Source of the DNA: an uncultured Candidatus Binatia bacterium
GTDB taxonomy: Bacteria; Desulfobacterota; Binatia; UBA9968; JAJDTQ01
NCBI GenBank assembly: GCA_965215605.1
Contig: OZ244070.1
Coordinates: forward strand, 1,568,001 to 1,632,000
Length of the DNA stretch: 64,000 nucleotides
Direction of reading: 5' to 3'
In this document: positions 1 to 64,000 of the stretch, in pieces
How the letters are laid out: each line of letters begins with the position of its first letter
Position numbering within the stretch: position 1 is the stretch's first letter
Translations under genes and position numbers: made by a program
Notes under the pieces: model-generated
Told to the model about the DNA's origin: nothing
The model's input: the letters and a program-made list of their open reading frames with translations, nothing else
The model's database searches: none

Positions 1-1779
1 GACCGGATCAGGTACTTGGGCAGGAACCGGCAGGTAGTGGAAAGACAGCCCGCGGCGCCACCCTCGCCCGCGCCGGTAAAGCGCCCGCCTGCCGGCTCCC
101 CTACCGCGGTCACGGACCAGCCTCCGCCTCCCACGCGGTCCTTCGAACCCCTGGAACAGGTCATCCGCATCATCCGCCGCGGCCAGACCCTGGGGGGGGT
201 ACTGAGGCCCCTGGGGGTCGCCGGGAAGGAAGGCGAAGCCTGGTTCGACGCCATCGACGCACAGTACCCCGTCACCAGGCTCAGACCCGGACAGCGCCTT
301 CACCTGTACTTCGAGAGGACTCCCGCCAGGCACCGCAAGGACAACCTCAAGGCCGTCGAGCTCGAGGTCAGGAAGGGCCGCAAGCTGACTTGGGAGAAGG
401 TCGGAAACAGTATCCGTTTCGGGAGCGGTTCGGTGCTCGGGCGCAGGCGCTCGGAAGGCACCGTGATCCGTCTCCCTTCCAACGGAGTCCCTTCCACCGC
501 ACGCAAAGGCAGCTTTCTTTCGGAATACGCGCTGGCCCGGATCAAGCAGCGGAACGGGCTGTTGGAGTACACTCCAACGCCCAATGGCGAGTTGAACAGG
601 GCCCGCCCGATGCCGGCTCTCGAGAACGCCGAGCGGGTGAGGCACAGGCTCAAGTCCGGAGAACACCTGTGGGGTGTGCTCCGGAAATACGAACTGGATG
701 ACAAGGAGAGGCGCCTTTGGCTCAAGGCCCTCCAGAAGCGGAAGCACGTACGCAGGCTCCGAGCCGGCAGCCGCATCGACTTCTACTTCAAGGCGCACGA
801 GAACGGCAACGGCACCGCCGGCTCCAACGGCGCCGGTCGCCTGAAGGCGCTGGAGATCGTGCTTCGTTCCGACCTGCGGCTTACATGGTATCGCAGCCAG
901 GAGGATATCCTGTTCTACGAGGACGATGTGCCGTACCAGCAGGAGGTGCGGACCGTGAGCGGCGTGATAACCGAGGGGTCGCTCTACGGCAGCGCCAAGA
1001 GAGCCGGCGTTGACGTCGCCGTCATCTCCCGCATGGTGGACATCCTCGGCTGGGACATCAACTTTCAGCAAGACCTGCGCGCCGGGGACACGTATCGCGT
1101 GCTCTACCGCAGGAAGTTTCGCCCCGGCAGCAAGAGTTCCGACCAGATCCGCATACTGGCCGCGGAGTTCGTGAACCAGAGGCGCAGGTACAAAGCCGTC
1201 TATTTCCAGGGCACGGACGACGACGGCCACTACTACAACCCCGACGGCCGCTCGGTATCCCGGTCGTTTCTACGTTATCCCGTCGAGTTCAGGCGCATCA
1301 GCTCACGATTCTCGTTGCGCCGCTTCCACCCGATCCTCAAGGTGCGGCGACCGCACTACGGCGTGGATTTCGCCGCCCGGACCGGGACGCCCATCCGGAC
1401 CGTAGCCGACGGGCGCGTCACCCACTCGCGATGGAAGGGCGCCTACGGCCGTCTGGTGGAGGTCAGCCACGGCGGCGGCATGAAGACACGGTACGCGCAC
1501 CTCAGACGCTACGGGCACGGGATACGGCGTGGCGCCCTTGTGAAGAAAGGCCAGACCATCGGCTACGTGGGATGTTCCGGCTTGTGCACGGGTCCCCACC
1601 TTCACTTCGAAATGTGGCAGGACAACCGTTACGTGGACCCGTTGAAGGCCAACGTGCCGGTGGAAAGGCGGCTCGACCCCTTGCTGATGGAGATCTTCGA
1701 GGACACCAAGGAGCTGTTCTTCGAACGCATGGAGGCGGATCGCAAGACCGCGGGGCTGCCCTCTCCGACACCTCCGTGA
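1..1779 (+). CDS. M23 family peptidoglycan DD-metalloendopeptidase (MepM-like) with two OapA/LysM-like repeats; 5' partial
   Basis: HYGVD (HxxxD) and GPHLHFE (HxH) zinc motifs; the frame is open back to base 1. Confidence 0.88.
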   Translation, partial: DRIRYLGRNRQVVERQPAAPPSPAPVKRPPAGSPTAVTDQPPPPTRSFEPLEQVIRIIRRGQTLGGVLRPLGVAGKEGEAWFDAIDAQYPVTRLRPGQRLHLYFERTPARHRKDNLKAVELEVRKGRKLTWEKVGNSIRFGSGSVLGRRRSEGTVIRLPSNGVPSTARKGSFLSEYALARIKQRNGLLEYTPTPNGELNRARPMPALENAERVRHRLKSGEHLWGVLRKYELDDKERRLWLKALQKRKHVRRLRAGSRIDFYFKAHENGNGTAGSNGAGRLKALEIVLRSDLRLTWYRSQEDILFYEDDVPYQQEVRTVSGVITEGSLYGSAKRAGVDVAVISRMVDILGWDINFQQDLRAGDTYRVLYRRKFRPGSKSSDQIRILAAEFVNQRRRYKAVYFQGTDDDGHYYNPDGRSVSRSFLRYPVEFRRISSRFSLRRFHPILKVRRPHYGVDFAARTGTPIRTVADGRVTHSRWKGAYGRLVEVSHGGGMKTRYAHLRRYGHGIRRGALVKKGQTIGYVGCSGLCTGPHLHFEMWQDNRYVDPLKANVPVERRLDPLLMEIFEDTKELFFERMEADRKTAGLPSPTPP

Positions 1780-1821
1780 AGCCGGCCGCTAAAGAAATCC
1801 CGCCGGCTGCCGAAAGAGATA

Positions 1822-2442
1822 ATGATGCCGACCTTGAGAGCTTTCGTCGGCGTTCCGGTGGGCCCGGCACTGGTCCGGCAAATGTCCGTGGTGCGTGCCG
1901 AGTTCGGCGACCGGGCGGTTCGCTGGATCCCGGCACCCAACCTCCACCTGACCCTGAAGTTCCTGGGAAACGTCGAAGAGGCCCAGGTTGCTTCCATGCG
2001 CGGGGCCTTGCGGGACGCCCTGTTCGACATCAACGGCTTCCGCGTCGCGGCCAGAAGCCTGGGCGTCTTTCCGCACACCCGGCAGCCGCGAGTCCTCTGG
2101 GTCGGGCTCTCCGCGCCGGAGTTGGCGCTCGTCGCGAGGCGGGTAAACCGGGCCGTGGAACCCCTTGGCATCGAGCGGTCCACGGCTCCGTTTCGGCCGC
2201 ACGCGACCATCGGCCGCTGGCGCCGGCCCGAGCCACGAGGCGGACGTCTTCAGGACGAGTTGGAGCGCTGGCGGGACCATGAGTTCGGCCAGTTTCGTAT
2301 CGACGAGGTGACTCTTTTCCAGAGCACGCTCCGACCCGGCGGCGCCGTATACTCCGCGCTGGAGGTGTTTCCTCTGAAGGCCGGCGAGAGCGGTTCGGCC
2401 GGCGCGGCAAGCCACGAGGGCCCGGTTTCAAAAACCCACTAA
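1822..2442 (+). CDS. thpR: RNA 2',3'-cyclic phosphodiesterase (2H family)
   Basis: Two HxT motifs ([16 protein letters not shown]); usual position upstream of recA. Confidence 0.9.
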
Positions 2443-2453
2443 GGAGAATCCCC

Positions 2454-3485
<1,032 letters not shown>

Positions 3486-3492
3486 GACAACA

Positions 3493-3522
3493 TTGCCTTC
3501 GCGCTCGCGGGAATGCTATCAA
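3493..3522 (+). promoter_or_regulatory. Putative sigma70 promoter for alaS (TTGCCT-18-TATCAA with TGn extension), 8 nt before ATG 3531
   Basis: Motif read directly; no SD before the ATG. Confidence 0.45.
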
Positions 3523-3530
3523 TGGCCGTC

Positions 3531-6230
<2,700 letters not shown>

Positions 6231-6258
6231 TGGATATCCTCATCTTCAAGGGAACCGA

Positions 6259-7249
<991 letters not shown>

Positions 7250-7257
<8 letters not shown>

Positions 7258-7699
7258 CGTCACCGTCGACGTGGTGCGCCAGGGTCCGGCCAGGCGTGTG
7301 CCCGTGCGCGGACTCAAAGCCAAGGCCCGCCGTATCCTGCGCCTGCTGGACCTGAAGGACTGCGAGCTCAGTCTGGCGTTGGTGGGCGACGAGGATATCC
7401 GCCGCCTGAACGGGCACTTCCGGTCGCGCGACGAACCCACCGACGTGCTGTCGTTCCCGGTGGACGATCCACCGCCCTCCGGCCCGCGGCTTATCGGCGA
7501 CGTCATCATATCCGTTGAGAAGGCGGCCCGTCAGGCGCGGCAACGGCGACGGTCGTTCGACGACGAGATGGAGGTGCTGCTCATACACGGCATCCTGCAC
7601 AACCTGGGCTACGACCATGAGCGCTCCCCCGAGGACGAGCGGGAGATGCGCGCCCTGGAGCGGCGCCTGCGGAGACAGCTCAAGGCCGGGAGGACATAG
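7250..7699 (+). CDS. ybeY: rRNA maturation endoribonuclease YbeY
   Basis: PTDVLSF and HGILHNLGYDH motifs; overlaps the phoH end. Confidence 0.95.
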
Positions 7700-7716
7700 T
7701 GTCCCTTCCGGCACTT

Positions 7717-7745
7717 TTGTCGTCCGGCGGAACATCCGCTATATT
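7717..7745 (+). promoter_or_regulatory. Putative sigma70 promoter for prfB (TTGTCG-17-TATATT)
   Basis: Motif and spacing read directly. Confidence 0.55.
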
Positions 7746-7798
7746 GAAAACCATCGCCGAGCCGAGGTTGGAGAACCCGGCCGTCGCAGGAGCCCGCC

Positions 7799-8909
7799 AT
7801 GTTTGACGAAGCACGCGAACAACTGACACAGCTCGAAGAGAAGCTCGGCCGGCTGCGGAGGCGTCTTTGACGTCGACGGCAAGCAGAAACGCATCGACGA
7901 GCTGGTAGCCCTCACCGCCAAGCCCGATTTCTGGAACGACAACGACAAGGCCCAGGAGGTTCTCAAGGAGCAATCCGCGCTCCGGGAGGCCGTGGACGAC
8001 TACGGCAAGTGCCGCTCCGGCATCGAGGAGGCGCGTTTCTTTCTGGAACTGGCCGAGGAAGAGGACGATCCCGAGGCTTTGGAAGAGGCGGAGACCCGGC
8101 TAAGGGAAGTCTCGGACAGTCTGGCGGACATGGAGCTCCGGCAGCTTCTGGGGGGCACGGACGACCGCCGGGACGCCATCGTCACGCTCCATCCCGGCGC
8201 CGGCGGCACCGAGTCCCAGGACTGGGCCGAGATGCTGCTGCGCATGTACCTCCGCTGGGGCGACCGGCGGGGCTACAAGACCGAGATCATGGAATACCAG
8301 CCGGGCGAGGAGGCGGGCCTCAAGCGGGTCACCTTCACCATCGCCGGCGAGTATGCCTACGGCTACCTGAAGTGCGAGGCCGGCATTCACCGGCTGGTCC
8401 GCATCTCCCCCTTCGACGCCAACTCCCGGCGCCACACCTCCTTCGCCTCGGTGTTCGTCTACCCCGAAATCGACGACGCCATCGACGTGGAGGTCAACGA
8501 GTCCGACCTGCGCATCGACACCTACCGGGCCAGCGGCGCCGGCGGCCAGCACGTCAACAAGACCGATTCCGCCGTGCGCATCACCCACCTTCCCACCAAC
8601 ATCGTGGTGGCCTGCCAGAACGAGCGCTCGCAACACAAGAACAAGGCCATGGCCATGCGCATCCTGCGCTCCCGGCTCTACGAGTTGGAGGTGGAGAAGC
8701 AGCGGGAGATGATGGACCGATACGCCAAGGCCAAGAAGGACATCGCCTGGGGCAGCCAGATCCGCTCCTACGTGCTCCACCCCTACCGCATGGTCAAGGA
8801 CCACCGCACCAGCGTCGAGATCGGCAACGCCGACGCCGTCCTCGACGGCGACATCGACCGCTTCATCCAGAGCTATCTGATGGAGGGGGACGGTCAGGCC
8901 GCTCCGTAG
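7799..8909 (+). CDS. prfB: Peptide chain release factor 2, made by +1 programmed frameshift
   Basis: ORF1 ATG 7799 (MFDEAREQL...RRRL) ends at CTT TGA; the +1 frame joins ORF 7992-8909, which has SPF and GGQ motifs. Confidence 0.97.
7857..7871 (+). promoter_or_regulatory. prfB frameshift cassette GGAGG-CGT-CTT-TGA-C
   Basis: Internal SD 3 nt upstream of the slippery CTT TGA C. Confidence 0.95.
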
Positions 8910-8922
8910 ACGCGGCGCGACC

Positions 8923-10596
8923 TCAGAAAAGACCCTCTACCTGGCCCTGGGCGTTGACGTGGATGCTCTCCGCGGCCGGTGTCCTGGGCAGGCCCGGCAT
9001 GGTCATCAGGTCGCCACAAATGGCCACCACGAACTCCGCGCCCGCGGACAGGCGCAGTTCGCGCACCTGCACCTCGTGGCCCTCCGGGGCGCCCTTGAGG
9101 GCGGGGTCGGTGGAGAAACTGTACTGGGTCTTGGCCATGCACACCGGATAGTGGCCGTAGCCGCCGTCCTGTAGCGCCTTGAAGCGGTTGCGCACCGCCG
9201 GCGTGGCGGTAACGCCGCCGGCGTGGTAGATGCGCTTCGCCACCGTCTCGACCTTGTCCCACAGCGGCATGTCGTCGGGATAGAGGGGGCGGAAGGCCGC
9301 CTCTCCCGCCTCGACAACCTCCACCACCCGGCGCGCCAGGGCTTCGGTGCCGGCGCCGCCGTCGGCCCAGTGGGTGCACATCAGGGCGGGGACGTCCAGC
9401 GCGGCCGCGACCTCCGTCACCGCCTGGAGTTCGGCCTCCGTGTCGGTGGAGAACCGGTTCACGGCCACCACTGCCGGCACCCCGAACTGCCGCACGTTGG
9501 CGAGATGGCGCGCCAGGTTGGCGCCGCCCGCCTTGACCGCGGCCACGTTCTCGTTGCCGAGATCGGCCAGCGCCACGCCGCCGTGCATCTTCAACGCCCG
9601 CGCGGTGGCCACCACCACGACGGCGTCGGGCGAAAGGCCGGCCTTGCGGCACTTGATGTCGAAGAACTTCTCGGCGCCTAGGTCCGCGCCGAAGCCCGCT
9701 TCGGTCACCACGTAGTCGGCGAGCTTGAGGCCGGCGCGGGTGGCGATGAGCGAATTGCACCCGTGGGCGATGTTGGCGAACGGCCCGCCGTGGATGATGG
9801 CGGGACTGTTCTCCAGGGTCTGGACCAGGTTGGGGGAGAGAGCGTCCTTGAGCAGGACGGTCATGGCTCCATCCGCCTTCAGATCGCGGGCCGTGACCCG
9901 CTCACGGGCGCGGGTCTGCCCCACCACGATGTTGCCCAAACGGCGCTGGAGGTCGGCCAGGTCCGCGGCCAGACAGAAGATCGCCATCACTTCCGAAGCG
10001 ACGGTGATGTCGAAGCCCTCGCTGCGCGGGAACCCGTTGCCGAGCCCGCCGAGGGAACAGACGATCTCGCGCAACGCGCGGTCGTTCATGTCCACCACGC
10101 GCCGCCAGGAGATGCGGCGGGCGTCCAGCCCCAGCGCGTTGCCCTGGTGGATGTGGTTGTCGATGAGCGCGGCCAGCAGGTTGTTGGCGGTGCCGATGGC
10201 GTGAAAGTCGCCGGTGAAGTGCAGGTTGATGTCCTCCATCGGCACCACCTGCGCATACCCTCCACCCGCGGCCCCGCCCTTCATCCCGAAACACGGTCCG
10301 AGGCTCGGCTCACGGAGACAGACCGCCGTCTCCTTGCCGATACGGTTCAGCCCATCGGCCAGACCCACCGACGTGGTGGTCTTGCCCTCGCCCGCAGGCG
10401 TCGGCGTGACGGCGGTGACGAGCACGAGCTTGCCGTTCTTGCGGTCGGAGAGGGAACCGACGTAGGAGAGATCGATCTTCGCCTTGGTGTGTCCGTAGGG
10501 CAACAGCGCCTCCCGCGGAACCCCCAAGCGGTCGCCGATCTCCGAGATCGGCTTGAGCACCGATTTCCGTGCGATCTCGATATCGCTCTCTGCCAT
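8923..10596 (-). CDS. fhs: Formate--tetrahydrofolate ligase
   Basis: [36 protein letters not shown] motifs; start at MAESDIE with GGAGG SD. Confidence 0.97.
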
Positions 10597-10631
10597 GCCC
10601 CCTCCCCCCGCTTCCGGTTCCCGGCTCGGCT

Positions 10632-11168
10632 TCAGTGCCGGTAGCCTCGGATCCAATCGTAGCGCTCGATCTGTTCGGCGGTGAGCTCGCGGGTGCTCTC
10701 GATGTGCGCGAGCAGGTGGATGGCCTGGAGTTGTCCGCGCATGATTCCGAGATGTTCGGTCATACGGGCCGTTTCCGCCGCGGTGGGCCGTCCCGCGGCA
10801 AACAGGTTCGCAAGGTGCGACTCCGCCTGGAGTATGGCCTCGCCCTTGGCGATGGCCCTGGTCTTCATTTTAGCGTGAATCGCCTCGATGAGCGCGATCT
10901 GTTCCCGGGTGAGATCGAGGTTGGCCTTGAGATCGAGAAGGTGCCGCGGCCCGGGGAAACTATTCAATTCGGCCGGTCGAGCGAGGCCCATGCCTTCGCC
11001 ACTCCGCAACTCGCGCACCTCGTCGGGCGTGAGGGTTGCGAACTCGGCGCTTTGGGTATGCGCGTAAGGGGACATCGTGTGATCATGCTGCGCCAACGCC
11101 CAGGTCGCTGTGAGGGCGAAGAGGCCGATACAGCCAAACAATCCAACCGTCGTTGTCGAAGTGGTCAT
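10632..11168 (-). CDS. Secreted Spy/CpxP-like helical periplasmic protein, possibly metal-binding
   Basis: Signal peptide then QHDH-SPYA; [14 protein letters not shown]; LTxEQ repeats. Confidence 0.7.
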
Positions 11169-11295
11169 CGTCGAGACTCCTTGGCTGCGCCTACACTTCC
11201 ACGCTGCCGGGGCCGGCAGTTTGGGATCGTGCACCAAACAACCGGCCGAGCGGCGCGTGAAGCGATCTTGACGCCTGAGTAGCGGCGGGTTTCGG

Positions 11296-11910
11296 CTAGT
11301 GCAACGGCGAGAAGGACGCCGGCACGACGATGGAGTTCTCCTGGTGGAGCAGCATCTCGCGGGTGGCCGGCGGCCAGTTGGGAAGCTTCATGGCCTCGGC
11401 GCGGAGCCGGGACCGCTCGCCCATGTCCTTGTAGGGCCAGATGTGGACCCACTGGTTCAGCGAGCCGTAGGTGGTGAACCAGCCGGCGGCCAGGGGCGAG
11501 ATCTTGACCCGGTCCTCGATGCAGTCCTGCCAGCGCTCGATCAGCGTCGGAATGGAGCCCGGATGCACCGTGTAAGTGCGGATCTCGTAGATGTTGCCCA
11601 TTTCGCGGGGCTCCAGCGGCGGGGAGAAGGGCGCCGCCTGGAAGATCTTGCTCTCCTGGGTCACCATGAACTCGCGCACCTTGGGCGGCCAGTGACCGGT
11701 GGCCCGGGCCTCGGCGCCGATACGGTCCTTCTCTTCGAAACTCTCGTACGGCCATATATGGATGACCTGGTTCAGCGCCCCCACCTCCGAATGAAAGAAC
11801 GCCCCCAGCGGGGAGATCCTGGCGCGGTGCTCCAGCCCTTCCTCGAACGCCTTTTCGAAGTCCGGCGTCTTGCCGGGCTTGAGGGTATAGGTTCTCATCT
11901 CGATGATCAT
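11296..11910 (-). CDS. NIPSNAP family protein with two tandem domains
   Basis: Repeated ExRTY...LNQxxHIWPY...WPP...QE units. Confidence 0.85.
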   Translation of the reverse strand: MIIEMRTYTLKPGKTPDFEKAFEEGLEHRARISPLGAFFHSEVGALNQVIHIWPYESFEEKDRIGAEARATGHWPPKVREFMVTQESKIFQAAPFSPPLEPREMGNIYEIRTYTVHPGSIPTLIERWQDCIEDRVKISPLAAGWFTTYGSLNQWVHIWPYKDMGERSRLRAEAMKLPNWPPATREMLLHQENSIVVPASFSPLH

Positions 11911-11980
11911 GTGTTTCCTCCTGAGATCTGCCGGTGAAGTCTGTTCCCTTTTCTTTCCGTTTTAGCCCGCAAATGCAACC

Positions 11981-14900
11981 CTACCCCGCCCCGTTCGCCT
12001 CCAGATACTCCCGCAGCGCCCGGGCCGTGTAGGACCGTTTGCCGTCCTGGGCCACCTTGGACGGGGAGCCGTGGGCGACGACGCGGCCGCCCTTGTCGCC
12101 GCCTTCGGGGCCGAGGTCCACGAGGTAGTCGGCGTCCTTGATGATCTCGAGGTTGTGCTCGATGGTAATGACGGTGTTGCCGGCGTCGACGAGGCGGTGG
12201 AGGATGTCGATGAGCTTCTCGACGTCGGCGAAGTGGAGGCCCGTGGTGGGCTCGTCGAGGATGTAGAGGGTCTTGCCGCGGGACTCCTTGCCGAGCTCGT
12301 AGGCGAGCTTGATGCGCTGGGCCTCGCCGCCCGACAAGGTGTTGCTGGCCTGCCCCAGGGTGATGTAGCCCATACCGATTTCGTCCAGGAGCTTCAGCGG
12401 GCGGTAGGCCTTGGGGAAGGCACGGAAGAACTCCACCGCCTCCTCCACGGTCATCCGCAGCACCTCGGCGATGTTCTTGCCGTTGAACTGGACCGACAAG
12501 GTCTCCTCGTTGAAGCGCAGGCCGCCGCAGCCGTCGCAGTTCACGAACACGTCGGGCAGGAAGCTCATCTCCTTGCGGATCCGGCCCTGGCCGGCGCACT
12601 CGTCGCAGCGGCCGCCGCTCACGTTAAAAGAAAACCGGCTCGGCGCGTAGCCGCGCATGCGCGCCTCCGGGTGGAGCGCGTAGATGCGGCGGATCTCGTC
12701 GAGGAAACCCACATAGGACGCGGGAACCGAGCGCGGAGTCTTGCCGATGGGGGTCTGGTCCACCTCCACCGCCCGCTCGATGGGCTCCCAGCCGGCGAGG
12801 TCCCGGTGCCGGCCGGGCCGGCCGGTGTTGTGTCCCAGCCTCGTCTTGAGGCCCTTGAACAGAACCTCCTTCACCAGCGTGCTCTTGCCGGAGCCGGACA
12901 CTCCGGTGACGCACGTCCACTTGCCCAAGGGCAGCCGCACCTTGAGGTTCTTGAGGTTGTTCTCGCTGGCGCCGGTCACCTCCAGCCATTCGCCGCCCCG
13001 GAGCGGCCGCTCGGGCCAGAGCCGCCGGCGGGCGGTGCCCAGAAAGGCGCCGGTAACCGAGGCGGGGTTGGCGCGCACCTCCTCCGGCGTCCCCATGGCC
13101 ACCACCCGGCCGCCCCGCACCCCGGCGCCGGGACCGAGGTCCACCAGCACGTCGGCCGCCCGGATGGTGGTCTCGTCGTGTTCCACCACCAACACCGTGT
13201 TGCCCGCCTCCACCAGGCGCCGCAGGGTGGCCAGGAGCCGGCGGTTGTCGCGGGTGTGCAGGCCGATGGTGGGCTCGTCCAGGATGTAGCAGACGCCGCG
13301 CAGGTTGGAGCCGAGCTGCGCCGCCAGGCGCACCCGTTGAGCCTCGCCGCCGGACAGGGTGTTGGCCCGCCGGTCCAGGGTCAGGTAGCCCAGGCCCACC
13401 TCGTCCAGGAAACGCAGCTTGTGGTGGATCTCCTTCTGGGTCTTCTCCAGCACCAGCCGTTCCTTGTCGGCGATGTTCTTGCCCAGCCGCTTTTCCAGAG
13501 AAGCGTAACGACCCAGCGCCTCCTTCACCGACAGGGCGGTGATCTGCCAGATGGCCTTGCCGGCGATGCGTACGTTGCGCGCCCGGGCATTGAGCCGGGC
13601 GCCATGGCAGGACGGACAGGTGCGCTCGCTCACGAACGAGCCGAGATAGCCGGCCAGCGGGCCGTCGCTCTTCACCTGGAGGCCGGCGAGCGTCTTGAGC
13701 AGGCCCGGGGCCGACGGACGGGAGCGGCCGTTCAGGAGGACGTCCCGTTGCCTGGCCGACAGGGTCCTGATGGGGACGTCGCCGGGGATGCCGAGCTTCC
13801 GTTCCAGCTCCCCCTGGCACTGGTTCAGCCGCCGCTTGAGGCCGGCGCGCCCCTCGGGCGCGTCCGCGCACAGCCGGTTCACCACCTCCGTCAGGCTCAT
13901 CTCCGGGTCCGGCATCACCAGGTCGGCGTCCAACTCCTCGGAGGAGCCCACGCCGTGACAGTCCGGGCAGGCGCCCTGGCGACTGTTGAAGGAGAACAGG
14001 CGGGGGTCCAGCGGCTCGTAGCCGACGCCGCAGGCGCGGCAGAACAAGCGCTCGTTGTAGGTTTCCTCGGCGCCCTCGGCGAGCACGTGGATGACGCCGT
14101 TGCCAAGGCGCAGCCCCTGTCCCAGCACCGTCTCCATGCTCAGCCGCCCGGCCTTGGCGGTACCCACCACGATGTCGATGTCGTGCTCGTGGAAACGCCC
14201 CAGCCCCTGTTGGAGCAGCGACGCGTTGAGGGCCGTCATGGCGCCGTCGATGCGGGCGCGGCCGTAGCCCAGGCGACGGGCCGCCATCATCACGTCCTTG
14301 TGGTAGCCCTTGCGGCCGCGCACCACCGGGCTCAGCACGGTGATGTCCTTGCCGCGGTACTTGCGCCCCACCCGGTCCAGGATGCGGCTGCGGGTGAGCG
14401 AGGTGATGGCGCCGCCGCACTGGGGGCAGTGCTGCTTGCCCACCTTGGCGTAGAGCAGTCGCAGGTAATGGTACAGCTCGGTGACGGTGGCCACGGTGGA
14501 GTTCCGACCCCCCTGGCTCAGGCGCTGCTCGATGGCCACGGTGGGCGGTATGCCCGCCAGCACGTCCACGTTGGGCCGCGCCATGATCTTCATGAACTGC
14601 CGCGCGTAGGCGGAGAGGCTGTCGATGTAGCGCCGCTGGCCGTCCGCGTAGATGATGTCGAAGGCCAGGGACGACTTGCCGGAGCCGCTGAGGCCGGTCA
14701 CCACCACCAGCCGGTCCCGCGGGATGTCCACGTCGATGGCCTTGAGGTTGTGCTCCCGGGCGCCGATGACCTGGATGGCTCCGGTCCCGTTGGACCGCGC
14801 CGGCGCCGTCCGGCGCGGAGGCGTCTTGACCAGGATGGGGGCAAACCGGGACCGCACCGGCGCGAGATGGTCCTTCAGATAGCGCCCGGTGTGGGAACGC

Positions 14901-17641
14901 TCCACCTCGGCCACTTCCGCCGGCGTACCCGTGGCCACCACCTCGCCGCCGCCGCCGCCGCCCTCGGGCCCCAGGTCGATGATGTGGTCGGCGCACTTGA
15001 TCACCTCGGGGTTGTGCTCGATGACCATCACCGAATGTCCCTGATCGATCAGCTCCTGAAGGGCCGACAGCAGCCGCCGGATGTCGTGGAAGTGGAGGCC
15101 GGTGGTGGGCTCGTCGAAGATGAAGAGCGTGCCGGTCTTCGTCGCCCGGACGATGTGGGCGGCCAACTTGAGGCGTTGGGACTCGCCGCCGGAGAGGGTG
15201 GTGACCGGCTGGCCCAGGCGCAGGTATTCCAGCCCCACCCGCGCCAGCGGGCGCAGCCCCCGGACGATCTCCGGCTGGTCCGCGAAGAACTTCATGGCCT
15301 CGGCGATGGTGAGGCCGAGCACGTCGTGGATGTTCCGGTTGCGGTAGGTGGCCTCCAGCACTTCCTGACGGTAGCGGGCGCCGCCGCATTCCGAGCAGGT
15401 GGCGAAGACGTCCGAGAGGAACTGCATCTCGATCTTCTCGAACCCTTCGCCGCGGCAGGACTCGCAGCGTCCGCCCTCCACGTTGAAGGAGAAGGTGGAG
15501 GCCGTGTAGCCCCGGAACCGCGACAGGTCCACGCCGGCGAACAGGCGCCGGATGGGATCGAAGGCCTTCATGTAGGTCACCGGGTTGGACCGGGGCGTGG
15601 TGCCCAGCGGAGACTGGTCCACCAGGATCACCTCGGGCACCCGGTCGATGCCCCGGATCTCGTCGCAGTCCGTCAGCGTCGCCAGCGGCGAGGCCTTGAG
15701 CCGCCGGATGTTCCGGGCGATGACCTCGTCCACCAGGGTCGACTTGCCCGAGCCGGAAACGCCGGTGACGCATACCAGCCTGCCGAGCGGGATGGTCACG
15801 TCGATGCCCTTGAGGTTGTTGGCCCGGGCCCCGAGTATGTCCAGGGTACGGCCCCGGATCCTGGGCCGGTAACGGACCGGCAGCGGGATGACCTTGCGCT
15901 GCGTCAGGTAGTCGGCGGTAAGGGAGGTCTCGCTTGCCAGCAACTCGTCGTAGGAGCCGGCAAACACCACCTCGCCGCCGTGCTCGCCCGCCCGCGGCCC
16001 CAGGTCGATGACGTGGTCGCTCTCCTTGATGATCTCCGGGTCATGTTCCACCACCACCACCGTGTTGTTGTTGGAGCGGAGGCGGTGAAGGATCTCCACC
16101 AGCCGGTGGCTGTCCCGCGGGTGCAGGCCGATGGAGGGCTCGTCCAGCACGTACAGCGTGTTCACCAGCGACGAGCCGATGGCGGTGGTCAGGTCCACCC
16201 GCTCGAGTTCGCCGCCTGACAGGGTCCGCGACTGCCGGTCGAGGGTCAGGTACTCCAGCCCCACGCCCATGAGATAGTCCAGGCGCCGGCGGATCTCGTG
16301 GAGCACCAGCGTGGCCACCTGGTCGCGGCTTGAATCGAGCTCCAGCGCCTGGAAATACGCATGCGCCTCGGCCACGCTCATGCGGTTCACGTCCGCGATG
16401 TTCCGCCCGGCGATGAGGAAATTCAGGCCTTCGGGCTTGAGGCGGGTGCCCTGGCAGTCGGTGCAGGTCACGTAGCGCCGGTAGCGCGCCAGGAACACGC
16501 GCACGTGCATCTTGTAGCTCTTCCGCTCCAGCCACTCGAACCAGCCGCGGATGCCGTAGTACTTGCCGTCGCGCCAGCTTCCCTCGCCGTCGATGATCAG
16601 CCGCCGGTCCTCTTCGTCCAGCTCGGCGAACGGCCGCTCCAGGGAGATGCCCCGGCGCTCGCAGAACTTCTTGAGCTCCCGCACCTCCCAGCGCGCTACC
16701 CGGGTGGTCCACGGCTTGATGGCGCCCTCGGCGATGGACTTGGAAGGGTCCGGAATCACCAGGTCGAGGTCGAGGTCGATGGAGCGGCCGAACCCGTGGC
16801 AGGTCTCGCAGGCCCCCAGCGGGCTGTTGAACGAGAAGAGATTGGGCTGGGGCTCGGCGTAGGACAGGTCGCAGGCGGAGCAGTGCAGGCGGTTGCTGAA
16901 ACCTTCCCGGCGCCAGCCGTCCTCCAGGTCATGGAGGTCGAGCCTTCCCTTGCCGAACTGGAAGGCCTGCTCCAGCGAATCCGTGACGCGCTTGCGCGTG
17001 GACTTGCGGTACACGAAACGGTCCGCCACGACGTCGACGACCTCGCCGACCTCGCCGGGTGGGGCGTCGAGGGGTTCCAGCTCCAGCAGCTCGCGATCCC
17101 GCAGGAGCCGATGGAAACCCGCCTGGAGCAGTCCTCCCTTGACGTCTTCCCAGGGCAGCGCCGGCGGCACTGCCACCGGGAAGGTCAGCACCCACCGCAT
17201 CCCCTCGCCGCCGGCCTGGAGGTGCCTCGTGATGGACGGGGCGCTGTCCTTGGATATGACCTTGCGGCAGCCCGAGCAGTGCAGGATGCCGATCTTGGCG
17301 AACAGCAGCTTGAGATGGTCGTACAGCTCGGTCATGGTGCCCACCGTCGACCGCGAGGTCTTGACCGGGCGGGTCTGGTCGATGGCGATGGTGGGCGGGA
17401 TGTTCTCGATGGCCTCGACGTCCGGCTTCTCCATGCGATCGAGAAACTGCCGGGCGTAGGCCGAAAAGCTCTCCACGTAGCGGCGTTGGCCCTCCGCGTA
17501 GAGGATGTCGAAGGCGACGGTGGACTTGCCCGACCCGCTGACGCCGGTCACTACCGTCAATGCGTTGAGGGGGATCTGGAGGTCGAGGTCCTTGAGGTTG
17601 TTCTGCTTCGCGCCGCGTACGTGTATCCAGCCCTGATCCAT
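11981..17641 (-). CDS. uvrA: Double-length (tandem-fused) excinuclease ABC subunit UvrA, 1886 aa
   Basis: Four GxSGSGKS Walker A motifs, four LSGGE signatures, two FSFNS motifs and multiple CxxC zinc fingers. Confidence 0.93.
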
Positions 17642-17687
17642 GGTGGGTAGGGGTCGGGACGAGGGATGGGCTGCCGCGATCCGCGAC

Positions 17688-17987
17688 CTAGCCGATGCCG
17701 AGCTTTTCCCGAGCTTCTTCGCTGATCCGGCTCGGGTCCCAGGGCGGATCCCACACGAGGTCCACGTTGGCTTCCTTGACGCCGGGGATCTCCATGATCA
17801 GGGACTGGGCGTTGGAGGCGATCATGCCGCCCATGCCGCATCCCGGCGCGGTCAGGGTCATCTTGACCGCCACGGCGCCGTCCTCGACCTCGACGTCGTA
17901 GACCAGGCCGAGGTCCACGATGTTCACCGGGATCTCGGGGTCGTAACAGTCCTGCAGCGCTTCGTAGACCTGTTCCTTGGTAATCAT
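17688..17987 (-). CDS. DUF59/SufT metal-sulfur cluster assembly factor
   Basis: DPEIPVNIVDLGLVY, MTLTAPGC, WDPPW motifs. Confidence 0.9.
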   Translation of the reverse strand: MITKEQVYEALQDCYDPEIPVNIVDLGLVYDVEVEDGAVAVKMTLTAPGCGMGGMIASNAQSLIMEIPGVKEANVDLVWDPPWDPSRISEEAREKLGIG

Positions 17988-18307
17988 TTCGCCTCCTGCT
18001 CGACTTCTTCACACTCGCTGCACGGGCACAACGAACGCAGATAGTCGAAGGTATAGATCCCGGTCATGTGCCCGTCGCTCCAGCGGAAACAGACCGCGTA
18101 GTTGCCCACCGGCTCGATTGCCTCGAGGCCGGCATCGGGTACCTCCACGAAGCGCTTCTCAATCGCGGCCTCGTGCCCTTGGCAAAGCGCGCACGGGCAG
18201 TAGCCCCTCAGGTGCTCCCTGGGATACTCGCCCGAGTGCCCGTCGTCCCAGGTGATGCGGACGATGCCCTGGGCCTTGACGTGATTGATCTCTACGGGAA
18301 CAGCCAC
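17984..18307 (-). CDS. DUF971 (GBBH-like N-terminal) zinc-binding protein
   Basis: WDDGH, LRGYCPCALC, VGNYA, WSDGHxTGIY motifs. Confidence 0.88.
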   Translation of the reverse strand: MAVPVEINHVKAQGIVRITWDDGHSGEYPREHLRGYCPCALCQGHEAAIEKRFVEVPDAGLEAIEPVGNYAVCFRWSDGHMTGIYTFDYLRSLCPCSECEEVEQEAK

Positions 18308-18320
18308 GAATGTCCCGCGG

Positions 18321-19418
<1,098 letters not shown>

Positions 19419-19569
19419 GTCGCTCCTCTTCTCCCCGTCGGCGTTGCGCCGCCAGAACGGCGTGCCGAATAGTGCCATGAGACCTTCCTTCCTTGCCGTG
19501 GTGCGCGGCTCCGGCTGGTTGCGAAGGATTCGGCCGGCCTTGGGGCGGGCCAAGTCGAACGATACCTGG

Positions 19570-19598
19570 AATATAGACTTGCGCAACCGCTATTTCAA
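19570..19598 (-). promoter_or_regulatory. Putative sigma70 promoter for mrp-DUF971-sufT(-uvrA) (TTGAAA-17-TATATT)
   Basis: Near-consensus hexamers at 17-nt spacing in an AT-richer intergenic patch. Confidence 0.65.
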
Positions 19599-19648
19599 TG
19601 TGCGAACGGGTTTGCGCCGGCCATGCGCGACGGCCGGCGCCGGCTGCG

Positions 19649-21190
19649 TCACCGTCCTTGGTGCTCCGGCCGCAACAGGTCCAGCACCATCTTCACCGGT
19701 GTGAAGGTCTCGGGCGGCAACTCGACGAAGACCGTGTTCCATCGCGCCATGCCGCCGTTCCAGAGCCCGGGGTGCTCCAGCGCCTTGAGCGGGCGCCCGC
19801 CGCCGGACTTGACGGAGATGAAGGCGCTCCGCGGATCGCTGAAGCGCATGAGGTCGAAGCATGCTCCGGAACGGTCGCGGACGCCGCAGACCAGATCCAC
19901 GGGATTGAAGTGGGTGGAAGCGGCAAAGACCTCCCGCTGACCCGCCGTCGCCATGTCCACCTGCGAGGACTCGACGACCTGAAGCGAGCACGCGCCGCCG
20001 GAGCCCCTGACCCAGAAGGGGCCGCCGCCCGGCTCTCCGGCGGACGGAACCATGCCGCACACCCGGAACGGACGGCCCAGGGTCTCCCGCAGGAAATGCA
20101 CCCGCTCGGCGGCGGGCGCACGCGCTACGGTCTCCGCCGGCGAAACCGACAGCGTGGCGCGGGCGAAATCCGCCACCTCGTCCACCAACGACGGCGGCGG
20201 TTCGGAATCGAGCCGGTCGAGATAGTCGAACACGCGGCCCTGGAGTTCCACCAGGAGGCCTGCCAACGCCTTCCGGCAGCGGATGGCGGCGCCCGGACTC
20301 ATGGAAACGTTGTCGATGTTCCGGATGAACACGATGTCGGCGCGGAGGTTGTTCAGGTTCGCCAGCAGCGCGCCATGGCCGCCGGGCCGGAACGACAGGC
20401 TTCCGTCGGACTCGCGGAAAGGCCGGTTGTCGAGGGTGGCCGCCAAGGTGTCGGTATCGGGCCGCTGTTCCGACAGGGTCACGTCGAAGCGCGTGTCGCG
20501 GTCCTCGTAGCGCCGGCACAACTCGGCGATGTGCTCCTCCACCCCTGATCGATGTTCCGGAGAGACCGTGAAATGGACGCGCGCGGTTCCGCCGCCGTCC
20601 CGGACATACGCCCGCGCCTGCGCCAGGTGCTCGGCCACCGGCGTGCGGCAGCCGTCGGGATGGCGATGAAACGGGATGAGCCCCTTGGGAAGGCCGGCGT
20701 AGCCGAGTCCGCCGGCGTCCAGGAGACAGTGCAGCACTTCCCGGAACCGCCCGGCCCCGCGCAAGCCCTGAAGGCGCCCGCCCTGCCGTTCCAACGCCGC
20801 CTCCAACTCCGGATGGAAGGCAAAGCGCTCGAGACGGGCCATGAACTCCCGCAGCGCCGGGTATTCCGGCAGATCCCTGACATCCTCCACGGTCGCCGCG
20901 TCCCGGCTCCTGGCCGCCAGCAGCGCCTGAAACATCCGGGAGGCCGCTCCCGACGCGGGAACGAACTTCAAGAACCGCCCGGCCCGCGCCGCCTCCTCGC
21001 CGCGCCGGCACAAACGATCCAACTCCGCGTCGGTAAGGACCATGATCCCATCGCCGCGGGTGCAGGGACGGTCCAGCACCGCGGGCGGCATCCCCGCGGC
21101 CAACGTCGCCAGATACCCCGCGGCCCGCTCGGGCGAGATGCCGCGGTCCCGAAGCTGTTTCAGATCCCGCTCGGTGAATGGGTGGGACAC
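19649..21190 (-). CDS. DUF4301 family protein
   Basis: KFVPASGAASRMF, FRPGGHGAL, NIDNV, GEPGGGPF, THFNPVD, PGLWNG, FTPVK motifs. Confidence 0.85.
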   Translation of the reverse strand: MSHPFTERDLKQLRDRGISPERAAGYLATLAAGMPPAVLDRPCTRGDGIMVLTDAELDRLCRRGEEAARAGRFLKFVPASGAASRMFQALLAARSRDAATVEDVRDLPEYPALREFMARLERFAFHPELEAALERQGGRLQGLRGAGRFREVLHCLLDAGGLGYAGLPKGLIPFHRHPDGCRTPVAEHLAQARAYVRDGGGTARVHFTVSPEHRSGVEEHIAELCRRYEDRDTRFDVTLSEQRPDTDTLAATLDNRPFRESDGSLSFRPGGHGALLANLNNLRADIVFIRNIDNVSMSPGAAIRCRKALAGLLVELQGRVFDYLDRLDSEPPPSLVDEVADFARATLSVSPAETVARAPAAERVHFLRETLGRPFRVCGMVPSAGEPGGGPFWVRGSGGACSLQVVESSQVDMATAGQREVFAASTHFNPVDLVCGVRDRSGACFDLMRFSDPRSAFISVKSGGGRPLKALEHPGLWNGGMARWNTVFVELPPETFTPVKMVLDLLRPEHQGR

Positions 21191-21194
21191 GGGT

Positions 21195-21668
21195 TCACGC
21201 TTGACGTTGGTTGCCCCTGGCGGCCTTCACCAGCTCGTCGTCGGCGTCGTTCATGTACCCCCGGCAATTTTCGGCGCCGCATACGCACGTGTAAAGCTCC
21301 TCCCCCTGAAGCCGGTAGTCGAACGTGATCTCTTCGCCCTCTTCGATGGTCTGTTCGGCGATGAGCCAGATACGGCCGCGGATGATGTCCACGTAGGTGT
21401 TGCCCCCGCAGGAGTGGTTGGCGAAGCGCGCATCGTTGCCGTTCACCGCCCCGTCCACGTCATACTGGTCGTCGAGGGTGAAGATATAGGTCAGTTCGTC
21501 GTCGTTCCGGGACCGGGTGGTGCCTTCGCCGGAAGGAATCTTCTCGCCCGTGTACTCGATGATGCGCCGCCCGTGCCGGATGTTCTCGCCGGCGAAGAGC
21601 CCATCCCCATGTATTCTGGACTTGCCCACGAACACCTTCGGAAGCCTGCGCTTCGATCCCTTTGCCAC
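21195..21668 (-). CDS. SET-domain protein-lysine methyltransferase with post-SET zinc motif
   Basis: GDGLFA, RFANHSC, EEITFDY, CVCGAENCRG motifs; GTG start with GGGAGG SD. Confidence 0.9.
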   Translation of the reverse strand: MAKGSKRRLPKVFVGKSRIHGDGLFAGENIRHGRRIIEYTGEKIPSGEGTTRSRNDDELTYIFTLDDQYDVDGAVNGNDARFANHSCGGNTYVDIIRGRIWLIAEQTIEEGEEITFDYRLQGEELYTCVCGAENCRGYMNDADDELVKAARGNQRQA

Positions 21669-21907
21669 CGTTCCTCCCGGGTCCCGCCAAGTACTCTCCA
21701 ACGGTCCCTGATGTATAGCATCGGGCCGGGTGAATGTTGACCGGCTGGCTCCCATGGATCGGGTTCAAACAGGGGATTGCTCATATGCCGGGCGCCGCGC
21801 GCTCCCTTACCTTGCCGGTAGCCCCGCAATCAGATACGAATAGCCTCGAACCGCTCGTTGACGGACCGGGAAATGAACCGGGACCCTGCGTACAAGGAAG
21901 GAAACCG

Positions 21908-23623
21908 ATGGCCAAGACAACCCTGTTGAACGTGACCGTGGCGGACGCCTATCTGGCGCTGCTGGCGGATCGGGGCGTGGACTACTTCTTCGCCAATGCC
22001 GGCACGGACTTCGCGCCCATCGTGGAGGCCATGGCCAAGGCCCGGAACCTGGAGACGCGGATTCCCGAGCCGGTCACCTGCCCGCACGAGAACACCGCCA
22101 TGCACATGGCCATCGGCTACTATCTGGTCACGGGCAAGCCCCAGACGGTGATGGTGCACGTCAACGTGGGCACCGCCAACGGCATGAACGGAATGCTGAA
22201 CGCATCCCGCGGCAACATCCCCGTGCTGTTCACGGCGGGCCGCACGCCCACCAACGAGGAAGGCCTCGCCGGACACCGGAGCCTGGACATCCACTGGACC
22301 CAGGAGATGTTCGACCAGGCCTCCATGGTGCGCGAGGCGGCCAAGTGGGATTACGAGCTACGCAACGGCAAGCAAACAGAAACCATCGTGGACCGCGCCC
22401 TGTCCGTGGCCAAGAGCGAGCCCACCGGCCCGGTCTACCTGAGCCTCCCCCGGGAGGTGTTGTCCGAGCGGCTGGACGAGTTCACCTACGAGTCGCCCGG
22501 GCGCCAGCATGCCCCGGCGCCGCCCTATCCCAACGCGGCGGCCGCCGACGAGGCGGCGGCGCTCCTGGCCGGCGCCGAGAACCCGCTGATCATCACCAAC
22601 TGGGCGGGACGGAACCCGCGGGTGTGGGGGCCCTTGGGCGATCTGGCCGAGCGCTACGCGATCCCGGTGGTGCAGTACCGCAACCGCTACATGTCGCTGC
22701 CCACCGACCACCCCATGAACCTGGGCTACGACCTCAACCCGCTGCTCGGGCAGGCCGACGTGATCCTGGTGGTGGACGTGGCGGTGCCGTGGCTGCCGGC
22801 CACGGACAAGGTGCGCGAGGACGCCAAGGTCATCCACATGGGCGCCGACCCGCTGCACAGCTACGTGCCGCTCCGCGGCCACCCCTGCGACATCGCCCTG
22901 GCCTGCGGCACCGACGTGGGCCTCAGCGCCCTGGACGAAGCCCTTTCCGCCCACGAAGGCCGGGTCAAGGCGGGCATCGACAAGCGCCGGAAGACGCTGG
23001 CGGAGATGTGGCAAAAGCAGCGCGACGGCTGGGCCAGGCGGCTCGACGAAGTGAAGGACAACAAGCCGCTGCATCCGGTATGGGTCACCCACTGCATCAA
23101 CCAGATCAAGGGCGCCGACACCATCGTGGTGAAGGAGTCCGCGCTCGCGTCGACGCACATCGACATCTCCCAACCGGGAACGCTGCTCAACGCCGGCGCC
23201 GCGTCGGGCCTAGGCCACGGCCTCGGGGTGGCGCTGGGCGCCAAGCTCGCCGCCCGGGACCGGCTGGTCATCGGCACCCACGGCGACGGCTCCTACATGT
23301 TCGGCAACCCCATCGCCAGCCACTACGTGGGGGCGGAGCAGAAGCTCCCCATTCTCACGGTCATCTTCAACAACCAGCGATGGCAGGCGGTGCGCCGGGC
23401 CACGGTGGGACTGAACCCGGAGGGCTACGCCGCCCAGAGCGCCCACCAGCCCATCACCATGCTCGACAGCGTCGACAAGTACGAGAAGGCGGTGGAGGTG
23501 GCCGACGGCTACGGCCAGCGGGTGGAGGACCCCGCCGACCTCATGCCGGCCCTAGAGCGGGGCCTCAAGGCGGTGGAGGTGGAGAAGCGCCAAGCGGTGG
23601 TCAACGTGATCTGCTCGGCATAG
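21908..23623 (+). CDS. Thiamine diphosphate-dependent enzyme (acetolactate synthase/benzoylformate decarboxylase-like)
   Basis: Conserved Glu in PHEN; GDGS...NN ThDP-binding motif. Confidence 0.88.
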   Translation: MAKTTLLNVTVADAYLALLADRGVDYFFANAGTDFAPIVEAMAKARNLETRIPEPVTCPHENTAMHMAIGYYLVTGKPQTVMVHVNVGTANGMNGMLNASRGNIPVLFTAGRTPTNEEGLAGHRSLDIHWTQEMFDQASMVREAAKWDYELRNGKQTETIVDRALSVAKSEPTGPVYLSLPREVLSERLDEFTYESPGRQHAPAPPYPNAAAADEAAALLAGAENPLIITNWAGRNPRVWGPLGDLAERYAIPVVQYRNRYMSLPTDHPMNLGYDLNPLLGQADVILVVDVAVPWLPATDKVREDAKVIHMGADPLHSYVPLRGHPCDIALACGTDVGLSALDEALSAHEGRVKAGIDKRRKTLAEMWQKQRDGWARRLDEVKDNKPLHPVWVTHCINQIKGADTIVVKESALASTHIDISQPGTLLNAGAASGLGHGLGVALGAKLAARDRLVIGTHGDGSYMFGNPIASHYVGAEQKLPILTVIFNNQRWQAVRRATVGLNPEGYAAQSAHQPITMLDSVDKYEKAVEVADGYGQRVEDPADLMPALERGLKAVEVEKRQAVVNVICSA

Positions 23624-23634
23624 CAGAGTGCGGA

Positions 23635-23782
23635 GAGCAGGGTGGGCTGCGCCCCGGAAATCAGGCGACGGTTACAGCGGAGCCGGCCGTCGTGCGTCGC
23701 ACGAGAAACGGGTAGTTGATCGCGAACACGAAGCACGTCCGCCGGCCGTCGACAGATTTCCGGGACGCAGCCCACCCTGCTC
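23635..23782. repeat. 148-bp element with 28-bp terminal inverted repeats (1 mismatch); REPIN/MITE-like
   Basis: GAGCAGGGTGGGCTGCGCCCCGGAAATC (23635-23662) versus GATTTCCGGGACGCAGCCCACCCTGCTC (23755-23782); lies between convergent genes. Confidence 0.85.
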
Positions 23783-23812
23783 GGTGCCGCTCCGTACTAG
23801 TGTCCTGTCCGG

Positions 23813-24832
23813 TTAGTTCGCATGATGAGATGCGGAGGATTTTTTGTACCCCTTCTCCCTGTAATATCGCTCGGCGCCGGGGTGTAGCGGCAGGTCCAGC
23901 GGTCCGTCCGGGGTGTCCGTGCAGAACTGCGTCATGGGCGGGGTCTCCGGCGTGTCGTATTCGATGTTCTCGCGCATCTGCTCGATGACTCCGACCATCT
24001 GGTAGGCCAGTTCGTCCGGCAGGTCGGCGTGGGTGACGATGGGCCAGCCGCTGAAGTCCACGGCGGTGACGGGCTCGGGCAGCCTGCCGTCGAACAGCGG
24101 CCCGTTCAGGGGCGCGCGGCTGAAGCCGTAGCGGTCGAGAGAGGCCATGGCCTTGGGCGAAAAGTGCAGGAACGCCATTTCCTGTTCCACGGCCGCGGCG
24201 GCCCAGGACGACAGCCCCTCGTCGATGACCATGTCGACGTCGCCGGTGACGATGCCCTCCAGGCGCCGCGGATTGCTGGGCCGCACCACCGGATCCAGCA
24301 CGCCGCCCCATTCCTCGAAGGTCTTGAGGCTCATGCCGTGGGCCCGCAGCGCCGCGTTGATGGCGAAGTCGATGCAGTCGTTGGTGGCCACCGATACCCT
24401 CAGGGCGGGCTTCCGCCGCTTGAGCTCGTCCATGGAACGGATGCCGTGCTTCTTCGCCACCGCCACCACCAGGCGGTCATAGGAGGGAAAGACCGCCAGC
24501 GCCCGCAACGGCAGTGGCTTCCGGAAGGCGCCCCGCCCGTGAAAGGCCATGGAGGCAATACACGAGGGGTTGAGCCAGGCGATGTCGATCTTTCGCCGGC
24601 CCACCAGCCGTGCTCCCTGGATGCCGCTGCACCAGGCCGGGCTGATGGCGATGTTGAAGGCGAAGGGCGGACCAGCGGAGCCGCCGGCTCCCGGCAAGTC
24701 CACGAAAAGCCGGATTGCGCTGGTCATCATGGTCGGCACCGTGTCGTAGAGGCCGGCCAGCAGCTTGGTGCCGATCTGGGCGCGCAACAGGCTCGAGCTC
24801 ATGGGTTTAACGCTGCGGTCGTCGTAGCTCAT
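23813..24832 (-). CDS. TAXI-family TRAP solute-binding-like protein with no evident signal peptide
   Basis: LRALAVFP, GIRSMDEL, D(L)PDELAY and LPLHPGAERYYREKG motifs. Confidence 0.75.
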   Translation of the reverse strand: MSYDDRSVKPMSSSLLRAQIGTKLLAGLYDTVPTMMTSAIRLFVDLPGAGGSAGPPFAFNIAISPAWCSGIQGARLVGRRKIDIAWLNPSCIASMAFHGRGAFRKPLPLRALAVFPSYDRLVVAVAKKHGIRSMDELKRRKPALRVSVATNDCIDFAINAALRAHGMSLKTFEEWGGVLDPVVRPSNPRRLEGIVTGDVDMVIDEGLSSWAAAAVEQEMAFLHFSPKAMASLDRYGFSRAPLNGPLFDGRLPEPVTAVDFSGWPIVTHADLPDELAYQMVGVIEQMRENIEYDTPETPPMTQFCTDTPDGPLDLPLHPGAERYYREKGYKKSSASHHAN

Positions 24833-24979
24833 GTCTTCGTTCCCTTTCGTCCTGGACCGTGTGGGATGCGCGCGCTGGGCGCCCGTCCCCGTCCGGCACA
24901 GGTTAGCCTATCTCTCACGGGTATTGTATAGTGTGCCGTCTCGCAGGGTTCCTTCACGAGCCGCCGGTCCCTCTTGTAC

Positions 24980-25840
24980 ATGGCAACACTGACCGCCCTG
25001 GCAGCCGCGTTTTTCTTCGGCTCCGCCCACATCCTGGTACGCTACGGCCTCCGCACCGGCTCCACCACCACGGCCATCACCTTCAACATTGCCACCATGG
25101 GCACGGTGTTGCTGGCCGTGATGGCCCCCTGGGCGGACTGGTCGCAGGCGTCGCGGCCCGCGGTGGGCTGGTTCATGCTGGCGGGGGCGGTGGCGCCGCT
25201 GACCACCCAGTTCCTGTTCTACGCCGCTATCTCCCGGGTCGGCGTCGCCCGGGCCTCGCCCCTCAGGAACACCTCGCCGCTGTTCGCGGGCATCGTGGCG
25301 GTGGCATGGCTGGGCGAACAATGGACCCCGGCGCTCCTCAGCGGCACCGTATTGATCATCCTGGGGGCCACGGTGCTGGGCCTGCGCGACGCCAGGGCGC
25401 TGACGGCCTTCCGCAAGCGCGATCTGCTGTTCGCCCTCGGCGCTTCGGTCCTGGGGGGCGCCGCCAGCCCCATTCGCAAGTTCGGCTACTCCATGATAGC
25501 CTCGGTGCCGCTGGCCATCTGCCTGACGTTGATGGGGAGCCTCTGCGGCCTGATCCTCTACCTGGCGGTGTGGCGCGGCTACCGCGACGTCATGGTCAAC
25601 CGCGGCACGGTGCTGTGGTTCGGGCTCTCGGGCATCGTCACGAGCTGCGGCATCACCTCCTACATGCTGTCGCTGAGCATGGGCGACGTGGTGCTGGTGG
25701 ATCCGCTGATCGCCACCACGCCGCTGTTCTCGGTGACCTTCACCCATCTCCTGCTGAAGGAGCACGAACGGGTCACGTCCAAGGCGGTCCTGGGCGCATT
25801 GCTGGTGTGCGCCGGCGGCGTGGTGCTGACGGCGTTCTGA
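24980..25840 (+). CDS. EamA/DMT family transporter
   Basis: About 10 hydrophobic helices in two repeats; SPLFA...LGE and TPLFS...LKEHE. Confidence 0.85.
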   Translation: MATLTALAAAFFFGSAHILVRYGLRTGSTTTAITFNIATMGTVLLAVMAPWADWSQASRPAVGWFMLAGAVAPLTTQFLFYAAISRVGVARASPLRNTSPLFAGIVAVAWLGEQWTPALLSGTVLIILGATVLGLRDARALTAFRKRDLLFALGASVLGGAASPIRKFGYSMIASVPLAICLTLMGSLCGLILYLAVWRGYRDVMVNRGTVLWFGLSGIVTSCGITSYMLSLSMGDVVLVDPLIATTPLFSVTFTHLLLKEHERVTSKAVLGALLVCAGGVVLTAF

Positions 25841-25870
25841 CCTTCGCCCTACCCGGACCGAGGTCTCCGG

Positions 25871-25899
25871 TTGACAACACACGGGACGGCCGTTAACCC
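25871..25899 (+). promoter_or_regulatory. Putative sigma70 promoter (TTGACA-17-TAACCC), 9 nt before the NUDIX ATG
   Basis: Perfect -35, weak -10, no SD. Confidence 0.4.
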
Positions 25900-25908
25900 G
25901 CATATTCC

Positions 25909-26418
25909 ATGGAACCCGGCGACGAAATCGTGGCCATCGTGGACGAACGCAACCACGTAGTCGGCTCCGCGGCGCGGCGGGAGATGCGGGCGAGACGGCT
26001 GCCCCATCGCGCCACGTATATCCTGGTGTTCAACTCCGCGGGCGAGGTCTATGTACAGAAGCGCACCCGGACCAAGGACGTGTTCCCGGGCTACCGCGAT
26101 CCCGCGGCCGGCGGCGTGGTGCTGGCGGGCGAGAGCTACCTGGAAGGCGCGTTGCGGGAGCTCGAGGAGGAAATGGGCATCCGCGGCGTGCCGCTTGAGA
26201 GCCTGTTCGAGTTCTACCACGCGGACGCCAACAGCCGGGTATGGGGCGCCGCCTTCCGCTGCGTCTACGACGGAGTCCTGACTTTGCAGGAAGAGGAAGT
26301 GGAGAGCGGCGCCTTCATGGCGGTGGGAGAGGTGTTCGAGGCCGCGGCGACGCAGCCGTTCACCCCGGACGGCCTGTACGTGCTGCGGCGCTACGCGAAA
26401 ACGGCGGGCGGCTCGTAG
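25909..26418 (+). CDS. NUDIX hydrolase (YfcD/IPP-isomerase-like)
   Basis: GGVVLAGESYLEGALRELEEEMG Nudix box; HRAT, QKR and FTPD motifs. Confidence 0.88.
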   Translation: MEPGDEIVAIVDERNHVVGSAARREMRARRLPHRATYILVFNSAGEVYVQKRTRTKDVFPGYRDPAAGGVVLAGESYLEGALRELEEEMGIRGVPLESLFEFYHADANSRVWGAAFRCVYDGVLTLQEEEVESGAFMAVGEVFEAAATQPFTPDGLYVLRRYAKTAGGS

Positions 26419-26439
26419 GGGTAGGGTTCAAACCCGCCC
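26415..26439 (+). repeat. Degenerate REP-like palindrome GTAGGGGTAGGGTTCAAACCCGCCC
   Basis: GTAG tetranucleotide followed by an imperfect GGG..GGGTT-CA-AACCC..CCC hairpin; overlaps the NUDIX stop codon. Confidence 0.45.
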
Positions 26440-26454
26440 ATGGCCGGAGGGGGC

Positions 26455-27147
26455 GTGTCCGCACATCCGATCATCCAGATCGCCGGCATCCTGGACGAGG
26501 CCGAGGCGCGAATGCTGGCGGCGAACGGGGTCCACAGGCTGGGCTTCCCGCTGGGCCTGGACGTGCACCGGGAGGACCTTCCGCCAGACGAGGCCGCGGC
26601 CGTCATCCGGACCCTCGCTTTGGGTCCGCGCGCGTGGCTCATCACGTATCTCGACGACCCGGCCGCCATCGCGGCCCTGTGCGGCCGGCTGGGTTGCGCC
26701 GGAGTGCAACTGCACGGCCCCATCGACGACCGCCGGGCGGCCAGGCTCAGGACGCTGCGACCGGACCTGGGGGTGATCAAGAGCCTGGTGGTGCGGGACG
26801 GCAATCTGCCCGAGCTACAGGATCGGGTGTCCGCCCTGGCGCCGCACGTGGACGGCTTCATCACCGACACCTTCGATCCCGCCACCGGAGCGTCCGGGGC
26901 CACCGGCAGGACCCACGACTGGACGATCAGCCGGCGGCTGGTGGAACTCAGCCCTCGACCTGTCATACTGGCCGGAGGGTTGACCCCGGAAAACGTCGTC
27001 GCGGCCATCGAGACGGTAAGGCCCGCCGGGGTCGACACGCATACCGGCGTCGAGGACGAGACCGGCCGCAAAGACGCCGGCCGGGTCCGGGCGTTCGTGG
27101 AAAGGGCGGGCGAGGCGTTCGCCGGCCTTGGCGGCCGGCCCGGCTGA
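26455..27147 (+). CDS. TrpF/PRAI-like (beta/alpha)8 protein with atypical active site (alternative start 26440)
   Basis: VQLHG, GATGRTHDW, ILAGGLTPENV, GVD..TGVE motifs; KICG is replaced by QIAG. Confidence 0.75.
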   Translation: MSAHPIIQIAGILDEAEARMLAANGVHRLGFPLGLDVHREDLPPDEAAAVIRTLALGPRAWLITYLDDPAAIAALCGRLGCAGVQLHGPIDDRRAARLRTLRPDLGVIKSLVVRDGNLPELQDRVSALAPHVDGFITDTFDPATGASGATGRTHDWTISRRLVELSPRPVILAGGLTPENVVAAIETVRPAGVDTHTGVEDETGRKDAGRVRAFVERAGEAFAGLGGRPG

Positions 27148-27220
27148 TGCATCCGGCAGTCGGCCGGGAAACCGCGGGGGCGCGGCTCCGGCCCGCCGGC
27201 GGAGGGAAACGGGAGAGCGA

Positions 27221-28195
27221 ATGGAACTGGGACTGAGCCCGCTGCAGGGCACCGAGAGCTTCGAGGAAACCATCCGGGAATGCGAGCGCGCCGAGGCCGC
27301 GGGCTTCGATTCGGTGTGGCTCGGCGAGCACCACAACAATCCAGTTCTCTACCCGGCCCCGCTGCTGGGGCTGGCCGCCATCGCCGCCCGCACCAGCCGG
27401 GTGTCCCTGGGAACCGGTGTGCTGCTGCTGCCCCTCTACCACCCCATGTGCGTGGCCGAGGAGGGCGCCATGGTGGACATGATCTCGGGCGGCCGGCTGA
27501 TCCTCGGGGTGGGAGCGGGATACGCGCCGGAGGAGTTCGCCGCCTTCGGCCTGTCGGTCAAGCAGCGCGGCAGCCGCCTCGACGAAGGGGCCGCCCTGCT
27601 GCGCCGGCTCTGGACCGAGACCGGCGTCACCCATCACGGCCGCTACTACCACGTGGAAGACGCCACCGTGGGACCGCGGCCGGTGCAGCGGCCGGCGCCG
27701 CCCATCTGGTTCGGCGCCTGGACCGCCCCCGCCATCGAGCGCGCGGCGCGACTGGGCGACGCCTGGCTGGGCGGTCCTTCGGCGGCGCTGTCGGAGCTTT
27801 CGTCGTGCGTGGCGTCGTACCGGGAGAAACGGAAGGAGTTGGGCAAGGACCCCGGAACCATCGCCGCGTTCCGCTACGTGTTCGTCGCCGGCACCACGGC
27901 GGAAGCGCTGGAGTCGGCCGGGGACTCCTTCATCCGGGCCTACGAGAACATGTATTTCCGGTGGCCGCACCCCATCATCAAGCGGCCCGACGGGGAGCTC
28001 ACCATCGAGCGGCTGGCCGAGAACCGCATCATCCTGGGCGACCCCGAAACCTGCATCCGGGAAATCTCGCGCTTCCGGCAGGAGCTCGGGCTGGACCACG
28101 TCATCTGCCGCTTCTCCGTCCCGGGCATCTCCCGCGAGGCCTCCATGGCGGCCCTGGACCTCTTCGCCCGGGAGGTCATGCCGGCCCTCCGGTAG
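27221..28195 (+). CDS. LLM-class (luciferase-like) flavin-dependent oxidoreductase
   Basis: GFDSVWLGEHH, SGGRLILGVGAGY, PRPVQRPAPPIW, RAARLGD motifs. Confidence 0.9.
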   Translation: MELGLSPLQGTESFEETIRECERAEAAGFDSVWLGEHHNNPVLYPAPLLGLAAIAARTSRVSLGTGVLLLPLYHPMCVAEEGAMVDMISGGRLILGVGAGYAPEEFAAFGLSVKQRGSRLDEGAALLRRLWTETGVTHHGRYYHVEDATVGPRPVQRPAPPIWFGAWTAPAIERAARLGDAWLGGPSAALSELSSCVASYREKRKELGKDPGTIAAFRYVFVAGTTAEALESAGDSFIRAYENMYFRWPHPIIKRPDGELTIERLAENRIILGDPETCIREISRFRQELGLDHVICRFSVPGISREASMAALDLFAREVMPALR

Positions 28196-29189
28196 GATCG
28201 GTCCGGACGGACTCGAGCGCGGTATCAAGATCCCGCCACCAGGTGGCCATCACCTCGTTCCGCGCCATGCGCTCCCGGGCCCGGCGCCGCTCGTGGCTCA
28301 CGGCGGTGTAGTCCAGGCCGCCGAGGTGCGCGCCGATGGCCTGCTGGGTCATTCCGCCGTGCCGGTAGAGCAGCTCCATCAACACACCGCGCTGGTCACG
28401 ACAGCGTCCCCGTTTCCGCTGAAGCCGCTCGGGGGCCAGATCGAAGTACCTCGCCGCCTCGGCCGTGATCCGGGCGGGGTCCATCCCTTGCACGGGCGGC
28501 GGCAACGCCGTTTGGCCGGTGGCCCCGGCGACGCCGGCCCACTGTTGGCTGGCCCTCGCCCAGAAGCGGTCATCGCCCAGGATGACCTGCCCTCGCAGTT
28601 GCTTCCACGGACTCGACACGCCCTGCTCCAACCCGTCCTGGACGAACCGGCCGTACCGCCGCCGGGAATGGCCCGTCCGCGACAGCACCTCGTCATAGTG
28701 GACCCACGACTGCCGGCGCCCCACGGAAACGTACCCGCCGAGGCTGCTCCAGGGATACCGCCACAGTTGTCCGACCTGGTCCGGCACGATGCCTCGCCGG
28801 AGGCGGGGCGTCCGCACCGGATTCATGTGCACGTACCGGCTCAACTCCAGCAGCCAGGCGTCGGGCTGGATCAGGATCGCCTTGAAGCGGCCCTGGTAGA
28901 GATGGCCGGTGCGCCGGTGTCGCCGGTTGAAGAACGACGTGTACGCCACGTTGAAATGCCGCATGAACTCCGAGAGGTTGGCCTTCGGAGTCTCCGCCAC
29001 CAAGTGGAAGTGGTTGTTCATCAACACGTAGCAGTGCAGCTTCACCTCGTAGATCTCCAGAGACCGCCGCAGCCTTTCCAGAAAGGCCTCCCGGTCGCCG
29101 TCGTCCCTGAAGATGCTCCTGCGGTCGTTCCCGCGGCAGGTGACGTGGTAGTGCGCATGCGGGTACTCGATCCGTAACGGACGTGCCAT
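28176..29189 (-). mobile_element. REP-associated-type HUH tyrosine transposase (Y1_Tnp) with C-terminal DnaA-like HTH
   Basis: MARPLR...YHVTCRGN, NHFHL (HUH), GHLYQGRF, RYVHMNPV, YPWSS motifs; C-terminal TQQAIGAHLGGLDYTAV. Confidence 0.88.
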
Positions 29190-29281
29190 GTTCCACCCCA
29201 AAAGGCATAGTTCAAGGTCTGACCCTAGAGCTATCTCCGCAGAGACGCCGTGTCAAGGGAAACAGGTGCATCGAACCCGCC

Positions 29282-29381
29282 CGTCACCCCGGACTTGATC
29301 CGCGGTCCAGGGGATGCCGCTGGGCGGGCGGTTTGTCCTCGCCCCCCCACGCCTGGATTCCGGGTCAAGCTTGGAATGACG
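29282..29381. repeat. 100-bp palindromic element with imperfect 30-bp inverted ends
   Basis: CGTCACCCCGGACTTGATCCGCGGTCCAGG ... CCTGGATTCCGGGTCAAGCTTGGAATGACG; 21/30 identity, mismatches nearly all transitions. Confidence 0.7.
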
Positions 29382-29477
29382 ATTCTTCCGACTCAGGCGT
29401 TGACGGGTGTTGAGTTTTCACGGAGTTGGCGGCGAGACGGCGCGCGGCCGCGAGCGGGACCGCGGTCCGAAGGGCCT

Positions 29478-30506
29478 TCAGCCGGCGAGCCGCTCGATGA
29501 CGGCGTCCGCGAAGGCTTCGGTGCCGAGGCTGCCGCCCAGGTCCCGGGTCTTGCAGTCATCTTCGAGGGCCCGGTCGTACGCGCCCTTGATCCGTTCCGC
29601 CGTCTGACGGCAGCTCTCGTCCTCGCGCGTATCCGCCAGGTGGTTCAGCATCATCACCGCGGACATCAGCATGGCCAAGGGATTGGCCGTGCCGGTGCCG
29701 GCGATGTCCGGCGCGGAGCCGTGCACCGCTTCGAAAACCGCCCGGTCCTCGCCGAAGTTGGCCCCCGGCACCACCCCGAGGCCGCCCACGAGCCCGGCGC
29801 ACAGGTCGCTGATAACGTCGCCGTAGAGGTTCTCCAGCAGCAGCACGTCGAAGCGGCCGGGGTCCTGCACCAGCTTCATGCAGCCGGCGTCGATGATGTT
29901 CTCCTCGTACTCGATGTTCGGGTACTCGTGCTGGTGGATGCGGCGGGCGCACTGCAGGAACAGTCCGTCGGTCACCTTCATGATGTTGGCCTTGTGAAAG
30001 ACGGTGATCTTGCGGCGCTGCCGCCGGGTGGCGAACCGGAAGGCCCAGTGGGCGATGCGCAGGCTGGCGCTCTTGGTGGCCACCTTCATGCTCATCACGA
30101 CGTCGTCGGTGACCTGGTTCTCCACGCCGCTGTAGAGCCCCTCGGTGTTCTCCCGGACGATGATGAGGTCCACGTCCTGGAAGCGGGTGGGCGCCCCGGC
30201 CAGAGAGCGCACCGGACGCACGGCGGCGTAGAGGTTGAGACGCTGGCGCAACTGGACGTTGACGGAGGTAAAACCCTCGCCGACGGGAGTGGTGCACGGT
30301 CCCTTGAGGGCCAGCCCGTGGTGCGCGATGGCTTCCGTGGTGGATTCGGGCAGCACGTCGGGGCCGTCTTCGAGAGCGGCGACGCCGGCCTTGCGTTCGA
30401 CCCATTCAATGGGCGCTCCCGCGGCTTCGAGGATACGGCGCACGGCCGCGGTGATTTCGGGGCCGATACCGTCTCCGGGGATGAGTACTGCGGAATGTGT
30501 CTTCAT
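29478..30506 (-). CDS. Isocitrate/isopropylmalate dehydrogenase family, NAD-dependent IDH-like
   Basis: IPGDGIGPEI, RENTEG, HKANI, NLYGD, EAVHGSAPDIAG motifs; true start MKTHSAV. Confidence 0.9.
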   Translation of the reverse strand: MKTHSAVLIPGDGIGPEITAAVRRILEAAGAPIEWVERKAGVAALEDGPDVLPESTTEAIAHHGLALKGPCTTPVGEGFTSVNVQLRQRLNLYAAVRPVRSLAGAPTRFQDVDLIIVRENTEGLYSGVENQVTDDVVMSMKVATKSASLRIAHWAFRFATRRQRRKITVFHKANIMKVTDGLFLQCARRIHQHEYPNIEYEENIIDAGCMKLVQDPGRFDVLLLENLYGDVISDLCAGLVGGLGVVPGANFGEDRAVFEAVHGSAPDIAGTGTANPLAMLMSAVMMLNHLADTREDESCRQTAERIKGAYDRALEDDCKTRDLGGSLGTEAFADAVIERLAG

Positions 30507-30692
30507 AGGCGTTGGATTGGTCGTGGTCCGCCGGCCAAGGCGCCCGGACGGACAGCTTTCAATATAGCCGATAGAAACGGGTTCGTGGACTCTCCGCGAT
30601 GTTGGTGGATGTCGCTCCGCGCACCGCCGAGGGCATTTCCTGGAGAACTTTGCATTTTTGGCCCCTTTCTGCGACCATCGGGGCTGCGAGCG

Positions 30693-31580
30693 ATGCCGAT
30701 GTTCGAGGGATTTGCGACACACGATATCCGCTGCGAGAATGCTACCATCCATTGCCGCGTCGGCGGTCAAGGCGAACCACTCCTGCTGTTGCACGGATTC
30801 CCGCAAACTCATGTCCAGTGGCACCGGCTGGCTCCCCTGCTGATGGATGCGTTTACACTGGTCATCCCCGATCTCCGCGGTTACGGAGCCAGCCGGGGAC
30901 CCGCGGCCGATCCCCGGCATGTCAACTACTCCAAGCGCGAGATGGCCAAGGACATGGTTCACGTCATGTCGGAGGCTGGACATGAAAGGTTCGGCGTGGT
31001 CTCCCATGACCGCGGCGCCAGGGTCGGCTACCGGCTGGCGCTCGATAGTCCCGAACGGGTCAGCCACTTCGTGAGCCTGGACACCGTCCCGACGCTGGAC
31101 AGCTGGGAGGCCACGGACATGGACGTTTCCATCAGGCGGTTCCATTGGTCTTTTCTGGCTCAACCCCCGCCCTTGCCGGAACGAATGATGGGCGCGGACC
31201 CGGACTTCTTCCTCCTGCATCTGCTGGACCGGTGGGCCGGACGGCCGGGAGTACTGGACCCGGCCGCGGTGGAAGCGTACAAGGCGGCGTTTCGAAAACC
31301 GAGCGTGCTGCAAGCGATGGCGGAGGACTACCGGGCCGGTGCAACGATCGACTTCGAGAATGACCGGCAAGACCGCCATGCGGGAAAGAAGCTCCGATGC
31401 CCGGTCCTGGTCCTGCGGGGGTCGCCGCGCAGGCCCAAACCGCTTCGCCCGATATGGGAAAGATGGGCCGACGACGTGTCCGAGGGCACCGTGGAGTGCG
31501 GCCACTTCATTGCCGAAGAAGCGCCGGAAGCCTGCGCGGAAGCCATTCGCCGCTTCTTGTCGGCCAGATATCCGGGGTGA
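30693..31580 (+). CDS. Haloacetate/fluoroacetate dehalogenase-type alpha/beta hydrolase
   Basis: HGFPQ, DLRGYG, YSKR, HDRGAR nucleophile motif, HW, EDYRA, GHF motifs. Confidence 0.85.
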   Translation: MPMFEGFATHDIRCENATIHCRVGGQGEPLLLLHGFPQTHVQWHRLAPLLMDAFTLVIPDLRGYGASRGPAADPRHVNYSKREMAKDMVHVMSEAGHERFGVVSHDRGARVGYRLALDSPERVSHFVSLDTVPTLDSWEATDMDVSIRRFHWSFLAQPPPLPERMMGADPDFFLLHLLDRWAGRPGVLDPAAVEAYKAAFRKPSVLQAMAEDYRAGATIDFENDRQDRHAGKKLRCPVLVLRGSPRRPKPLRPIWERWADDVSEGTVECGHFIAEEAPEACAEAIRRFLSARYPG

Positions 31581-31585
31581 GAGCG

Positions 31586-32437
31586 ATGAGCGCACAGATA
31601 GAGATCCGGCGCGACGTTCGGTACGGGGGAGGCCCCGACGGCAGGCTTTGCAACGACGTGTACCTGCCCGCCGGCCCGGGGCCGCACCCGGCGCTGTTGT
31701 GCTTTCACGGCGGCGCCTGGGCCCGCGGAAGCCACCGCCAGTACCAGGAGTGGGGGCCGTGGCTGGCCGCACGCGGATACGCGCTGGTGGCGGTGGACTA
31801 CCGGCTGTCGAAGGACGTCTCGCCCTCGTGGCCCGGCGTGCACGAGGACATCCGGTTGGCGCTGCGCTGGCTGCTGGAGGAGGCGGCCGCGCTACGCGTC
31901 GACCCGGCGCGGCTGGGGCTCGTGGGGGACTCCGCGGGCGGACACATGGCGGCGCTGCTGGCCCTGGAGGACTGGGTCCGGCCGCACCTGCGCGCGGTGG
32001 TGGGGGTCTACGGCATCTACGATCTCCTCGACTGGTGGGAAGTGACCCAGGCGCGGCAGGACGACCCCGTGGGCGCGCTGATGGGCAGGACGCCGGCAGA
32101 GGCGCCGGAGGACTACCGCCGGTTCTCGCCGCTGCAGGCAGTCGAGGCCGGGGGCGTGCCGCCGGGGGTCCCGTACCTCATCATCCACGGCGAGCAGGAC
32201 CCCATCGTCCACCACAACCAGTCCGAGCGTTTCATCGCCGCGCTCCGGGCGGCCGGCGCCAAGGTGGAAACCCTCTTCGTCCCCAACGCCGGCCACTCGT
32301 GGTTCACCTACCTTCCCAACGAGCCCGACCGCCGCCGCGTGGATCAGGAGCCCAACGTCACGGTGGCGCCGGTGCTGCTCGATTTCCTCGAGCGCAACCT
32401 CTTGACCCGAGACAGGCTTTCAAAAGCGGCTACGTGA
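31586..32437 (+). CDS. HSL-family alpha/beta hydrolase (esterase)
   Basis: HGGAW oxyanion motif, GDSAGG, HGEQD...GH catalytic triad. Confidence 0.85.
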   Translation: MSAQIEIRRDVRYGGGPDGRLCNDVYLPAGPGPHPALLCFHGGAWARGSHRQYQEWGPWLAARGYALVAVDYRLSKDVSPSWPGVHEDIRLALRWLLEEAAALRVDPARLGLVGDSAGGHMAALLALEDWVRPHLRAVVGVYGIYDLLDWWEVTQARQDDPVGALMGRTPAEAPEDYRRFSPLQAVEAGGVPPGVPYLIIHGEQDPIVHHNQSERFIAALRAAGAKVETLFVPNAGHSWFTYLPNEPDRRRVDQEPNVTVAPVLLDFLERNLLTRDRLSKAAT

Positions 32438-32514
32438 AGCACGCCCTGCCCGTCATCCGGCACGCCGTGCAAGTAGCTCCAGGAAGTGTCCGAGCGGCGC
32501 TGTGGCTGGCGATT

Positions 32515-34689
32515 TCAGGGGTTCTCTACGATCTCGAGGGCGGCGTCATCGAGGCCCAGCGATTCGAGCACGGGACCGAAGTACCCGGCGAAGGTGCCCG
32601 TCACGGAACCTTCGACGATCAGACGCTGGTCGTCACCGCAACGGATAACGAGGGAATCCGCCAAGGGGCGCGACAAACGGTGGAAACGGACCTCGTGTTT
32701 CAGGTAGGTGCTCGGCTCGCCGTCGTCTAGTGAAAGATCCATCCTCGGAACCTCCCCAACAACGACGCGGTCAGCGAACAGGAGCACCCAGCGCGCCCGC
32801 GCGTTGCCGGACGACGCCTCGAACACCGCGACGGCCCGGGTCCGAACGTCCGACGTGACGACGCGGCCAGCCGGCGCAGGAAGTGCTCGTTCGCCGATCT
32901 GCCGCAGGATAGCTGGCGCCGATCCTGGCGGGACAGTCGACAGCGTCCCGCACTTCAGGCGATCACGCAGCCGCGACTCCACCGCCTTGAGGTACTGCGC
33001 CCAGAGCGCGGCGACCTGCTTGCGCTCCGGGAGCAACACCGAAGCATTGAACAGCACCATATGGTCGTGTTCGACCGGCCAGTCCGCCGCAGCCTTCGTC
33101 GCCAGTAGATCGACGAAGGAGGCGATCAGTGGTTCGGCCAGGGGGTCTCCGACCAGATCGCGCGGGGGCTCGATCAAGTCTTGCTCACTCTCCGCGACGC
33201 GGTCGGATTCGAGGCCGCCATCGTCGAGGGCCACGGGCATCGCCTTCTCCAGCAGCACGCGGTTCACGCCGGCATCGCCGATACGCTTGCGCGCCGCCAC
33301 GGCGAACGCGCTGCCTTCGATCACCTGCTGCGCTTCTCCGATGTCGAGTCCACACCAATGGCGGGCAAGCATCGCGAGCAGAATGAATCCCTCCCCGATG
33401 CGTATCTCCTCGCGGCTGCCGCTGCCGATCAGATCAACCTGCAGACCGATAGACAGTTCCTTCTCCATTTCCTCTATCGCGTCGCTGGCCTTCGGCTCGT
33501 TCAATCCGCGCATGTCCCGCAGGGTCGCGCCGAGAGACTCGGCAATCGCCTGGCGTCGTGCGGGGGGCAGGGAGGTGAAGTCGACTGGCGGCGTCAGCGT
33601 GGAGTCCGGTTCACCATCGTCCGCAAGCGCGCGCAGCAGCGTCAACTTGGCGAACTCGTCCGGAATCTGGGCGCGCAGAATGCGGTCCAGCAGGACCTTG
33701 CGGTTGTGGTCGACGCCCGGAACCAGCTTGTGAATGCGAAGCGCCTCGACCAACCCCAGCCAGTCAGCGCTCCGATACGTGTGGCCCGGATCGTATGTGC
33801 GCGCCACCTGCAAATAGACCAGCGCTACGGAACCTTCCAGCAGTTCCTTCAGCCAGCCCTCGGCGTACGTCTTGATCACCTGTTTGCCGACCCGCGTCAA
33901 TGCCTCCCCGGCGAGAGTCGACGCTACCAGCGTGACCGGGTTCACACCGAGGGCAATGCGGCCGGCCAGCACCGCACCGCGCAGGTAATGCTGCCAAGGC
34001 GTGTACATCCGATAGAGGCGGCGAGCCTTCTGGACCCGTTCGAGCCACACCACGACTTCCCGAACCGTCCAACCGGTGACGTTGACGACCGGCACCTGCC
34101 GCGCCGCTTGCAGGAGCTCGCCGATGGCGGACCGGGCGGCGAGCGCGATGTCACCGATACGCGCATCCATCTCGGCCCTCTCGGCATCCTTCCCGTACAG
34201 GCGGGCGACTTCCTCCACGACATCGCGGACCTCGTCGAAAACGGCGCGGCCGTCGAGGCCCGCGATCTCCCCGTTTTCTTGCTTCACGTAGCGCCGGTCG
34301 CGGATGCCGTCCCAGACACGGTCGCAGCGGGCCTGGATCATCTTGCCGATCCGTTCGTCCAGTTCCGACGGCGGCCCGTCCGCTTCGGGGCCGTGCGACC
34401 GCTGGAGCGCGCTCCAGGCCAGCTCCGCCGGCGACACGCCCTCGGCCACCCAGCGTTCCTCGACCTCTTTCAAATCCTGCTCGCGCAGTTCGTTGATGTG
34501 CTGCTCCACCTCCGCGACGAGCCGTCGGTCCGCGGCAGCGGACCGCGCGAGACCCGCCGCGAAACCCAGCGCACCGATGCCGAGCAGGGTGACCGCTATC
34601 CCAACTTCTACCGAGAGCAGGATGAAGAGCGAAGCTCCGGAGATCAGGCTTCCGCATCCTGCGAGGAGCCAGCCGACGGACGCGTTCAT
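32515..34689 (-). CDS. Hypothetical 724-aa protein with N-terminal TM hairpin
   Basis: Long ORF with natural-looking composition from MNASVGW; two hydrophobic helices, then a helical body and a beta-rich C-terminus. Confidence 0.7.
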   Translation of the reverse strand: MNASVGWLLAGCGSLISGASLFILLSVEVGIAVTLLGIGALGFAAGLARSAAADRRLVAEVEQHINELREQDLKEVEERWVAEGVSPAELAWSALQRSHGPEADGPPSELDERIGKMIQARCDRVWDGIRDRRYVKQENGEIAGLDGRAVFDEVRDVVEEVARLYGKDAERAEMDARIGDIALAARSAIGELLQAARQVPVVNVTGWTVREVVVWLERVQKARRLYRMYTPWQHYLRGAVLAGRIALGVNPVTLVASTLAGEALTRVGKQVIKTYAEGWLKELLEGSVALVYLQVARTYDPGHTYRSADWLGLVEALRIHKLVPGVDHNRKVLLDRILRAQIPDEFAKLTLLRALADDGEPDSTLTPPVDFTSLPPARRQAIAESLGATLRDMRGLNEPKASDAIEEMEKELSIGLQVDLIGSGSREEIRIGEGFILLAMLARHWCGLDIGEAQQVIEGSAFAVAARKRIGDAGVNRVLLEKAMPVALDDGGLESDRVAESEQDLIEPPRDLVGDPLAEPLIASFVDLLATKAAADWPVEHDHMVLFNASVLLPERKQVAALWAQYLKAVESRLRDRLKCGTLSTVPPGSAPAILRQIGERALPAPAGRVVTSDVRTRAVAVFEASSGNARARWVLLFADRVVVGEVPRMDLSLDDGEPSTYLKHEVRFHRLSRPLADSLVIRCGDDQRLIVEGSVTGTFAGYFGPVLESLGLDDAALEIVENP

Positions 34690-34715
34690 TCGGAGCAATC
34701 GCGTGACGTCATCCT

Positions 34716-35642
34716 TCAGGGAGTGGTCCGCGAGTACTGGGAAGCGCGGCGCTGCCGGAGAAACTCTCCGGCCTCGATGGGCGGGAACTGCCGGGGACGG
34801 TGGTCGCCGCAACAGGAATCCATGCACCGGACCGTGATCTGGCTGTTGGGGTTGTAGAAGAAGACCGTGGAGTACCGCGACTGCTTGACTTCCGGGCCGG
34901 GTAAGGCCACGCGGTGCTTCGGCGACCGGTAGATGCCGTTGGTCCAGCGCGACAGCAGGTCCGCGACGTTGACCGTGACGGTGCCGGGTACCACCGGCAC
35001 CGTCAGCCAGCGGCCGTCCACAAAGGCCTCCAGTCCTTCCACCCCATCCTGAAAGACGAGGGTTACGGTGCCGTAGTCGGTGTGGCTCCCGGCCCGCAAC
35101 TGGCCGGCTCCGGGTTGATGCTCCACCGGCGGGTAGTGGAAGAAACGCGCCGTGCTGGCATGGGGCGCGTGCTTGTCCACGAAGAAATCCTCGGGCGCGT
35201 CCAGGGAGAGCGCCATGGCCTGGAGCAGCGCCGCGCACGCCCGCGCGCCGGCGTCGTGGAGGTCCAGGACCGTTTCGCGGAAACCGGGCACGGGGATGTG
35301 CCAGCGGTCCAGCAGCCCGAGGCTGGCCTGGTTCAGGCTGAAGGATTCCTTGAGGTCCCCCGGCTGTTGGGTGTCGAGGTGCTCGACGGCGACGCCGACG
35401 TAACCCGAGATCACGTCCAGGTCGGACCTGCCGATGGCTTCCTTGATCTCGCCGGGAAGGGCAAAGAATTCCCTGGCCCTGGCCGACACCCGTTCGAGCA
35501 ACCCTTCGGGCAACGGCAGGTTGGCGACGTTGAGGAAGCCGAACTCGGTGCACGCCGCGCGGACCTCCGCGGCCACGCGGCGGCGCGCAGCCGGAGCGCC
35601 ATTCATGAACGGTTCGAAGTCGATTTCGGGTATGATCGGCAC
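34716..35642 (-). CDS. Isopenicillin N synthase-like 2OG-Fe(II) oxygenase
   Basis: HTDYG...H facial triad (SHTD, KHRV), RYS motif, N-terminal DIOX_N (AC.EFGF). Confidence 0.9.
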   Translation of the reverse strand: MPIIPEIDFEPFMNGAPAARRRVAAEVRAACTEFGFLNVANLPLPEGLLERVSARAREFFALPGEIKEAIGRSDLDVISGYVGVAVEHLDTQQPGDLKESFSLNQASLGLLDRWHIPVPGFRETVLDLHDAGARACAALLQAMALSLDAPEDFFVDKHAPHASTARFFHYPPVEHQPGAGQLRAGSHTDYGTVTLVFQDGVEGLEAFVDGRWLTVPVVPGTVTVNVADLLSRWTNGIYRSPKHRVALPGPEVKQSRYSTVFFYNPNSQITVRCMDSCCGDHRPRQFPPIEAGEFLRQRRASQYSRTTP

Positions 35643-36238
35643 TACTCGGCAGCCGCGAGCCGCGAGCCCGCCTCGGTGACGAGCCGCTCCAGTTGTTCGT
35701 AGGGCTCGGCGCCGACGATGGCCAGGCCCTCCGACAGGTAGGTGGGCACGGCGGTCACGCCGAGGGAGTGGCAGCGCTGCCAGTCGTCGTTGACCGACTG
35801 CTCAAAGGTACGGTCCGCCAGCACCTGGCGCGCCTCCTCCACCGGCAGCCCCGCCTCATCCACCACTTGGAGCAGCAGTTCCGGCTTGGAGATGTTCGCC
35901 GCATCGACGAAGTACGCCCGGAACACCGCGTCGTTGAAGGCGTCTTCCCGGCCCTGGTCCTTGGCCCATTTCGCCAATTCCTGGGCCGACCGGCTGTTGT
36001 AGCTGAACTTCCGCTCGGTGAACGGCAGGCCCTCCCGGGCCAGCATGGTATCCACCCGGCTCGGGCCGTTCATGTTCCGCGGCTTGCCGTCCGGCGGGGT
36101 TTCGGGATGCAACGGGAACTGGGTGTAGACAACGTTCAGATCGTGGTTCTGCCGCAGTTTCTCAATACGCCCGGTACTGAGATAGCACCACGGTCAGACG
36201 AAATCCGAGAAAACCTCAAGGGTCACCCGATCGGCCAT
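35642..36238 (-). CDS. DsbA/FrnE-like thioredoxin-fold selenoprotein (UGA = Sec at 36194-36196), about 198 aa
   Basis: MADRVTLEVFSDFV-TGA-PWCYL... continues in frame to FPLHP and GVTAVPT; Sec takes the first Cys position of CPWC; SECIS-like hairpin follows. Confidence 0.88.
36152..36193 (-). promoter_or_regulatory. Bacterial SECIS-like hairpin
   Basis: CCGTGGT-GCTA-TCTCAGTAC-CGGGC-GTATTGAGA-A-ACTGCGG directly after the UGA; G-containing apical loop about 20 nt downstream. Confidence 0.75.
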
Positions 36239-36359
36239 CAGCATCTCCTTCCTTCGCGTTGACAGGCGAGTCGCGAGGAGACGCATGTTATCAGATTTAC
36301 CTCGATAATTCCCACATAGGCCGGCGATTTTCACGTATAGTCGGTCCCAGGAAGGATCC

Positions 36360-37742
36360 ATGCCTGCCGAACCCCTGTCAGAGTTGATCGCGAAGTTCCT
36401 CCAGCGGGTGCGCAGCCGCGGAGTGCCCCGGGCCGTCCGGGAGAGGGCCAAGGAGCACCTGCTGGACGGGTTCGCCGTCATGTTGGGCGGGGTGCCGGAG
36501 GCGGCAAGCCGAAGGATACGGGCGCATGTGGCCTCCATCGGCGGCCGGGGCGAGGCCCGCGTGATCGGGACCGCATTGAAGGCCCCCTGCCAGATGGCGG
36601 CGCTGGCCAACGGGGCGCAGGGGCACGTGCTGGACTACGACGACGCCCAGCTCACCACCGCGGGCGGGCGGCCCTTCGGGCAGCAGGTCCATCCCACGGC
36701 GCCGGTGCTGGCGGCGGCCTTGGCGCTGGCGGAGAAGACCCGCGCGAGCGGCTCGGAACTGCTGGCGGCGTACGCAGTAGGCGTGGAGGTGGCCTGCCGG
36801 TTGGGCGATGCGGTGGAGCCGGACCACTACATGGACGGGTTCCACCCCACCGGCACCCTGGGCGTTTTCGGCGCCGCCGCGGCCTGCGGCGGCCTCCTGG
36901 GTCTCAACCGCGAGCGGACCGGCTGGGCGCTGGGCATTGCCGGCGGATTGAGCGCCGGGCTGCGCGCCAACCGGGGTACCATGGCCAAGGCGCTGAACGC
37001 GGGCCGGGCGGCGGAGAACGGCGTGTTGGCGGCCACCCTTGCGGCAAGAGGCTTCACCGCTTCCGCCGGCGCCTTCGAGGATCCCATGGGGTTTTTCAGC
37101 GCCGCCTGCGGCAACCGCTACGACCCGGAACTGCTGCGCTTCGGCAATCCCTGGTTCCTGAGGAAACCGGGCGTCGCCATCAAGCGCTACCCCTGCGCGG
37201 GCGTGATGCATCCGATGCTGGATGCGCTGCTGGCGTTGCTGGAGCGCCGCCGGGTGCGCGCGGACGCCGTCCATCGGGTGCGGGTCCGCCTGCACCCCGA
37301 CGCCGCGCGTCCGCTGGTCTACGACCGTCCCGGAAGCGGCATGGAAGGCAAGTTCAGCCTGCCCTACACGGCCGCGGCGGCGCTGCTGGACCGCCAGGTT
37401 ACCCCGGGACACTACACGGACGCCCGGGTGCGCGACCCGAGGGTCAAAGCGCTGATGTCTCGGGTGGAGCTGGCGCGGGACCCCGGATTGAGCCCGCCGG
37501 GCGGCTCCGGAGCGGCCGCCGGCGTGGAACTGGTTTTAACCGGCGGCCTTCGGTACTATGAAGCCGCGCCCGACCGGCCCGCCGCACGCCCGGGCCGGCC
37601 GGCACTGGAGGAGAAGTTTCAGCAGTGCGCCGAGCACGCGCGCATCGGGAGCGGGGGCAGCCTACGGAAGTTCGTGGACACGCTGTGGTCCCTGGAGAAC
37701 GTCGATTCCCTGGCCTCCTGGCTCCGTCTCTTGCGCGCCTGA
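36360..37742 (+). CDS. MmgE/PrpD family protein
   Basis: ANG..GHVLDYDD, HPT, GFHPTG, KRYPC, KFSLPY motifs. Confidence 0.88.
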   Translation: MPAEPLSELIAKFLQRVRSRGVPRAVRERAKEHLLDGFAVMLGGVPEAASRRIRAHVASIGGRGEARVIGTALKAPCQMAALANGAQGHVLDYDDAQLTTAGGRPFGQQVHPTAPVLAAALALAEKTRASGSELLAAYAVGVEVACRLGDAVEPDHYMDGFHPTGTLGVFGAAAACGGLLGLNRERTGWALGIAGGLSAGLRANRGTMAKALNAGRAAENGVLAATLAARGFTASAGAFEDPMGFFSAACGNRYDPELLRFGNPWFLRKPGVAIKRYPCAGVMHPMLDALLALLERRRVRADAVHRVRVRLHPDAARPLVYDRPGSGMEGKFSLPYTAAAALLDRQVTPGHYTDARVRDPRVKALMSRVELARDPGLSPPGGSGAAAGVELVLTGGLRYYEAAPDRPAARPGRPALEEKFQQCAEHARIGSGGSLRKFVDTLWSLENVDSLASWLRLLRA

Positions 37743-37757
37743 AACGAACGGACGGAC

Positions 37758-39218
37758 ATGAGCGAGATACGTTTCATCGACACCACCCTCAGGGACGGAC
37801 ATTTGAGCCTTTGGGCCCTGCGTATGCGCATCGGCCACATGCTCGGCGCCGCCCGGCAGATGGACCGTTGCGGCTTCGAGTCCATGGAGTTCTTCGGCTT
37901 CGCCAGCATCATCAAGCAGGTGCGGGAGTTGAAGGAGAATCCCTGGGACTGGGTGCGGCTCGGGGTCAAGCAGTTTGTCAGGACCCGGCTGCGCTATCAC
38001 GGCGGCATCGGCTCCGGTTTCGAGGCCATTCCCCCGTGCGTTCTCCATCTCTTGCTGGAACGTGTCATCGCCCACGGCATCACCCTCACACGCTCGTCCA
38101 ACCCGTGGAACGACTACGACGTGCTCGCCAGGGAGATCAAGCGCCTGGGAGGAATGGGCATGGAGGTGGTGGCCAACGTCATCTACTCGGTTTCCCCCAA
38201 GCACACCAACGAGTACTACGAGCGGAAAGTCTGCGAGCTGGCGGCGCTGCGGCCCTACCGCATCTGCTTCAAGGACGTCGGCGGGCTGCTGACGCCGGAC
38301 CGCACGCGGGAGATGCTCCAGCTCGTCATGGCCAACGCCGGCGACATCCCGCTGGAGTTCCACGCCCACTGCAACAACAGCCTCGCGCCCTTCAACTATG
38401 TCGAGGCCATGAAGCTGGGGATCAAGACGCTGCATACCTCCATTCCGCCCCTGGCCAACGGTTCGGCCCAACCCTCCATCTTCAACGTGGCGGCAAACGC
38501 CAAGGCACTCGGGCTGACGCCGATGGTGGACCTGGATGCGGTCAGGCCCGTGGAGGAACATTTCACCCGGGTGGCCTTGCAGGAGAACTTTCCCATCGGG
38601 GCACCCAGGGAGTACGACTACGCCCAGTACCTGCACCAGGTGCCCGGCGGCATGATCTCCAACCTGCGCTTCCAACTCGAGGCCGTGGGCATGGGCGACC
38701 GGCTGGAGGAGACCTTGGAGGAGGCTGGGCGCGTGCGCGAGGAGTACGGTTATCCCATCATGGTGACGCCGCTGGCCCAGTTCGTGGGCACCCAGGCGGC
38801 CGTCAACGTCATGGCGGGGGGCCGCTACAAGGAGGTCACCGACCAGAGCATCCAGTACGCCCTGGGGCACTGGGGCGAGGAGGGCGCGCGGCTCATGGAC
38901 CCGGACGTCAAGGACAGGATCCTGAGCCGGCCGCGGGCCCGGGAGTGGGCGGGCTGGATCCGGCCGGAACCCTCCCTGGACGAAGTGCGGCAGAAGTTCG
39001 GCGGTCCCGGGGTCTCGGACGAAGAGCTGGTGCTCCGGGTCATCGCCAGCCCGGATTCGGTGAAGGCCATGCTGGCGGCCGGCGCGCCGGCGGAGTTCCT
39101 CGATGCGCGCCGTCCGGTTTCCGAGCTGATGAAGCAGCTCGCCAGTGTGCGCGAGCTGCGGCAGGTCCATATCCGGCGGGACGGCCTCTCGTTGAAGCTG
39201 GAGCATAGAGACGCTTGA
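37758..39218 (+). CDS. Pyruvate carboxylase/oxaloacetate decarboxylase-type carboxyltransferase with no biotinyl domain
   Basis: DTTLRDGH, KDVGG, HAH, QVPGGM.SN, GYPIMVTP motifs; no EAMKM domain. Confidence 0.85.
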   Translation: MSEIRFIDTTLRDGHLSLWALRMRIGHMLGAARQMDRCGFESMEFFGFASIIKQVRELKENPWDWVRLGVKQFVRTRLRYHGGIGSGFEAIPPCVLHLLLERVIAHGITLTRSSNPWNDYDVLAREIKRLGGMGMEVVANVIYSVSPKHTNEYYERKVCELAALRPYRICFKDVGGLLTPDRTREMLQLVMANAGDIPLEFHAHCNNSLAPFNYVEAMKLGIKTLHTSIPPLANGSAQPSIFNVAANAKALGLTPMVDLDAVRPVEEHFTRVALQENFPIGAPREYDYAQYLHQVPGGMISNLRFQLEAVGMGDRLEETLEEAGRVREEYGYPIMVTPLAQFVGTQAAVNVMAGGRYKEVTDQSIQYALGHWGEEGARLMDPDVKDRILSRPRAREWAGWIRPEPSLDEVRQKFGGPGVSDEELVLRVIASPDSVKAMLAAGAPAEFLDARRPVSELMKQLASVRELRQVHIRRDGLSLKLEHRDA

Positions 39219-39258
39219 AGGCGGCCCCACCGCCGCCTCTCCGATTCGAGGTGCACCC

Positions 39259-39777
39259 GTGAAGCTGAACGACCGGACCCTGTTCACTCTCGGCGTCTTC
39301 GTTCTCGTGCTCGTCTTCCTGGTCCTGTCCCTGGGCTACCAGCCGAGGGCCCGCCTGGTGCCGCTCGTCATCGCCGTACCCACGCTGTTGCTCACGCTGT
39401 TCCAGCTATTGATCGACATGATTCCCGCGGTGGCCCGCCGCTTCAGCTTCTTCCAGGAATACGACCTCTTCGGCATCGAGACCAGCCGCGCCGCCGCACC
39501 CTCCGAGGAAAGCCGCCCTTCCGGCGCCGTCTTCCGCCGGGAGCTCAACTTCGCGGCCTGGCTGCTGCTGCTCGTGGCCCTGATCTACTTCATCGGCTAC
39601 CTCGTGGCCATCCCGCTCTTCATGGTCCTGTTCATGCGGCTCCGCTCCGCCGAGCGCTGGCTCACGACCCTGTCCATCACCGCCGTCACCTGGGCGTTCG
39701 TCTACATCGTCTTTATCGTGGTCATGGGCGCGCCACTCCACGAGGGGGTGGTGTGGAAGGGGTTGGGGCTGTATTGA
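39259..39777 (+). CDS. TctB-like tripartite tricarboxylate transporter small membrane subunit
   Basis: 4-5 TM helices, ARLVP loop, IGYLVA, C-terminal PLHEG. Confidence 0.7.
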   Translation: MKLNDRTLFTLGVFVLVLVFLVLSLGYQPRARLVPLVIAVPTLLLTLFQLLIDMIPAVARRFSFFQEYDLFGIETSRAAAPSEESRPSGAVFRRELNFAAWLLLLVALIYFIGYLVAIPLFMVLFMRLRSAERWLTTLSITAVTWAFVYIVFIVVMGAPLHEGVVWKGLGLY

Positions 39778-39799
39778 GTTCACGAACGCTCCAAAAGGT

Positions 39800-40618
39800 T
39801 CACCCGTCGAGAAGAAACCCCTTGCGGTGGTCCAGCGCCGGCAGTCTGCGGCGTACCTCGTCCAGGTAGGCGAGGTCGACGGCGGCCAGCACCAGGCCCG
39901 GCTCGGCGCCGGCCTCGGCGATGACCTTGCCCCAAGGGTCGACGATCATGGAATGGCCGTAGGCTTCCATGCTGGCGGGGTGGCGGCCGCTCTGGTCCGG
40001 GGCGATGATGTACACTTGGTTCTCGATGGCCCGGGCGCGCAGCAGCGTCTCCCAGTGGGCGCGGCCCGTGGGCACGGTGAACACCGAGGGCACGAAGACC
40101 ACCCTGGCGCCGGCGGCGGCGAGACGGCGGTAGAGCTCCGGGAAACGCAGGTCGTAGCACACCGACAGCCCCATGGGGCACAGCGGCGTGTCCGCCACCA
40201 CCACGGCGTCGCCGGGCCGGCGGTACTCGGATTCGCGGATGGGGTCCTCGCCCTCGATGTCCACGTCGAACAGGTGGATCTTCCGGTACTTGGCGACGAT
40301 GCCGGTTCCCGGCCCGATGAGGACGCTGGTGTTGTAGGCGCGGCCGGCCGTGTCCGCGGCCTCCAGGACCGACCCGGCCAGAAGATACAAACCCAGCTCG
40401 CCAGCCACCGCGCTCATGCGTTCCGTGGAAGGCCCGGGCACCGGCTCGGCGTGGGCCGCCGTTTCCGCGCCGCGCCCACGCCAGTTGAAGACCTCCGGCA
40501 GCACCACGAGCCGTGCTCCCTCGGCATGGGCCCGGCGAATCCATCCCTCGGCTTCCCGAAGATTCGCCTCCTTGTCCGATGTGGCCAGCATCTGGACGGC
40601 TGCCGCGACAAATTGCAT
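39800..40618 (-). CDS. Nitrilase-superfamily C-N hydrolase (Nit1/deaminated-glutathione amidase-like)
   Basis: LPE, YRKIHLFD, CYDLRFPE triad motifs; HW..LLRARAIENQ. Confidence 0.9.
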   Translation of the reverse strand: MQFVAAAVQMLATSDKEANLREAEGWIRRAHAEGARLVVLPEVFNWRGRGAETAAHAEPVPGPSTERMSAVAGELGLYLLAGSVLEAADTAGRAYNTSVLIGPGTGIVAKYRKIHLFDVDIEGEDPIRESEYRRPGDAVVVADTPLCPMGLSVCYDLRFPELYRRLAAAGARVVFVPSVFTVPTGRAHWETLLRARAIENQVYIIAPDQSGRHPASMEAYGHSMIVDPWGKVIAEAGAEPGLVLAAVDLAYLDEVRRRLPALDHRKGFLLDG

Positions 40619-40675
40619 CTATCCTCACCAACACCATGCATGACAACCCGGCCGGAAGGGTGATAATATCAGGGG

Positions 40676-40963
40676 ATGGCTGGAAAGACTCCATCCAGGG
40701 ACAATCCGCAGGAGAAACTGTTCCGGGAACTTCGGAGCTATGCGGAGCAGCAGTGCGGGATCCAGGTCCGGTGCGAACGGCTGACGCGCGAGTTCGGCTA
40801 CAGCGTGCGCAGCGGCGCCTGCATGGTCAACGGGAAGAAGTGGGTGATCGTGGACCGGGCGCTCCCGGCCCGTGACCGGATGGATGTTCTGGCCGACGAG
40901 ATCAAACAGACCGTGGACGCCAACCGCGAGATACCGCCCAACATCCGGGCGCTCCTGCGCTAG
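40676..40963 (+). CDS. Conserved-looking small hypothetical protein
   Basis: 95-aa ORF with host-like codon use, divergent from the nitrilase gene. Confidence 0.6.
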   Translation: MAGKTPSRDNPQEKLFRELRSYAEQQCGIQVRCERLTREFGYSVRSGACMVNGKKWVIVDRALPARDRMDVLADEIKQTVDANREIPPNIRALLR

Positions 40964-41203
40964 TTCCTCTGGGTAACCCACTACTCCTTCGGTTTCCGAG
41001 ACGCCACGGGTCTGCCCACGACGCCTGCAAGCATCCCCGAATCACGGGCCTCATCACTCTTCCACGACACAGAACGTTGTCTTCCGGCGTCGCCACTGTC
41101 CATCGCGAAGAGAGCGGGCTGGGGAGCGGCCTTGTCGCCATGGGGAACACCATTGACGAGGCAATGACACCGAGGAACCGCAGGCCGGCAGGCAGGCATC
41201 TGC

Positions 41204-42688
41204 CTACTTCATGAAGAAGCCCAGCGAGCCGGTGGTGTAGTCGAGCAACGGCCCCCAGTACACCCCCAGCACCAGGGTCAGCACCACGAGGGCTCCGAGC
41301 AGCGGCAGCGCGCTCGGGGTGGCGGCCACCGGACCGTCCTCGGGAGTGGGAGCGTCCAGGAACATGGTGCGGACGATCCGCACGTAGTAGTACAGCGAGA
41401 TGACCGTGTTGAGGAGGGCCACCACCGCGAGCACGTAGAACCCGGCGTGGATGATGGCGGCGAAGAGCAGGAACTTGCCGATGAATCCCGCCAGGGGCGG
41501 CAGGCCGGTGAGGGAGAAGAGGAACACCCCCATGCAGATGGCCGGGAACGCGGCGCCGCGCCAAGCCAGCCCGCGGTAGGCCTCCATGTCCTCGCGTCCG
41601 GTGGCGTTGGCCACCACCATCACCACCAGGAATGCCCCCAGGTTCATGATCAGGTACACCACCACGTAGAACAGCATGGCGGTGAGCCCGTCGTTGTTCA
41701 GCACCACCAGACCCATCATGATGTAGCCCGCGTGGGCGATGCCGGAGTAGGCCAGCAGCCGCTTGACGTTGTTCTGGTTGAGGGCCGAGAGGTTGCCCCA
41801 GGTCATGGTGACGATGCTCAGGACCACCAGAAGGTCCGTCCACTGCAACGCGGGAAACGCCTGGAACGTCCAGATCCCTTCCTGTCCCAGGGTGGACACG
41901 GCCGGGTAGAAGAAGCGGATCAGGATGGCCAGACCGGCGGCGTTGGAGGCCACCGAAAGGAAACCGGTGAAGGGCGTCGGAGCCCCCTGGTACACGTCCG
42001 GCGACCACATGTGGAAGGGCGCGAAGGCCATCTTGTAGCCGAACCCGGCCAGGATGAACACGAAGGCGATGAAAAGGCCGGCCTGATTGCCGTCGCCCTG
42101 GGATATGGCCGCGTTGATGGCGGCGTAGTCCAGGCTGCCGGCCATGCCGAACACCCAACTCATGCCGTAGATCATGGTGCCGGAGGCCACCCCGCCGTAG
42201 ATCAGGTACTTGAGCGCCGCTTCCGCCGAGCGCCGGTTGTGCGGCAGCATACCGGTCAGGATGTAGGACGTCAGGCTCACCAGCTCCAGGCCGAGGTAGG
42301 CCATCAGCAGGTTGTTGCCCGAGGCCATGAAGAACATGCCGAAGCCGCAGGTCAGCAGCACGATGTAGTACTCGCCCAGGTGTACCTGCCGGACCTCGCC
42401 GGAACCGATGGACATCCAGATGGCGGCCACCAGCGCCACCAGGGTCAGCACCTTGAAGAACAGGGCGAAGTTGTCCAGCGCCACCATGCGGTGGAAGAGC
42501 AGCGTGGGCTCCGTGCCGTAAAGCTCCACGGTGGCGCCCAGGGCGGCCAGGCATCCGGCCGCGCCCACGTAGGCCAAGAGCCGCTTGTTGGCCACCACCA
42601 GGTCCAGGACCGTCAGCAGGATGATGGTTCCCGCGAGGACGATCTCCGGATGGAACAGCTTGAGGCTTGCGAGGTTACCGAGGTCCAT
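41204..42688 (-). CDS. nuoN: NADH-quinone oxidoreductase subunit N
   Basis: EAALKY, PFHMWSPDVYQGAP, KRLLAYSGIAHAGY motifs. Confidence 0.95.
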   Translation of the reverse strand: MDLGNLASLKLFHPEIVLAGTIILLTVLDLVVANKRLLAYVGAAGCLAALGATVELYGTEPTLLFHRMVALDNFALFFKVLTLVALVAAIWMSIGSGEVRQVHLGEYYIVLLTCGFGMFFMASGNNLLMAYLGLELVSLTSYILTGMLPHNRRSAEAALKYLIYGGVASGTMIYGMSWVFGMAGSLDYAAINAAISQGDGNQAGLFIAFVFILAGFGYKMAFAPFHMWSPDVYQGAPTPFTGFLSVASNAAGLAILIRFFYPAVSTLGQEGIWTFQAFPALQWTDLLVVLSIVTMTWGNLSALNQNNVKRLLAYSGIAHAGYIMMGLVVLNNDGLTAMLFYVVVYLIMNLGAFLVVMVVANATGREDMEAYRGLAWRGAAFPAICMGVFLFSLTGLPPLAGFIGKFLLFAAIIHAGFYVLAVVALLNTVISLYYYVRIVRTMFLDAPTPEDGPVAATPSALPLLGALVVLTLVLGVYWGPLLDYTTGSLGFFMK

Positions 42689-42694
42689 TTTGCG

Positions 42695-44215
42695 CTACGA
42701 CAGGTGCGAGATCACCATCTGGTTGATGTTGTTGAGCGAGGCCTGGAGCAGGTCGAGCACCACCCGCGGGTAGACGCCGACGATGACCACGATCACTCCC
42801 AGCGGGAACAGCGTGAAGATCTCGCGGCCGTTGATGTCCGGCAGCGAACGGTACTTCTCGTTGGGCGGGCCGAGATAGACGCGCTGCATCATCCACAGCA
42901 TGTAGCCCGCGGTGATGACGATGCCCAGGGCCGCGATGATGGTCAGCGCATGGTACCTGGGCCAGGCCCCCAGCAGCACCAGCACCTCGGAGACGAAGCC
43001 CGAGAGCCCCGGAAGCCCCATGGAGGCGAAGAACGCCAGTGCCGTGAAACCAGCGTACACCGGCATGATGCCCGCCAGCCCGCCGAAGCCGTCGATGTCG
43101 CGGTGATGCGCACGGTCGTAGATCACGCCCACGAGCAGGAAGAGCATGGCGGTGATGGTGCCGTGGTTGAACATCTGCAGCACCGCGCCGTTGATGCCCT
43201 GGGTGTTGAAGGCCGCCATCCCCAGCATGACGTAGCCCATGTGGCTGACGCTGGAGTAGGCCACCAGCTTCTTCATGTCCGTCTGCGCCATGGCGCAGAG
43301 GCCGCCGTAGACGATGTTCCAGGCGCCGAGGGCGGCCAGGAACCAGAACGCGAGGTCGGCGGTGGCCGCCGGCAGCATCGGGTAATTGATCCGCAGGATG
43401 CCGTAGGTGCCCATCTTCAGGAGGATGCCCGCCAGAATCACGGAGATGGCGGTGGGCGCTTCCACGTGGGCGTCGGGCAGCCAGGTGTGGAACGGGAAGG
43501 CCGGGATCTTGATGGCGAAGCCGATGAACAGCGCCATCCACACCACATGCTGGAAGCCCCAGCCCCACACGTTGAACGGCCACATGGCCAGCGGCGTGGT
43601 GCTGTAGAGGCTGCTCCGGTCCATGAGCTTGGTCATGTCGAAGGTGTTGGGCTCGGAGTAGAAGTAGAGCGCCAGGATCGCGACCAGCATGAGCACGCTG
43701 CCCAGCAGCGTGTAGAGGAAGAACTTGATGGCGGCGTATTCCTTCCGCGGGCCGCCCCAGATGCCGATGAGGAAGTACATGGGAAGCAGCATGACTTCCC
43801 AGAAGACGTAGAAGAGCACGAAATCCAGCGCCACGAACACACCTGTCATGCCGGTGTCCAGGAGCAGGAACAGCGCGAAATAACCCTTGACCCCCTTGTC
43901 GATGCCCCAGGAAGCGAAGATGCAGAGAAAGGAGAGCAACGCCGTCAGCAGCACCATGGAGACGCTGAGGCCGTCGACCCCGATGAAGTATTCGATGTTG
44001 AACGCGGGGATCCAGGCTGCCCGCTCGACGAACTGCATGCCGGCGGTGGTGGTGTCGAAATTGGCGTACAGCCAGACCCCCAGTATGAGCGGCGGCACCG
44101 TGGCCGCGGCCGAAACCCAGCGAATGAGATCATGGCGCCCGCTGGGCAGGATCAGCACCACCAGCATCCCGGCCAGGGGGAAGAAGACCATGTAGCTCAG
44201 CACATGTTCGGTCAT
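42695..44215 (-). CDS. nuoM: NADH-quinone oxidoreductase subunit M
   Basis: HTWLPDAHVEAPT, KLVAYSSVSHMG motifs. Confidence 0.96.
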   Translation of the reverse strand: MTEHVLSYMVFFPLAGMLVVLILPSGRHDLIRWVSAAATVPPLILGVWLYANFDTTTAGMQFVERAAWIPAFNIEYFIGVDGLSVSMVLLTALLSFLCIFASWGIDKGVKGYFALFLLLDTGMTGVFVALDFVLFYVFWEVMLLPMYFLIGIWGGPRKEYAAIKFFLYTLLGSVLMLVAILALYFYSEPNTFDMTKLMDRSSLYSTTPLAMWPFNVWGWGFQHVVWMALFIGFAIKIPAFPFHTWLPDAHVEAPTAISVILAGILLKMGTYGILRINYPMLPAATADLAFWFLAALGAWNIVYGGLCAMAQTDMKKLVAYSSVSHMGYVMLGMAAFNTQGINGAVLQMFNHGTITAMLFLLVGVIYDRAHHRDIDGFGGLAGIMPVYAGFTALAFFASMGLPGLSGFVSEVLVLLGAWPRYHALTIIAALGIVITAGYMLWMMQRVYLGPPNEKYRSLPDINGREIFTLFPLGVIVVIVGVYPRVVLDLLQASLNNINQMVISHLS

Positions 44216-44252
44216 TTTCGCATCTCTCCTATCCGACTCTCTCCGATCTGAA

Positions 44253-46286
44253 TCAGCTCCAGTAGCGCAGCTTGACGATCAGGGCGACGACCACGGCTCC
44301 TACCACCACGTAGAGGTAGCTGTTGATGTTCCCGGTCTGGACCCTGCGGAAATTGTTGCCCACCGCGAAGGTCACGTTGGCCACCGCGTTGACCAGCATG
44401 TCGATGACGTACCTGTCGAACAGGCCGTTGAACCAGGAAATGACGATGGTGACCCTGGCCGTTCCATCCACGATGGTGTCGATGATGTAGCGGTCGAACG
44501 CCGCTCCGATCCGCGCCAGCAGCAAGGTGCCGCCGACGAAGACGAACTGGTAGACCTCGTCCACGTAGTACTTGTTGAACAATATGCGGTACGCGAATCC
44601 CTTGGCCTCCGGCGACTCATCCCGGGACGGGGTGCGGACGTAGTACAGGAACCACGCCAGCGCCACCCCCGCGGCGGCGGCGGCAATGGACACGCTCATG
44701 ACCCCGATCTCTTCCATCACCGCATGATGCTCGCCATGGGGGACGTGGATCACCGGATCGAGCCACTGGTCGAGCATGCTGCCGCCCATGAACGCCGGCA
44801 GCCCAAGGTAGCCCACGACGACCGAGCCGGCCGCGAGGATCCACAGCGGCCAGGTCATGATCTTCGGAGACTCGTGCAGGTGCTCCTGCACGTGGTGGTC
44901 GGCGCGGCATTCGCCGAAGAACACCATGAAGAACTGGCGGAACATGTAGAAGGCCGTGAGCCCCGCCACGAACACCGCCACGCCCCAGAGCAACTGGTTG
45001 TGAGTGGCCCAGGCCTGCCACAGGATCGCGTCCTTGGAGAAGAAGCCCGCCAGAAACGGCGTTCCGGCAATGGCCAGGACCGCGATGGCGAAGGTCCGGA
45101 AGGTCGCCGGCATCACCTTCCTCAAGCCGCCCATCTGCCGCATGTCCTGCTCCCCCTGCATGGCGTGGATGATGCTTCCGGAGCCGAGGAAGAGACAGGC
45201 CTTGAAGAACGCGTGGGTCAGCAGATGGAAGACGCCGGCGGAGTAGGCGGTCACCCCCATGGCCAGGAACATGTAGCCGAGCTGGCTGATGGTGGAGTAG
45301 GCCAGCACCCGCTTGATGTCGGTCTGGGTCACGGCGACGGTGGCGGCGAAAAAGGCCGTGGCGGCTCCCACCACCGCGATGATCTGCAGGGTCGCGGGGG
45401 CCGCCGAGAACAGCCCGTTGAGCCGCGCGATCATGTAGACCCCGGCCGTCACCATGGTGGCGGCGTGGATCAGCGCGCTCACGGGGGTCGGGCCCTGCAT
45501 GGCGTCCGGCAACCACACGTAGAGCGGGATCTGCGCCGACTTGCCGGTGGCGCCGATGAACAGCAGGATGGTCACGAGCGTCGCCACGCCGACGCCCCAG
45601 AGCTCCAGGTTGGCCAGGAGCCCCACGTGCTCCGCGATCTCGCGGAACACCAGCGTGCCCTGGCCTTGCCCGGACAACGTCCAGTAGAGCAGGAAGATGC
45701 CCAGCACGAAGCCGAAGTCGCCGATCCGGTTGACGATGAAGGCCTTGTTGCCGGCCCGGGTGTTGGTGTGGTCGGTGTACCAGAAGCCGATGAGCGCCCA
45801 GGAGCACAGCCCCACGCCCTCCCAGCCCACGAACATCACGAGCAGGTTGTCGCCGGTCACCAGCAGGAGCATGGAGAAGGTGAACAGGTTCAGGTAGGCG
45901 AAGTAGCGCCACATGGACCGGTCGTCGTGCATGTAGCCGATGGAGTAGAAGTGGATCAGTCCGCCGATGCCGCTCACCACCAGGATCATGATGGCCGACA
46001 GCGGGTCCACCCAGAACGCCACGTCCACGCTGAAGGAGCCCATGGGGATCCACGTGTAGAACGGGTCGATGAGGAAGCGTTCCTTTGCCGGCAGCGCCAG
46101 CAGCCGGCCGAAGGCCCACAGCGAGAGCAGGAAGGACAGGGTCACCGGGGCGCAGGCGATGAAGGCCACCATGCGCTTGCCCGCGCGTTCCTGTATGCGC
46201 GCCCCGAGCAGACCGTTCACCGCCGCGCCCAGCAGCGGGAACAGCACGATCCAGCGCAGAAAATCGGTTTGAACGGGGTGATCCAT
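44253..46286 (-). CDS. nuoL: NADH-quinone oxidoreductase subunit L
   Basis: GKSAQIPLYVWLPDAMQGPTPVSALIHAATMV motif. Confidence 0.97.
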   Translation of the reverse strand: MDHPVQTDFLRWIVLFPLLGAAVNGLLGARIQERAGKRMVAFIACAPVTLSFLLSLWAFGRLLALPAKERFLIDPFYTWIPMGSFSVDVAFWVDPLSAIMILVVSGIGGLIHFYSIGYMHDDRSMWRYFAYLNLFTFSMLLLVTGDNLLVMFVGWEGVGLCSWALIGFWYTDHTNTRAGNKAFIVNRIGDFGFVLGIFLLYWTLSGQGQGTLVFREIAEHVGLLANLELWGVGVATLVTILLFIGATGKSAQIPLYVWLPDAMQGPTPVSALIHAATMVTAGVYMIARLNGLFSAAPATLQIIAVVGAATAFFAATVAVTQTDIKRVLAYSTISQLGYMFLAMGVTAYSAGVFHLLTHAFFKACLFLGSGSIIHAMQGEQDMRQMGGLRKVMPATFRTFAIAVLAIAGTPFLAGFFSKDAILWQAWATHNQLLWGVAVFVAGLTAFYMFRQFFMVFFGECRADHHVQEHLHESPKIMTWPLWILAAGSVVVGYLGLPAFMGGSMLDQWLDPVIHVPHGEHHAVMEEIGVMSVSIAAAAAGVALAWFLYYVRTPSRDESPEAKGFAYRILFNKYYVDEVYQFVFVGGTLLLARIGAAFDRYIIDTIVDGTARVTIVISWFNGLFDRYVIDMLVNAVANVTFAVGNNFRRVQTGNINSYLYVVVGAVVVALIVKLRYWS

Positions 46287-46322
46287 GGCGAAGCTACTCG
46301 TGAAGGCTGACGAATCGGCCGG

Positions 46323-46655
46323 CTAATCCTTGAGCGTCTCGGTGGCCTCGACGTCGATGGTGGCAAAGAGCTGATAGATGGCGAGGACGATGGCCAAGCC
46401 GATGGCGGCCTCGGACGCCGCCAGCATGATGATGAAAACGGTGTAGATCTGCCCGTCGACGCTTCCGGTGCTGAAGTGCGAGAACGCGACGTAGTTCAGG
46501 CCGGCGGAGTTCAGGATCAGCTCGACTCCCAGAAGGATGCTGATGGCGTTGCGCCGGGTGAGAACGATGTAGATGCCCAGCGCGAACAGGATGCCCGCCA
46601 CCACCAGGTAGTGCTCCAGTCCGACCTTCGTCAACATTGCAACGTATGCAGCCAT
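46323..46655 (-). CDS. nuoK: NADH-quinone oxidoreductase subunit K (alternative start 46637)
   Basis: RRN...ELILN...AASEAAIGLA motifs. Confidence 0.93.
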   Translation of the reverse strand: MAAYVAMLTKVGLEHYLVVAGILFALGIYIVLTRRNAISILLGVELILNSAGLNYVAFSHFSTGSVDGQIYTVFIIMLAASEAAIGLAIVLAIYQLFATIDVEATETLKD

Positions 46656-46666
46656 CTCGCGAAACT

Positions 46667-47173
46667 CTATTCCTTGATTTCCTTGCGCGACAGCGTGATG
46701 GCGCCGATGAGGGCCACCAGCAGCACCACCGCGGCGATCTGGAACGGCAGCAGGTAGTCGCGGAGGAAAAGGTTGCCGATCATCGCCGTGGTGGGCTCGT
46801 ACGCCACTTCCTTGACCTTCACCCAGTCGGTCCGGCCGATGGCGTAGATCAGGATGCCCAGGAACACCGCCACCGCCACGAGCCCGGGAATCCGGCCCAC
46901 CGTGCGGTTGGTGATGTCGATGTCACTGATCCGGTGGGTCAGCATCACCGCGAACAGGATCAGCACCAGAATGCCGCCGACGTAGATCAACACCTGCACC
47001 GCCGCCACGAAGTCCGCGCCCAGGAACACGTAGAGCCCGGCCACGCCGCCGAAGGTGCCCAGCAGCGAAAAGGCCGAATGCACGATGTTGCGCGAGAACG
47101 CCACGATGCAGGCAGACCCGACCACGACGAGCGAAACCAGATAGAAGATGAGGACGTCTAAGGAAATCTCCAT
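46667..47173 (-). CDS. nuoJ: NADH-quinone oxidoreductase subunit J
   Basis: QVLIYVGGILVL, YLLPF motifs. Confidence 0.93.
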   Translation of the reverse strand: MEISLDVLIFYLVSLVVVGSACIVAFSRNIVHSAFSLLGTFGGVAGLYVFLGADFVAAVQVLIYVGGILVLILFAVMLTHRISDIDITNRTVGRIPGLVAVAVFLGILIYAIGRTDWVKVKEVAYEPTTAMIGNLFLRDYLLPFQIAAVVLLVALIGAITLSRKEIKE

Positions 47174-47291
47174 GATCAAAACACCCTTTAACGGGGATAC
47201 TGGCGGCTCGCACAGGCCACGCGCCGTAGCGGCGGGGCCGGGAGCCTGTCCGACGAAGAGTCCTGCGAACCCCGAGATGGCCGGCGGACCG

Positions 47292-47831
47292 TCAGTTTTC
47301 CGGCTCGGCCACCTCGTCCATGTACCTCTTTCCGATTTCCACCTTCTGAATCATTCGGGGTTCCGTCTCCCCACCCTTCTGCGGCTTGTAAAGAGGCACT
47401 TTCTCGGTGATGAAATGCCGCACCAGACCGGCGGGATTGTTGCAGGCGCCCTCGAACTCCTGCGTGTGACGGATGGATCCCGTGGGGCAGGCCTCCATGC
47501 ACAGCCCACAATACATGCACTTGCATATGTCGATGTCAAATTGGCTGAAGTCGCGCTGCTTCGTCTCCTTGTTCATCTCGATGCCGATGGCGATGCAGTT
47601 GATCGGGCACACCCGCTCACACGCCAGGCAGCCGGTGCAGATGTCCATGTCGACCTCGAGGATGCCCCGGTAGCGCAACGGCAGGGTCGCCTGCACCTGC
47701 TGCGCGATGCGGTCGGGATACTGCACCGTCGACGGCTCGCGGACGAAGTGGGAGAAGGTGATGGTCATCCCCTCGAAGATGCTCACCACCGTGTCTTTGA
47801 CGTTCTGGAAGTATTCGATGACTCCGTTCAT
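47292..47831 (-). CDS. nuoI: NADH-quinone oxidoreductase subunit I
   Basis: TVQYP; two CxxCxxCxxxCP motifs; true start MNGVIEY. Confidence 0.92.
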   Translation of the reverse strand: MNGVIEYFQNVKDTVVSIFEGMTITFSHFVREPSTVQYPDRIAQQVQATLPLRYRGILEVDMDICTGCLACERVCPINCIAIGIEMNKETKQRDFSQFDIDICKCMYCGLCMEACPTGSIRHTQEFEGACNNPAGLVRHFITEKVPLYKPQKGGETEPRMIQKVEIGKRYMDEVAEPEN

Positions 47832-47857
47832 GGACGTTTCCCCGCCGATCCTGGATC

Positions 47858-49060
47858 CTACACGTACGGCTTGAAATAGAGGGTGGGGCGCGAGTGCATG
47901 ATCTGGAAGACCACCCGCCAAACGAAATAAAGCACGACGAGACACGACACCGCCAACGTGGCGAGCGTCAACGTCATGTTCCCCTCGGGCCAGATCACCA
48001 AGAACAGGATGGTGCCGAAGAGACAGATGAACGTGATGGGCACCATGTACTTCCAGCACATGGCCATGAGCTGGTCCACCCGCACCCGCGGCAGGGTGCC
48101 GCGCACCCACATGGCGACGAAGGCCCAGAGATACGCCTTGACGAAGAAAACCGCGAACTCCAGCACGCCCTTGAGCAGCGGGTGTTCGGCCATGGTCATC
48201 CCGAAGATCGTCGCCGGGATCTGCCAGCCGCCGAGGAACAGGGTCGCGGCAATGGCGCCGATGACATACAGGTTGCCCCACTCCGCGAAGAAGAAGAACA
48301 GGAAGCGCATGCCGCTGTACTCGGTGACGTAGCCGGCCACCAGCTCGGATTCGGCTTCGGGAATGTCGAACGGCGTGCGGTTGCCCTCGGCCAACGCGGA
48401 AATGAAGAACATGAAAAAGGCGACCAGCGTGAAGGGGTTGTAGAAGATGAACCACTCCCAGGGGGCCCAGCCCTGGGCCTGGATGATCCCCTGCATGCTG
48501 AGCGTGCCCGACAGGAAGATCACCGTGAGCACGGAAAGGCCGGCGGGGATCTCGTAGCTGACGATCTGCGCGGCCGAGCGCATGCCCCCAAGGAGCGACC
48601 ACTTGTTGTTGGAGGACCAGCCCGCCATCAGGATCCCCACCACCACCAGGGAGGTGATGGCCAACAGATAGAGGATGCCGATGTTGAGGTCCGCGGGGAT
48701 CAGCCAACTGCCGAAGGGGATCACCACGAAGGCGCCCAGGAACCCCGAGAAGACGATGTACGGCGCCAGCAGGAAGAGCTTCCTGTCGGCGGACGCCGGG
48801 ATGATGTCCTCTTTCTGGATGTTCTTGACGCCGTCCGCGAGCCACTGGAGCAAGCCCTGGGGCCCCACCCGGTTGGGGCCGACCCGGGACTGCATGCGCG
48901 CCCAGACGCGCCGTTCCAGCCAACTGGTCACGCCGGCCAGCGGCGCCACGAAGGCGGACAGAACGACGAAGGCCACCGCCACAGCCGCCAGGGCATAGGC
49001 CAGAGCCACCGGAACGGCGCCCGGCAACAACGTCGCGATCAGGTCTTGTACGGTATTCAT
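47858..49060 (-). CDS. nuoH: NADH-quinone oxidoreductase subunit H
   Basis: ERR...GPNRVG, NRTPFDIPEAESELVAG motifs. Confidence 0.96.
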   Translation of the reverse strand: MNTVQDLIATLLPGAVPVALAYALAAVAVAFVVLSAFVAPLAGVTSWLERRVWARMQSRVGPNRVGPQGLLQWLADGVKNIQKEDIIPASADRKLFLLAPYIVFSGFLGAFVVIPFGSWLIPADLNIGILYLLAITSLVVVGILMAGWSSNNKWSLLGGMRSAAQIVSYEIPAGLSVLTVIFLSGTLSMQGIIQAQGWAPWEWFIFYNPFTLVAFFMFFISALAEGNRTPFDIPEAESELVAGYVTEYSGMRFLFFFFAEWGNLYVIGAIAATLFLGGWQIPATIFGMTMAEHPLLKGVLEFAVFFVKAYLWAFVAMWVRGTLPRVRVDQLMAMCWKYMVPITFICLFGTILFLVIWPEGNMTLTLATLAVSCLVVLYFVWRVVFQIMHSRPTLYFKPYV

Positions 49061-49068
49061 CTCTCAGC

Positions 49069-50205
49069 CTAGCGGTCGATCTCGGGAGCGTCCACGTCCA
49101 GGCTCGCGATCAGCGCGATCAGGTCGGCCACCATGATCCCCGGACTGATCTTGTCGATGATGCTCATGGCCGTGAACGAGCCGGTGCGTATCCTCACGCG
49201 GTAGGGGTACTCGCTGCCGTCGCTGACCACGTAGTAGCCCATGTCCCCGCGCGGCGCCTCGATGCGCACGTAGGTCTCGCCCGCCGGCGGCTTGAACTTG
49301 CGCGCCACCTTGGCGATGGCCGGGCCGTCGGGCATCTTGTCGAAGCACTGGCGGAGAATCTTGCAGCTCTCCATCAACTCCCGTATCCGGACGTAGTAGC
49401 GGTCGTAGGAATCGCCCAAGGTGCCGCGCTCGCCGCGTCCCACCGGAACCTCGAAGTCCAGGTCCGGATAGGCCGAGTAGGGAATGTCCCGGCGGATGTC
49501 CCACCGGACCCCGGACGCCCGCAGGTTGGGGCCCACGAGGTTGTACTGGAGCGCGTCCTCCCTGGAGATCACCGCGACGTTGGCCAGCCGCTCGATGAAG
49601 ATCTTGTTGTAGGACAGCAGCCGGTTGTACTCGTCGACGATGGGTTCGAAGTGGTCCAGGAACGCGGTGATGCGCTTGCACGTCTCCGGCTTGATATCGT
49701 AGCCGACGCCGCCGATGCGCAGGTAGTTGTAGGTGAGGCGAGCGCCGCAGATCTCCTCCATGAGGTCATTGATGGTCTCCCGCTCCCGGAGCGCATGCAG
49801 GAAGGGGGTGATGGCGCCGATGTCCTGCCCGAAGGTGCCCACCGCGATGAGGTGACTGGCAATGCGGTTGAGCTCGCAGGCGATGACCCGGCAATACTCG
49901 CCGCGGGGCGGCACCTCGACGTTGGCCAGCCGCTCCGCCGCCATGCAGAAGCCCTGGTTGGCGAACATGGCGGCCAGATAGTCGGCCCGGTCGGTGTAGG
50001 GAACGTAGCCGTGCCAAGTGCACTTCTCGCCGATCTTCTCGATGGAGCGGTGCAGGTAGCCGACGTCCGGGATGGCTTCGTTGATGACCTCCCCGTCCGT
50101 CTTGACCACGAACCGCAGCACCCCGTGGGTGCTCGGATGCTGCGGACCCACGTTCAGGGTCATGTCTTCGGTGTGCAAGCCGGTGCGTTCGGCGACCTCA
50201 GCCAT
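49069..50205 (-). CDS. nuoD: NADH-quinone oxidoreductase subunit D
   Basis: [28 protein letters not shown] motifs; no NiFe CxxC. Confidence 0.95.
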
Positions 50206-50220
50206 GAGTTCCTTCCTTCG

Positions 50221-50727
50221 TCAACGCATGTTCTCCGGAACCAGCGGCTCGCGCTCGGTGCTGATGCCGTCGTACTCTTCCTGCTCCACGAAGTCCTTGC
50301 GCAGGGGATAACCGACCCAGTCTTCCGGCAGCAGGATCCGGCGCAGGTCGGAATGCCCTTCGAAGACGACGCCGAAGAGGTCGAACACCTCCCGCTCGAA
50401 CCAGTTGGCGACCTTCCAGACGTCTTCCACCGTGGCGATCCGGGGCGCATCCCGGTCCACGTCCGCCTTGACCACGATCTCCTGCCGGGGCTCGTAGGAG
50501 TACAGATGGTAGACGACCCGGATGACGTTGTCCGTCGGGAGATCCACCGCGGTGAGGTCGGAGAGCACGCCGAGCTTCAGCGCGTCGTCGTCCCGCAACG
50601 CCAGACAGACCTCCTTGAGGCTGGCCGGTTTCACCTTGAAGAACGGCTCCAGGCCCTGCTCGTCGAGGTCCTCCACGCCGCCGGGGCAAAGCTGTCGGAC
50701 GCGCTCGTGTATCTCTTTTGCCGTCAT
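50221..50727 (-). CDS. nuoC: NADH-quinone oxidoreductase subunit C
   Basis: WFEREVFDLFG..F.GH.DLRRILL...GYPLRKD motif. Confidence 0.95.
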   Translation of the reverse strand: MTAKEIHERVRQLCPGGVEDLDEQGLEPFFKVKPASLKEVCLALRDDDALKLGVLSDLTAVDLPTDNVIRVVYHLYSYEPRQEIVVKADVDRDAPRIATVEDVWKVANWFEREVFDLFGVVFEGHSDLRRILLPEDWVGYPLRKDFVEQEEYDGISTEREPLVPENMR

Positions 50728-50769
50728 GTCGTCGTTACCTGCCTGGTGGCCTGGCCGTCCGCGCCGCCG

Positions 50770-51147
50770 CTAGTTCTTCACCCACTCCAGGTCGCCCTTG
50801 CACCAGTCGTAGATGAGGCCCAGGAACACGATGAGGGTGAAGACGGCGATGGCGCCGAAGGCGAACAGACCGGCGTCGTTCTGAAGCCAGTCGCGGAAGA
50901 CGACGGCCACCGGGAAGATGAAGGCGATCTCCACCTCGAAGATGATGAAGATCAGGGCGATGAAGTAGAACCGGACGTTGAAGTTGACCCACGCGCTTCC
51001 GGACGCGGGCTCGCCGCACTCATAGGTGGAGAGTTTCCTGAGCTGGGGATTGTTGGGCCGCAGCAGGCGGCCGATCAACAGGTTCACCCAGACGAAGGCC
51101 GCACCCAACAAAGTGAAACACAGCACGCTGGCGAAGTCGAAAAGCAT
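50770..51147 (-). CDS. nuoA: NADH-quinone oxidoreductase subunit A
   Basis: YECG, FYFIALIFIIFEVE, KGDLEW motifs. Confidence 0.95.
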   Translation of the reverse strand: MLFDFASVLCFTLLGAAFVWVNLLIGRLLRPNNPQLRKLSTYECGEPASGSAWVNFNVRFYFIALIFIIFEVEIAFIFPVAVVFRDWLQNDAGLFAFGAIAVFTLIVFLGLIYDWCKGDLEWVKN

Positions 51148-51194
51148 TTTTCCTCGGGTAAGATAAAGAAATCAATAACCTTTTGCAGAGGGTC

Positions 51195-51224
51195 ACTATA
51201 TACACAAAAGCCATTCCCGGTCAA
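51195..51224 (-). promoter_or_regulatory. Putative sigma70 promoter of the nuo operon (TTGACC-18-TATAGT)
   Basis: Hexamers in an AT-rich region upstream of nuoA. Confidence 0.55.
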
Positions 51225-51353
51225 CAAACCGGCCCCTGCGCTCCGCCGGCCTCCTTACACTGCCCAACCATTCCTGTTACCTTGCTCCCGAGAGTCGCGG
51301 CCCCGGCAATCCACGGCCGCCGCCACCCCGCAAAATGGGAGAGATGAACCGCC

Positions 51354-52346
51354 ATGGGCAAAGTAAGCATCACCGTCGCCTGTTGGGATTATGACCGGAC
51401 ACGCCCCTTGCAGGAGGGCCGTGTCCCCGTGGAAGGGGTCGACCTGACCTACCTGCCGTTCCGCGTGGAGGAGACCTTCTGGCGCATGTTGCGCTACCAG
51501 GACTTCGACGCCGCCGAGATGTCCATGGGCTCCTACCTGATGTCCAAGGACAAGGGAAACCCGCGGTTCGTGGCGATTCCCGTGTTCCCCTCCCGCGCCT
51601 TCCGGCACTCCGGAATCTACATCCATACCGGCTCCGGCATCAAGGAAGCCGGCGATCTCACGGGCAAGCGGGTCGGCGTCCCCGAGTACCAGATGACCGC
51701 GGCCATCTGGCAGCGCGGCATCCTGCAGCACGAGTACGGTGTCGATCTCGAGAAGGTGAACTGGTTCACCGGCGGGGAAGAGACCCCCGGCCGGGAGGAA
51801 AAGCTCCGTCCGGACCTGCCCGACTCCCTTTCCATCACCCCGATCGGGCCGGGGCAGACGCTCTCTTCCATGCTGGAGACCGGCGAGCTCGACGCCCTGA
51901 TCTCGGCCCACATGCCGTCGCCGTTCGTGCGCCGCTCCCCCGGGGTGGCGCGGCTCTTCCCGGACTTCCGTCCGGTGGAAGAGGACTACTTCCGCAAGAC
52001 CGGCATCTTTCCCATCATGCACACCGTGGTGTTTCGGGAGGACGTCTACGAACGCCATCCCTGGGTGGCCCAGAACCTCTACAAGGCCTTCTGCGAGTCG
52101 AAGCGGCTCTGCGCCGAATCCGTCTACGAGTACTCCGCGCTGAAGTACATGCTGGCCTGGTCCATCGAGCAGATGGAAAAGGAGAAGGATCTCATGGGAC
52201 CCGACCCCTGGCCTTACGGGCTCGAAGCCAACCGCCACGTCCTGGAGACGCTGGTGGGCTACGCCCACGAGCAGGGCCTGATCAAGCAGCCGCTCGAGGT
52301 GGACAGCCTGTTCGCGCCGAGCACGCTGAACGAGTTCAAGGTGTAG
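51354..52346 (+). CDS. 4,5-dihydroxyphthalate decarboxylase-like protein (type II periplasmic-binding fold, cytoplasmic)
   Basis: YDRT, EMSM, PVFPSRAFRH, EYQMTA, FPIMH, DPWPYG..AN motifs; no signal peptide. Confidence 0.8.
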   Translation: MGKVSITVACWDYDRTRPLQEGRVPVEGVDLTYLPFRVEETFWRMLRYQDFDAAEMSMGSYLMSKDKGNPRFVAIPVFPSRAFRHSGIYIHTGSGIKEAGDLTGKRVGVPEYQMTAAIWQRGILQHEYGVDLEKVNWFTGGEETPGREEKLRPDLPDSLSITPIGPGQTLSSMLETGELDALISAHMPSPFVRRSPGVARLFPDFRPVEEDYFRKTGIFPIMHTVVFREDVYERHPWVAQNLYKAFCESKRLCAESVYEYSALKYMLAWSIEQMEKEKDLMGPDPWPYGLEANRHVLETLVGYAHEQGLIKQPLEVDSLFAPSTLNEFKV

Positions 52347-52371
52347 GGGCGCCGCCTGAACGGACGACGCC

Positions 52372-52953
52372 ATGTCCGACCCTGACAAACCCGACGTTGA
52401 AGCCCCCGCCTCTGAGGAAGCGGGCGCAGCCGGCGACCCCGCCGTCCAGGAGGTGAAGTGGTGGATCGACACCGGCACCAAGCTCCAGCCGGATAGGGGC
52501 GAGCGGGAGCCCATCGGTGTCATCGAGCGCTGGGCCTTCGAGCTCCTGAAGGACTACCGGCAGGAACAGGCGCTCAAGAACATCGTGGACATCAACGGCC
52601 AGGCCCTGCGCGAGCTCGACACCAACGAAGACCGCTGGGTATACCTCTCGCTGGGCGTCGGCGAGTTCCCCGCCAAGCGCCTCGACCACATCAAGGACTC
52701 CCTTCGAATCCCGCGCTACGCCCGGGCGCTGGCCATCGACGCGGGCTACTCGATCCGCGTCCTGCTCACCGGCGACCCTCCGGGCGATAAGGTGCTGGAA
52801 ATCAACTTCACCGACGCACCCTCGCTCGACTACTGGATCAACGGCGAGTTGATTGAAGAGCGGATGTTCCGCTCCATCGACGACGCCCTCAAGCGCCTGC
52901 GGAACTCGGTTCACAGGTACCTGCGGAAAACTTTGGTCCAGGCAGAACCATGA
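52372..52953 (+). CDS. Hypothetical protein
   Basis: 193-aa ORF with host-like GC3 bias; no recognised motif. Confidence 0.7.
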   Translation: MSDPDKPDVEAPASEEAGAAGDPAVQEVKWWIDTGTKLQPDRGEREPIGVIERWAFELLKDYRQEQALKNIVDINGQALRELDTNEDRWVYLSLGVGEFPAKRLDHIKDSLRIPRYARALAIDAGYSIRVLLTGDPPGDKVLEINFTDAPSLDYWINGELIEERMFRSIDDALKRLRNSVHRYLRKTLVQAEP

Positions 52954-52977
52954 GCTTCAGACGACAATCAACCGACG

Positions 52978-53436
52978 ATGGACATGACGACCGCCGGGGG
53001 CATGAATTCACTCGCATACGCCGCAGCAGCGATACTCGGAGGGCGAAGAGCCCTCGGCGTAGACGTGGACACTGATGCTGACATGACCCAAGCAGTGGAA
53101 CATGGGTTCTCTGTCATAGCCCTTGACGCCTTGAAGCAGCGAGGGGTCACGGATCAGGAAATTGGCGACTTGATCATAAAACCCCGCACTCTTTCCCACC
53201 GAAAGGCAGGGCCCGGGAGGTTGACGGTTGAGGAATCTGATCGTGCAGCACGCGCGGCTCGGGTCATCGCGCTGGCGGAAAAGACTTTCGCAAACCGGGT
53301 AAAGGCCGATCTCTGGCTTCGCAAGAGCCTCGCTTCCCTGGATGACCGACGCCCCATGGACCTGATCCAAACAGCGTCGGGTACCCGCCTCGTTGAAGAC
53401 ATCCTGGCGAAGATCGCCTGGGGCGCCGCAGCCTGA
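52978..53436 (+). CDS. Xre/MbcA/ParS-type antitoxin
   Basis: RTLSHRK...LTVEESDR, WLRKS..SL..RRPMDL...G..LVE pattern; TGA/ATG overlap with the RES gene. Confidence 0.88.
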   Translation: MDMTTAGGMNSLAYAAAAILGGRRALGVDVDTDADMTQAVEHGFSVIALDALKQRGVTDQEIGDLIIKPRTLSHRKAGPGRLTVEESDRAARAARVIALAEKTFANRVKADLWLRKSLASLDDRRPMDLIQTASGTRLVEDILAKIAWGAAA

Positions 53437-53666
53437 TGCGGCTGTGGCGGCTTTCGAACGCCGAGGATGCCGGCCGCTTCGGCTTGCACCACGATGGCCG
53501 CTGGAATACGCGCGGGCGCCCCGTAACCTATGGCGCCACCGGTCCGGCACTTTGTGTGCTGGAGAAGCTGGTCCACGTGGAGGATCCGGCACTGTTGCCG
53601 GATGGCACCGCGCTCACCTACGCCGAAACCTTCGAATACGATCCGCGCCTGCTGACCTTCCAGTAG
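53436..53666 (+). pseudogene. RES-domain toxin with internal in-frame deletion (76 aa)
   Basis: N-terminal WRL..GRWN..Y...LE.LVH joined directly to the C-terminal F.YDPRL; the central part with the VPS motif is absent. Confidence 0.75.
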
Positions 53667-53680
53667 TCGGCCAAGCGGCT

Positions 53681-54790
53681 TCACCCTTCGGCGGCGGGCC
53701 TGGGGATGGTGCCGGGGCGCATGGGGAAGGCGACGGAGCTGGTGACCTCCAGGCCGTAGCCGGACAGGCCCACGAGGTTTCTGGGGTTGTTGGTGACGAG
53801 CTTGAGCTTGCGGATGCCCAAGTCGCGCAGGATCTGGGCGCCGATGCCGAAGTCGCGGAAGTTCCTGGCCTCTCTGGCTTCCTCTGTGCGCAACCCCTTG
53901 CCTTCGGGCTGGAGGTAGAGCAGGACCCCCGCGCCTTCCCTGGCGATCAGTTCCATGGACTGCTTGATGACGGACCCGGTGTCGAAGAATTCGAAGCCGA
54001 ACACGTCGCCGGGGAGGAACTTGGTGCATACCCGCACCAAGGTTTCGCGGTCCTCCGAGATCTCGCCCTTGATCAGCGCCAGGTGCTCGGCGGAATCCAC
54101 GTGGGTGTTGTAGACCACCGCCCGGAAGTCGCCGCCGTATCGGGTGGGCAGGCGGGTGTCGGCGACGCGGTGGATCAGCGAGTCGTGCTTGAGGCGGTAC
54201 TGGATGAGGTCGGCGATGGTGCAGATCTTGAGGTCGTACTTCTCGCCGAACTCCTCGAGGTCCGCCAGCCGCGCCATGGTGCCGTCGTCCTTCATGATCT
54301 CGCAGATCACCCCGGCGGGCCTGAGCCCCGCCAGCCGGCACAGGTCCACGGAACCCTCGGTCTGACCCGTGCGCACCAGCACGCCGCCGTCCCTGGCCCG
54401 CAACGGGAAGATGTGCCCGGGGGTGCACAGGTCCTTGGGCCCGGCGTCGTCCGCGATGGCCGCCAGGATGGTCTCGGACCGATCGGAAGCCGAGATGCCG
54501 GTGGTGACGTTCCTGACCCCGTCGATGGAGACCGTGAACGCGGTCCCGAAGGGTGCGGTGTTGTCCCTGACCATCATCGTGAGGCCGAGCTGGTCGACCT
54601 TCTCCTCGGTCAGCGTCAGGCAGATCAGACCCCGTCCCCAGGTGGCCATGAAGTTGATGGCGTCCGGCGTCACCAGCTCCGCGGCCATGGTGAGGTCGCC
54701 CTCATTCTCGCGGTTCTGGTCATCCATCAGGATGACCATCCTGCCTTGCCTGATGTCTTCCAGGGATTCTTCGATAGTCGCTACGGGCAT
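53681..54790 (-). CDS. ribB: 3,4-dihydroxy-2-butanone-4-phosphate synthase fused to a degenerate GTP cyclohydrolase II-like domain (RibBX type)
   Basis: RENEGD, TGISASDR, PGHIFPL motifs; the C-domain lacks the HSEC...CDC zinc ligands. Confidence 0.9.
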   Translation of the reverse strand: MPVATIEESLEDIRQGRMVILMDDQNRENEGDLTMAAELVTPDAINFMATWGRGLICLTLTEEKVDQLGLTMMVRDNTAPFGTAFTVSIDGVRNVTTGISASDRSETILAAIADDAGPKDLCTPGHIFPLRARDGGVLVRTGQTEGSVDLCRLAGLRPAGVICEIMKDDGTMARLADLEEFGEKYDLKICTIADLIQYRLKHDSLIHRVADTRLPTRYGGDFRAVVYNTHVDSAEHLALIKGEISEDRETLVRVCTKFLPGDVFGFEFFDTGSVIKQSMELIAREGAGVLLYLQPEGKGLRTEEAREARNFRDFGIGAQILRDLGIRKLKLVTNNPRNLVGLSGYGLEVTSSVAFPMRPGTIPRPAAEG

Positions 54791-54798
54791 GGGTTCCT

Positions 54799-54827
54799 AA
54801 CTTAACATTTCAATTGACGAGGTCCAA
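54799..54827 (-). promoter_or_regulatory. Putative promoter for ribB (TTGGAC-17-TAAGTT with TGn extension), 8 nt before the ATG
   Basis: Motif read directly in an AT-rich gap. Confidence 0.45.
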
Positions 54828-54838
54828 AGACCGCGTCA

Positions 54839-55560
54839 TCACGCCCCGCCGGCCATCTCGGCGACCACCGACCGGGCTGCCGCGGCCGGGTCGTCCGCGC
54901 CGGTGATGGGCCTTCCCACCACGATGTAGTCGATGCCGGCGCGCACCGCGTCGCCGGGGGTCATGACGCGCTTCTGGTCGCCGGCCTGCTGGCCCGCGGG
55001 CCGGATGCCGGGAGTCACCAAGAGGAAGGAGTCGCCGCAGGCGCGCCGGATGTCCCTGACCTCCTGGGCCGAACAGACGACGCCCGCAAGCCCCGCCTCC
55101 TGCGCCATCCCGGCCAGCCGCACGACCTGGGCGGGAACGGCCCCTTGAACCCCCATCGACTGGAGGTCCGATGCGTCCAGGCTGGTGAGGACCGTGACGC
55201 CCAGCACCGACGGCCTCCGCATGCCTTCCTTGCCGCACACCTCCTCCACCGCCGCCGCGGTCTGCCGCATCATCTCCCGGCCGCCGGAGACGTGAACATT
55301 GAACAGCTTGACCCCAAGCCGGGCGGCCTCCACCGCCGCCGCGGCCACGGTATTGGGAATGTCGTGGAACTTGAGGTCGAGGAAGACCTCTCCGCCCAGA
55401 TCGTGGATCATGCGGACGACGTCCGGCCCGGCGTTCACGAAGAGCTGCTTGCCGATCTTGAACATCCCCACTTCGGGCGCCAGCAGGGCCGCGAGGGTCT
55501 TCGCTCTCGCCGGGTCGGCCAGATCGAGGGCCACTATCAACCGCTGCCTGATCTCCGACG

Positions 55561-55564
<4 letters not shown>
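54839..55564 (-). CDS. pyrF: Orotidine-5'-phosphate decarboxylase
   Basis: FLDLKFHDIPNT, VTPGIR, DQKR, VGRPI motifs; ATGA overlap with the proS stop. Confidence 0.96.
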
Positions 55565-57276
<1,712 letters not shown>

Positions 57277-57283
57277 GCGATCA

Positions 57284-57312
57284 CTTATAGGAAGCGCCTC
57301 GGACCCTGTCAA
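57284..57312 (-). promoter_or_regulatory. sigma70 promoter for proS (TTGACA-17-TATAAG), 7 nt before the ATG; leaderless
   Basis: Near-perfect consensus; no SD. Confidence 0.75.
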
Positions 57313-60300
57313 ATTCCGGCGTCTTCCGGGGCCGCGACTCCGTCGGGCGTCGCCGCCCCGGAACGAAACAATTTCCTGACGATCCCCTTGGCGTCGTCGA
57401 GCATGGCGTAGAGACAGGGGGTGAGGATCAGCGTGAGAATCGTGGCGAAAGAGAGTCCCCAGACTACCGAGATGGCCATGGGCGAGAGGAATCTGGCCTG
57501 GCCGGTGGCGAAGAAGGCCAGCGGCACGAGCCCGCCCACGGTGGTGACGGTGGTTAGCAAGACGGGCCTCAGGCGCACGACGCCGGACTGGATGATGGAA
57601 TCGTGTGCCGGCGTGCCCCTTCTTCGGCTGCGGTTGATGAAGTCCACCAGGATGAGTGAATCGTTGACCACGACTCCCGCCAGGGCGATGAAGCCCAGCA
57701 GGGACATGAAGCTAAGGTTCTCGCCCATGACGAGATGGCCGATCACGACACCGCCCAGGGTGAAGGGAATCGCGGCCATGACGATGAACGGTTGGATGAA
57801 CGACTTGAACAGGGAGCCCAGCACGAAGTAGATGGCGAACAACGTGATCAGGGAGATTTGCGGCAGGGCGCCCAGAGACTCCTCCACCTCCTGCCGTTCG
57901 CCCTTGACCACCACCCGCTGCCCGGGGTAGCGCCGGCCGGCGTCGGCGAACTGCCGCTTCAAGGCGTCCGTGGCCTCCACCACGGTGGTCTTCCCCGTCT
58001 CCACCTCGGCAAAGACGCTCAGGGTCCGCTTGCGGTCGTCCCGGTTGATCTGGCTCGGGCTGACTCCGGTGCGAATGTCGGCGACGTCACGCAGGAAGAC
58101 GCGCTCGCCCGAGGGCAGCGTGAGCTTCATACGCGACACGGTGTCGACGTGGCTGCGCTGGTCCCGGGGAAACCGGATGAAGATGGGCACATCCTCGTCT
58201 CCGCGCTGGATGCTCGAGGCTTCGACCCCCTGGAAGCCCTGCTGCACCTGGCGCGCGATGCCCCTCACATCGAGACCCAGCGTGCGGCCCTCCGGCTTGA
58301 GGCTGATGCGGAGTTCCTCCTTGCCCGCCACGAGGTCATCGCGGATGTCCCGTACCCCGGGCAGGGTAGCCAGGAAGCCCTTGACCTCTTCGGTCAGCCG
58401 CCTGAGGCTTTCAAGGTCGTCGCCGATGACCCGGGCCTCGATGGCGGGTCCTCCGGGCCCGGCCTGGAGGCTCAGGAACTGGAGCTTGGTGATACCCGGT
58501 ATCCGCTCCATCTTGCCACGGAGATCGTCGATGATCTCCGCCGTGCTCCGGACGCGGTCGTCGCGGAGCTCCAGCGTGAGCTGGCCGACGTTGCTTCCCC
58601 TTGTCACCCTGTTGACGTCGAGGAAAGCGACGCCGACGGTGGTGGCCAGGGACTTGAGCTCACCGGGCGGCAAACCCAGGACAATCTCTTCGGCCTGAAC
58701 GAGCACGGCCTCGGTGTCCTCCAGCTTGGCGTTGGCCGAGGTCTCGAAGTTCACGAAGAACTGGCTCGACTCGAAATCGCGAAAGAGCACGAAGGGCACC
58801 CGGTACTGGGCCGCCACGGCCAGCAGCACGCTGGCCGCCACGATTAAGGTCACCGCCACGTAACGCCAGCGGACCGCGAGTCTCAGGACCCTTTCGTAGG
58901 CATGGCGCAGGCTGGTCAACCACAAGCGCTGGCCGCGCACGTGCAGACGGCGGAGACCGGTCAGCCGTTCACGACGGCGCAGCCGGGTCAGCCACAAACG
59001 CTCGCCGCGGCGCACCTTGTTGGCATAGGCGGGCGTGATGATGTCCGAGAGATGCGAGGGCAGGATGAACAACACCTCCAGCAGCGAGAGCAGCAGCGCG
59101 AAGGTCACCACGATGGGGAGCGGCTTCAGGAAGAAGCCCATGGTTCCCGGGAGCAGCAGGAACGGGACGAACGCGGCGACAGTGGTCAACACCGTGGTGA
59201 CCACCGGCCAGGCAACCTCGTAGGTGCCCTGGAGGGCCGCCTCCTTGGGAGACAGGCCCTGCTCGACGTAGCGGTACACGTTTTCGGTGACGATGACGGC
59301 GTCGTCCACCAGAAGGCCAAGGACCAGGATCAGGCCGAAGGCGGAGATCATGTTGAGGCTGACGCCGAAAACCGCCATCAGGACCAAACAACCCAGCACC
59401 GCGAACGGAATGCCGAGGGAGGTCATGAAGGCGATCCGTCCGCGGACGAAGATACAGAGCGTCGCCAGCACGATGGTCAGGCCGATGGCGCCGCTCTCGC
59501 CCAGGGTGCCCAAGCGGTTCCGGATGAACACCGAGAAGTCACTGAAGACACCTACGGAAACGGTCCCGGGCAAGATCTTGCGGATTTCCGCCACGGCGTC
59601 GCGGACGCCTTCCGCGACGCTGATGGTATCGCCGCTCCGCTCCTTGATGACCACGAGGTTGATGGACGGCTTCCCGTCGAAACGCGCCAGTAACGTCGGG
59701 TCCTCGAACGACTCGCGCACGCCGGCGACGTCCCCCACGGTGAGGGCGTGTCCGGTGTCGGTGGACCGAAGGATCATGCGTTCCACGTCGGCCACGCCTC
59801 CGGCCACCCCCAGGGTCCGCACCAGCACCTCGCCCCGGGCGGTCTTCAGCGCGCCGCCGGGCACGTTGCGGTTCTGATTGCTCACGGCGGCGCGGATCTC
59901 GTCCAGGCTCAGCCGGTACTGGTCCAGGCGTTCCGGCTCGATCTCGATGAGTATCCGGCTCTCGCGGACGCCGAAGACCGACACGGCGGCGACGCCGTCG
60001 ATGCGCCTGAGCCGATCCCGCACGTCCTTGCCGACCTCCCGCAGCTCCTCCTCGGGTATGTCGCCGCTCAATGCCACGGTGATCACCGGGATGGTGGACA
60101 GGACCTCGCTCACCTGGGGCTCTTCGGCCTCCTGCGGCAATCCGCCGACCCGGTCCAGGGCCGCGCGCACGTCCCCGAGAGCACGGCTCATCTCGGTGTC
60201 CGACTGCATCTGAAGGCGGATTTCGGATTGGCCCTCGCGCGAGGTGGAGAGCATCTCGTTGACGCCGTCCACGTTGCGGACCCGCTCCTCGATCCTGGCG

Positions 60301-60494
60301 GTGATGAGCTCCTCCACCTCCTCGGGCGAGGCGCCCGCGTAGGTCGTATCGATACGGACCACCCGGCGGGAAAAGTCGGGGAACAGCTCTCGTTTGAGCC
60401 GGAGAAACGACACCACGCCGGCGGTGATGATCAGGAGCACCAGCAGGTTGACGACGACGGGGTTGCCGATGGAGAACTGGATCAGCTTCTTCAT
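57309..60494 (-). CDS. RND efflux permease (AcrB/D/F family)
   Basis: GASPEEVE, LVDDAVIVTEN, RLRPVLLT motifs; 12-TM duplicated layout. Confidence 0.93.
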   Translation of the reverse strand: MKKLIQFSIGNPVVVNLLVLLIITAGVVSFLRLKRELFPDFSRRVVRIDTTYAGASPEEVEELITARIEERVRNVDGVNEMLSTSREGQSEIRLQMQSDTEMSRALGDVRAALDRVGGLPQEAEEPQVSEVLSTIPVITVALSGDIPEEELREVGKDVRDRLRRIDGVAAVSVFGVRESRILIEIEPERLDQYRLSLDEIRAAVSNQNRNVPGGALKTARGEVLVRTLGVAGGVADVERMILRSTDTGHALTVGDVAGVRESFEDPTLLARFDGKPSINLVVIKERSGDTISVAEGVRDAVAEIRKILPGTVSVGVFSDFSVFIRNRLGTLGESGAIGLTIVLATLCIFVRGRIAFMTSLGIPFAVLGCLVLMAVFGVSLNMISAFGLILVLGLLVDDAVIVTENVYRYVEQGLSPKEAALQGTYEVAWPVVTTVLTTVAAFVPFLLLPGTMGFFLKPLPIVVTFALLLSLLEVLFILPSHLSDIITPAYANKVRRGERLWLTRLRRRERLTGLRRLHVRGQRLWLTSLRHAYERVLRLAVRWRYVAVTLIVAASVLLAVAAQYRVPFVLFRDFESSQFFVNFETSANAKLEDTEAVLVQAEEIVLGLPPGELKSLATTVGVAFLDVNRVTRGSNVGQLTLELRDDRVRSTAEIIDDLRGKMERIPGITKLQFLSLQAGPGGPAIEARVIGDDLESLRRLTEEVKGFLATLPGVRDIRDDLVAGKEELRISLKPEGRTLGLDVRGIARQVQQGFQGVEASSIQRGDEDVPIFIRFPRDQRSHVDTVSRMKLTLPSGERVFLRDVADIRTGVSPSQINRDDRKRTLSVFAEVETGKTTVVEATDALKRQFADAGRRYPGQRVVVKGERQEVEESLGALPQISLITLFAIYFVLGSLFKSFIQPFIVMAAIPFTLGGVVIGHLVMGENLSFMSLLGFIALAGVVVNDSLILVDFINRSRRRGTPAHDSIIQSGVVRLRPVLLTTVTTVGGLVPLAFFATGQARFLSPMAISVVWGLSFATILTLILTPCLYAMLDDAKGIVRKLFRSGAATPDGVAAPEDAGI

Positions 60495-61744
60495 GAGGAC
60501 AGATCCCGGCGCGTGACCACCCGGATACGGGCGCCGTCCAGCAACAGGCGCTGTCCGGCGGTCACCAGGAGCTCATCGGGTTCAAGACCCGCGGCGATCA
60601 TGTAACGCGCCCCGAACCGGCGGGCGATGCGCACCTCACGGCGGGCCGCCACACCCCCCTCGGGGTCCGCCACGAAAACCGCCGCCTTGCCGTCCTCGAA
60701 AAGGACGCTTTCCCGCGGGACCATAATGGCCCCGGGATAGTCGCGGACCGGGATGACCGCCCGCGCGAACATCCCGGGAAGGAGCTTGCGTCCCGTGGAG
60801 TTGGACATGAGGATCTCCACCGGGAACGAACGGGTCTGCTGGTCCGCCCGCGGGCCGATGTTGACAACCCTTCCGGTAAACTCCTCCTCCAATCCGCGCA
60901 CCCGGACCCTGGCCACGATCCGCGAGCCGATCCGGTGGATGTCGGCGGCCGGAATGCGCACGTCGAGCTTCACCGTCTCGATGTCGGACAACTGGAAGAG
61001 CACCTGTCCCGGAGCGACACGCTCGCCCAGGGTCACGTTCTTGCGCGCGATGACGCCGGCGAAGGGCGCGCGGATCTCGGTATCGCCCAGCGTTTCCCGC
61101 GCCTGCTCCAGTTGAACATCGGCCAGGGCGAGATCCGCCTCGGCGATGGCGCGCAGCGCTTGCGTCTCCCGCTCTCCGCTCCGGGCCGACTCGAACTCTT
61201 CTTCGATCTGCCGCCAGGCCAGCTCCTGCCGCTCCGCCTCCTGGCTCGAAACCAACCCCTTCTTCAGAAGCTTCTTGAGCCGCTCGTGTTCGGCCCGCGC
61301 CAGCCGGAGCTGCTCGCGGTTGAGCCGCACCAGATTGCGCTGCCTTTCGATGTCCACCGCGGCCTTGCGGACCCTCGCCCTTGCGCTGGCCACCTGCGCC
61401 GCCGCTTTGCGCACGGCGATCTCGAAGTCCTTGGCGTCCACCCGCGCCAGCAGATCGTCCTTCCCGACCACGCTGCCCAAGCCGATCTCCGACGGTATCC
61501 CGACGATCCGGCCGCTTATCTCCGCGCTGACGGGACCTTCCCGCACGGCGGCGACGGTTCCCAGGGCCTCGATCCGGTGCACGAAATCCGCGGCGACCAC
61601 CGGGGCCACCTCCACCGGCACGGGCACGGGCGCCGGCTGGACCCGGGGCGGCTCCTCGACGTCGCTGATGACGTACACGCCCACCGCGGTGACGGCGCTT
61701 ACCAGGAGGATCAGCACTATCGACAGGGCGATGCGTATCTTCAT
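60491..61744 (-). CDS. RND periplasmic adaptor (MFP)
   Basis: N-terminal anchor, long coiled-coil, IRAPFAG, LLPGMF motifs. Confidence 0.92.
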   Translation of the reverse strand: MKIRIALSIVLILLVSAVTAVGVYVISDVEEPPRVQPAPVPVPVEVAPVVAADFVHRIEALGTVAAVREGPVSAEISGRIVGIPSEIGLGSVVGKDDLLARVDAKDFEIAVRKAAAQVASARARVRKAAVDIERQRNLVRLNREQLRLARAEHERLKKLLKKGLVSSQEAERQELAWRQIEEEFESARSGERETQALRAIAEADLALADVQLEQARETLGDTEIRAPFAGVIARKNVTLGERVAPGQVLFQLSDIETVKLDVRIPAADIHRIGSRIVARVRVRGLEEEFTGRVVNIGPRADQQTRSFPVEILMSNSTGRKLLPGMFARAVIPVRDYPGAIMVPRESVLFEDGKAAVFVADPEGGVAARREVRIARRFGARYMIAAGLEPDELLVTAGQRLLLDGARIRVVTRRDLSS

Positions 61745-62340
61745 TCCAGGCTCCTCATCACCGCCCGAGTGAGGGCCTCCGCCATCTCGTCGAGGTCGAA
61801 GGCATCGTCGTCGTACAGCCAGTGCAGCGCCAGCCCGTCGACGGAGGCGAGGATTTGCTGGGCCGCGAGCCTGGGGTGGTCGCAGTGGAAGAAGCCTCCG
61901 GCCACGCCCGCCTCCACCACCAGGACCAGGTCGTCGATGGACGACTGGTACGCATCACGCAACTGCATCCGCAGGAGACTCTGCTGCTCGGCCCGGCCCG
62001 CCTCGGCCCAGACGTCGCAAAATACGTAGAAGAAGGGCTCCCATTCGCGGAAACTGGCGAGGGCGGCGGCCAGGAAGCCGGCGATGATCCGGGGCGGCTC
62101 CTCGATGCCCTTCAGCTTCTCCGCGTAGTAGTCCTTGAGCTTGGCCAGCATGTAGCCGTGCAGCGCCTGAAGGAGCTGATGCTTACTCTCGAAGTACTCG
62201 TAGATGGTCCCTTTGCCGATCCCGGCGGCCGCCGCGACTTCTTCCATCCTGGAGCGATGAAAGCCCTTGCGCGCGAAGACCTTCATGGCGGCTTCGAGAA
62301 TCTCCGAACGCTTGCGTTCCTTGTCGACGACGATAGGCAT
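61741..62340 (-). CDS. TetR/AcrR family regulator
   Basis: ILEAA..F.RKG...VA.AAGIGKGTIYEYFESK HTH. Confidence 0.93.
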   Translation of the reverse strand: MPIVVDKERKRSEILEAAMKVFARKGFHRSRMEEVAAAAGIGKGTIYEYFESKHQLLQALHGYMLAKLKDYYAEKLKGIEEPPRIIAGFLAAALASFREWEPFFYVFCDVWAEAGRAEQQSLLRMQLRDAYQSSIDDLVLVVEAGVAGGFFHCDHPRLAAQQILASVDGLALHWLYDDDAFDLDEMAEALTRAVMRSLE

Positions 62341-62347
62341 CTTAGTA

Positions 62348-62397
62348 TGACCGGTCAGCCGGTCAATATAAATACACTATGACCGACCCGCGGGTCA
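62348..62397. promoter_or_regulatory. Two 18-bp palindromic TetR operators (TGACC-N8-GGTCA)
   Basis: TGACCGGTCAGCCGGTCA at 62348-62365 and TGACCGACCCGCGGGTCA at 62380-62397, both flanked TA...AT. Confidence 0.75.
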
Positions 62398-62424
62398 ATG
62401 TCCTTTCAACATAAAACCGGATTT

Positions 62425-63231
62425 TTACGGGTCGTCCCCGGCATGTTCCCCGGGGTCCTTCCGGTCCCCTTCCGGGATGATCAGGAGGCGGCGGTAGGCG
62501 CCCTGCCCGAGGCTCTTGGTGGTAAGCCAAGGGTCGTCCTTGAGGGCCAGATGCACGACGCGCCGGTCCCGGGCGCTAAGGTCGTCGATCCCCTCGGACT
62601 TGCGATTGCGCTTGGCTTTCTCGCCCAGCCGCAGCGCCATGTCCTCCAGGGTTTTCACACGCCGTCCGTGGTAGTCTTCCACATCGACGATGGGCTGGGG
62701 AGCGTCCGGCTCGACCTTCTCGGCCACGATCCGGGCGACGATATGCTGTAGCGCCTCCAAGGTCTGACCCCTCCGGCCGATGAGCAGGGCGCTGCTGTCT
62801 CCCTCGATGTCGAGGACGAACTCCGAAGAGCTCGCGCCCGGCTTGACCGCCACCTTCGCGGTGACGCCCATGAGCCTGAGTATCTGTTCGAGAACCTCGA
62901 CGCTGACCTTCCGGACCTCCGCGGAACGCGCTTCCGTGTGCGCCGGTTCCCCGGCAGCCTCACCGTCGCCGGGCTCTGCTTCCGCCGGAACCGCTTCCGC
63001 GGGCTCGTCCGGCGGCGGCGCCGCGTCCCCGGCATCTTCCTCATCCGGCGACGCCGCGGCTTCGCGCAGGGTGGCCCGCACGCGCGCGTTCTGGCGACCG
63101 GAGCCCGGCACGCCGGCCTTATCCTCCGCGAGGATGTCCAGAGATACCTTGTCCCGGTCGACGCCCAGCAGGCTCAGCGCCTTGGCGATGGCGTCGTCAA
63201 GAGTTTCTCCTTCCGTTTCGACTTGCTTCAT
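62425..63231 (-). CDS. jag: Jag/KhpB (EloR) RNA-binding protein
   Basis: Jag_N domain, KH LIGRRGQTL, R3H RRVVH; downstream of yidC. Confidence 0.92.
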   Translation of the reverse strand: MKQVETEGETLDDAIAKALSLLGVDRDKVSLDILAEDKAGVPGSGRQNARVRATLREAAASPDEEDAGDAAPPPDEPAEAVPAEAEPGDGEAAGEPAHTEARSAEVRKVSVEVLEQILRLMGVTAKVAVKPGASSSEFVLDIEGDSSALLIGRRGQTLEALQHIVARIVAEKVEPDAPQPIVDVEDYHGRRVKTLEDMALRLGEKAKRNRKSEGIDDLSARDRRVVHLALKDDPWLTTKSLGQGAYRRLLIIPEGDRKDPGEHAGDDP

Positions 63232-63277
63232 CACACGCCTCTCCTCCACCGGTCGCGACATGCCCCGGCGCGGGCCG

Positions 63278-64000
63278 TCAACGCTCTTTCCGGTTGATCA
63301 TGTATTGCTGGACGATGCTCAGGATGTTGTTCACGAACCAGTAGATCGTGAGTCCTGACGGGAAGCTTACGAATATCACGGTGAATACCAGCGGCATGAG
63401 CATCATCATGCGCCGCTGGTTGGGGTCGCCGATGGCGGGAGACATCCATTGCTGAATGAACATGCTGGCGCCCATGAGCAGCACCAGCACGGGAATGCCC
63501 ACGTCAAAGCCGAATGCCGAGAACGGGAGCGATTCCCAGTCCGGACGGGACAGATCCTTGATCCACAGAAAACTCGCGTGGCGCAGCTCGATGGGCGTCA
63601 GCAATGCGTTGTAAAAGCCGATGAAGAAGGGGAACTGAAGGAGCATCGGCAGGCAACCTCCAAGCGGGTTCGCCTTGTTCCGCTTGTAGAGGTCCATCAT
63701 CTCCTTGTTGAGCCGGGTCTTGTCGTCTCCGAACTTTTCCTTGAGACGCTGCATCTGCGGCTGGAGCTTTTGCATCCGTTTCATGGAGACGAAGCTCTTT
63801 TGCGTCAGCGGCCACAGCAGCAGCTTGATGATGAGCGTGAGCAGGATGATGTCCAGACCGTAGTTGCCGGTGTAGGTCTGGAAAAAATGCAACGCGTGCA
63901 GCATCGGCACCGAGATGAAGCCGAAGTAGCCGAAGTCGATGGACTGCTCGAGACCGCGGTCGAAGGACCTCAGCAGGTTCAACACCTTGGGCCCCATGAA
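63278..64000 (-). CDS. yidC: Membrane protein insertase YidC, 5' partial
   Basis: GPK, GNYG..II, NPLGGCLP.L.Q.P, PSGL.IYW..NN motifs. Confidence 0.96.
   Translation of the reverse strand, partial: FMGPKVLNLLRSFDRGLEQSIDFGYFGFISVPMLHALHFFQTYTGNYGLDIILLTLIIKLLLWPLTQKSFVSMKRMQKLQPQMQRLKEKFGDDKTRLNKEMMDLYKRNKANPLGGCLPMLLQFPFFIGFYNALLTPIELRHASFLWIKDLSRPDWESLPFSAFGFDVGIPVLVLLMGASMFIQQWMSPAIGDPNQRRMMMLMPLVFTVIFVSFPSGLTIYWFVNNILSIVQQYMINRKER

Follow-up and report, generated by a model that had tools for sequence, protein, structure and literature searches.

A number of bacterial proteins of the DsbA family carry selenocysteine (Sec) in place of a cysteine of their active site. A DsbA-like selenoprotein with the motif UxxC was first reported in 2005 from the Sargasso Sea metagenome (PMC1088965), and examples of what is now called form 1 are given for Anaeromyxobacter dehalogenans, Desulfovibrio desulfuricans and Desulfotomaculum reducens in PMC1794560. 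The 'DsbA-like protein form 1' (PF01323 / COG2761, UxxC) is also tabulated in a 2026 review (PMC13188914), and the definition of the UxxC motif used here is the one found in the tables of PMC1088965 and PMC13188914. A reading of the present DNA made from its letters (the sequence-only reading) had counted DsbA-like selenoproteins amongst the known families, and the UxxC family has indeed been in print since 2005.

On the side of the Cys-containing enzymes, FrnE of Deinococcus radiodurans (DR_0659; structures 5cnw, 5cp1 and 5co3) is described in PMC8945050 as a disulfide reductase/isomerase that belongs to the DsbA family, is located in the cytoplasm and displays insulin reduction as well as disulfide isomerase activity in vitro. 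According to the same description, the FrnE subfamily (CDD cd03024) is recognized by a C-P-(W/F)-C motif, and a C-terminal CXXXXC motif of FrnE helps to regenerate the active site. This second motif is not strictly defining, as it is missing from the FrnE proteins of S. roseofulvus and D. maricopensis (PMC8945050). A further relative of known structure is SCO1869 of Streptomyces coelicolor (3gl5), a putative DsbA oxidoreductase.

With the form 1 selenoproteins the locus described here has in common the PF01323 domain, a UxxC motif with Sec as its first residue and a putative bacterial SECIS element right after the UGA; in both cases Cys homologues are widespread. This likeness is drawn by domain, motif and published description. 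With FrnE the encoded protein shares the place of the CP(W/F)C-type motif, a V-P loop and probably the lack of a leader; FrnE differs in that it carries Cys instead of Sec, is about 60 residues longer and is only about 25% identical to the present protein. As far as our searches go, the lineage, in which the records of relatives are mostly labelled Candidatus Binatia, is new to the list of form 1 proteins. Amongst the literature that joins Binatia-type names with selenocysteine, judged mostly by titles and the opening of abstracts, we found no prior report, and in a paper on Binatota (PMC9999580) the word selenocysteine occurs only in the reference list. By their titles, the publications that join FrnE with selenocysteine likewise include none on such a protein. 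General knowledge of selenoproteins is unchanged by the present protein, which would add a member to the known DsbA-like UxxC family.

A reading frame split by TGA encodes a candidate FrnE-like selenoprotein

The DNA under study is a stretch of 64,000 nucleotides, referred to as the window. The program-made listing of its open reading frames splits one minus-strand gene into a frame at 36194..36610, ending in ...EVFSDFV, and a TTG-started piece of 156 amino acids at 35642..36112. The sequence-only reading had proposed that the frame is broken at TGA 36194-36196 yet continues through it, and this is what we find at that place: a single frame of 198 codons, of which the TGA at codon 15 is the sole interruption, runs from 36238 to 35642 (Table 1). 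In reading order it comprises the ATG (36238-36236), MADRVTLEVFSDFV, the TGA (36196-36194), PWCYLSTGRIEKL...FPLHP...GVTAVPT and the stop codon TAG (35644-35642). The start codon is kept in 30/30 orthologues. A second in-frame ATG two codons further 5' (36244-36242) is not conserved, its place being taken by L, I, T or V in the orthologues. Over the 14 codons 5' of the TGA the protein is conserved while synonymous sites vary, again in 30/30 orthologues. We regard it as very probable that the gene encodes a thiol-disulfide oxidoreductase from the FrnE branch of the DsbA family, apparently leaderless and hence probably cytoplasmic, with Sec15 as its nucleophile (U15-P-W-C18).

Table 1. Positions of the predicted features in the window.
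Feature	Position	Strand	Basis
FrnE/DsbA-like candidate selenoprotein CDS, 198 codons including Sec15	35642..36238	-	Translation with TGA=U; PF01323; start kept
Shine-Dalgarno-like AAGGAG, 6 nt 5' of ATG 36238-36236	36245..36250	-	Read from sequence
UGA codon 15, predicted Sec, first (nucleophilic) position of U-P-W-C	36194..36196	-	Homologue comparison and alignment to 3gl5/5cp1
TGC codon 18, predicted resolving Cys of UxxC	36185..36187	-	C18 invariant in alignment A2 and in 78/78 extracted loci
Pro165 codon, T-A-V-P-T loop	35744..35746	-	V164 and P165 invariant in A2; aligns with G-V-P-F of FrnE/SCO1869
Putative SECIS core, 8-bp stem (CUCAGUAC / GUAUUGAG), 5-nt apical loop CGGGC, codons 20-26	36161..36181	-	Fold, synonymous sites, covariation
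Two-tier structure in extended form, predicted only for the present sequence; lower stem includes UGA	36148..36198	-	MFE structure

The Pfam family PF01323 (DSBA) matches residues 6-185 with an E-value of 1.5e-32 (113.4 bits, cut-off 25.6) and spans positions 1-188 of the 191 profile positions. A weak and partial NCBIfam match to NF041057, a different family of seleno-lipoproteins, was rejected, as it reached 26 bits where the cut-off asks for 190. Amongst solved structures the best sequence match is SCO1869 (3gl5, E 4.1e-19), which aligns over residues 6-191 and places its CPWCY opposite UPWCY; FrnE (5cp1/5cnw) matches with E 4.5e-18. SCO1869 differs from the present protein in being a Cys form in which longer insertions separate strand beta-2 from the helical domain.

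For structural comparison we used an AlphaFold2 model built with a 68-sequence protein alignment (A2), from which residue invariance was also taken. The model has a pLDDT of 89.4 and features a strand at residues 5-11 followed by a helix at residues 16-31; a single-sequence AlphaFold model with a pLDDT of 44.4 had been discarded in its favour. Foldseek returns FrnE entries at ranks 1 to 5 (TM 0.79-0.83) and SCO1869 at rank 6 (TM 0.83), with E-values around 1e-12, while GST kappa and HCCA isomerases match with TM 0.71-0.79 and E-values of 1e-7 to 1e-6. As modelled, the closest fold is that of FrnE, ahead of periplasmic DsbA, GST kappa and HCCA isomerase. Pro165 lies in the T-A-V-P-T loop, which we interpret as the cis-proline loop of oxidoreductases with a thioredoxin fold. 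In the model, strand beta-1 begins after just four residues, too few for a leader, and this apparently leaderless N-terminus points to a location that is probably cytoplasmic. The U-P-W-C motif corresponds to the C-P-(W/F)-C motif of the FrnE subfamily. At the other end, the protein stops at residue 198 (...TEAGSRLAAAE) without a Cys pair, and the CXXXXC motif of FrnE is absent. By analogy with these relatives, the protein would be expected to act as a reductase/isomerase.

Genomic neighbourhood and other readings of the fold

In 23/24 loci of the genus the next gene downstream encodes a 2OG-Fe(II) oxygenase, and in the window the GTG of this gene shares one base with the stop codon of the candidate selenoprotein gene. 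This arrangement, together with the Foldseek matches mentioned above, lends some support to the view that the protein is a genuine selenoprotein but either resembles GST kappa or HCCA (2-hydroxychromene-2-carboxylate) isomerases or acts as a partner of the adjoining oxygenase. We consider such a role unlikely, since both sequence and fold are nearest to FrnE and SCO1869, the dithiol-type motif U/C-P-W/F-C is invariant among the homologues, and the oxygenase is a neighbour in 0/34 loci outside the genus. The synteny with the 2OG-Fe(II) oxygenase and with MmgE/PrpD neighbours is restricted to the genus and offers no functional clue beyond it.

One metatranscriptome run (X20) yielded four contigs with 90-95% likeness to the gene that cover 35764-36100 only and do not reach the TGA. 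These contigs stem from a relative, with DNA carry-over possible, and are no evidence of expression.

The interrupted column holds either TGA or a cysteine codon

TGA is found at codon 15 in 30/30 order-level orthologues taken from extracted loci. Across 41 related genomes, 38 contain a match, and all 39 match rows carry a TGA at identities down to 49%, although these genomes are not independent of each other and such conservation counts overstate the support. When the comparison is widened to 78 extracted homologues, the aligned column holds TGA in 68 and Cys in all 10 that are free of the stop, the same-codon TGA persisting down to 26-35% identity. In a sample of the phylum, 118/401 genomes have a match, and TGA was counted by hand in 93/123 match rows, including the 53 strongest. 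Loci from other phyla have Cys at this column in 59/80 cases, in a set that is biased by the scan pattern DFVCPWCY with which it was collected. Within alignment A2, C15 is at least 90% conserved and C18 is invariant.

In alignments with 3gl5 and 5cp1 the TGA falls on the leading Cys of CPWC. The proposal that the UGA sits at the nucleophilic first Cys of a CPWC motif therefore agrees with the aligned Cys of FrnE and SCO1869 as well as with the Cys found in stop-free homologues. The alignment of homologues, suggested at the time as a check, returned a column with either TGA or Cys, and this alternation corresponds, as judged from the aligned sequences, to the classic Sec/Cys pattern. Reads with TGC or TGT at this codon had been named as an observation that would refute the proposal; in the contigs of three public runs, which belong to two studies, no other letter occurs at 36194-36196.

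A hairpin downstream of the UGA bears the marks of selection as RNA

A two-tier SECIS hairpin had been claimed to lie just 3' of the UGA. Its upper part is formed by the 5' arm CTCAGTAC (36181-36174), the loop CGGGC (36173-36169) and the 3' arm GTATTGAG (36168-36161); the hairpin starts 12 nt downstream of the UGA and its loop begins 20 nt 3' of it. The bacterial SECIS (bSECIS) model as quoted in the legend of Fig. 2 of PMC13188914 asks for a loop of 3-9 nt, a stem of 4-16 bp, a spacing of 16-37 nt and an MFE of at most -7.5, with a G, followed by G or U, at position 1 or 2 of the loop. With a loop of 5 nt, a stem of 8 bp, a spacing of 20 nt and G at loop positions 2-4, the hairpin lies within all the quoted constraints, its bare MFE of -7.5 kcal/mol falling exactly on the limit. 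It thus shares the constraints of the consensus bSECIS of Zhang and Gladyshev and differs from it in the MFE on the limit and in having no matching Rfam model: a scan of positions 35000-37000 against Rfam at E <= 10 gave no SECIS family and only three chance-level matches.

The fold energy by itself is unremarkable. A stretch of 71 nt has an MFE of -23.4 kcal/mol with a z-score of -1.77, and 13/200 shuffled sequences fold equally well, which is not significant. What sets the hairpin apart from chance is not its energy but the near-zero synonymous variation in combination with compensatory changes of base pairs. The hairpin overlaps conserved helix codons (Y-L-S-T-G-R-I-E-K), and part of its conservation is at the level of the protein; we therefore argue for selection on the RNA from synonymous sites and covariation only. 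Codons 20-25 each use a single codon in 30/30 orthologues, though the flanking codons vary. Of 183 nine-codon windows, the seven with the lowest synonymous entropy (0.13-0.38 bits, where the median is 0.91) each have their first codon within 15-21, and the gene-wide minimum is located at codons 15-27.

Both sides of the stem show compensatory changes in 5/8 pairs across 63 distinct sequences. The covariation score amounts to 0.307 compared with 0.129 in shuffles, 0/500 of which reach the observed value, and stem cells are paired in 91.5% of cases as opposed to 25-50% when the register is slid. In 29/30 order-level orthologues, whose proteins are only about 50% identical, the putative SECIS core does not differ by a single nucleotide, and the U-P-F-C subfamily has another stem sequence in the same register. 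On this evidence the hairpin is under selection as RNA, and together with its agreement with the quoted bSECIS constraints this favours the earlier assignment as a SECIS element just 3' of the UGA.

Of the two tiers, only the upper 8-bp stem stood up to comparison. The lower tier, in which 36198-36187 would pair with 36158-36148, is predicted for the present sequence and is not conserved in the 63 homologues: its positions are paired in 71.7% of cases, four pairs fail to form in 26-42 of the 63 and the tier as a whole shows little covariation. T36182 and A36160, which would add a ninth pair to the upper stem, do not pair in 34/63 homologues.

The genome encodes a complete selenocysteine pathway

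That this genome encodes selenocysteine had been proposed along with a search for selA, selB, selD and tRNA-Sec, and all four are present. The genes selA (512 bits), selB (380 bits) and selD (374 bits) score above their cut-offs and are clustered at C1:1984272-1988341, with selB at C1:1985272-1987158. The tRNA-Sec at C1:259405-259499 has acceptor and T stems of 8 and 5 pairs and scores 73.1 bits against RF01852 (gathering score 47). A second 'tRNA-SeC' called by aragorn (C1:2086515-2086611) was rejected: its acceptor stem contains mismatches, and with about 29 bits against RF01852 neither strand comes up to this gathering score. The selD gene itself contains an in-frame TGA at G-U-A-A-K; the region downstream of this UGA folds differently from the hairpin described above, with a GUC loop further away from the UGA and no obvious common motif. 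A search of the genome with the FdhA model gave no TGA in the matched parts of formate-dehydrogenase-like genes. The use of Sec in this genome would comprise selD and the FrnE/DsbA-like oxidoreductase.

From the sequence we infer the following course of events, in which selenium incorporation, SelB binding and the reductant are all conditional. A ribosome would meet the UGA 42 nt after the start codon, the downstream hairpin would be bound by the SelB of this genome carrying Sec-tRNA(Sec), and Sec would be inserted in place of termination. Sec15, which in this scheme caps helix alpha-1 at its N-terminus, would attack a substrate disulfide to give a selenenylsulfide, which Cys18 would resolve, and the oxidised U-C pair would be re-reduced by a cellular reductant.

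The UGA might instead be read as Cys, Trp or Gly through near-cognate or suppressor decoding, with the hairpin serving as a generic stimulator of read-through and not as a SelB-binding SECIS. The inserted residue is not distinguishable by computation, and a database entry of 254 aa, P0052, has W in its deposited sequence at the predicted Sec position. However, the Sec pathway is complete and selD carries a UGA as well, the stop-free homologues have Cys at the column, and the hairpin agrees with the bSECIS model in loop size, position of the G and spacing. In addition, TGA is an ordinary stop in this genome, and indeed the commonest, ending 3232/5280 long frames, so that no genome-wide reassignment is at work. 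Taken against this evidence, decoding as another amino acid appears very unlikely.

Annotation of relatives and distribution of the U-P-W-C form

Automated annotation had been expected to miscall the gene as truncated, and in the protein databases the close orthologues are indeed shortened. Among the matches listed, 52/52 database relatives at an identity of at least 61% are truncated at the N-terminus, with lengths of 133-179 aa and a query coverage of 64-85%, and the three truncated relatives that were examined start at internal Met positions. For these listed close relatives, the active-site half of the enzyme is missing from public protein sets, and redox readings of these uncultured bacteria that are based on proteomes therefore miss the enzyme.

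That the TGA is a true stop, be it in a pseudogene, by an assembly or sequencing error or ahead of an N-terminally truncated protein made from an internal start, we hold to be exceedingly improbable: gene callers do give truncated products for these 52 relatives and TGA is the most frequent stop of the genome, but such a product would be devoid of strand beta-1 and of the entire U/CxxC motif, the ATG and the protein sequence of the 14 codons ahead of the TGA are conserved in all 30 orthologues, the TGA is kept at the same codon even in homologues of 26-35% identity, and the contigs of three runs leave the letters of the codon unchanged.

Returning to the reading as a Sec15 oxidoreductase, we put forward only tentatively that the U-P-W-C form, which is widespread in the surrounding phylum, is vertically inherited and lineage-wide in the Binatia-type genus and order. 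If this were true, the CGGGC-loop hairpin would define a SelB recognition signature of a little-studied lineage. Repeated switching between Sec and Cys within the family, which forms part of this lineage-wide reading, is a possibility that we view with some doubt; if it did occur, the family would constitute a compact natural system for the gain and decay of SECIS elements inside a coding helix. One Cys form, L079, has kept the hairpin of its U-P-F-C relatives that carry Sec, L086 among them.

A single in-frame TGA in a FrnE/DsbA-like gene

The mechanical ORF list divides the gene into two pieces, one ending in EVFSDFV at the TGA and the other, of 156 aa, with a TTG start at 36112. Read through the TGA, the frame yields a product of 198 residues with a predicted selenocysteine (Sec15) in a U-P-W-C motif, and this product is a full-length match to the Pfam DSBA profile (PF01323), with 113.4 bits and E 1.5e-32 (residues 6-185 against profile positions 1-188 of 191). 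The coordinates of the gene and of the features discussed below are collected in the table.

Features of the selenoprotein gene, its surroundings and the selenocysteine machinery (plain coordinates are window positions; G000, this genome; C1, its contig)
Feature	Position	Strand	Remark
Start ATG of selenoprotein gene	36238-36236	(-)	6 nt downstream of AAGGAG
TGA codon 15	36196-36194	(-)	sole interruption of frame
Hairpin CUCAGUAC-CGGGC-GUAUUGAG	36181-36161	(-)	begins twelve nt after UGA
Stop TAG of selenoprotein gene	35644-35642	(-)	frame end
2OG-Fe(II) oxygenase gene (PF03171 plus DIOX_N)	34716-35642	(-)	adjoins selenoprotein gene downstream
MmgE/PrpD-family gene	36360-37742	(+)	divergent, 121 nt upstream of selenoprotein start
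selD, selB, selA cluster	G000:C1:1984272-1988341	(-)	all above curated cut-offs
tRNA-Sec	C1:259405-259499		RF01852 73.1 bits, gathering score (GA) 47

The closest solved relative by sequence is SCO1869 of S. coelicolor (3gl5, E 4.1e-19), and FrnE of D. radiodurans (5cnw/5cp1) matches with E 4.5e-18; in both alignments residue 15 falls on the first Cys of C-P-W-C-Y. AlphaFold gave a poor model from the single sequence (pLDDT 44.4) and reached a pLDDT of 89.4 with a 68-row alignment. In the latter model a strand spans 5-11 and a helix 16-31, so that residue 15 caps the N-terminus of the first helix, where the nucleophile of thioredoxin-fold proteins usually lies. Foldseek ranked FrnE entries first (TM 0.79-0.83) and SCO1869 next (TM 0.83), with GST kappa and HCCA isomerases below them and weaker by several orders of magnitude.

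The sequence-only reading had forecast that automated annotation would truncate the gene, and for its relatives this is borne out: of the best 120 database proteins, 52 reach at least 61% identity, and every one of these has a length of 133-179 aa and a query coverage of 64-85%; the three short relatives examined all start at internal Met codons. Full-length relatives (195-210 aa, 45-52% identity) were Cys forms in all four cases examined. One metagenome-derived database protein of 254 aa, P0052, reads Trp in place of the TGA (F-V-W-P-W-C-Y) and carries a long, spurious extension at its N-terminus; TGA was apparently treated as a sense codon when the gene was called.

Conservation of the TGA and exchange with cysteine

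A search of 41 related genomes (E <= 1e-10) gave matches in 38, and the in-frame TGA is present in all 39 match rows, at identities between 99% and 49%; at this threshold G028, G038 and G040 had no match. All 30 order-level orthologue loci extracted have the TGA as codon 15 and retain the ATG start. In one genome (G023:C1:1837135-1837251) only residues 1-39 of the gene are left, at 77% identity and with the TGA still there, apparently the remnant of a gene that one species of the genus has lost.

Across the phylum, an even sample of 401 genomes (E <= 1e-8) contained a match in 118, and by hand count 93 of the 123 match rows carry the TGA, the 53 strongest included. Homologues had been expected to show either Cys or UGA at this column, and the 78 extracted loci divide in just this way, 68 with TGA (58 U-P-W-C, nine U-P-F-C and one U-P-Y-C) and 10 stop-free with Cys (C-P-W-C, C-P-F-C or C-V-W-C). 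In the protein alignment of 68 sequences (A2), C15 is at least 90% conserved. A further 80 loci from a collection of species-representative genomes hold U in 21 and Cys in 59, a set biased towards Cys forms outside the genus by the scan pattern DFVCPWCY.

Of the 5280 stop-to-stop frames with 300 codons or more in this genome (65.8% G+C), 3232 end in TGA, and there is no genome-wide reassignment of the codon. Logan contigs from three public runs in two studies show no other letter at 36194-36196, which counts for little because contigs drop rare variants and one of the three runs may be the window's own source. In the public sequencing runs X2, X5 and X6, summed contig depth rises about ten-fold over the active-site/SECIS stretch (36146-36247), and the extra contigs differ from the window only upstream of the TGA, at 36203-36240; an invariant active-site/SECIS stretch appears to be common to several co-occurring relatives in these runs.

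A conserved hairpin downstream of the UGA

The hairpin has a stem of 8 bp, and its loop of 5 nt begins 20 nt 3' of the UGA. It fits the consensus bacterial SECIS (bSECIS) model as quoted in PMC13188914 (loop 3-9 nt, stem 4-16 bp, spacing 16-37 nt, G in the first two loop positions and then G or U, MFE <= -7.5), the bare hairpin lying exactly at the limit of -7.5. Fold energy alone is no proof of the hairpin (z -1.77; 13 of 200 shuffles fold as well), but comparison with relatives is. Codons 20-25 (CTC AGT ACC GGG CGT ATT) are each represented by one codon in all 30 order-level orthologues and codons 26-27 by a single codon in 29 of them, while flanking conserved residues use 2-5 codons. Among 183 nine-codon windows, the seven lowest in synonymous entropy begin at residues 15-21 (0.13-0.38 bits, median 0.91).

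In a gap-free alignment of 68 sequences, all Sec forms (63 distinct rows), standard pairs fill 91.5% of the cells of the eight stem pairs; sliding the partner by 1-3 columns lowers this share to 25-50%. In five of the eight pairs both sides have changed (53 cells). None of 500 shuffles reached the covariation score of 0.307 (0.129 in shuffles); because sets of related sequences may outscore shuffles even where no structure exists, as the tool warns, the slide control is the safer of the two. The hairpin had been described as two-tiered, and only its upper stem stands. The window sequence is predicted to form the lower tier, in which 36158-36148 pairs with the UGA region, but four of these pairs fail in 26-42 of the 63 sequences, and in 34 the upper stem lacks its ninth pair, so neither is counted in the element.

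In the U-P-F-C subfamily another stem sequence (UCGGCAA / UUGUCGA) occupies the same alignment columns, and most Cys forms have no comparable hairpin. One Cys-form locus, L079 (G220:C5:67600-68500; Y-I-C-P-F-C), still has a UUGGCAA-GGGCA-UUGUCGA hairpin, that of Sec-bearing U-P-F-C relatives such as locus L086 (G308:C143), and could be a recent Sec-to-Cys switch with a fossil SECIS left behind.

Selenocysteine machinery of the genome

The machinery that the sequence-only reading presupposed, selA, selB, selD and tRNA-Sec, was found in full. The sel cluster lies ~380 kb from the window, and selD has an in-frame TGA of its own (G-U-A-A-K), making it a second selenoprotein gene of this genome. 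Aragorn made two tRNA-SeC calls; in the one at C1:259405-259499 the acceptor stem is 8 bp and the T stem 5 bp, and the extra arm is long. The other (tca, C1:2086515-2086611) shows mismatches in its acceptor stem and reaches about 29 bits on either strand, where the RF01852 GA is 47; it is probably a palindromic sequence called in error.

Among bacterial selenoproteins FdhA is the most common, but this genome does not appear to use Sec for it: three formate-dehydrogenase-alpha-like matches (C1:2890892-2892829, 3487460-3488188 and 753060-753812), all below the TIGR01553 cut-off, have no in-frame TGA in their matched parts. A second PF01323 gene (G000:C1:1998357-1998788, 102 bits) has no in-frame stop.

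Precedents and predicted function

The window gene is a real, well-supported selenoprotein gene of an already known type, with Sec insertion predicted from sequence. DsbA-like UxxC selenoproteins (COG2761) were described from the Sargasso Sea in 2005, with nine sequences and a predicted SECIS shown (PMC1088965), were listed in 2006 for three cultured anaerobes (PMC1794560) and figure in a 2026 review table as 'DsbA-like protein form 1, PF01323, UxxC' (PMC13188914). Of the 20 loci with at least 82% identity, 15 come from records labelled Candidatus Binatia; the Binatota paper PMC9999580 has selenocysteine in its reference list only, and supplementary tables of selenoproteome surveys may already list the lineage.

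Proteins of the FrnE type are predicted to be DsbA-family oxidoreductases of the cytoplasm and have a CP(W/F)C motif; D. radiodurans FrnE acts in vitro as an insulin reductase and a disulfide isomerase, its mutant shows sensitivity to cadmium and diamide, and its C-terminal CXXXXC, a tail absent in some members, aids active-site regeneration (PMC8945050). Unlike D. radiodurans FrnE, the window protein lacks this tail, as do all four Cys homologues examined. It also probably has no leader, since only four residues precede strand beta-1 in the model. Family membership and these features would suit a cytoplasmic disulfide reductase/isomerase working through a Sec15-Cys18 selenenylsulfide cycle and restored by a reductant.

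Gene neighbourhood

The neighbourhood gives no help with function. The GTG of the oxygenase gene overlaps the selenoprotein TAG by one base in the window. Of 24 genus loci, 23 share this neighbour, at variable spacing; none of 34 loci outside the genus does. The MmgE/PrpD neighbour is likewise confined to genus loci, many but not all of which have it. Further downstream, a long ORF (32515-34700, (-)) has an N-terminus that looks hydrophobic (MNASVGWLLAGCGSL...) and, as listed, includes a spurious extension across the oxygenase gene.

Follow-up and report, generated by a model that had tools for sequence, protein, structure and literature searches.

The closest described relatives of the enzyme considered here are the 11-subunit variants of complex I, which lack the N-module. 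In these enzymes NuoD carries no NiFe ligands, NuoI has two 4Fe-4S motifs and NuoB retains the ligands of cluster N2. The NDH-1 complex of cyanobacteria and chloroplasts is another NuoEFG-less relative of complex I, which receives its electrons from ferredoxin, contains extra subunits specific to oxygenic phototrophs (NdhL-S and V) and has its genes distributed over several loci. The canonical 14-subunit complex I includes NuoE, NuoF, NuoG and a fused NuoCD, and group 4 membrane-bound [NiFe] hydrogenases of the Ech/Mbh type are recognized by N- and C-terminal CxxC pairs that act as NiFe ligands.

The locus described here lies in a window of 64,000 nucleotides, the whole stretch of DNA analysed, from the genome of an uncultured Candidatus Binatia bacterium (G000). 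The predicted enzyme has the same eleven subunits and motifs as the known 11-subunit enzymes, but its nuoB gene is located outside the operon, together with genes for a Rieske ferredoxin and Grx4. As in NDH-1, NuoEFG are missing and the genes are scattered. The core subunits are homologous to those of the canonical complex I, whereas NuoE, NuoF, NuoG and the NuoCD fusion are absent from the gene set of the window.

The accessible part of PMC11238625 describes the electron donor as unknown for all NuoEFG-less enzymes; the statement of the initial annotation that the donor is unknown here stands on the same footing, and the finding on nuoB does not solve this question. For the Binatota, the accessible text of PMC8262859 attributes complexes I and II to every genome and says nothing further. 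According to the accessible part of Spero et al. 2015 (PMC4453560), genomes missing a subunit were scored as lacking complex I, and chromosomal placement was used for picking subunits. The present enzyme would appear incomplete in pipelines and surveys that rely on co-location when they score complex I, and the orphan nuoB must be counted.

Gene content of the operon

The ORF listing and Pfam matches reveal a minus-strand operon with the order nuoA-C-D-H-I-J-K-L-M-N at positions 41204-51147 (Table 1). The stop codon of nuoA ends at position 50770 and the ATG of nuoC is found at 50727. No nuoB is present in this gap, nor is a NuoB domain hidden or fused elsewhere in the window, since the genome contains only two matches to PF01058, both outside it. 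The nuoH gene follows nuoD after 8 bp. NuoD contains the motifs GPQHPSTHG, at the N-terminal site, and YTDRADY, of which HPSTHG and DRADY are motifs of the quinone site; its C-terminal end reads ...DVDAPEIDR, and the CxxC ligand pairs by which [NiFe] large subunits are recognized are absent. NuoI contains the 4Fe-4S motifs CTGCLACERVCP and CMYCGLCMEACP; the best NCBIfam matches of its gene are NuoI models, with scores below their cut-offs. An NADH-oxidising N-module is absent from the gene set: the three NuoF and three NuoE matches of the genome all lie elsewhere, and none of the window genes examined with Pfam resembles NuoG. On all these points, from the 42-bp gap to the absence of nuoEFG, the window bears out the initial annotation.

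Table 1. Features of the nuo operon and its upstream border (positions in the window).
Feature	Position	Strand	Description
nuoA	50770-51147	-	125 aa, first operon gene; PF00507, E 7.5e-31
nuoA-nuoC spacer	50728-50769	-	42 bp; position of nuoB in relatives (f3, 17 other families)
nuoC	50221-50727	-	168 aa; PF00329, E 1.8e-43
nuoD	49069-50205	-	378 aa, quinone-site subunit; PF00346, E 8.8e-91; NCBIfam NF004739, 445 bits, above cut-off
nuoH	47858-49060	-	400 aa; PF00146, E 1e-113
nuoI	47292-47831	-	179 aa; two 4Fe-4S motifs; Fer4 families
nuoJ	46667-47179	-	170 aa; PF00499, E 2.5e-39
nuoK	46323-46655	-	110 aa; PF00420, E 1.1e-24
nuoL	44253-46286	-	677 aa; PF00361, PF00662, PF01010
nuoM	42695-44215	-	506 aa; PF00361, E 5.3e-76
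nuoN	41204-42688	-	494 aa, last operon gene; PF00361, E 4e-69
Substrate-binding-protein-like ORF	51354-52346	+	divergent neighbour outside operon, marks upstream border; weak PF12974 match

Upstream of nuoA a promoter-like site is observed (TTGACC-18-TATAGT, 51224-51195). Three ORFs following nuoN (40981-41199, 40625-40981 and 39780-40694) were rejected as subunits, being of low complexity and without Pfam match, and have no counterpart in the examined loci of families f2 (L201) and f3 (L202). A minus-strand ORF upstream of nuoA (51255-52523), with a conservation of 65-89% in the genus, was likewise rejected; the plus-strand ORF overlapping it is 89-98% conserved.

The orphan nuoB gene and the second complex I

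The genome contains two loci each for NuoB, NuoD and NuoH. A canonical operon, nuoA-B-CD-E-F-G-H-I-J-K-L-M-N, is located at C1:~594000-608650 (L007) and includes its own nuoB, so that one of the two NuoB proteins remains for the operon in the window. The canonical NuoD is 39% identical to the NuoD of the window. A separate pair of NuoE-like and NuoF genes occurs at C1:2118798-2120498 and is not counted with the complex encoded in the window.

The remaining, orphan nuoB is found at C1:198238-198741 on the minus strand, 1.42 Mb from the operon. It heads a short gene cluster, nuoB-Rieske [2Fe-2S] ferredoxin-Grx4 monothiol glutaredoxin, and is preceded by a promoter-like site. The encoded protein scores above the cut-off of the NCBIfam NuoB equivalog (NF011393, 302 bits vs 255) and also above that of TIGR01957. 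All four cysteine ligands of cluster N2 are retained, in the motifs ACCAIE (CC), GSCSNCGG (C) and GCPP (C). Within the genus the orphan NuoB is 99-100% conserved. In the sister family f3, where nuoB separates nuoA from nuoC, the encoded NuoB shares 89-95% identity with the orphan and 46-49% with the canonical NuoB; for the in-operon NuoB of other Binatia the identity with the orphan is 71-93%. A NuoB of the orphan type is present in 38 of the 41 genomes of the order, and a nuoC orthologue in all 41. In the other three (G018, 76% complete; G031, 500 contigs; G038, 440 contigs) no orthologue of the orphan was detected, which is weak counter-evidence because all three assemblies are fragmented.

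With the orphan, genes for the full set of NuoA, B, C, D, H, I, J, K, L, M and N are present in the genome. The operon in the window thus very probably specifies all but one of the subunits of an 11-subunit, NuoEFG-less complex I-like quinone reductase, and the distant orphan supplies the remaining one, NuoB; we infer from the sequences that the orphan NuoB belongs to this complex. Gene content, orthology, conservation and the intact N2 ligands are the basis of this assignment, and the locus would represent a split operon, not a new enzyme, as the orphan is orthologous to the nuoB that relatives keep in the operon. The initial annotation had offered three readings of the missing gene. Its first, that NuoB is encoded elsewhere, holds, and the case comes down to operon splitting, as had been foreseen for a single orphan nuoB. 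There is no need to invoke a NuoB shared with a second complex I, since that complex has its own nuoB, only about 44-50% identical to the orphan, and a variant enzyme finds no support.

The enzyme would assemble like other 11-subunit enzymes, with a membrane arm of NuoA, H, J, K, L, M and N and with NuoC, NuoD and NuoI as Q-module subunits. Electrons from a low-potential donor, most likely a ferredoxin, may reach the quinone by way of the NuoI clusters and N2, and quinone reduction would be coupled to proton pumping.

Position of nuoB in related genomes

The direct succession of nuoA and nuoC, proposed earlier as a point to check in relatives, is conserved in the genus (25/25 loci) and in the neighbouring family f2 (3/3 loci). 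The order A-B-C-D is found in all of 17 other Binatia families (17/17), each represented by a single genome in the class-wide check of nuoB and nuoC, and is on this basis the ancestral order in Candidatus Binatia. Nine of nine loci of named Binatia MAGs likewise show A-B-C(-D), and twelve f3 genomes keep A-B-C-D or a nuoB beside nuoC.

These arrangements suggest that two families of the order descend from a lineage that lost the operon copy of nuoB, and in which only a copy in the neighbourhood of Fe-S assembly genes would have been kept. The most likely route is a duplication of nuoB followed by loss of the operon copy, because one genus of the sister family f3 still carries both copies. In a NuoB tree of 60 rows and 163 columns, in which the bootstrap did not converge and which is built on a short and highly conserved protein, a single clade (UFBoot 92, SH-aLRT 95) unites the orphans of f1 and f2 with the two extra copies of f3 that are linked to suf, which supports duplication and subsequent loss moderately. 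The in-operon copies of f3 fall outside this clade, as do the third extra copy of f3 (G028, L152) and the partial L162.

Displaced nuoB genes adjoin Fe-S assembly genes in several arrangements. Family f2 shows Rrf2-nuoB-sufBCDSU, while in f3 genus g3 the gene is located at the tail of the suf operon (sufSU-sufT-sufT-nuoB). Direct contact with suf genes is seen in G025, G027 and G029, and in G033 the contig ends after Rrf2-nuoB. In the genome of the window the suf operon is situated at C1:3685736-3691879 and does not adjoin the orphan nuoB.

Similar arrangements occur in Planctomycetota. All three genomes checked with a suf-linked nuoB (G219, G220 and G221) contain regulator-nuoB-sufC-sufB together with an A-C-D operon lacking nuoB. 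As in the Binatia, nuoB has left an operon of the 11-subunit type and is placed with Fe-S cluster assembly genes, and G220 and G221 also possess another operon that includes a nuoB, as does the genome of the window. The planctomycetal nuoB adjoins suf, whereas the orphan studied here has only the Rieske and Grx4 genes as neighbours. The Planctomycetota orphans group in the tree with Planctomycetota in-operon NuoB, which indicates that the relocation is an independent event in another phylum.

Alternative readings and iron-sulfur supply

The repeated occurrence of nuoB next to Fe-S assembly genes, in several arrangements, would allow for a further or another function of NuoB. The orphan could be a paralogue recruited to Fe-S biogenesis, as a SUF carrier, acceptor or redox partner, with the complex of the window borrowing the canonical NuoB or using a different partner. 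This is improbable, given that the orphan closely resembles genuine NuoB encoded in operons and scores above the equivalog cut-off, and that its near-invariance within the genus is compatible with a subunit packed tightly into a complex. The canonical copy, which would have to be borrowed, is much more distant, and the gene counts provide one NuoB per NuoD and NuoH. Moreover, among the extra copies that accompany an operon copy, one is degenerating: that of G026 carries an in-frame deletion of 19 residues, as expected if two NuoB copies do the same job. The B-less A-C-D operon accompanying suf-linked nuoB in all three Planctomycetota also argues against recruitment.

A complex that works without N2, or in which another protein replaces NuoB, is highly improbable; its sole point is the lack of nuoB in the operon, against which stands an intact dedicated orthologue conserved across the order, and to our knowledge no functional complex I-like enzyme without a NuoB/PSST subunit exists. 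The nuoA-nuoC junction is not an assembly artefact, a reading of negligible probability that the initial annotation had raised as a possible misassembly, because the same junction recurs in 28/28 loci of two families, single-contig genomes among them, and four public runs, which belong to three studies, contain independent contigs that bridge the spacer. The bridging contigs of runs X1 and X2 show 0 differences, and these runs possibly derive from the source sample, and those of X5 and X16 (RNA-library run) come from relatives; run X16 covers 21 of the 30 bins of the stretch, which does not demonstrate transcription of this organism's operon.

With the split operon as the preferred reading, it is a serious though tentative possibility that the relocation of nuoB was non-random, the gene having entered SUF neighbourhoods on at least two independent occasions, in Binatia and in Planctomycetota, and several different positions within the Binatia, under selection for coupling of NuoB synthesis to Fe-S supply. 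Coupling might be achieved by an Rrf2/SufR-type regulator. Alternatively, NuoB may be translated beside the SUF machinery and loaded with N2 first, thereby gating assembly of the 11-subunit complex. In a bolder variant, the co-transcribed Rieske ferredoxin would interact with this complex. No shared Rrf2/IscR-like operator is apparent by eye when the regions preceding nuoA, orphan nuoB and Rrf2/sufB are compared. Among the papers listed by a literature search, none deals with an association of nuoB with suf operons, judged by titles and the first lines of abstracts. The departure of nuoB from its operon towards Fe-S assembly genes, now seen in a second phylum, provides a testable idea on maturation or regulation of the N2 subunit.

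One more arrangement that speaks for the recruitment reading is seen in G046 and G208, where a NuoB-like gene of lower similarity (42-45% identical) precedes an Rrf2 gene and nuoA; in G046 this NuoB-like gene comes after a NifU_N gene.

The nuoA-nuoC junction of the window operon

The nuo operon of the window consists of ten contiguous genes, in which nuoA (end at 50770) and nuoC (start at 50727) are separated by a spacer of 42 bp and nuoH follows nuoD after 8 bp. The window NuoD contains the motifs GPQHPSTHG and YTDRADY, and on inspection its sequence lacks the CxxC pairs typical of NiFe large subunits, while NuoI contains two CxxCxxCxxxCP motifs. A promoter-like site precedes nuoA, and the ORF upstream of it is transcribed divergently from the + strand, so that the operon extends from nuoA to nuoN. 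The description in the initial annotation is correct in all details checked (gene order, 42-bp gap, nuoD-nuoH succession, NuoD and NuoI motifs), and gene calls, Pfam and a genome-wide NuoB search confirm that the operon lacks nuoB.

A misassembly at this junction, which had been considered as an explanation, is ruled out by the 28 loci that share it and by contigs of public sequencing runs. Among the 30 loci listed, nuoC directly follows nuoA in 25 of 25 loci of the genus (the window's included) and in 3 of 3 loci of the neighbouring family, several of these genomes being single-contig assemblies; an orthologue of the window NuoC is present in all 41 genomes of the order. Positions 50728-50769 are bridged by contigs of runs X1 and X2, which show no differences across the junction and possibly derive from the source sample itself, of X5, representing a close relative from a different study, and of the RNA library X16, whose contig is ~93% identical and spans nuoA into nuoC. 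The junction is real, and it is conserved in relatives.

A nuoB gene outside the operon

A whole-genome PF01058 search reveals exactly two NuoB genes in the genome of the window (G000), one in a second, canonical operon and one orphan. NuoD loci and NuoH genes likewise number exactly two each in the whole genome, which indicates one NuoB per complex. The orphan scores above both the equivalog and the subfamily NCBIfam NuoB cut-offs, retains the cysteines of the tandem CC, GSC and GCPP motifs, and is preceded by a sigma-70-like site and a Shine-Dalgarno sequence.

Features of G000 (contig C1, which includes the window) and of related genomes
Feature	Position	Strand	Remarks
nuoA, C, D, H, I, J, K, L, M, N	window 41204-51147	-	ten contiguous genes, Pfam
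Canonical nuoA-B-CD-E-F-G-H-I-J-K-L-M-N operon	C1:~594000-608650		contains one of two NuoB genes
Orphan nuoB	C1:198238-198741	-	1.42 Mb from window nuoA; flanks are unrelated genes
Rieske [2Fe-2S] ferredoxin (102 aa) and CGFS Grx4-type monothiol glutaredoxin (106 aa)	C1:197538-198223 (L006:7536-8223)	-	directly downstream of orphan nuoB
suf operon (Rrf2-sufBCDSUT)	C1:3685736-3691879		without nuoB
Second SufT-like gene (FeS_assembly_P type)	window 17694-17993	-
Fused NuoE-NuoF-like protein (565 aa) and NuoG/FdhA-like molybdopterin subunit (975 aa)	C1:2888529-2892970	+
Same, with preceding aldehyde:ferredoxin oxidoreductase gene	C1:2886080-2892970 (L186:2081-8971)	+
Orphan NuoE-like/NuoF-like pair	C1:2118798-2120498 (L187:5799-7499)	-	NuoF-like 410 aa, small NuoE-like ORF before it
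Extra nuoB, G040			...sufS-sufU-sufT-sufT-nuoB-ferredoxin
Extra nuoB, G026	L153:5843-6304 (G026:C207)		...sufT-sufT-nuoB-Rieske-sigma factor-Grx
NuoB-like gene, then Rrf2, G046	L183:14944-16436
NuoB-like gene, then Rrf2, G208	L185:12446-13482
Two NuoB-like genes and NuoI-like stretch, Acidobacteriota MAG	L130:4022-6793		adjoin PF02636 methyltransferase gene

In the sister family the operon order is nuoA-nuoB-nuoC-nuoD, and the NuoB encoded there shares 89-95% identity with the orphan, but just 46-49% with the canonical NuoB. By coordinates or loci, nuoB lies beside nuoC in 10 of the 11 sister-family genomes of the ortholog sets, the eleventh (G038) being fragmented, and also in two more (G211 and G217). 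The order A-B-C-D recurs in 17 of 17 genomes from outside the order, which represent 17 further families of the class by one genome each, and A-B-C(-D) in 9 of 9 named MAG loci of Candidatus Binatia, in which named database records place the lineage. A-B-C-D is therefore ancestral, and A-C is derived in the window's own and the neighbouring family. An orphan-type NuoB is encoded by 38 of the 41 genomes of the order; the other three are fragmented or incomplete assemblies.

Of the explanations offered by the initial annotation, a NuoB encoded elsewhere is borne out by the orphan and its orthology to the in-operon subunit of the sister family, and the same gene leads to rejection of a variant enzyme. 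By the criterion that the initial annotation itself set, the single orphan nuoB reduces the missing gene to ordinary operon splitting. Judged by sequence, the window operon and the orphan would together encode a complex I-like enzyme of the 11-subunit type without NuoEFG, which is known and widespread and for which a published account (PMC11238625) describes the electron donor as unresolved.

Other NuoE/F-like genes occur in G000. The fused NuoE-NuoF-like protein and its molybdopterin subunit, preceded by the aldehyde:ferredoxin oxidoreductase gene, belong to a cluster that looks like the NAD-linked formate-dehydrogenase type. The orphan NuoF-like protein has nuoF_fam as its best NCBIfam match, below cut-off, and no other nuo genes are found near the pair (locus L187).

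Gene neighbourhoods and a proposed route of relocation

The order nuoB-Rieske ferredoxin-Grx is found in all 24 genomes of the genus that have the orphan (loci L038-L061), in 3 named MAG loci and in G161. In G000 the gap between nuoB and the Rieske gene is 12 bp, the glutaredoxin scores above the Grx4 equivalog cut-off, and a VIT1-family iron transporter gene follows. Most genus loci have a VIT1-family gene after the trio and a divergent periplasmic-binding-protein gene on the other side of the orphan. In the neighbouring family an Rrf2-family regulator gene precedes the orphan and sufB follows it, in the order Rrf2-nuoB-sufB-C-D-S-U-T (G025, G027, G029); in G033 the contig ends right after Rrf2-nuoB. 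Genus g3 of the sister family retains the operon nuoB and has an extra nuoB at the tail of the suf operon. The suf-tail copy in G026, which keeps its in-operon nuoB, lacks 19 residues (LTYKMAKRTKLLYDQMPDP) through an in-frame deletion and is probably a decaying duplicate.

A NuoB tree was calculated from 60 rows, after removal of two duplicate loci, a fragment of 69 residues and 13 genus rows with nearly identical sequences. The orphans of both families and the suf-tail copies of G040 and G026 form one clade (UFBoot 92, SH-aLRT 95; bootstrap not converged), outside of which fall the in-operon copies of the sister family, an extra copy in G028 and a partial copy in G026. In the simplest reading, duplication would have placed a second nuoB in the suf neighbourhood prior to divergence of the families, and the window's and the neighbouring family would later have lost the copy in the operon; we hold this order of events with moderate confidence only. 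Of the Fe-S neighbours, only Rieske and Grx4 are left beside the G000 orphan. The SufT-like gene in the window, which is distant from the suf operon and separated by ~23 kb from the nuo genes, encodes a protein 52% identical to G040 SufT.

Relocated nuoB genes in other lineages

The 80 loci listed include five non-Binatia NuoB genes with adequate flanks that lack a nuoA, nuoC or nuoD neighbour at a distance of up to 4 kb (L080, L090, L098, L102, L115). Three of these (L090, L098, L102) are from Planctomycetota and show the order regulator-nuoB-sufC-sufB; an A-C-D(-H) operon that lacks nuoB is present in all three genomes (L192, L195, L194), two of which have a second operon with nuoB. In the NuoB tree these orphans cluster with in-operon NuoB of Planctomycetota (93/78), which indicates a relocation independent of the Binatia event. 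The remaining interest lies in the repeated placement of relocated nuoB, across phyla, among Fe-S assembly genes. This recurrence suggests, short of proof, that maturation or regulation of the subunit carrying cluster N2 is functionally coupled to the SUF system. We found nothing in print on nuoB with a suf operon, and the available part of the Binatota genome paper (PMC8262859) does not mention such a placement.

A MAG labelled Myxococcota (G223; L080, L193) combines a nuoA-nuoC-nuoD locus without nuoB with an orphan nuoB 74% identical to that of G000. The latter has a kinase/FGE-sulfatase gene and a sigma-54 activator as neighbours, with no suf genes at the L080 locus; the MAG may be another case of independent splitting or a relative under a wrong label. 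In two further Binatia families (G046, G208), a NuoB-like gene followed by Rrf2 lies directly upstream of an intact nuoA-B-C-D; the proteins are 42-45% identical to both G000 NuoBs. In G046 the gene is preceded by a NifU_N (IscU-like) gene, and feoAB and ferritin genes are located nearby. The methyltransferase beside the NuoB-like genes of the Acidobacteriota MAG belongs to PF02636, the family to which the complex I assembly factor NDUFAF7 also belongs.
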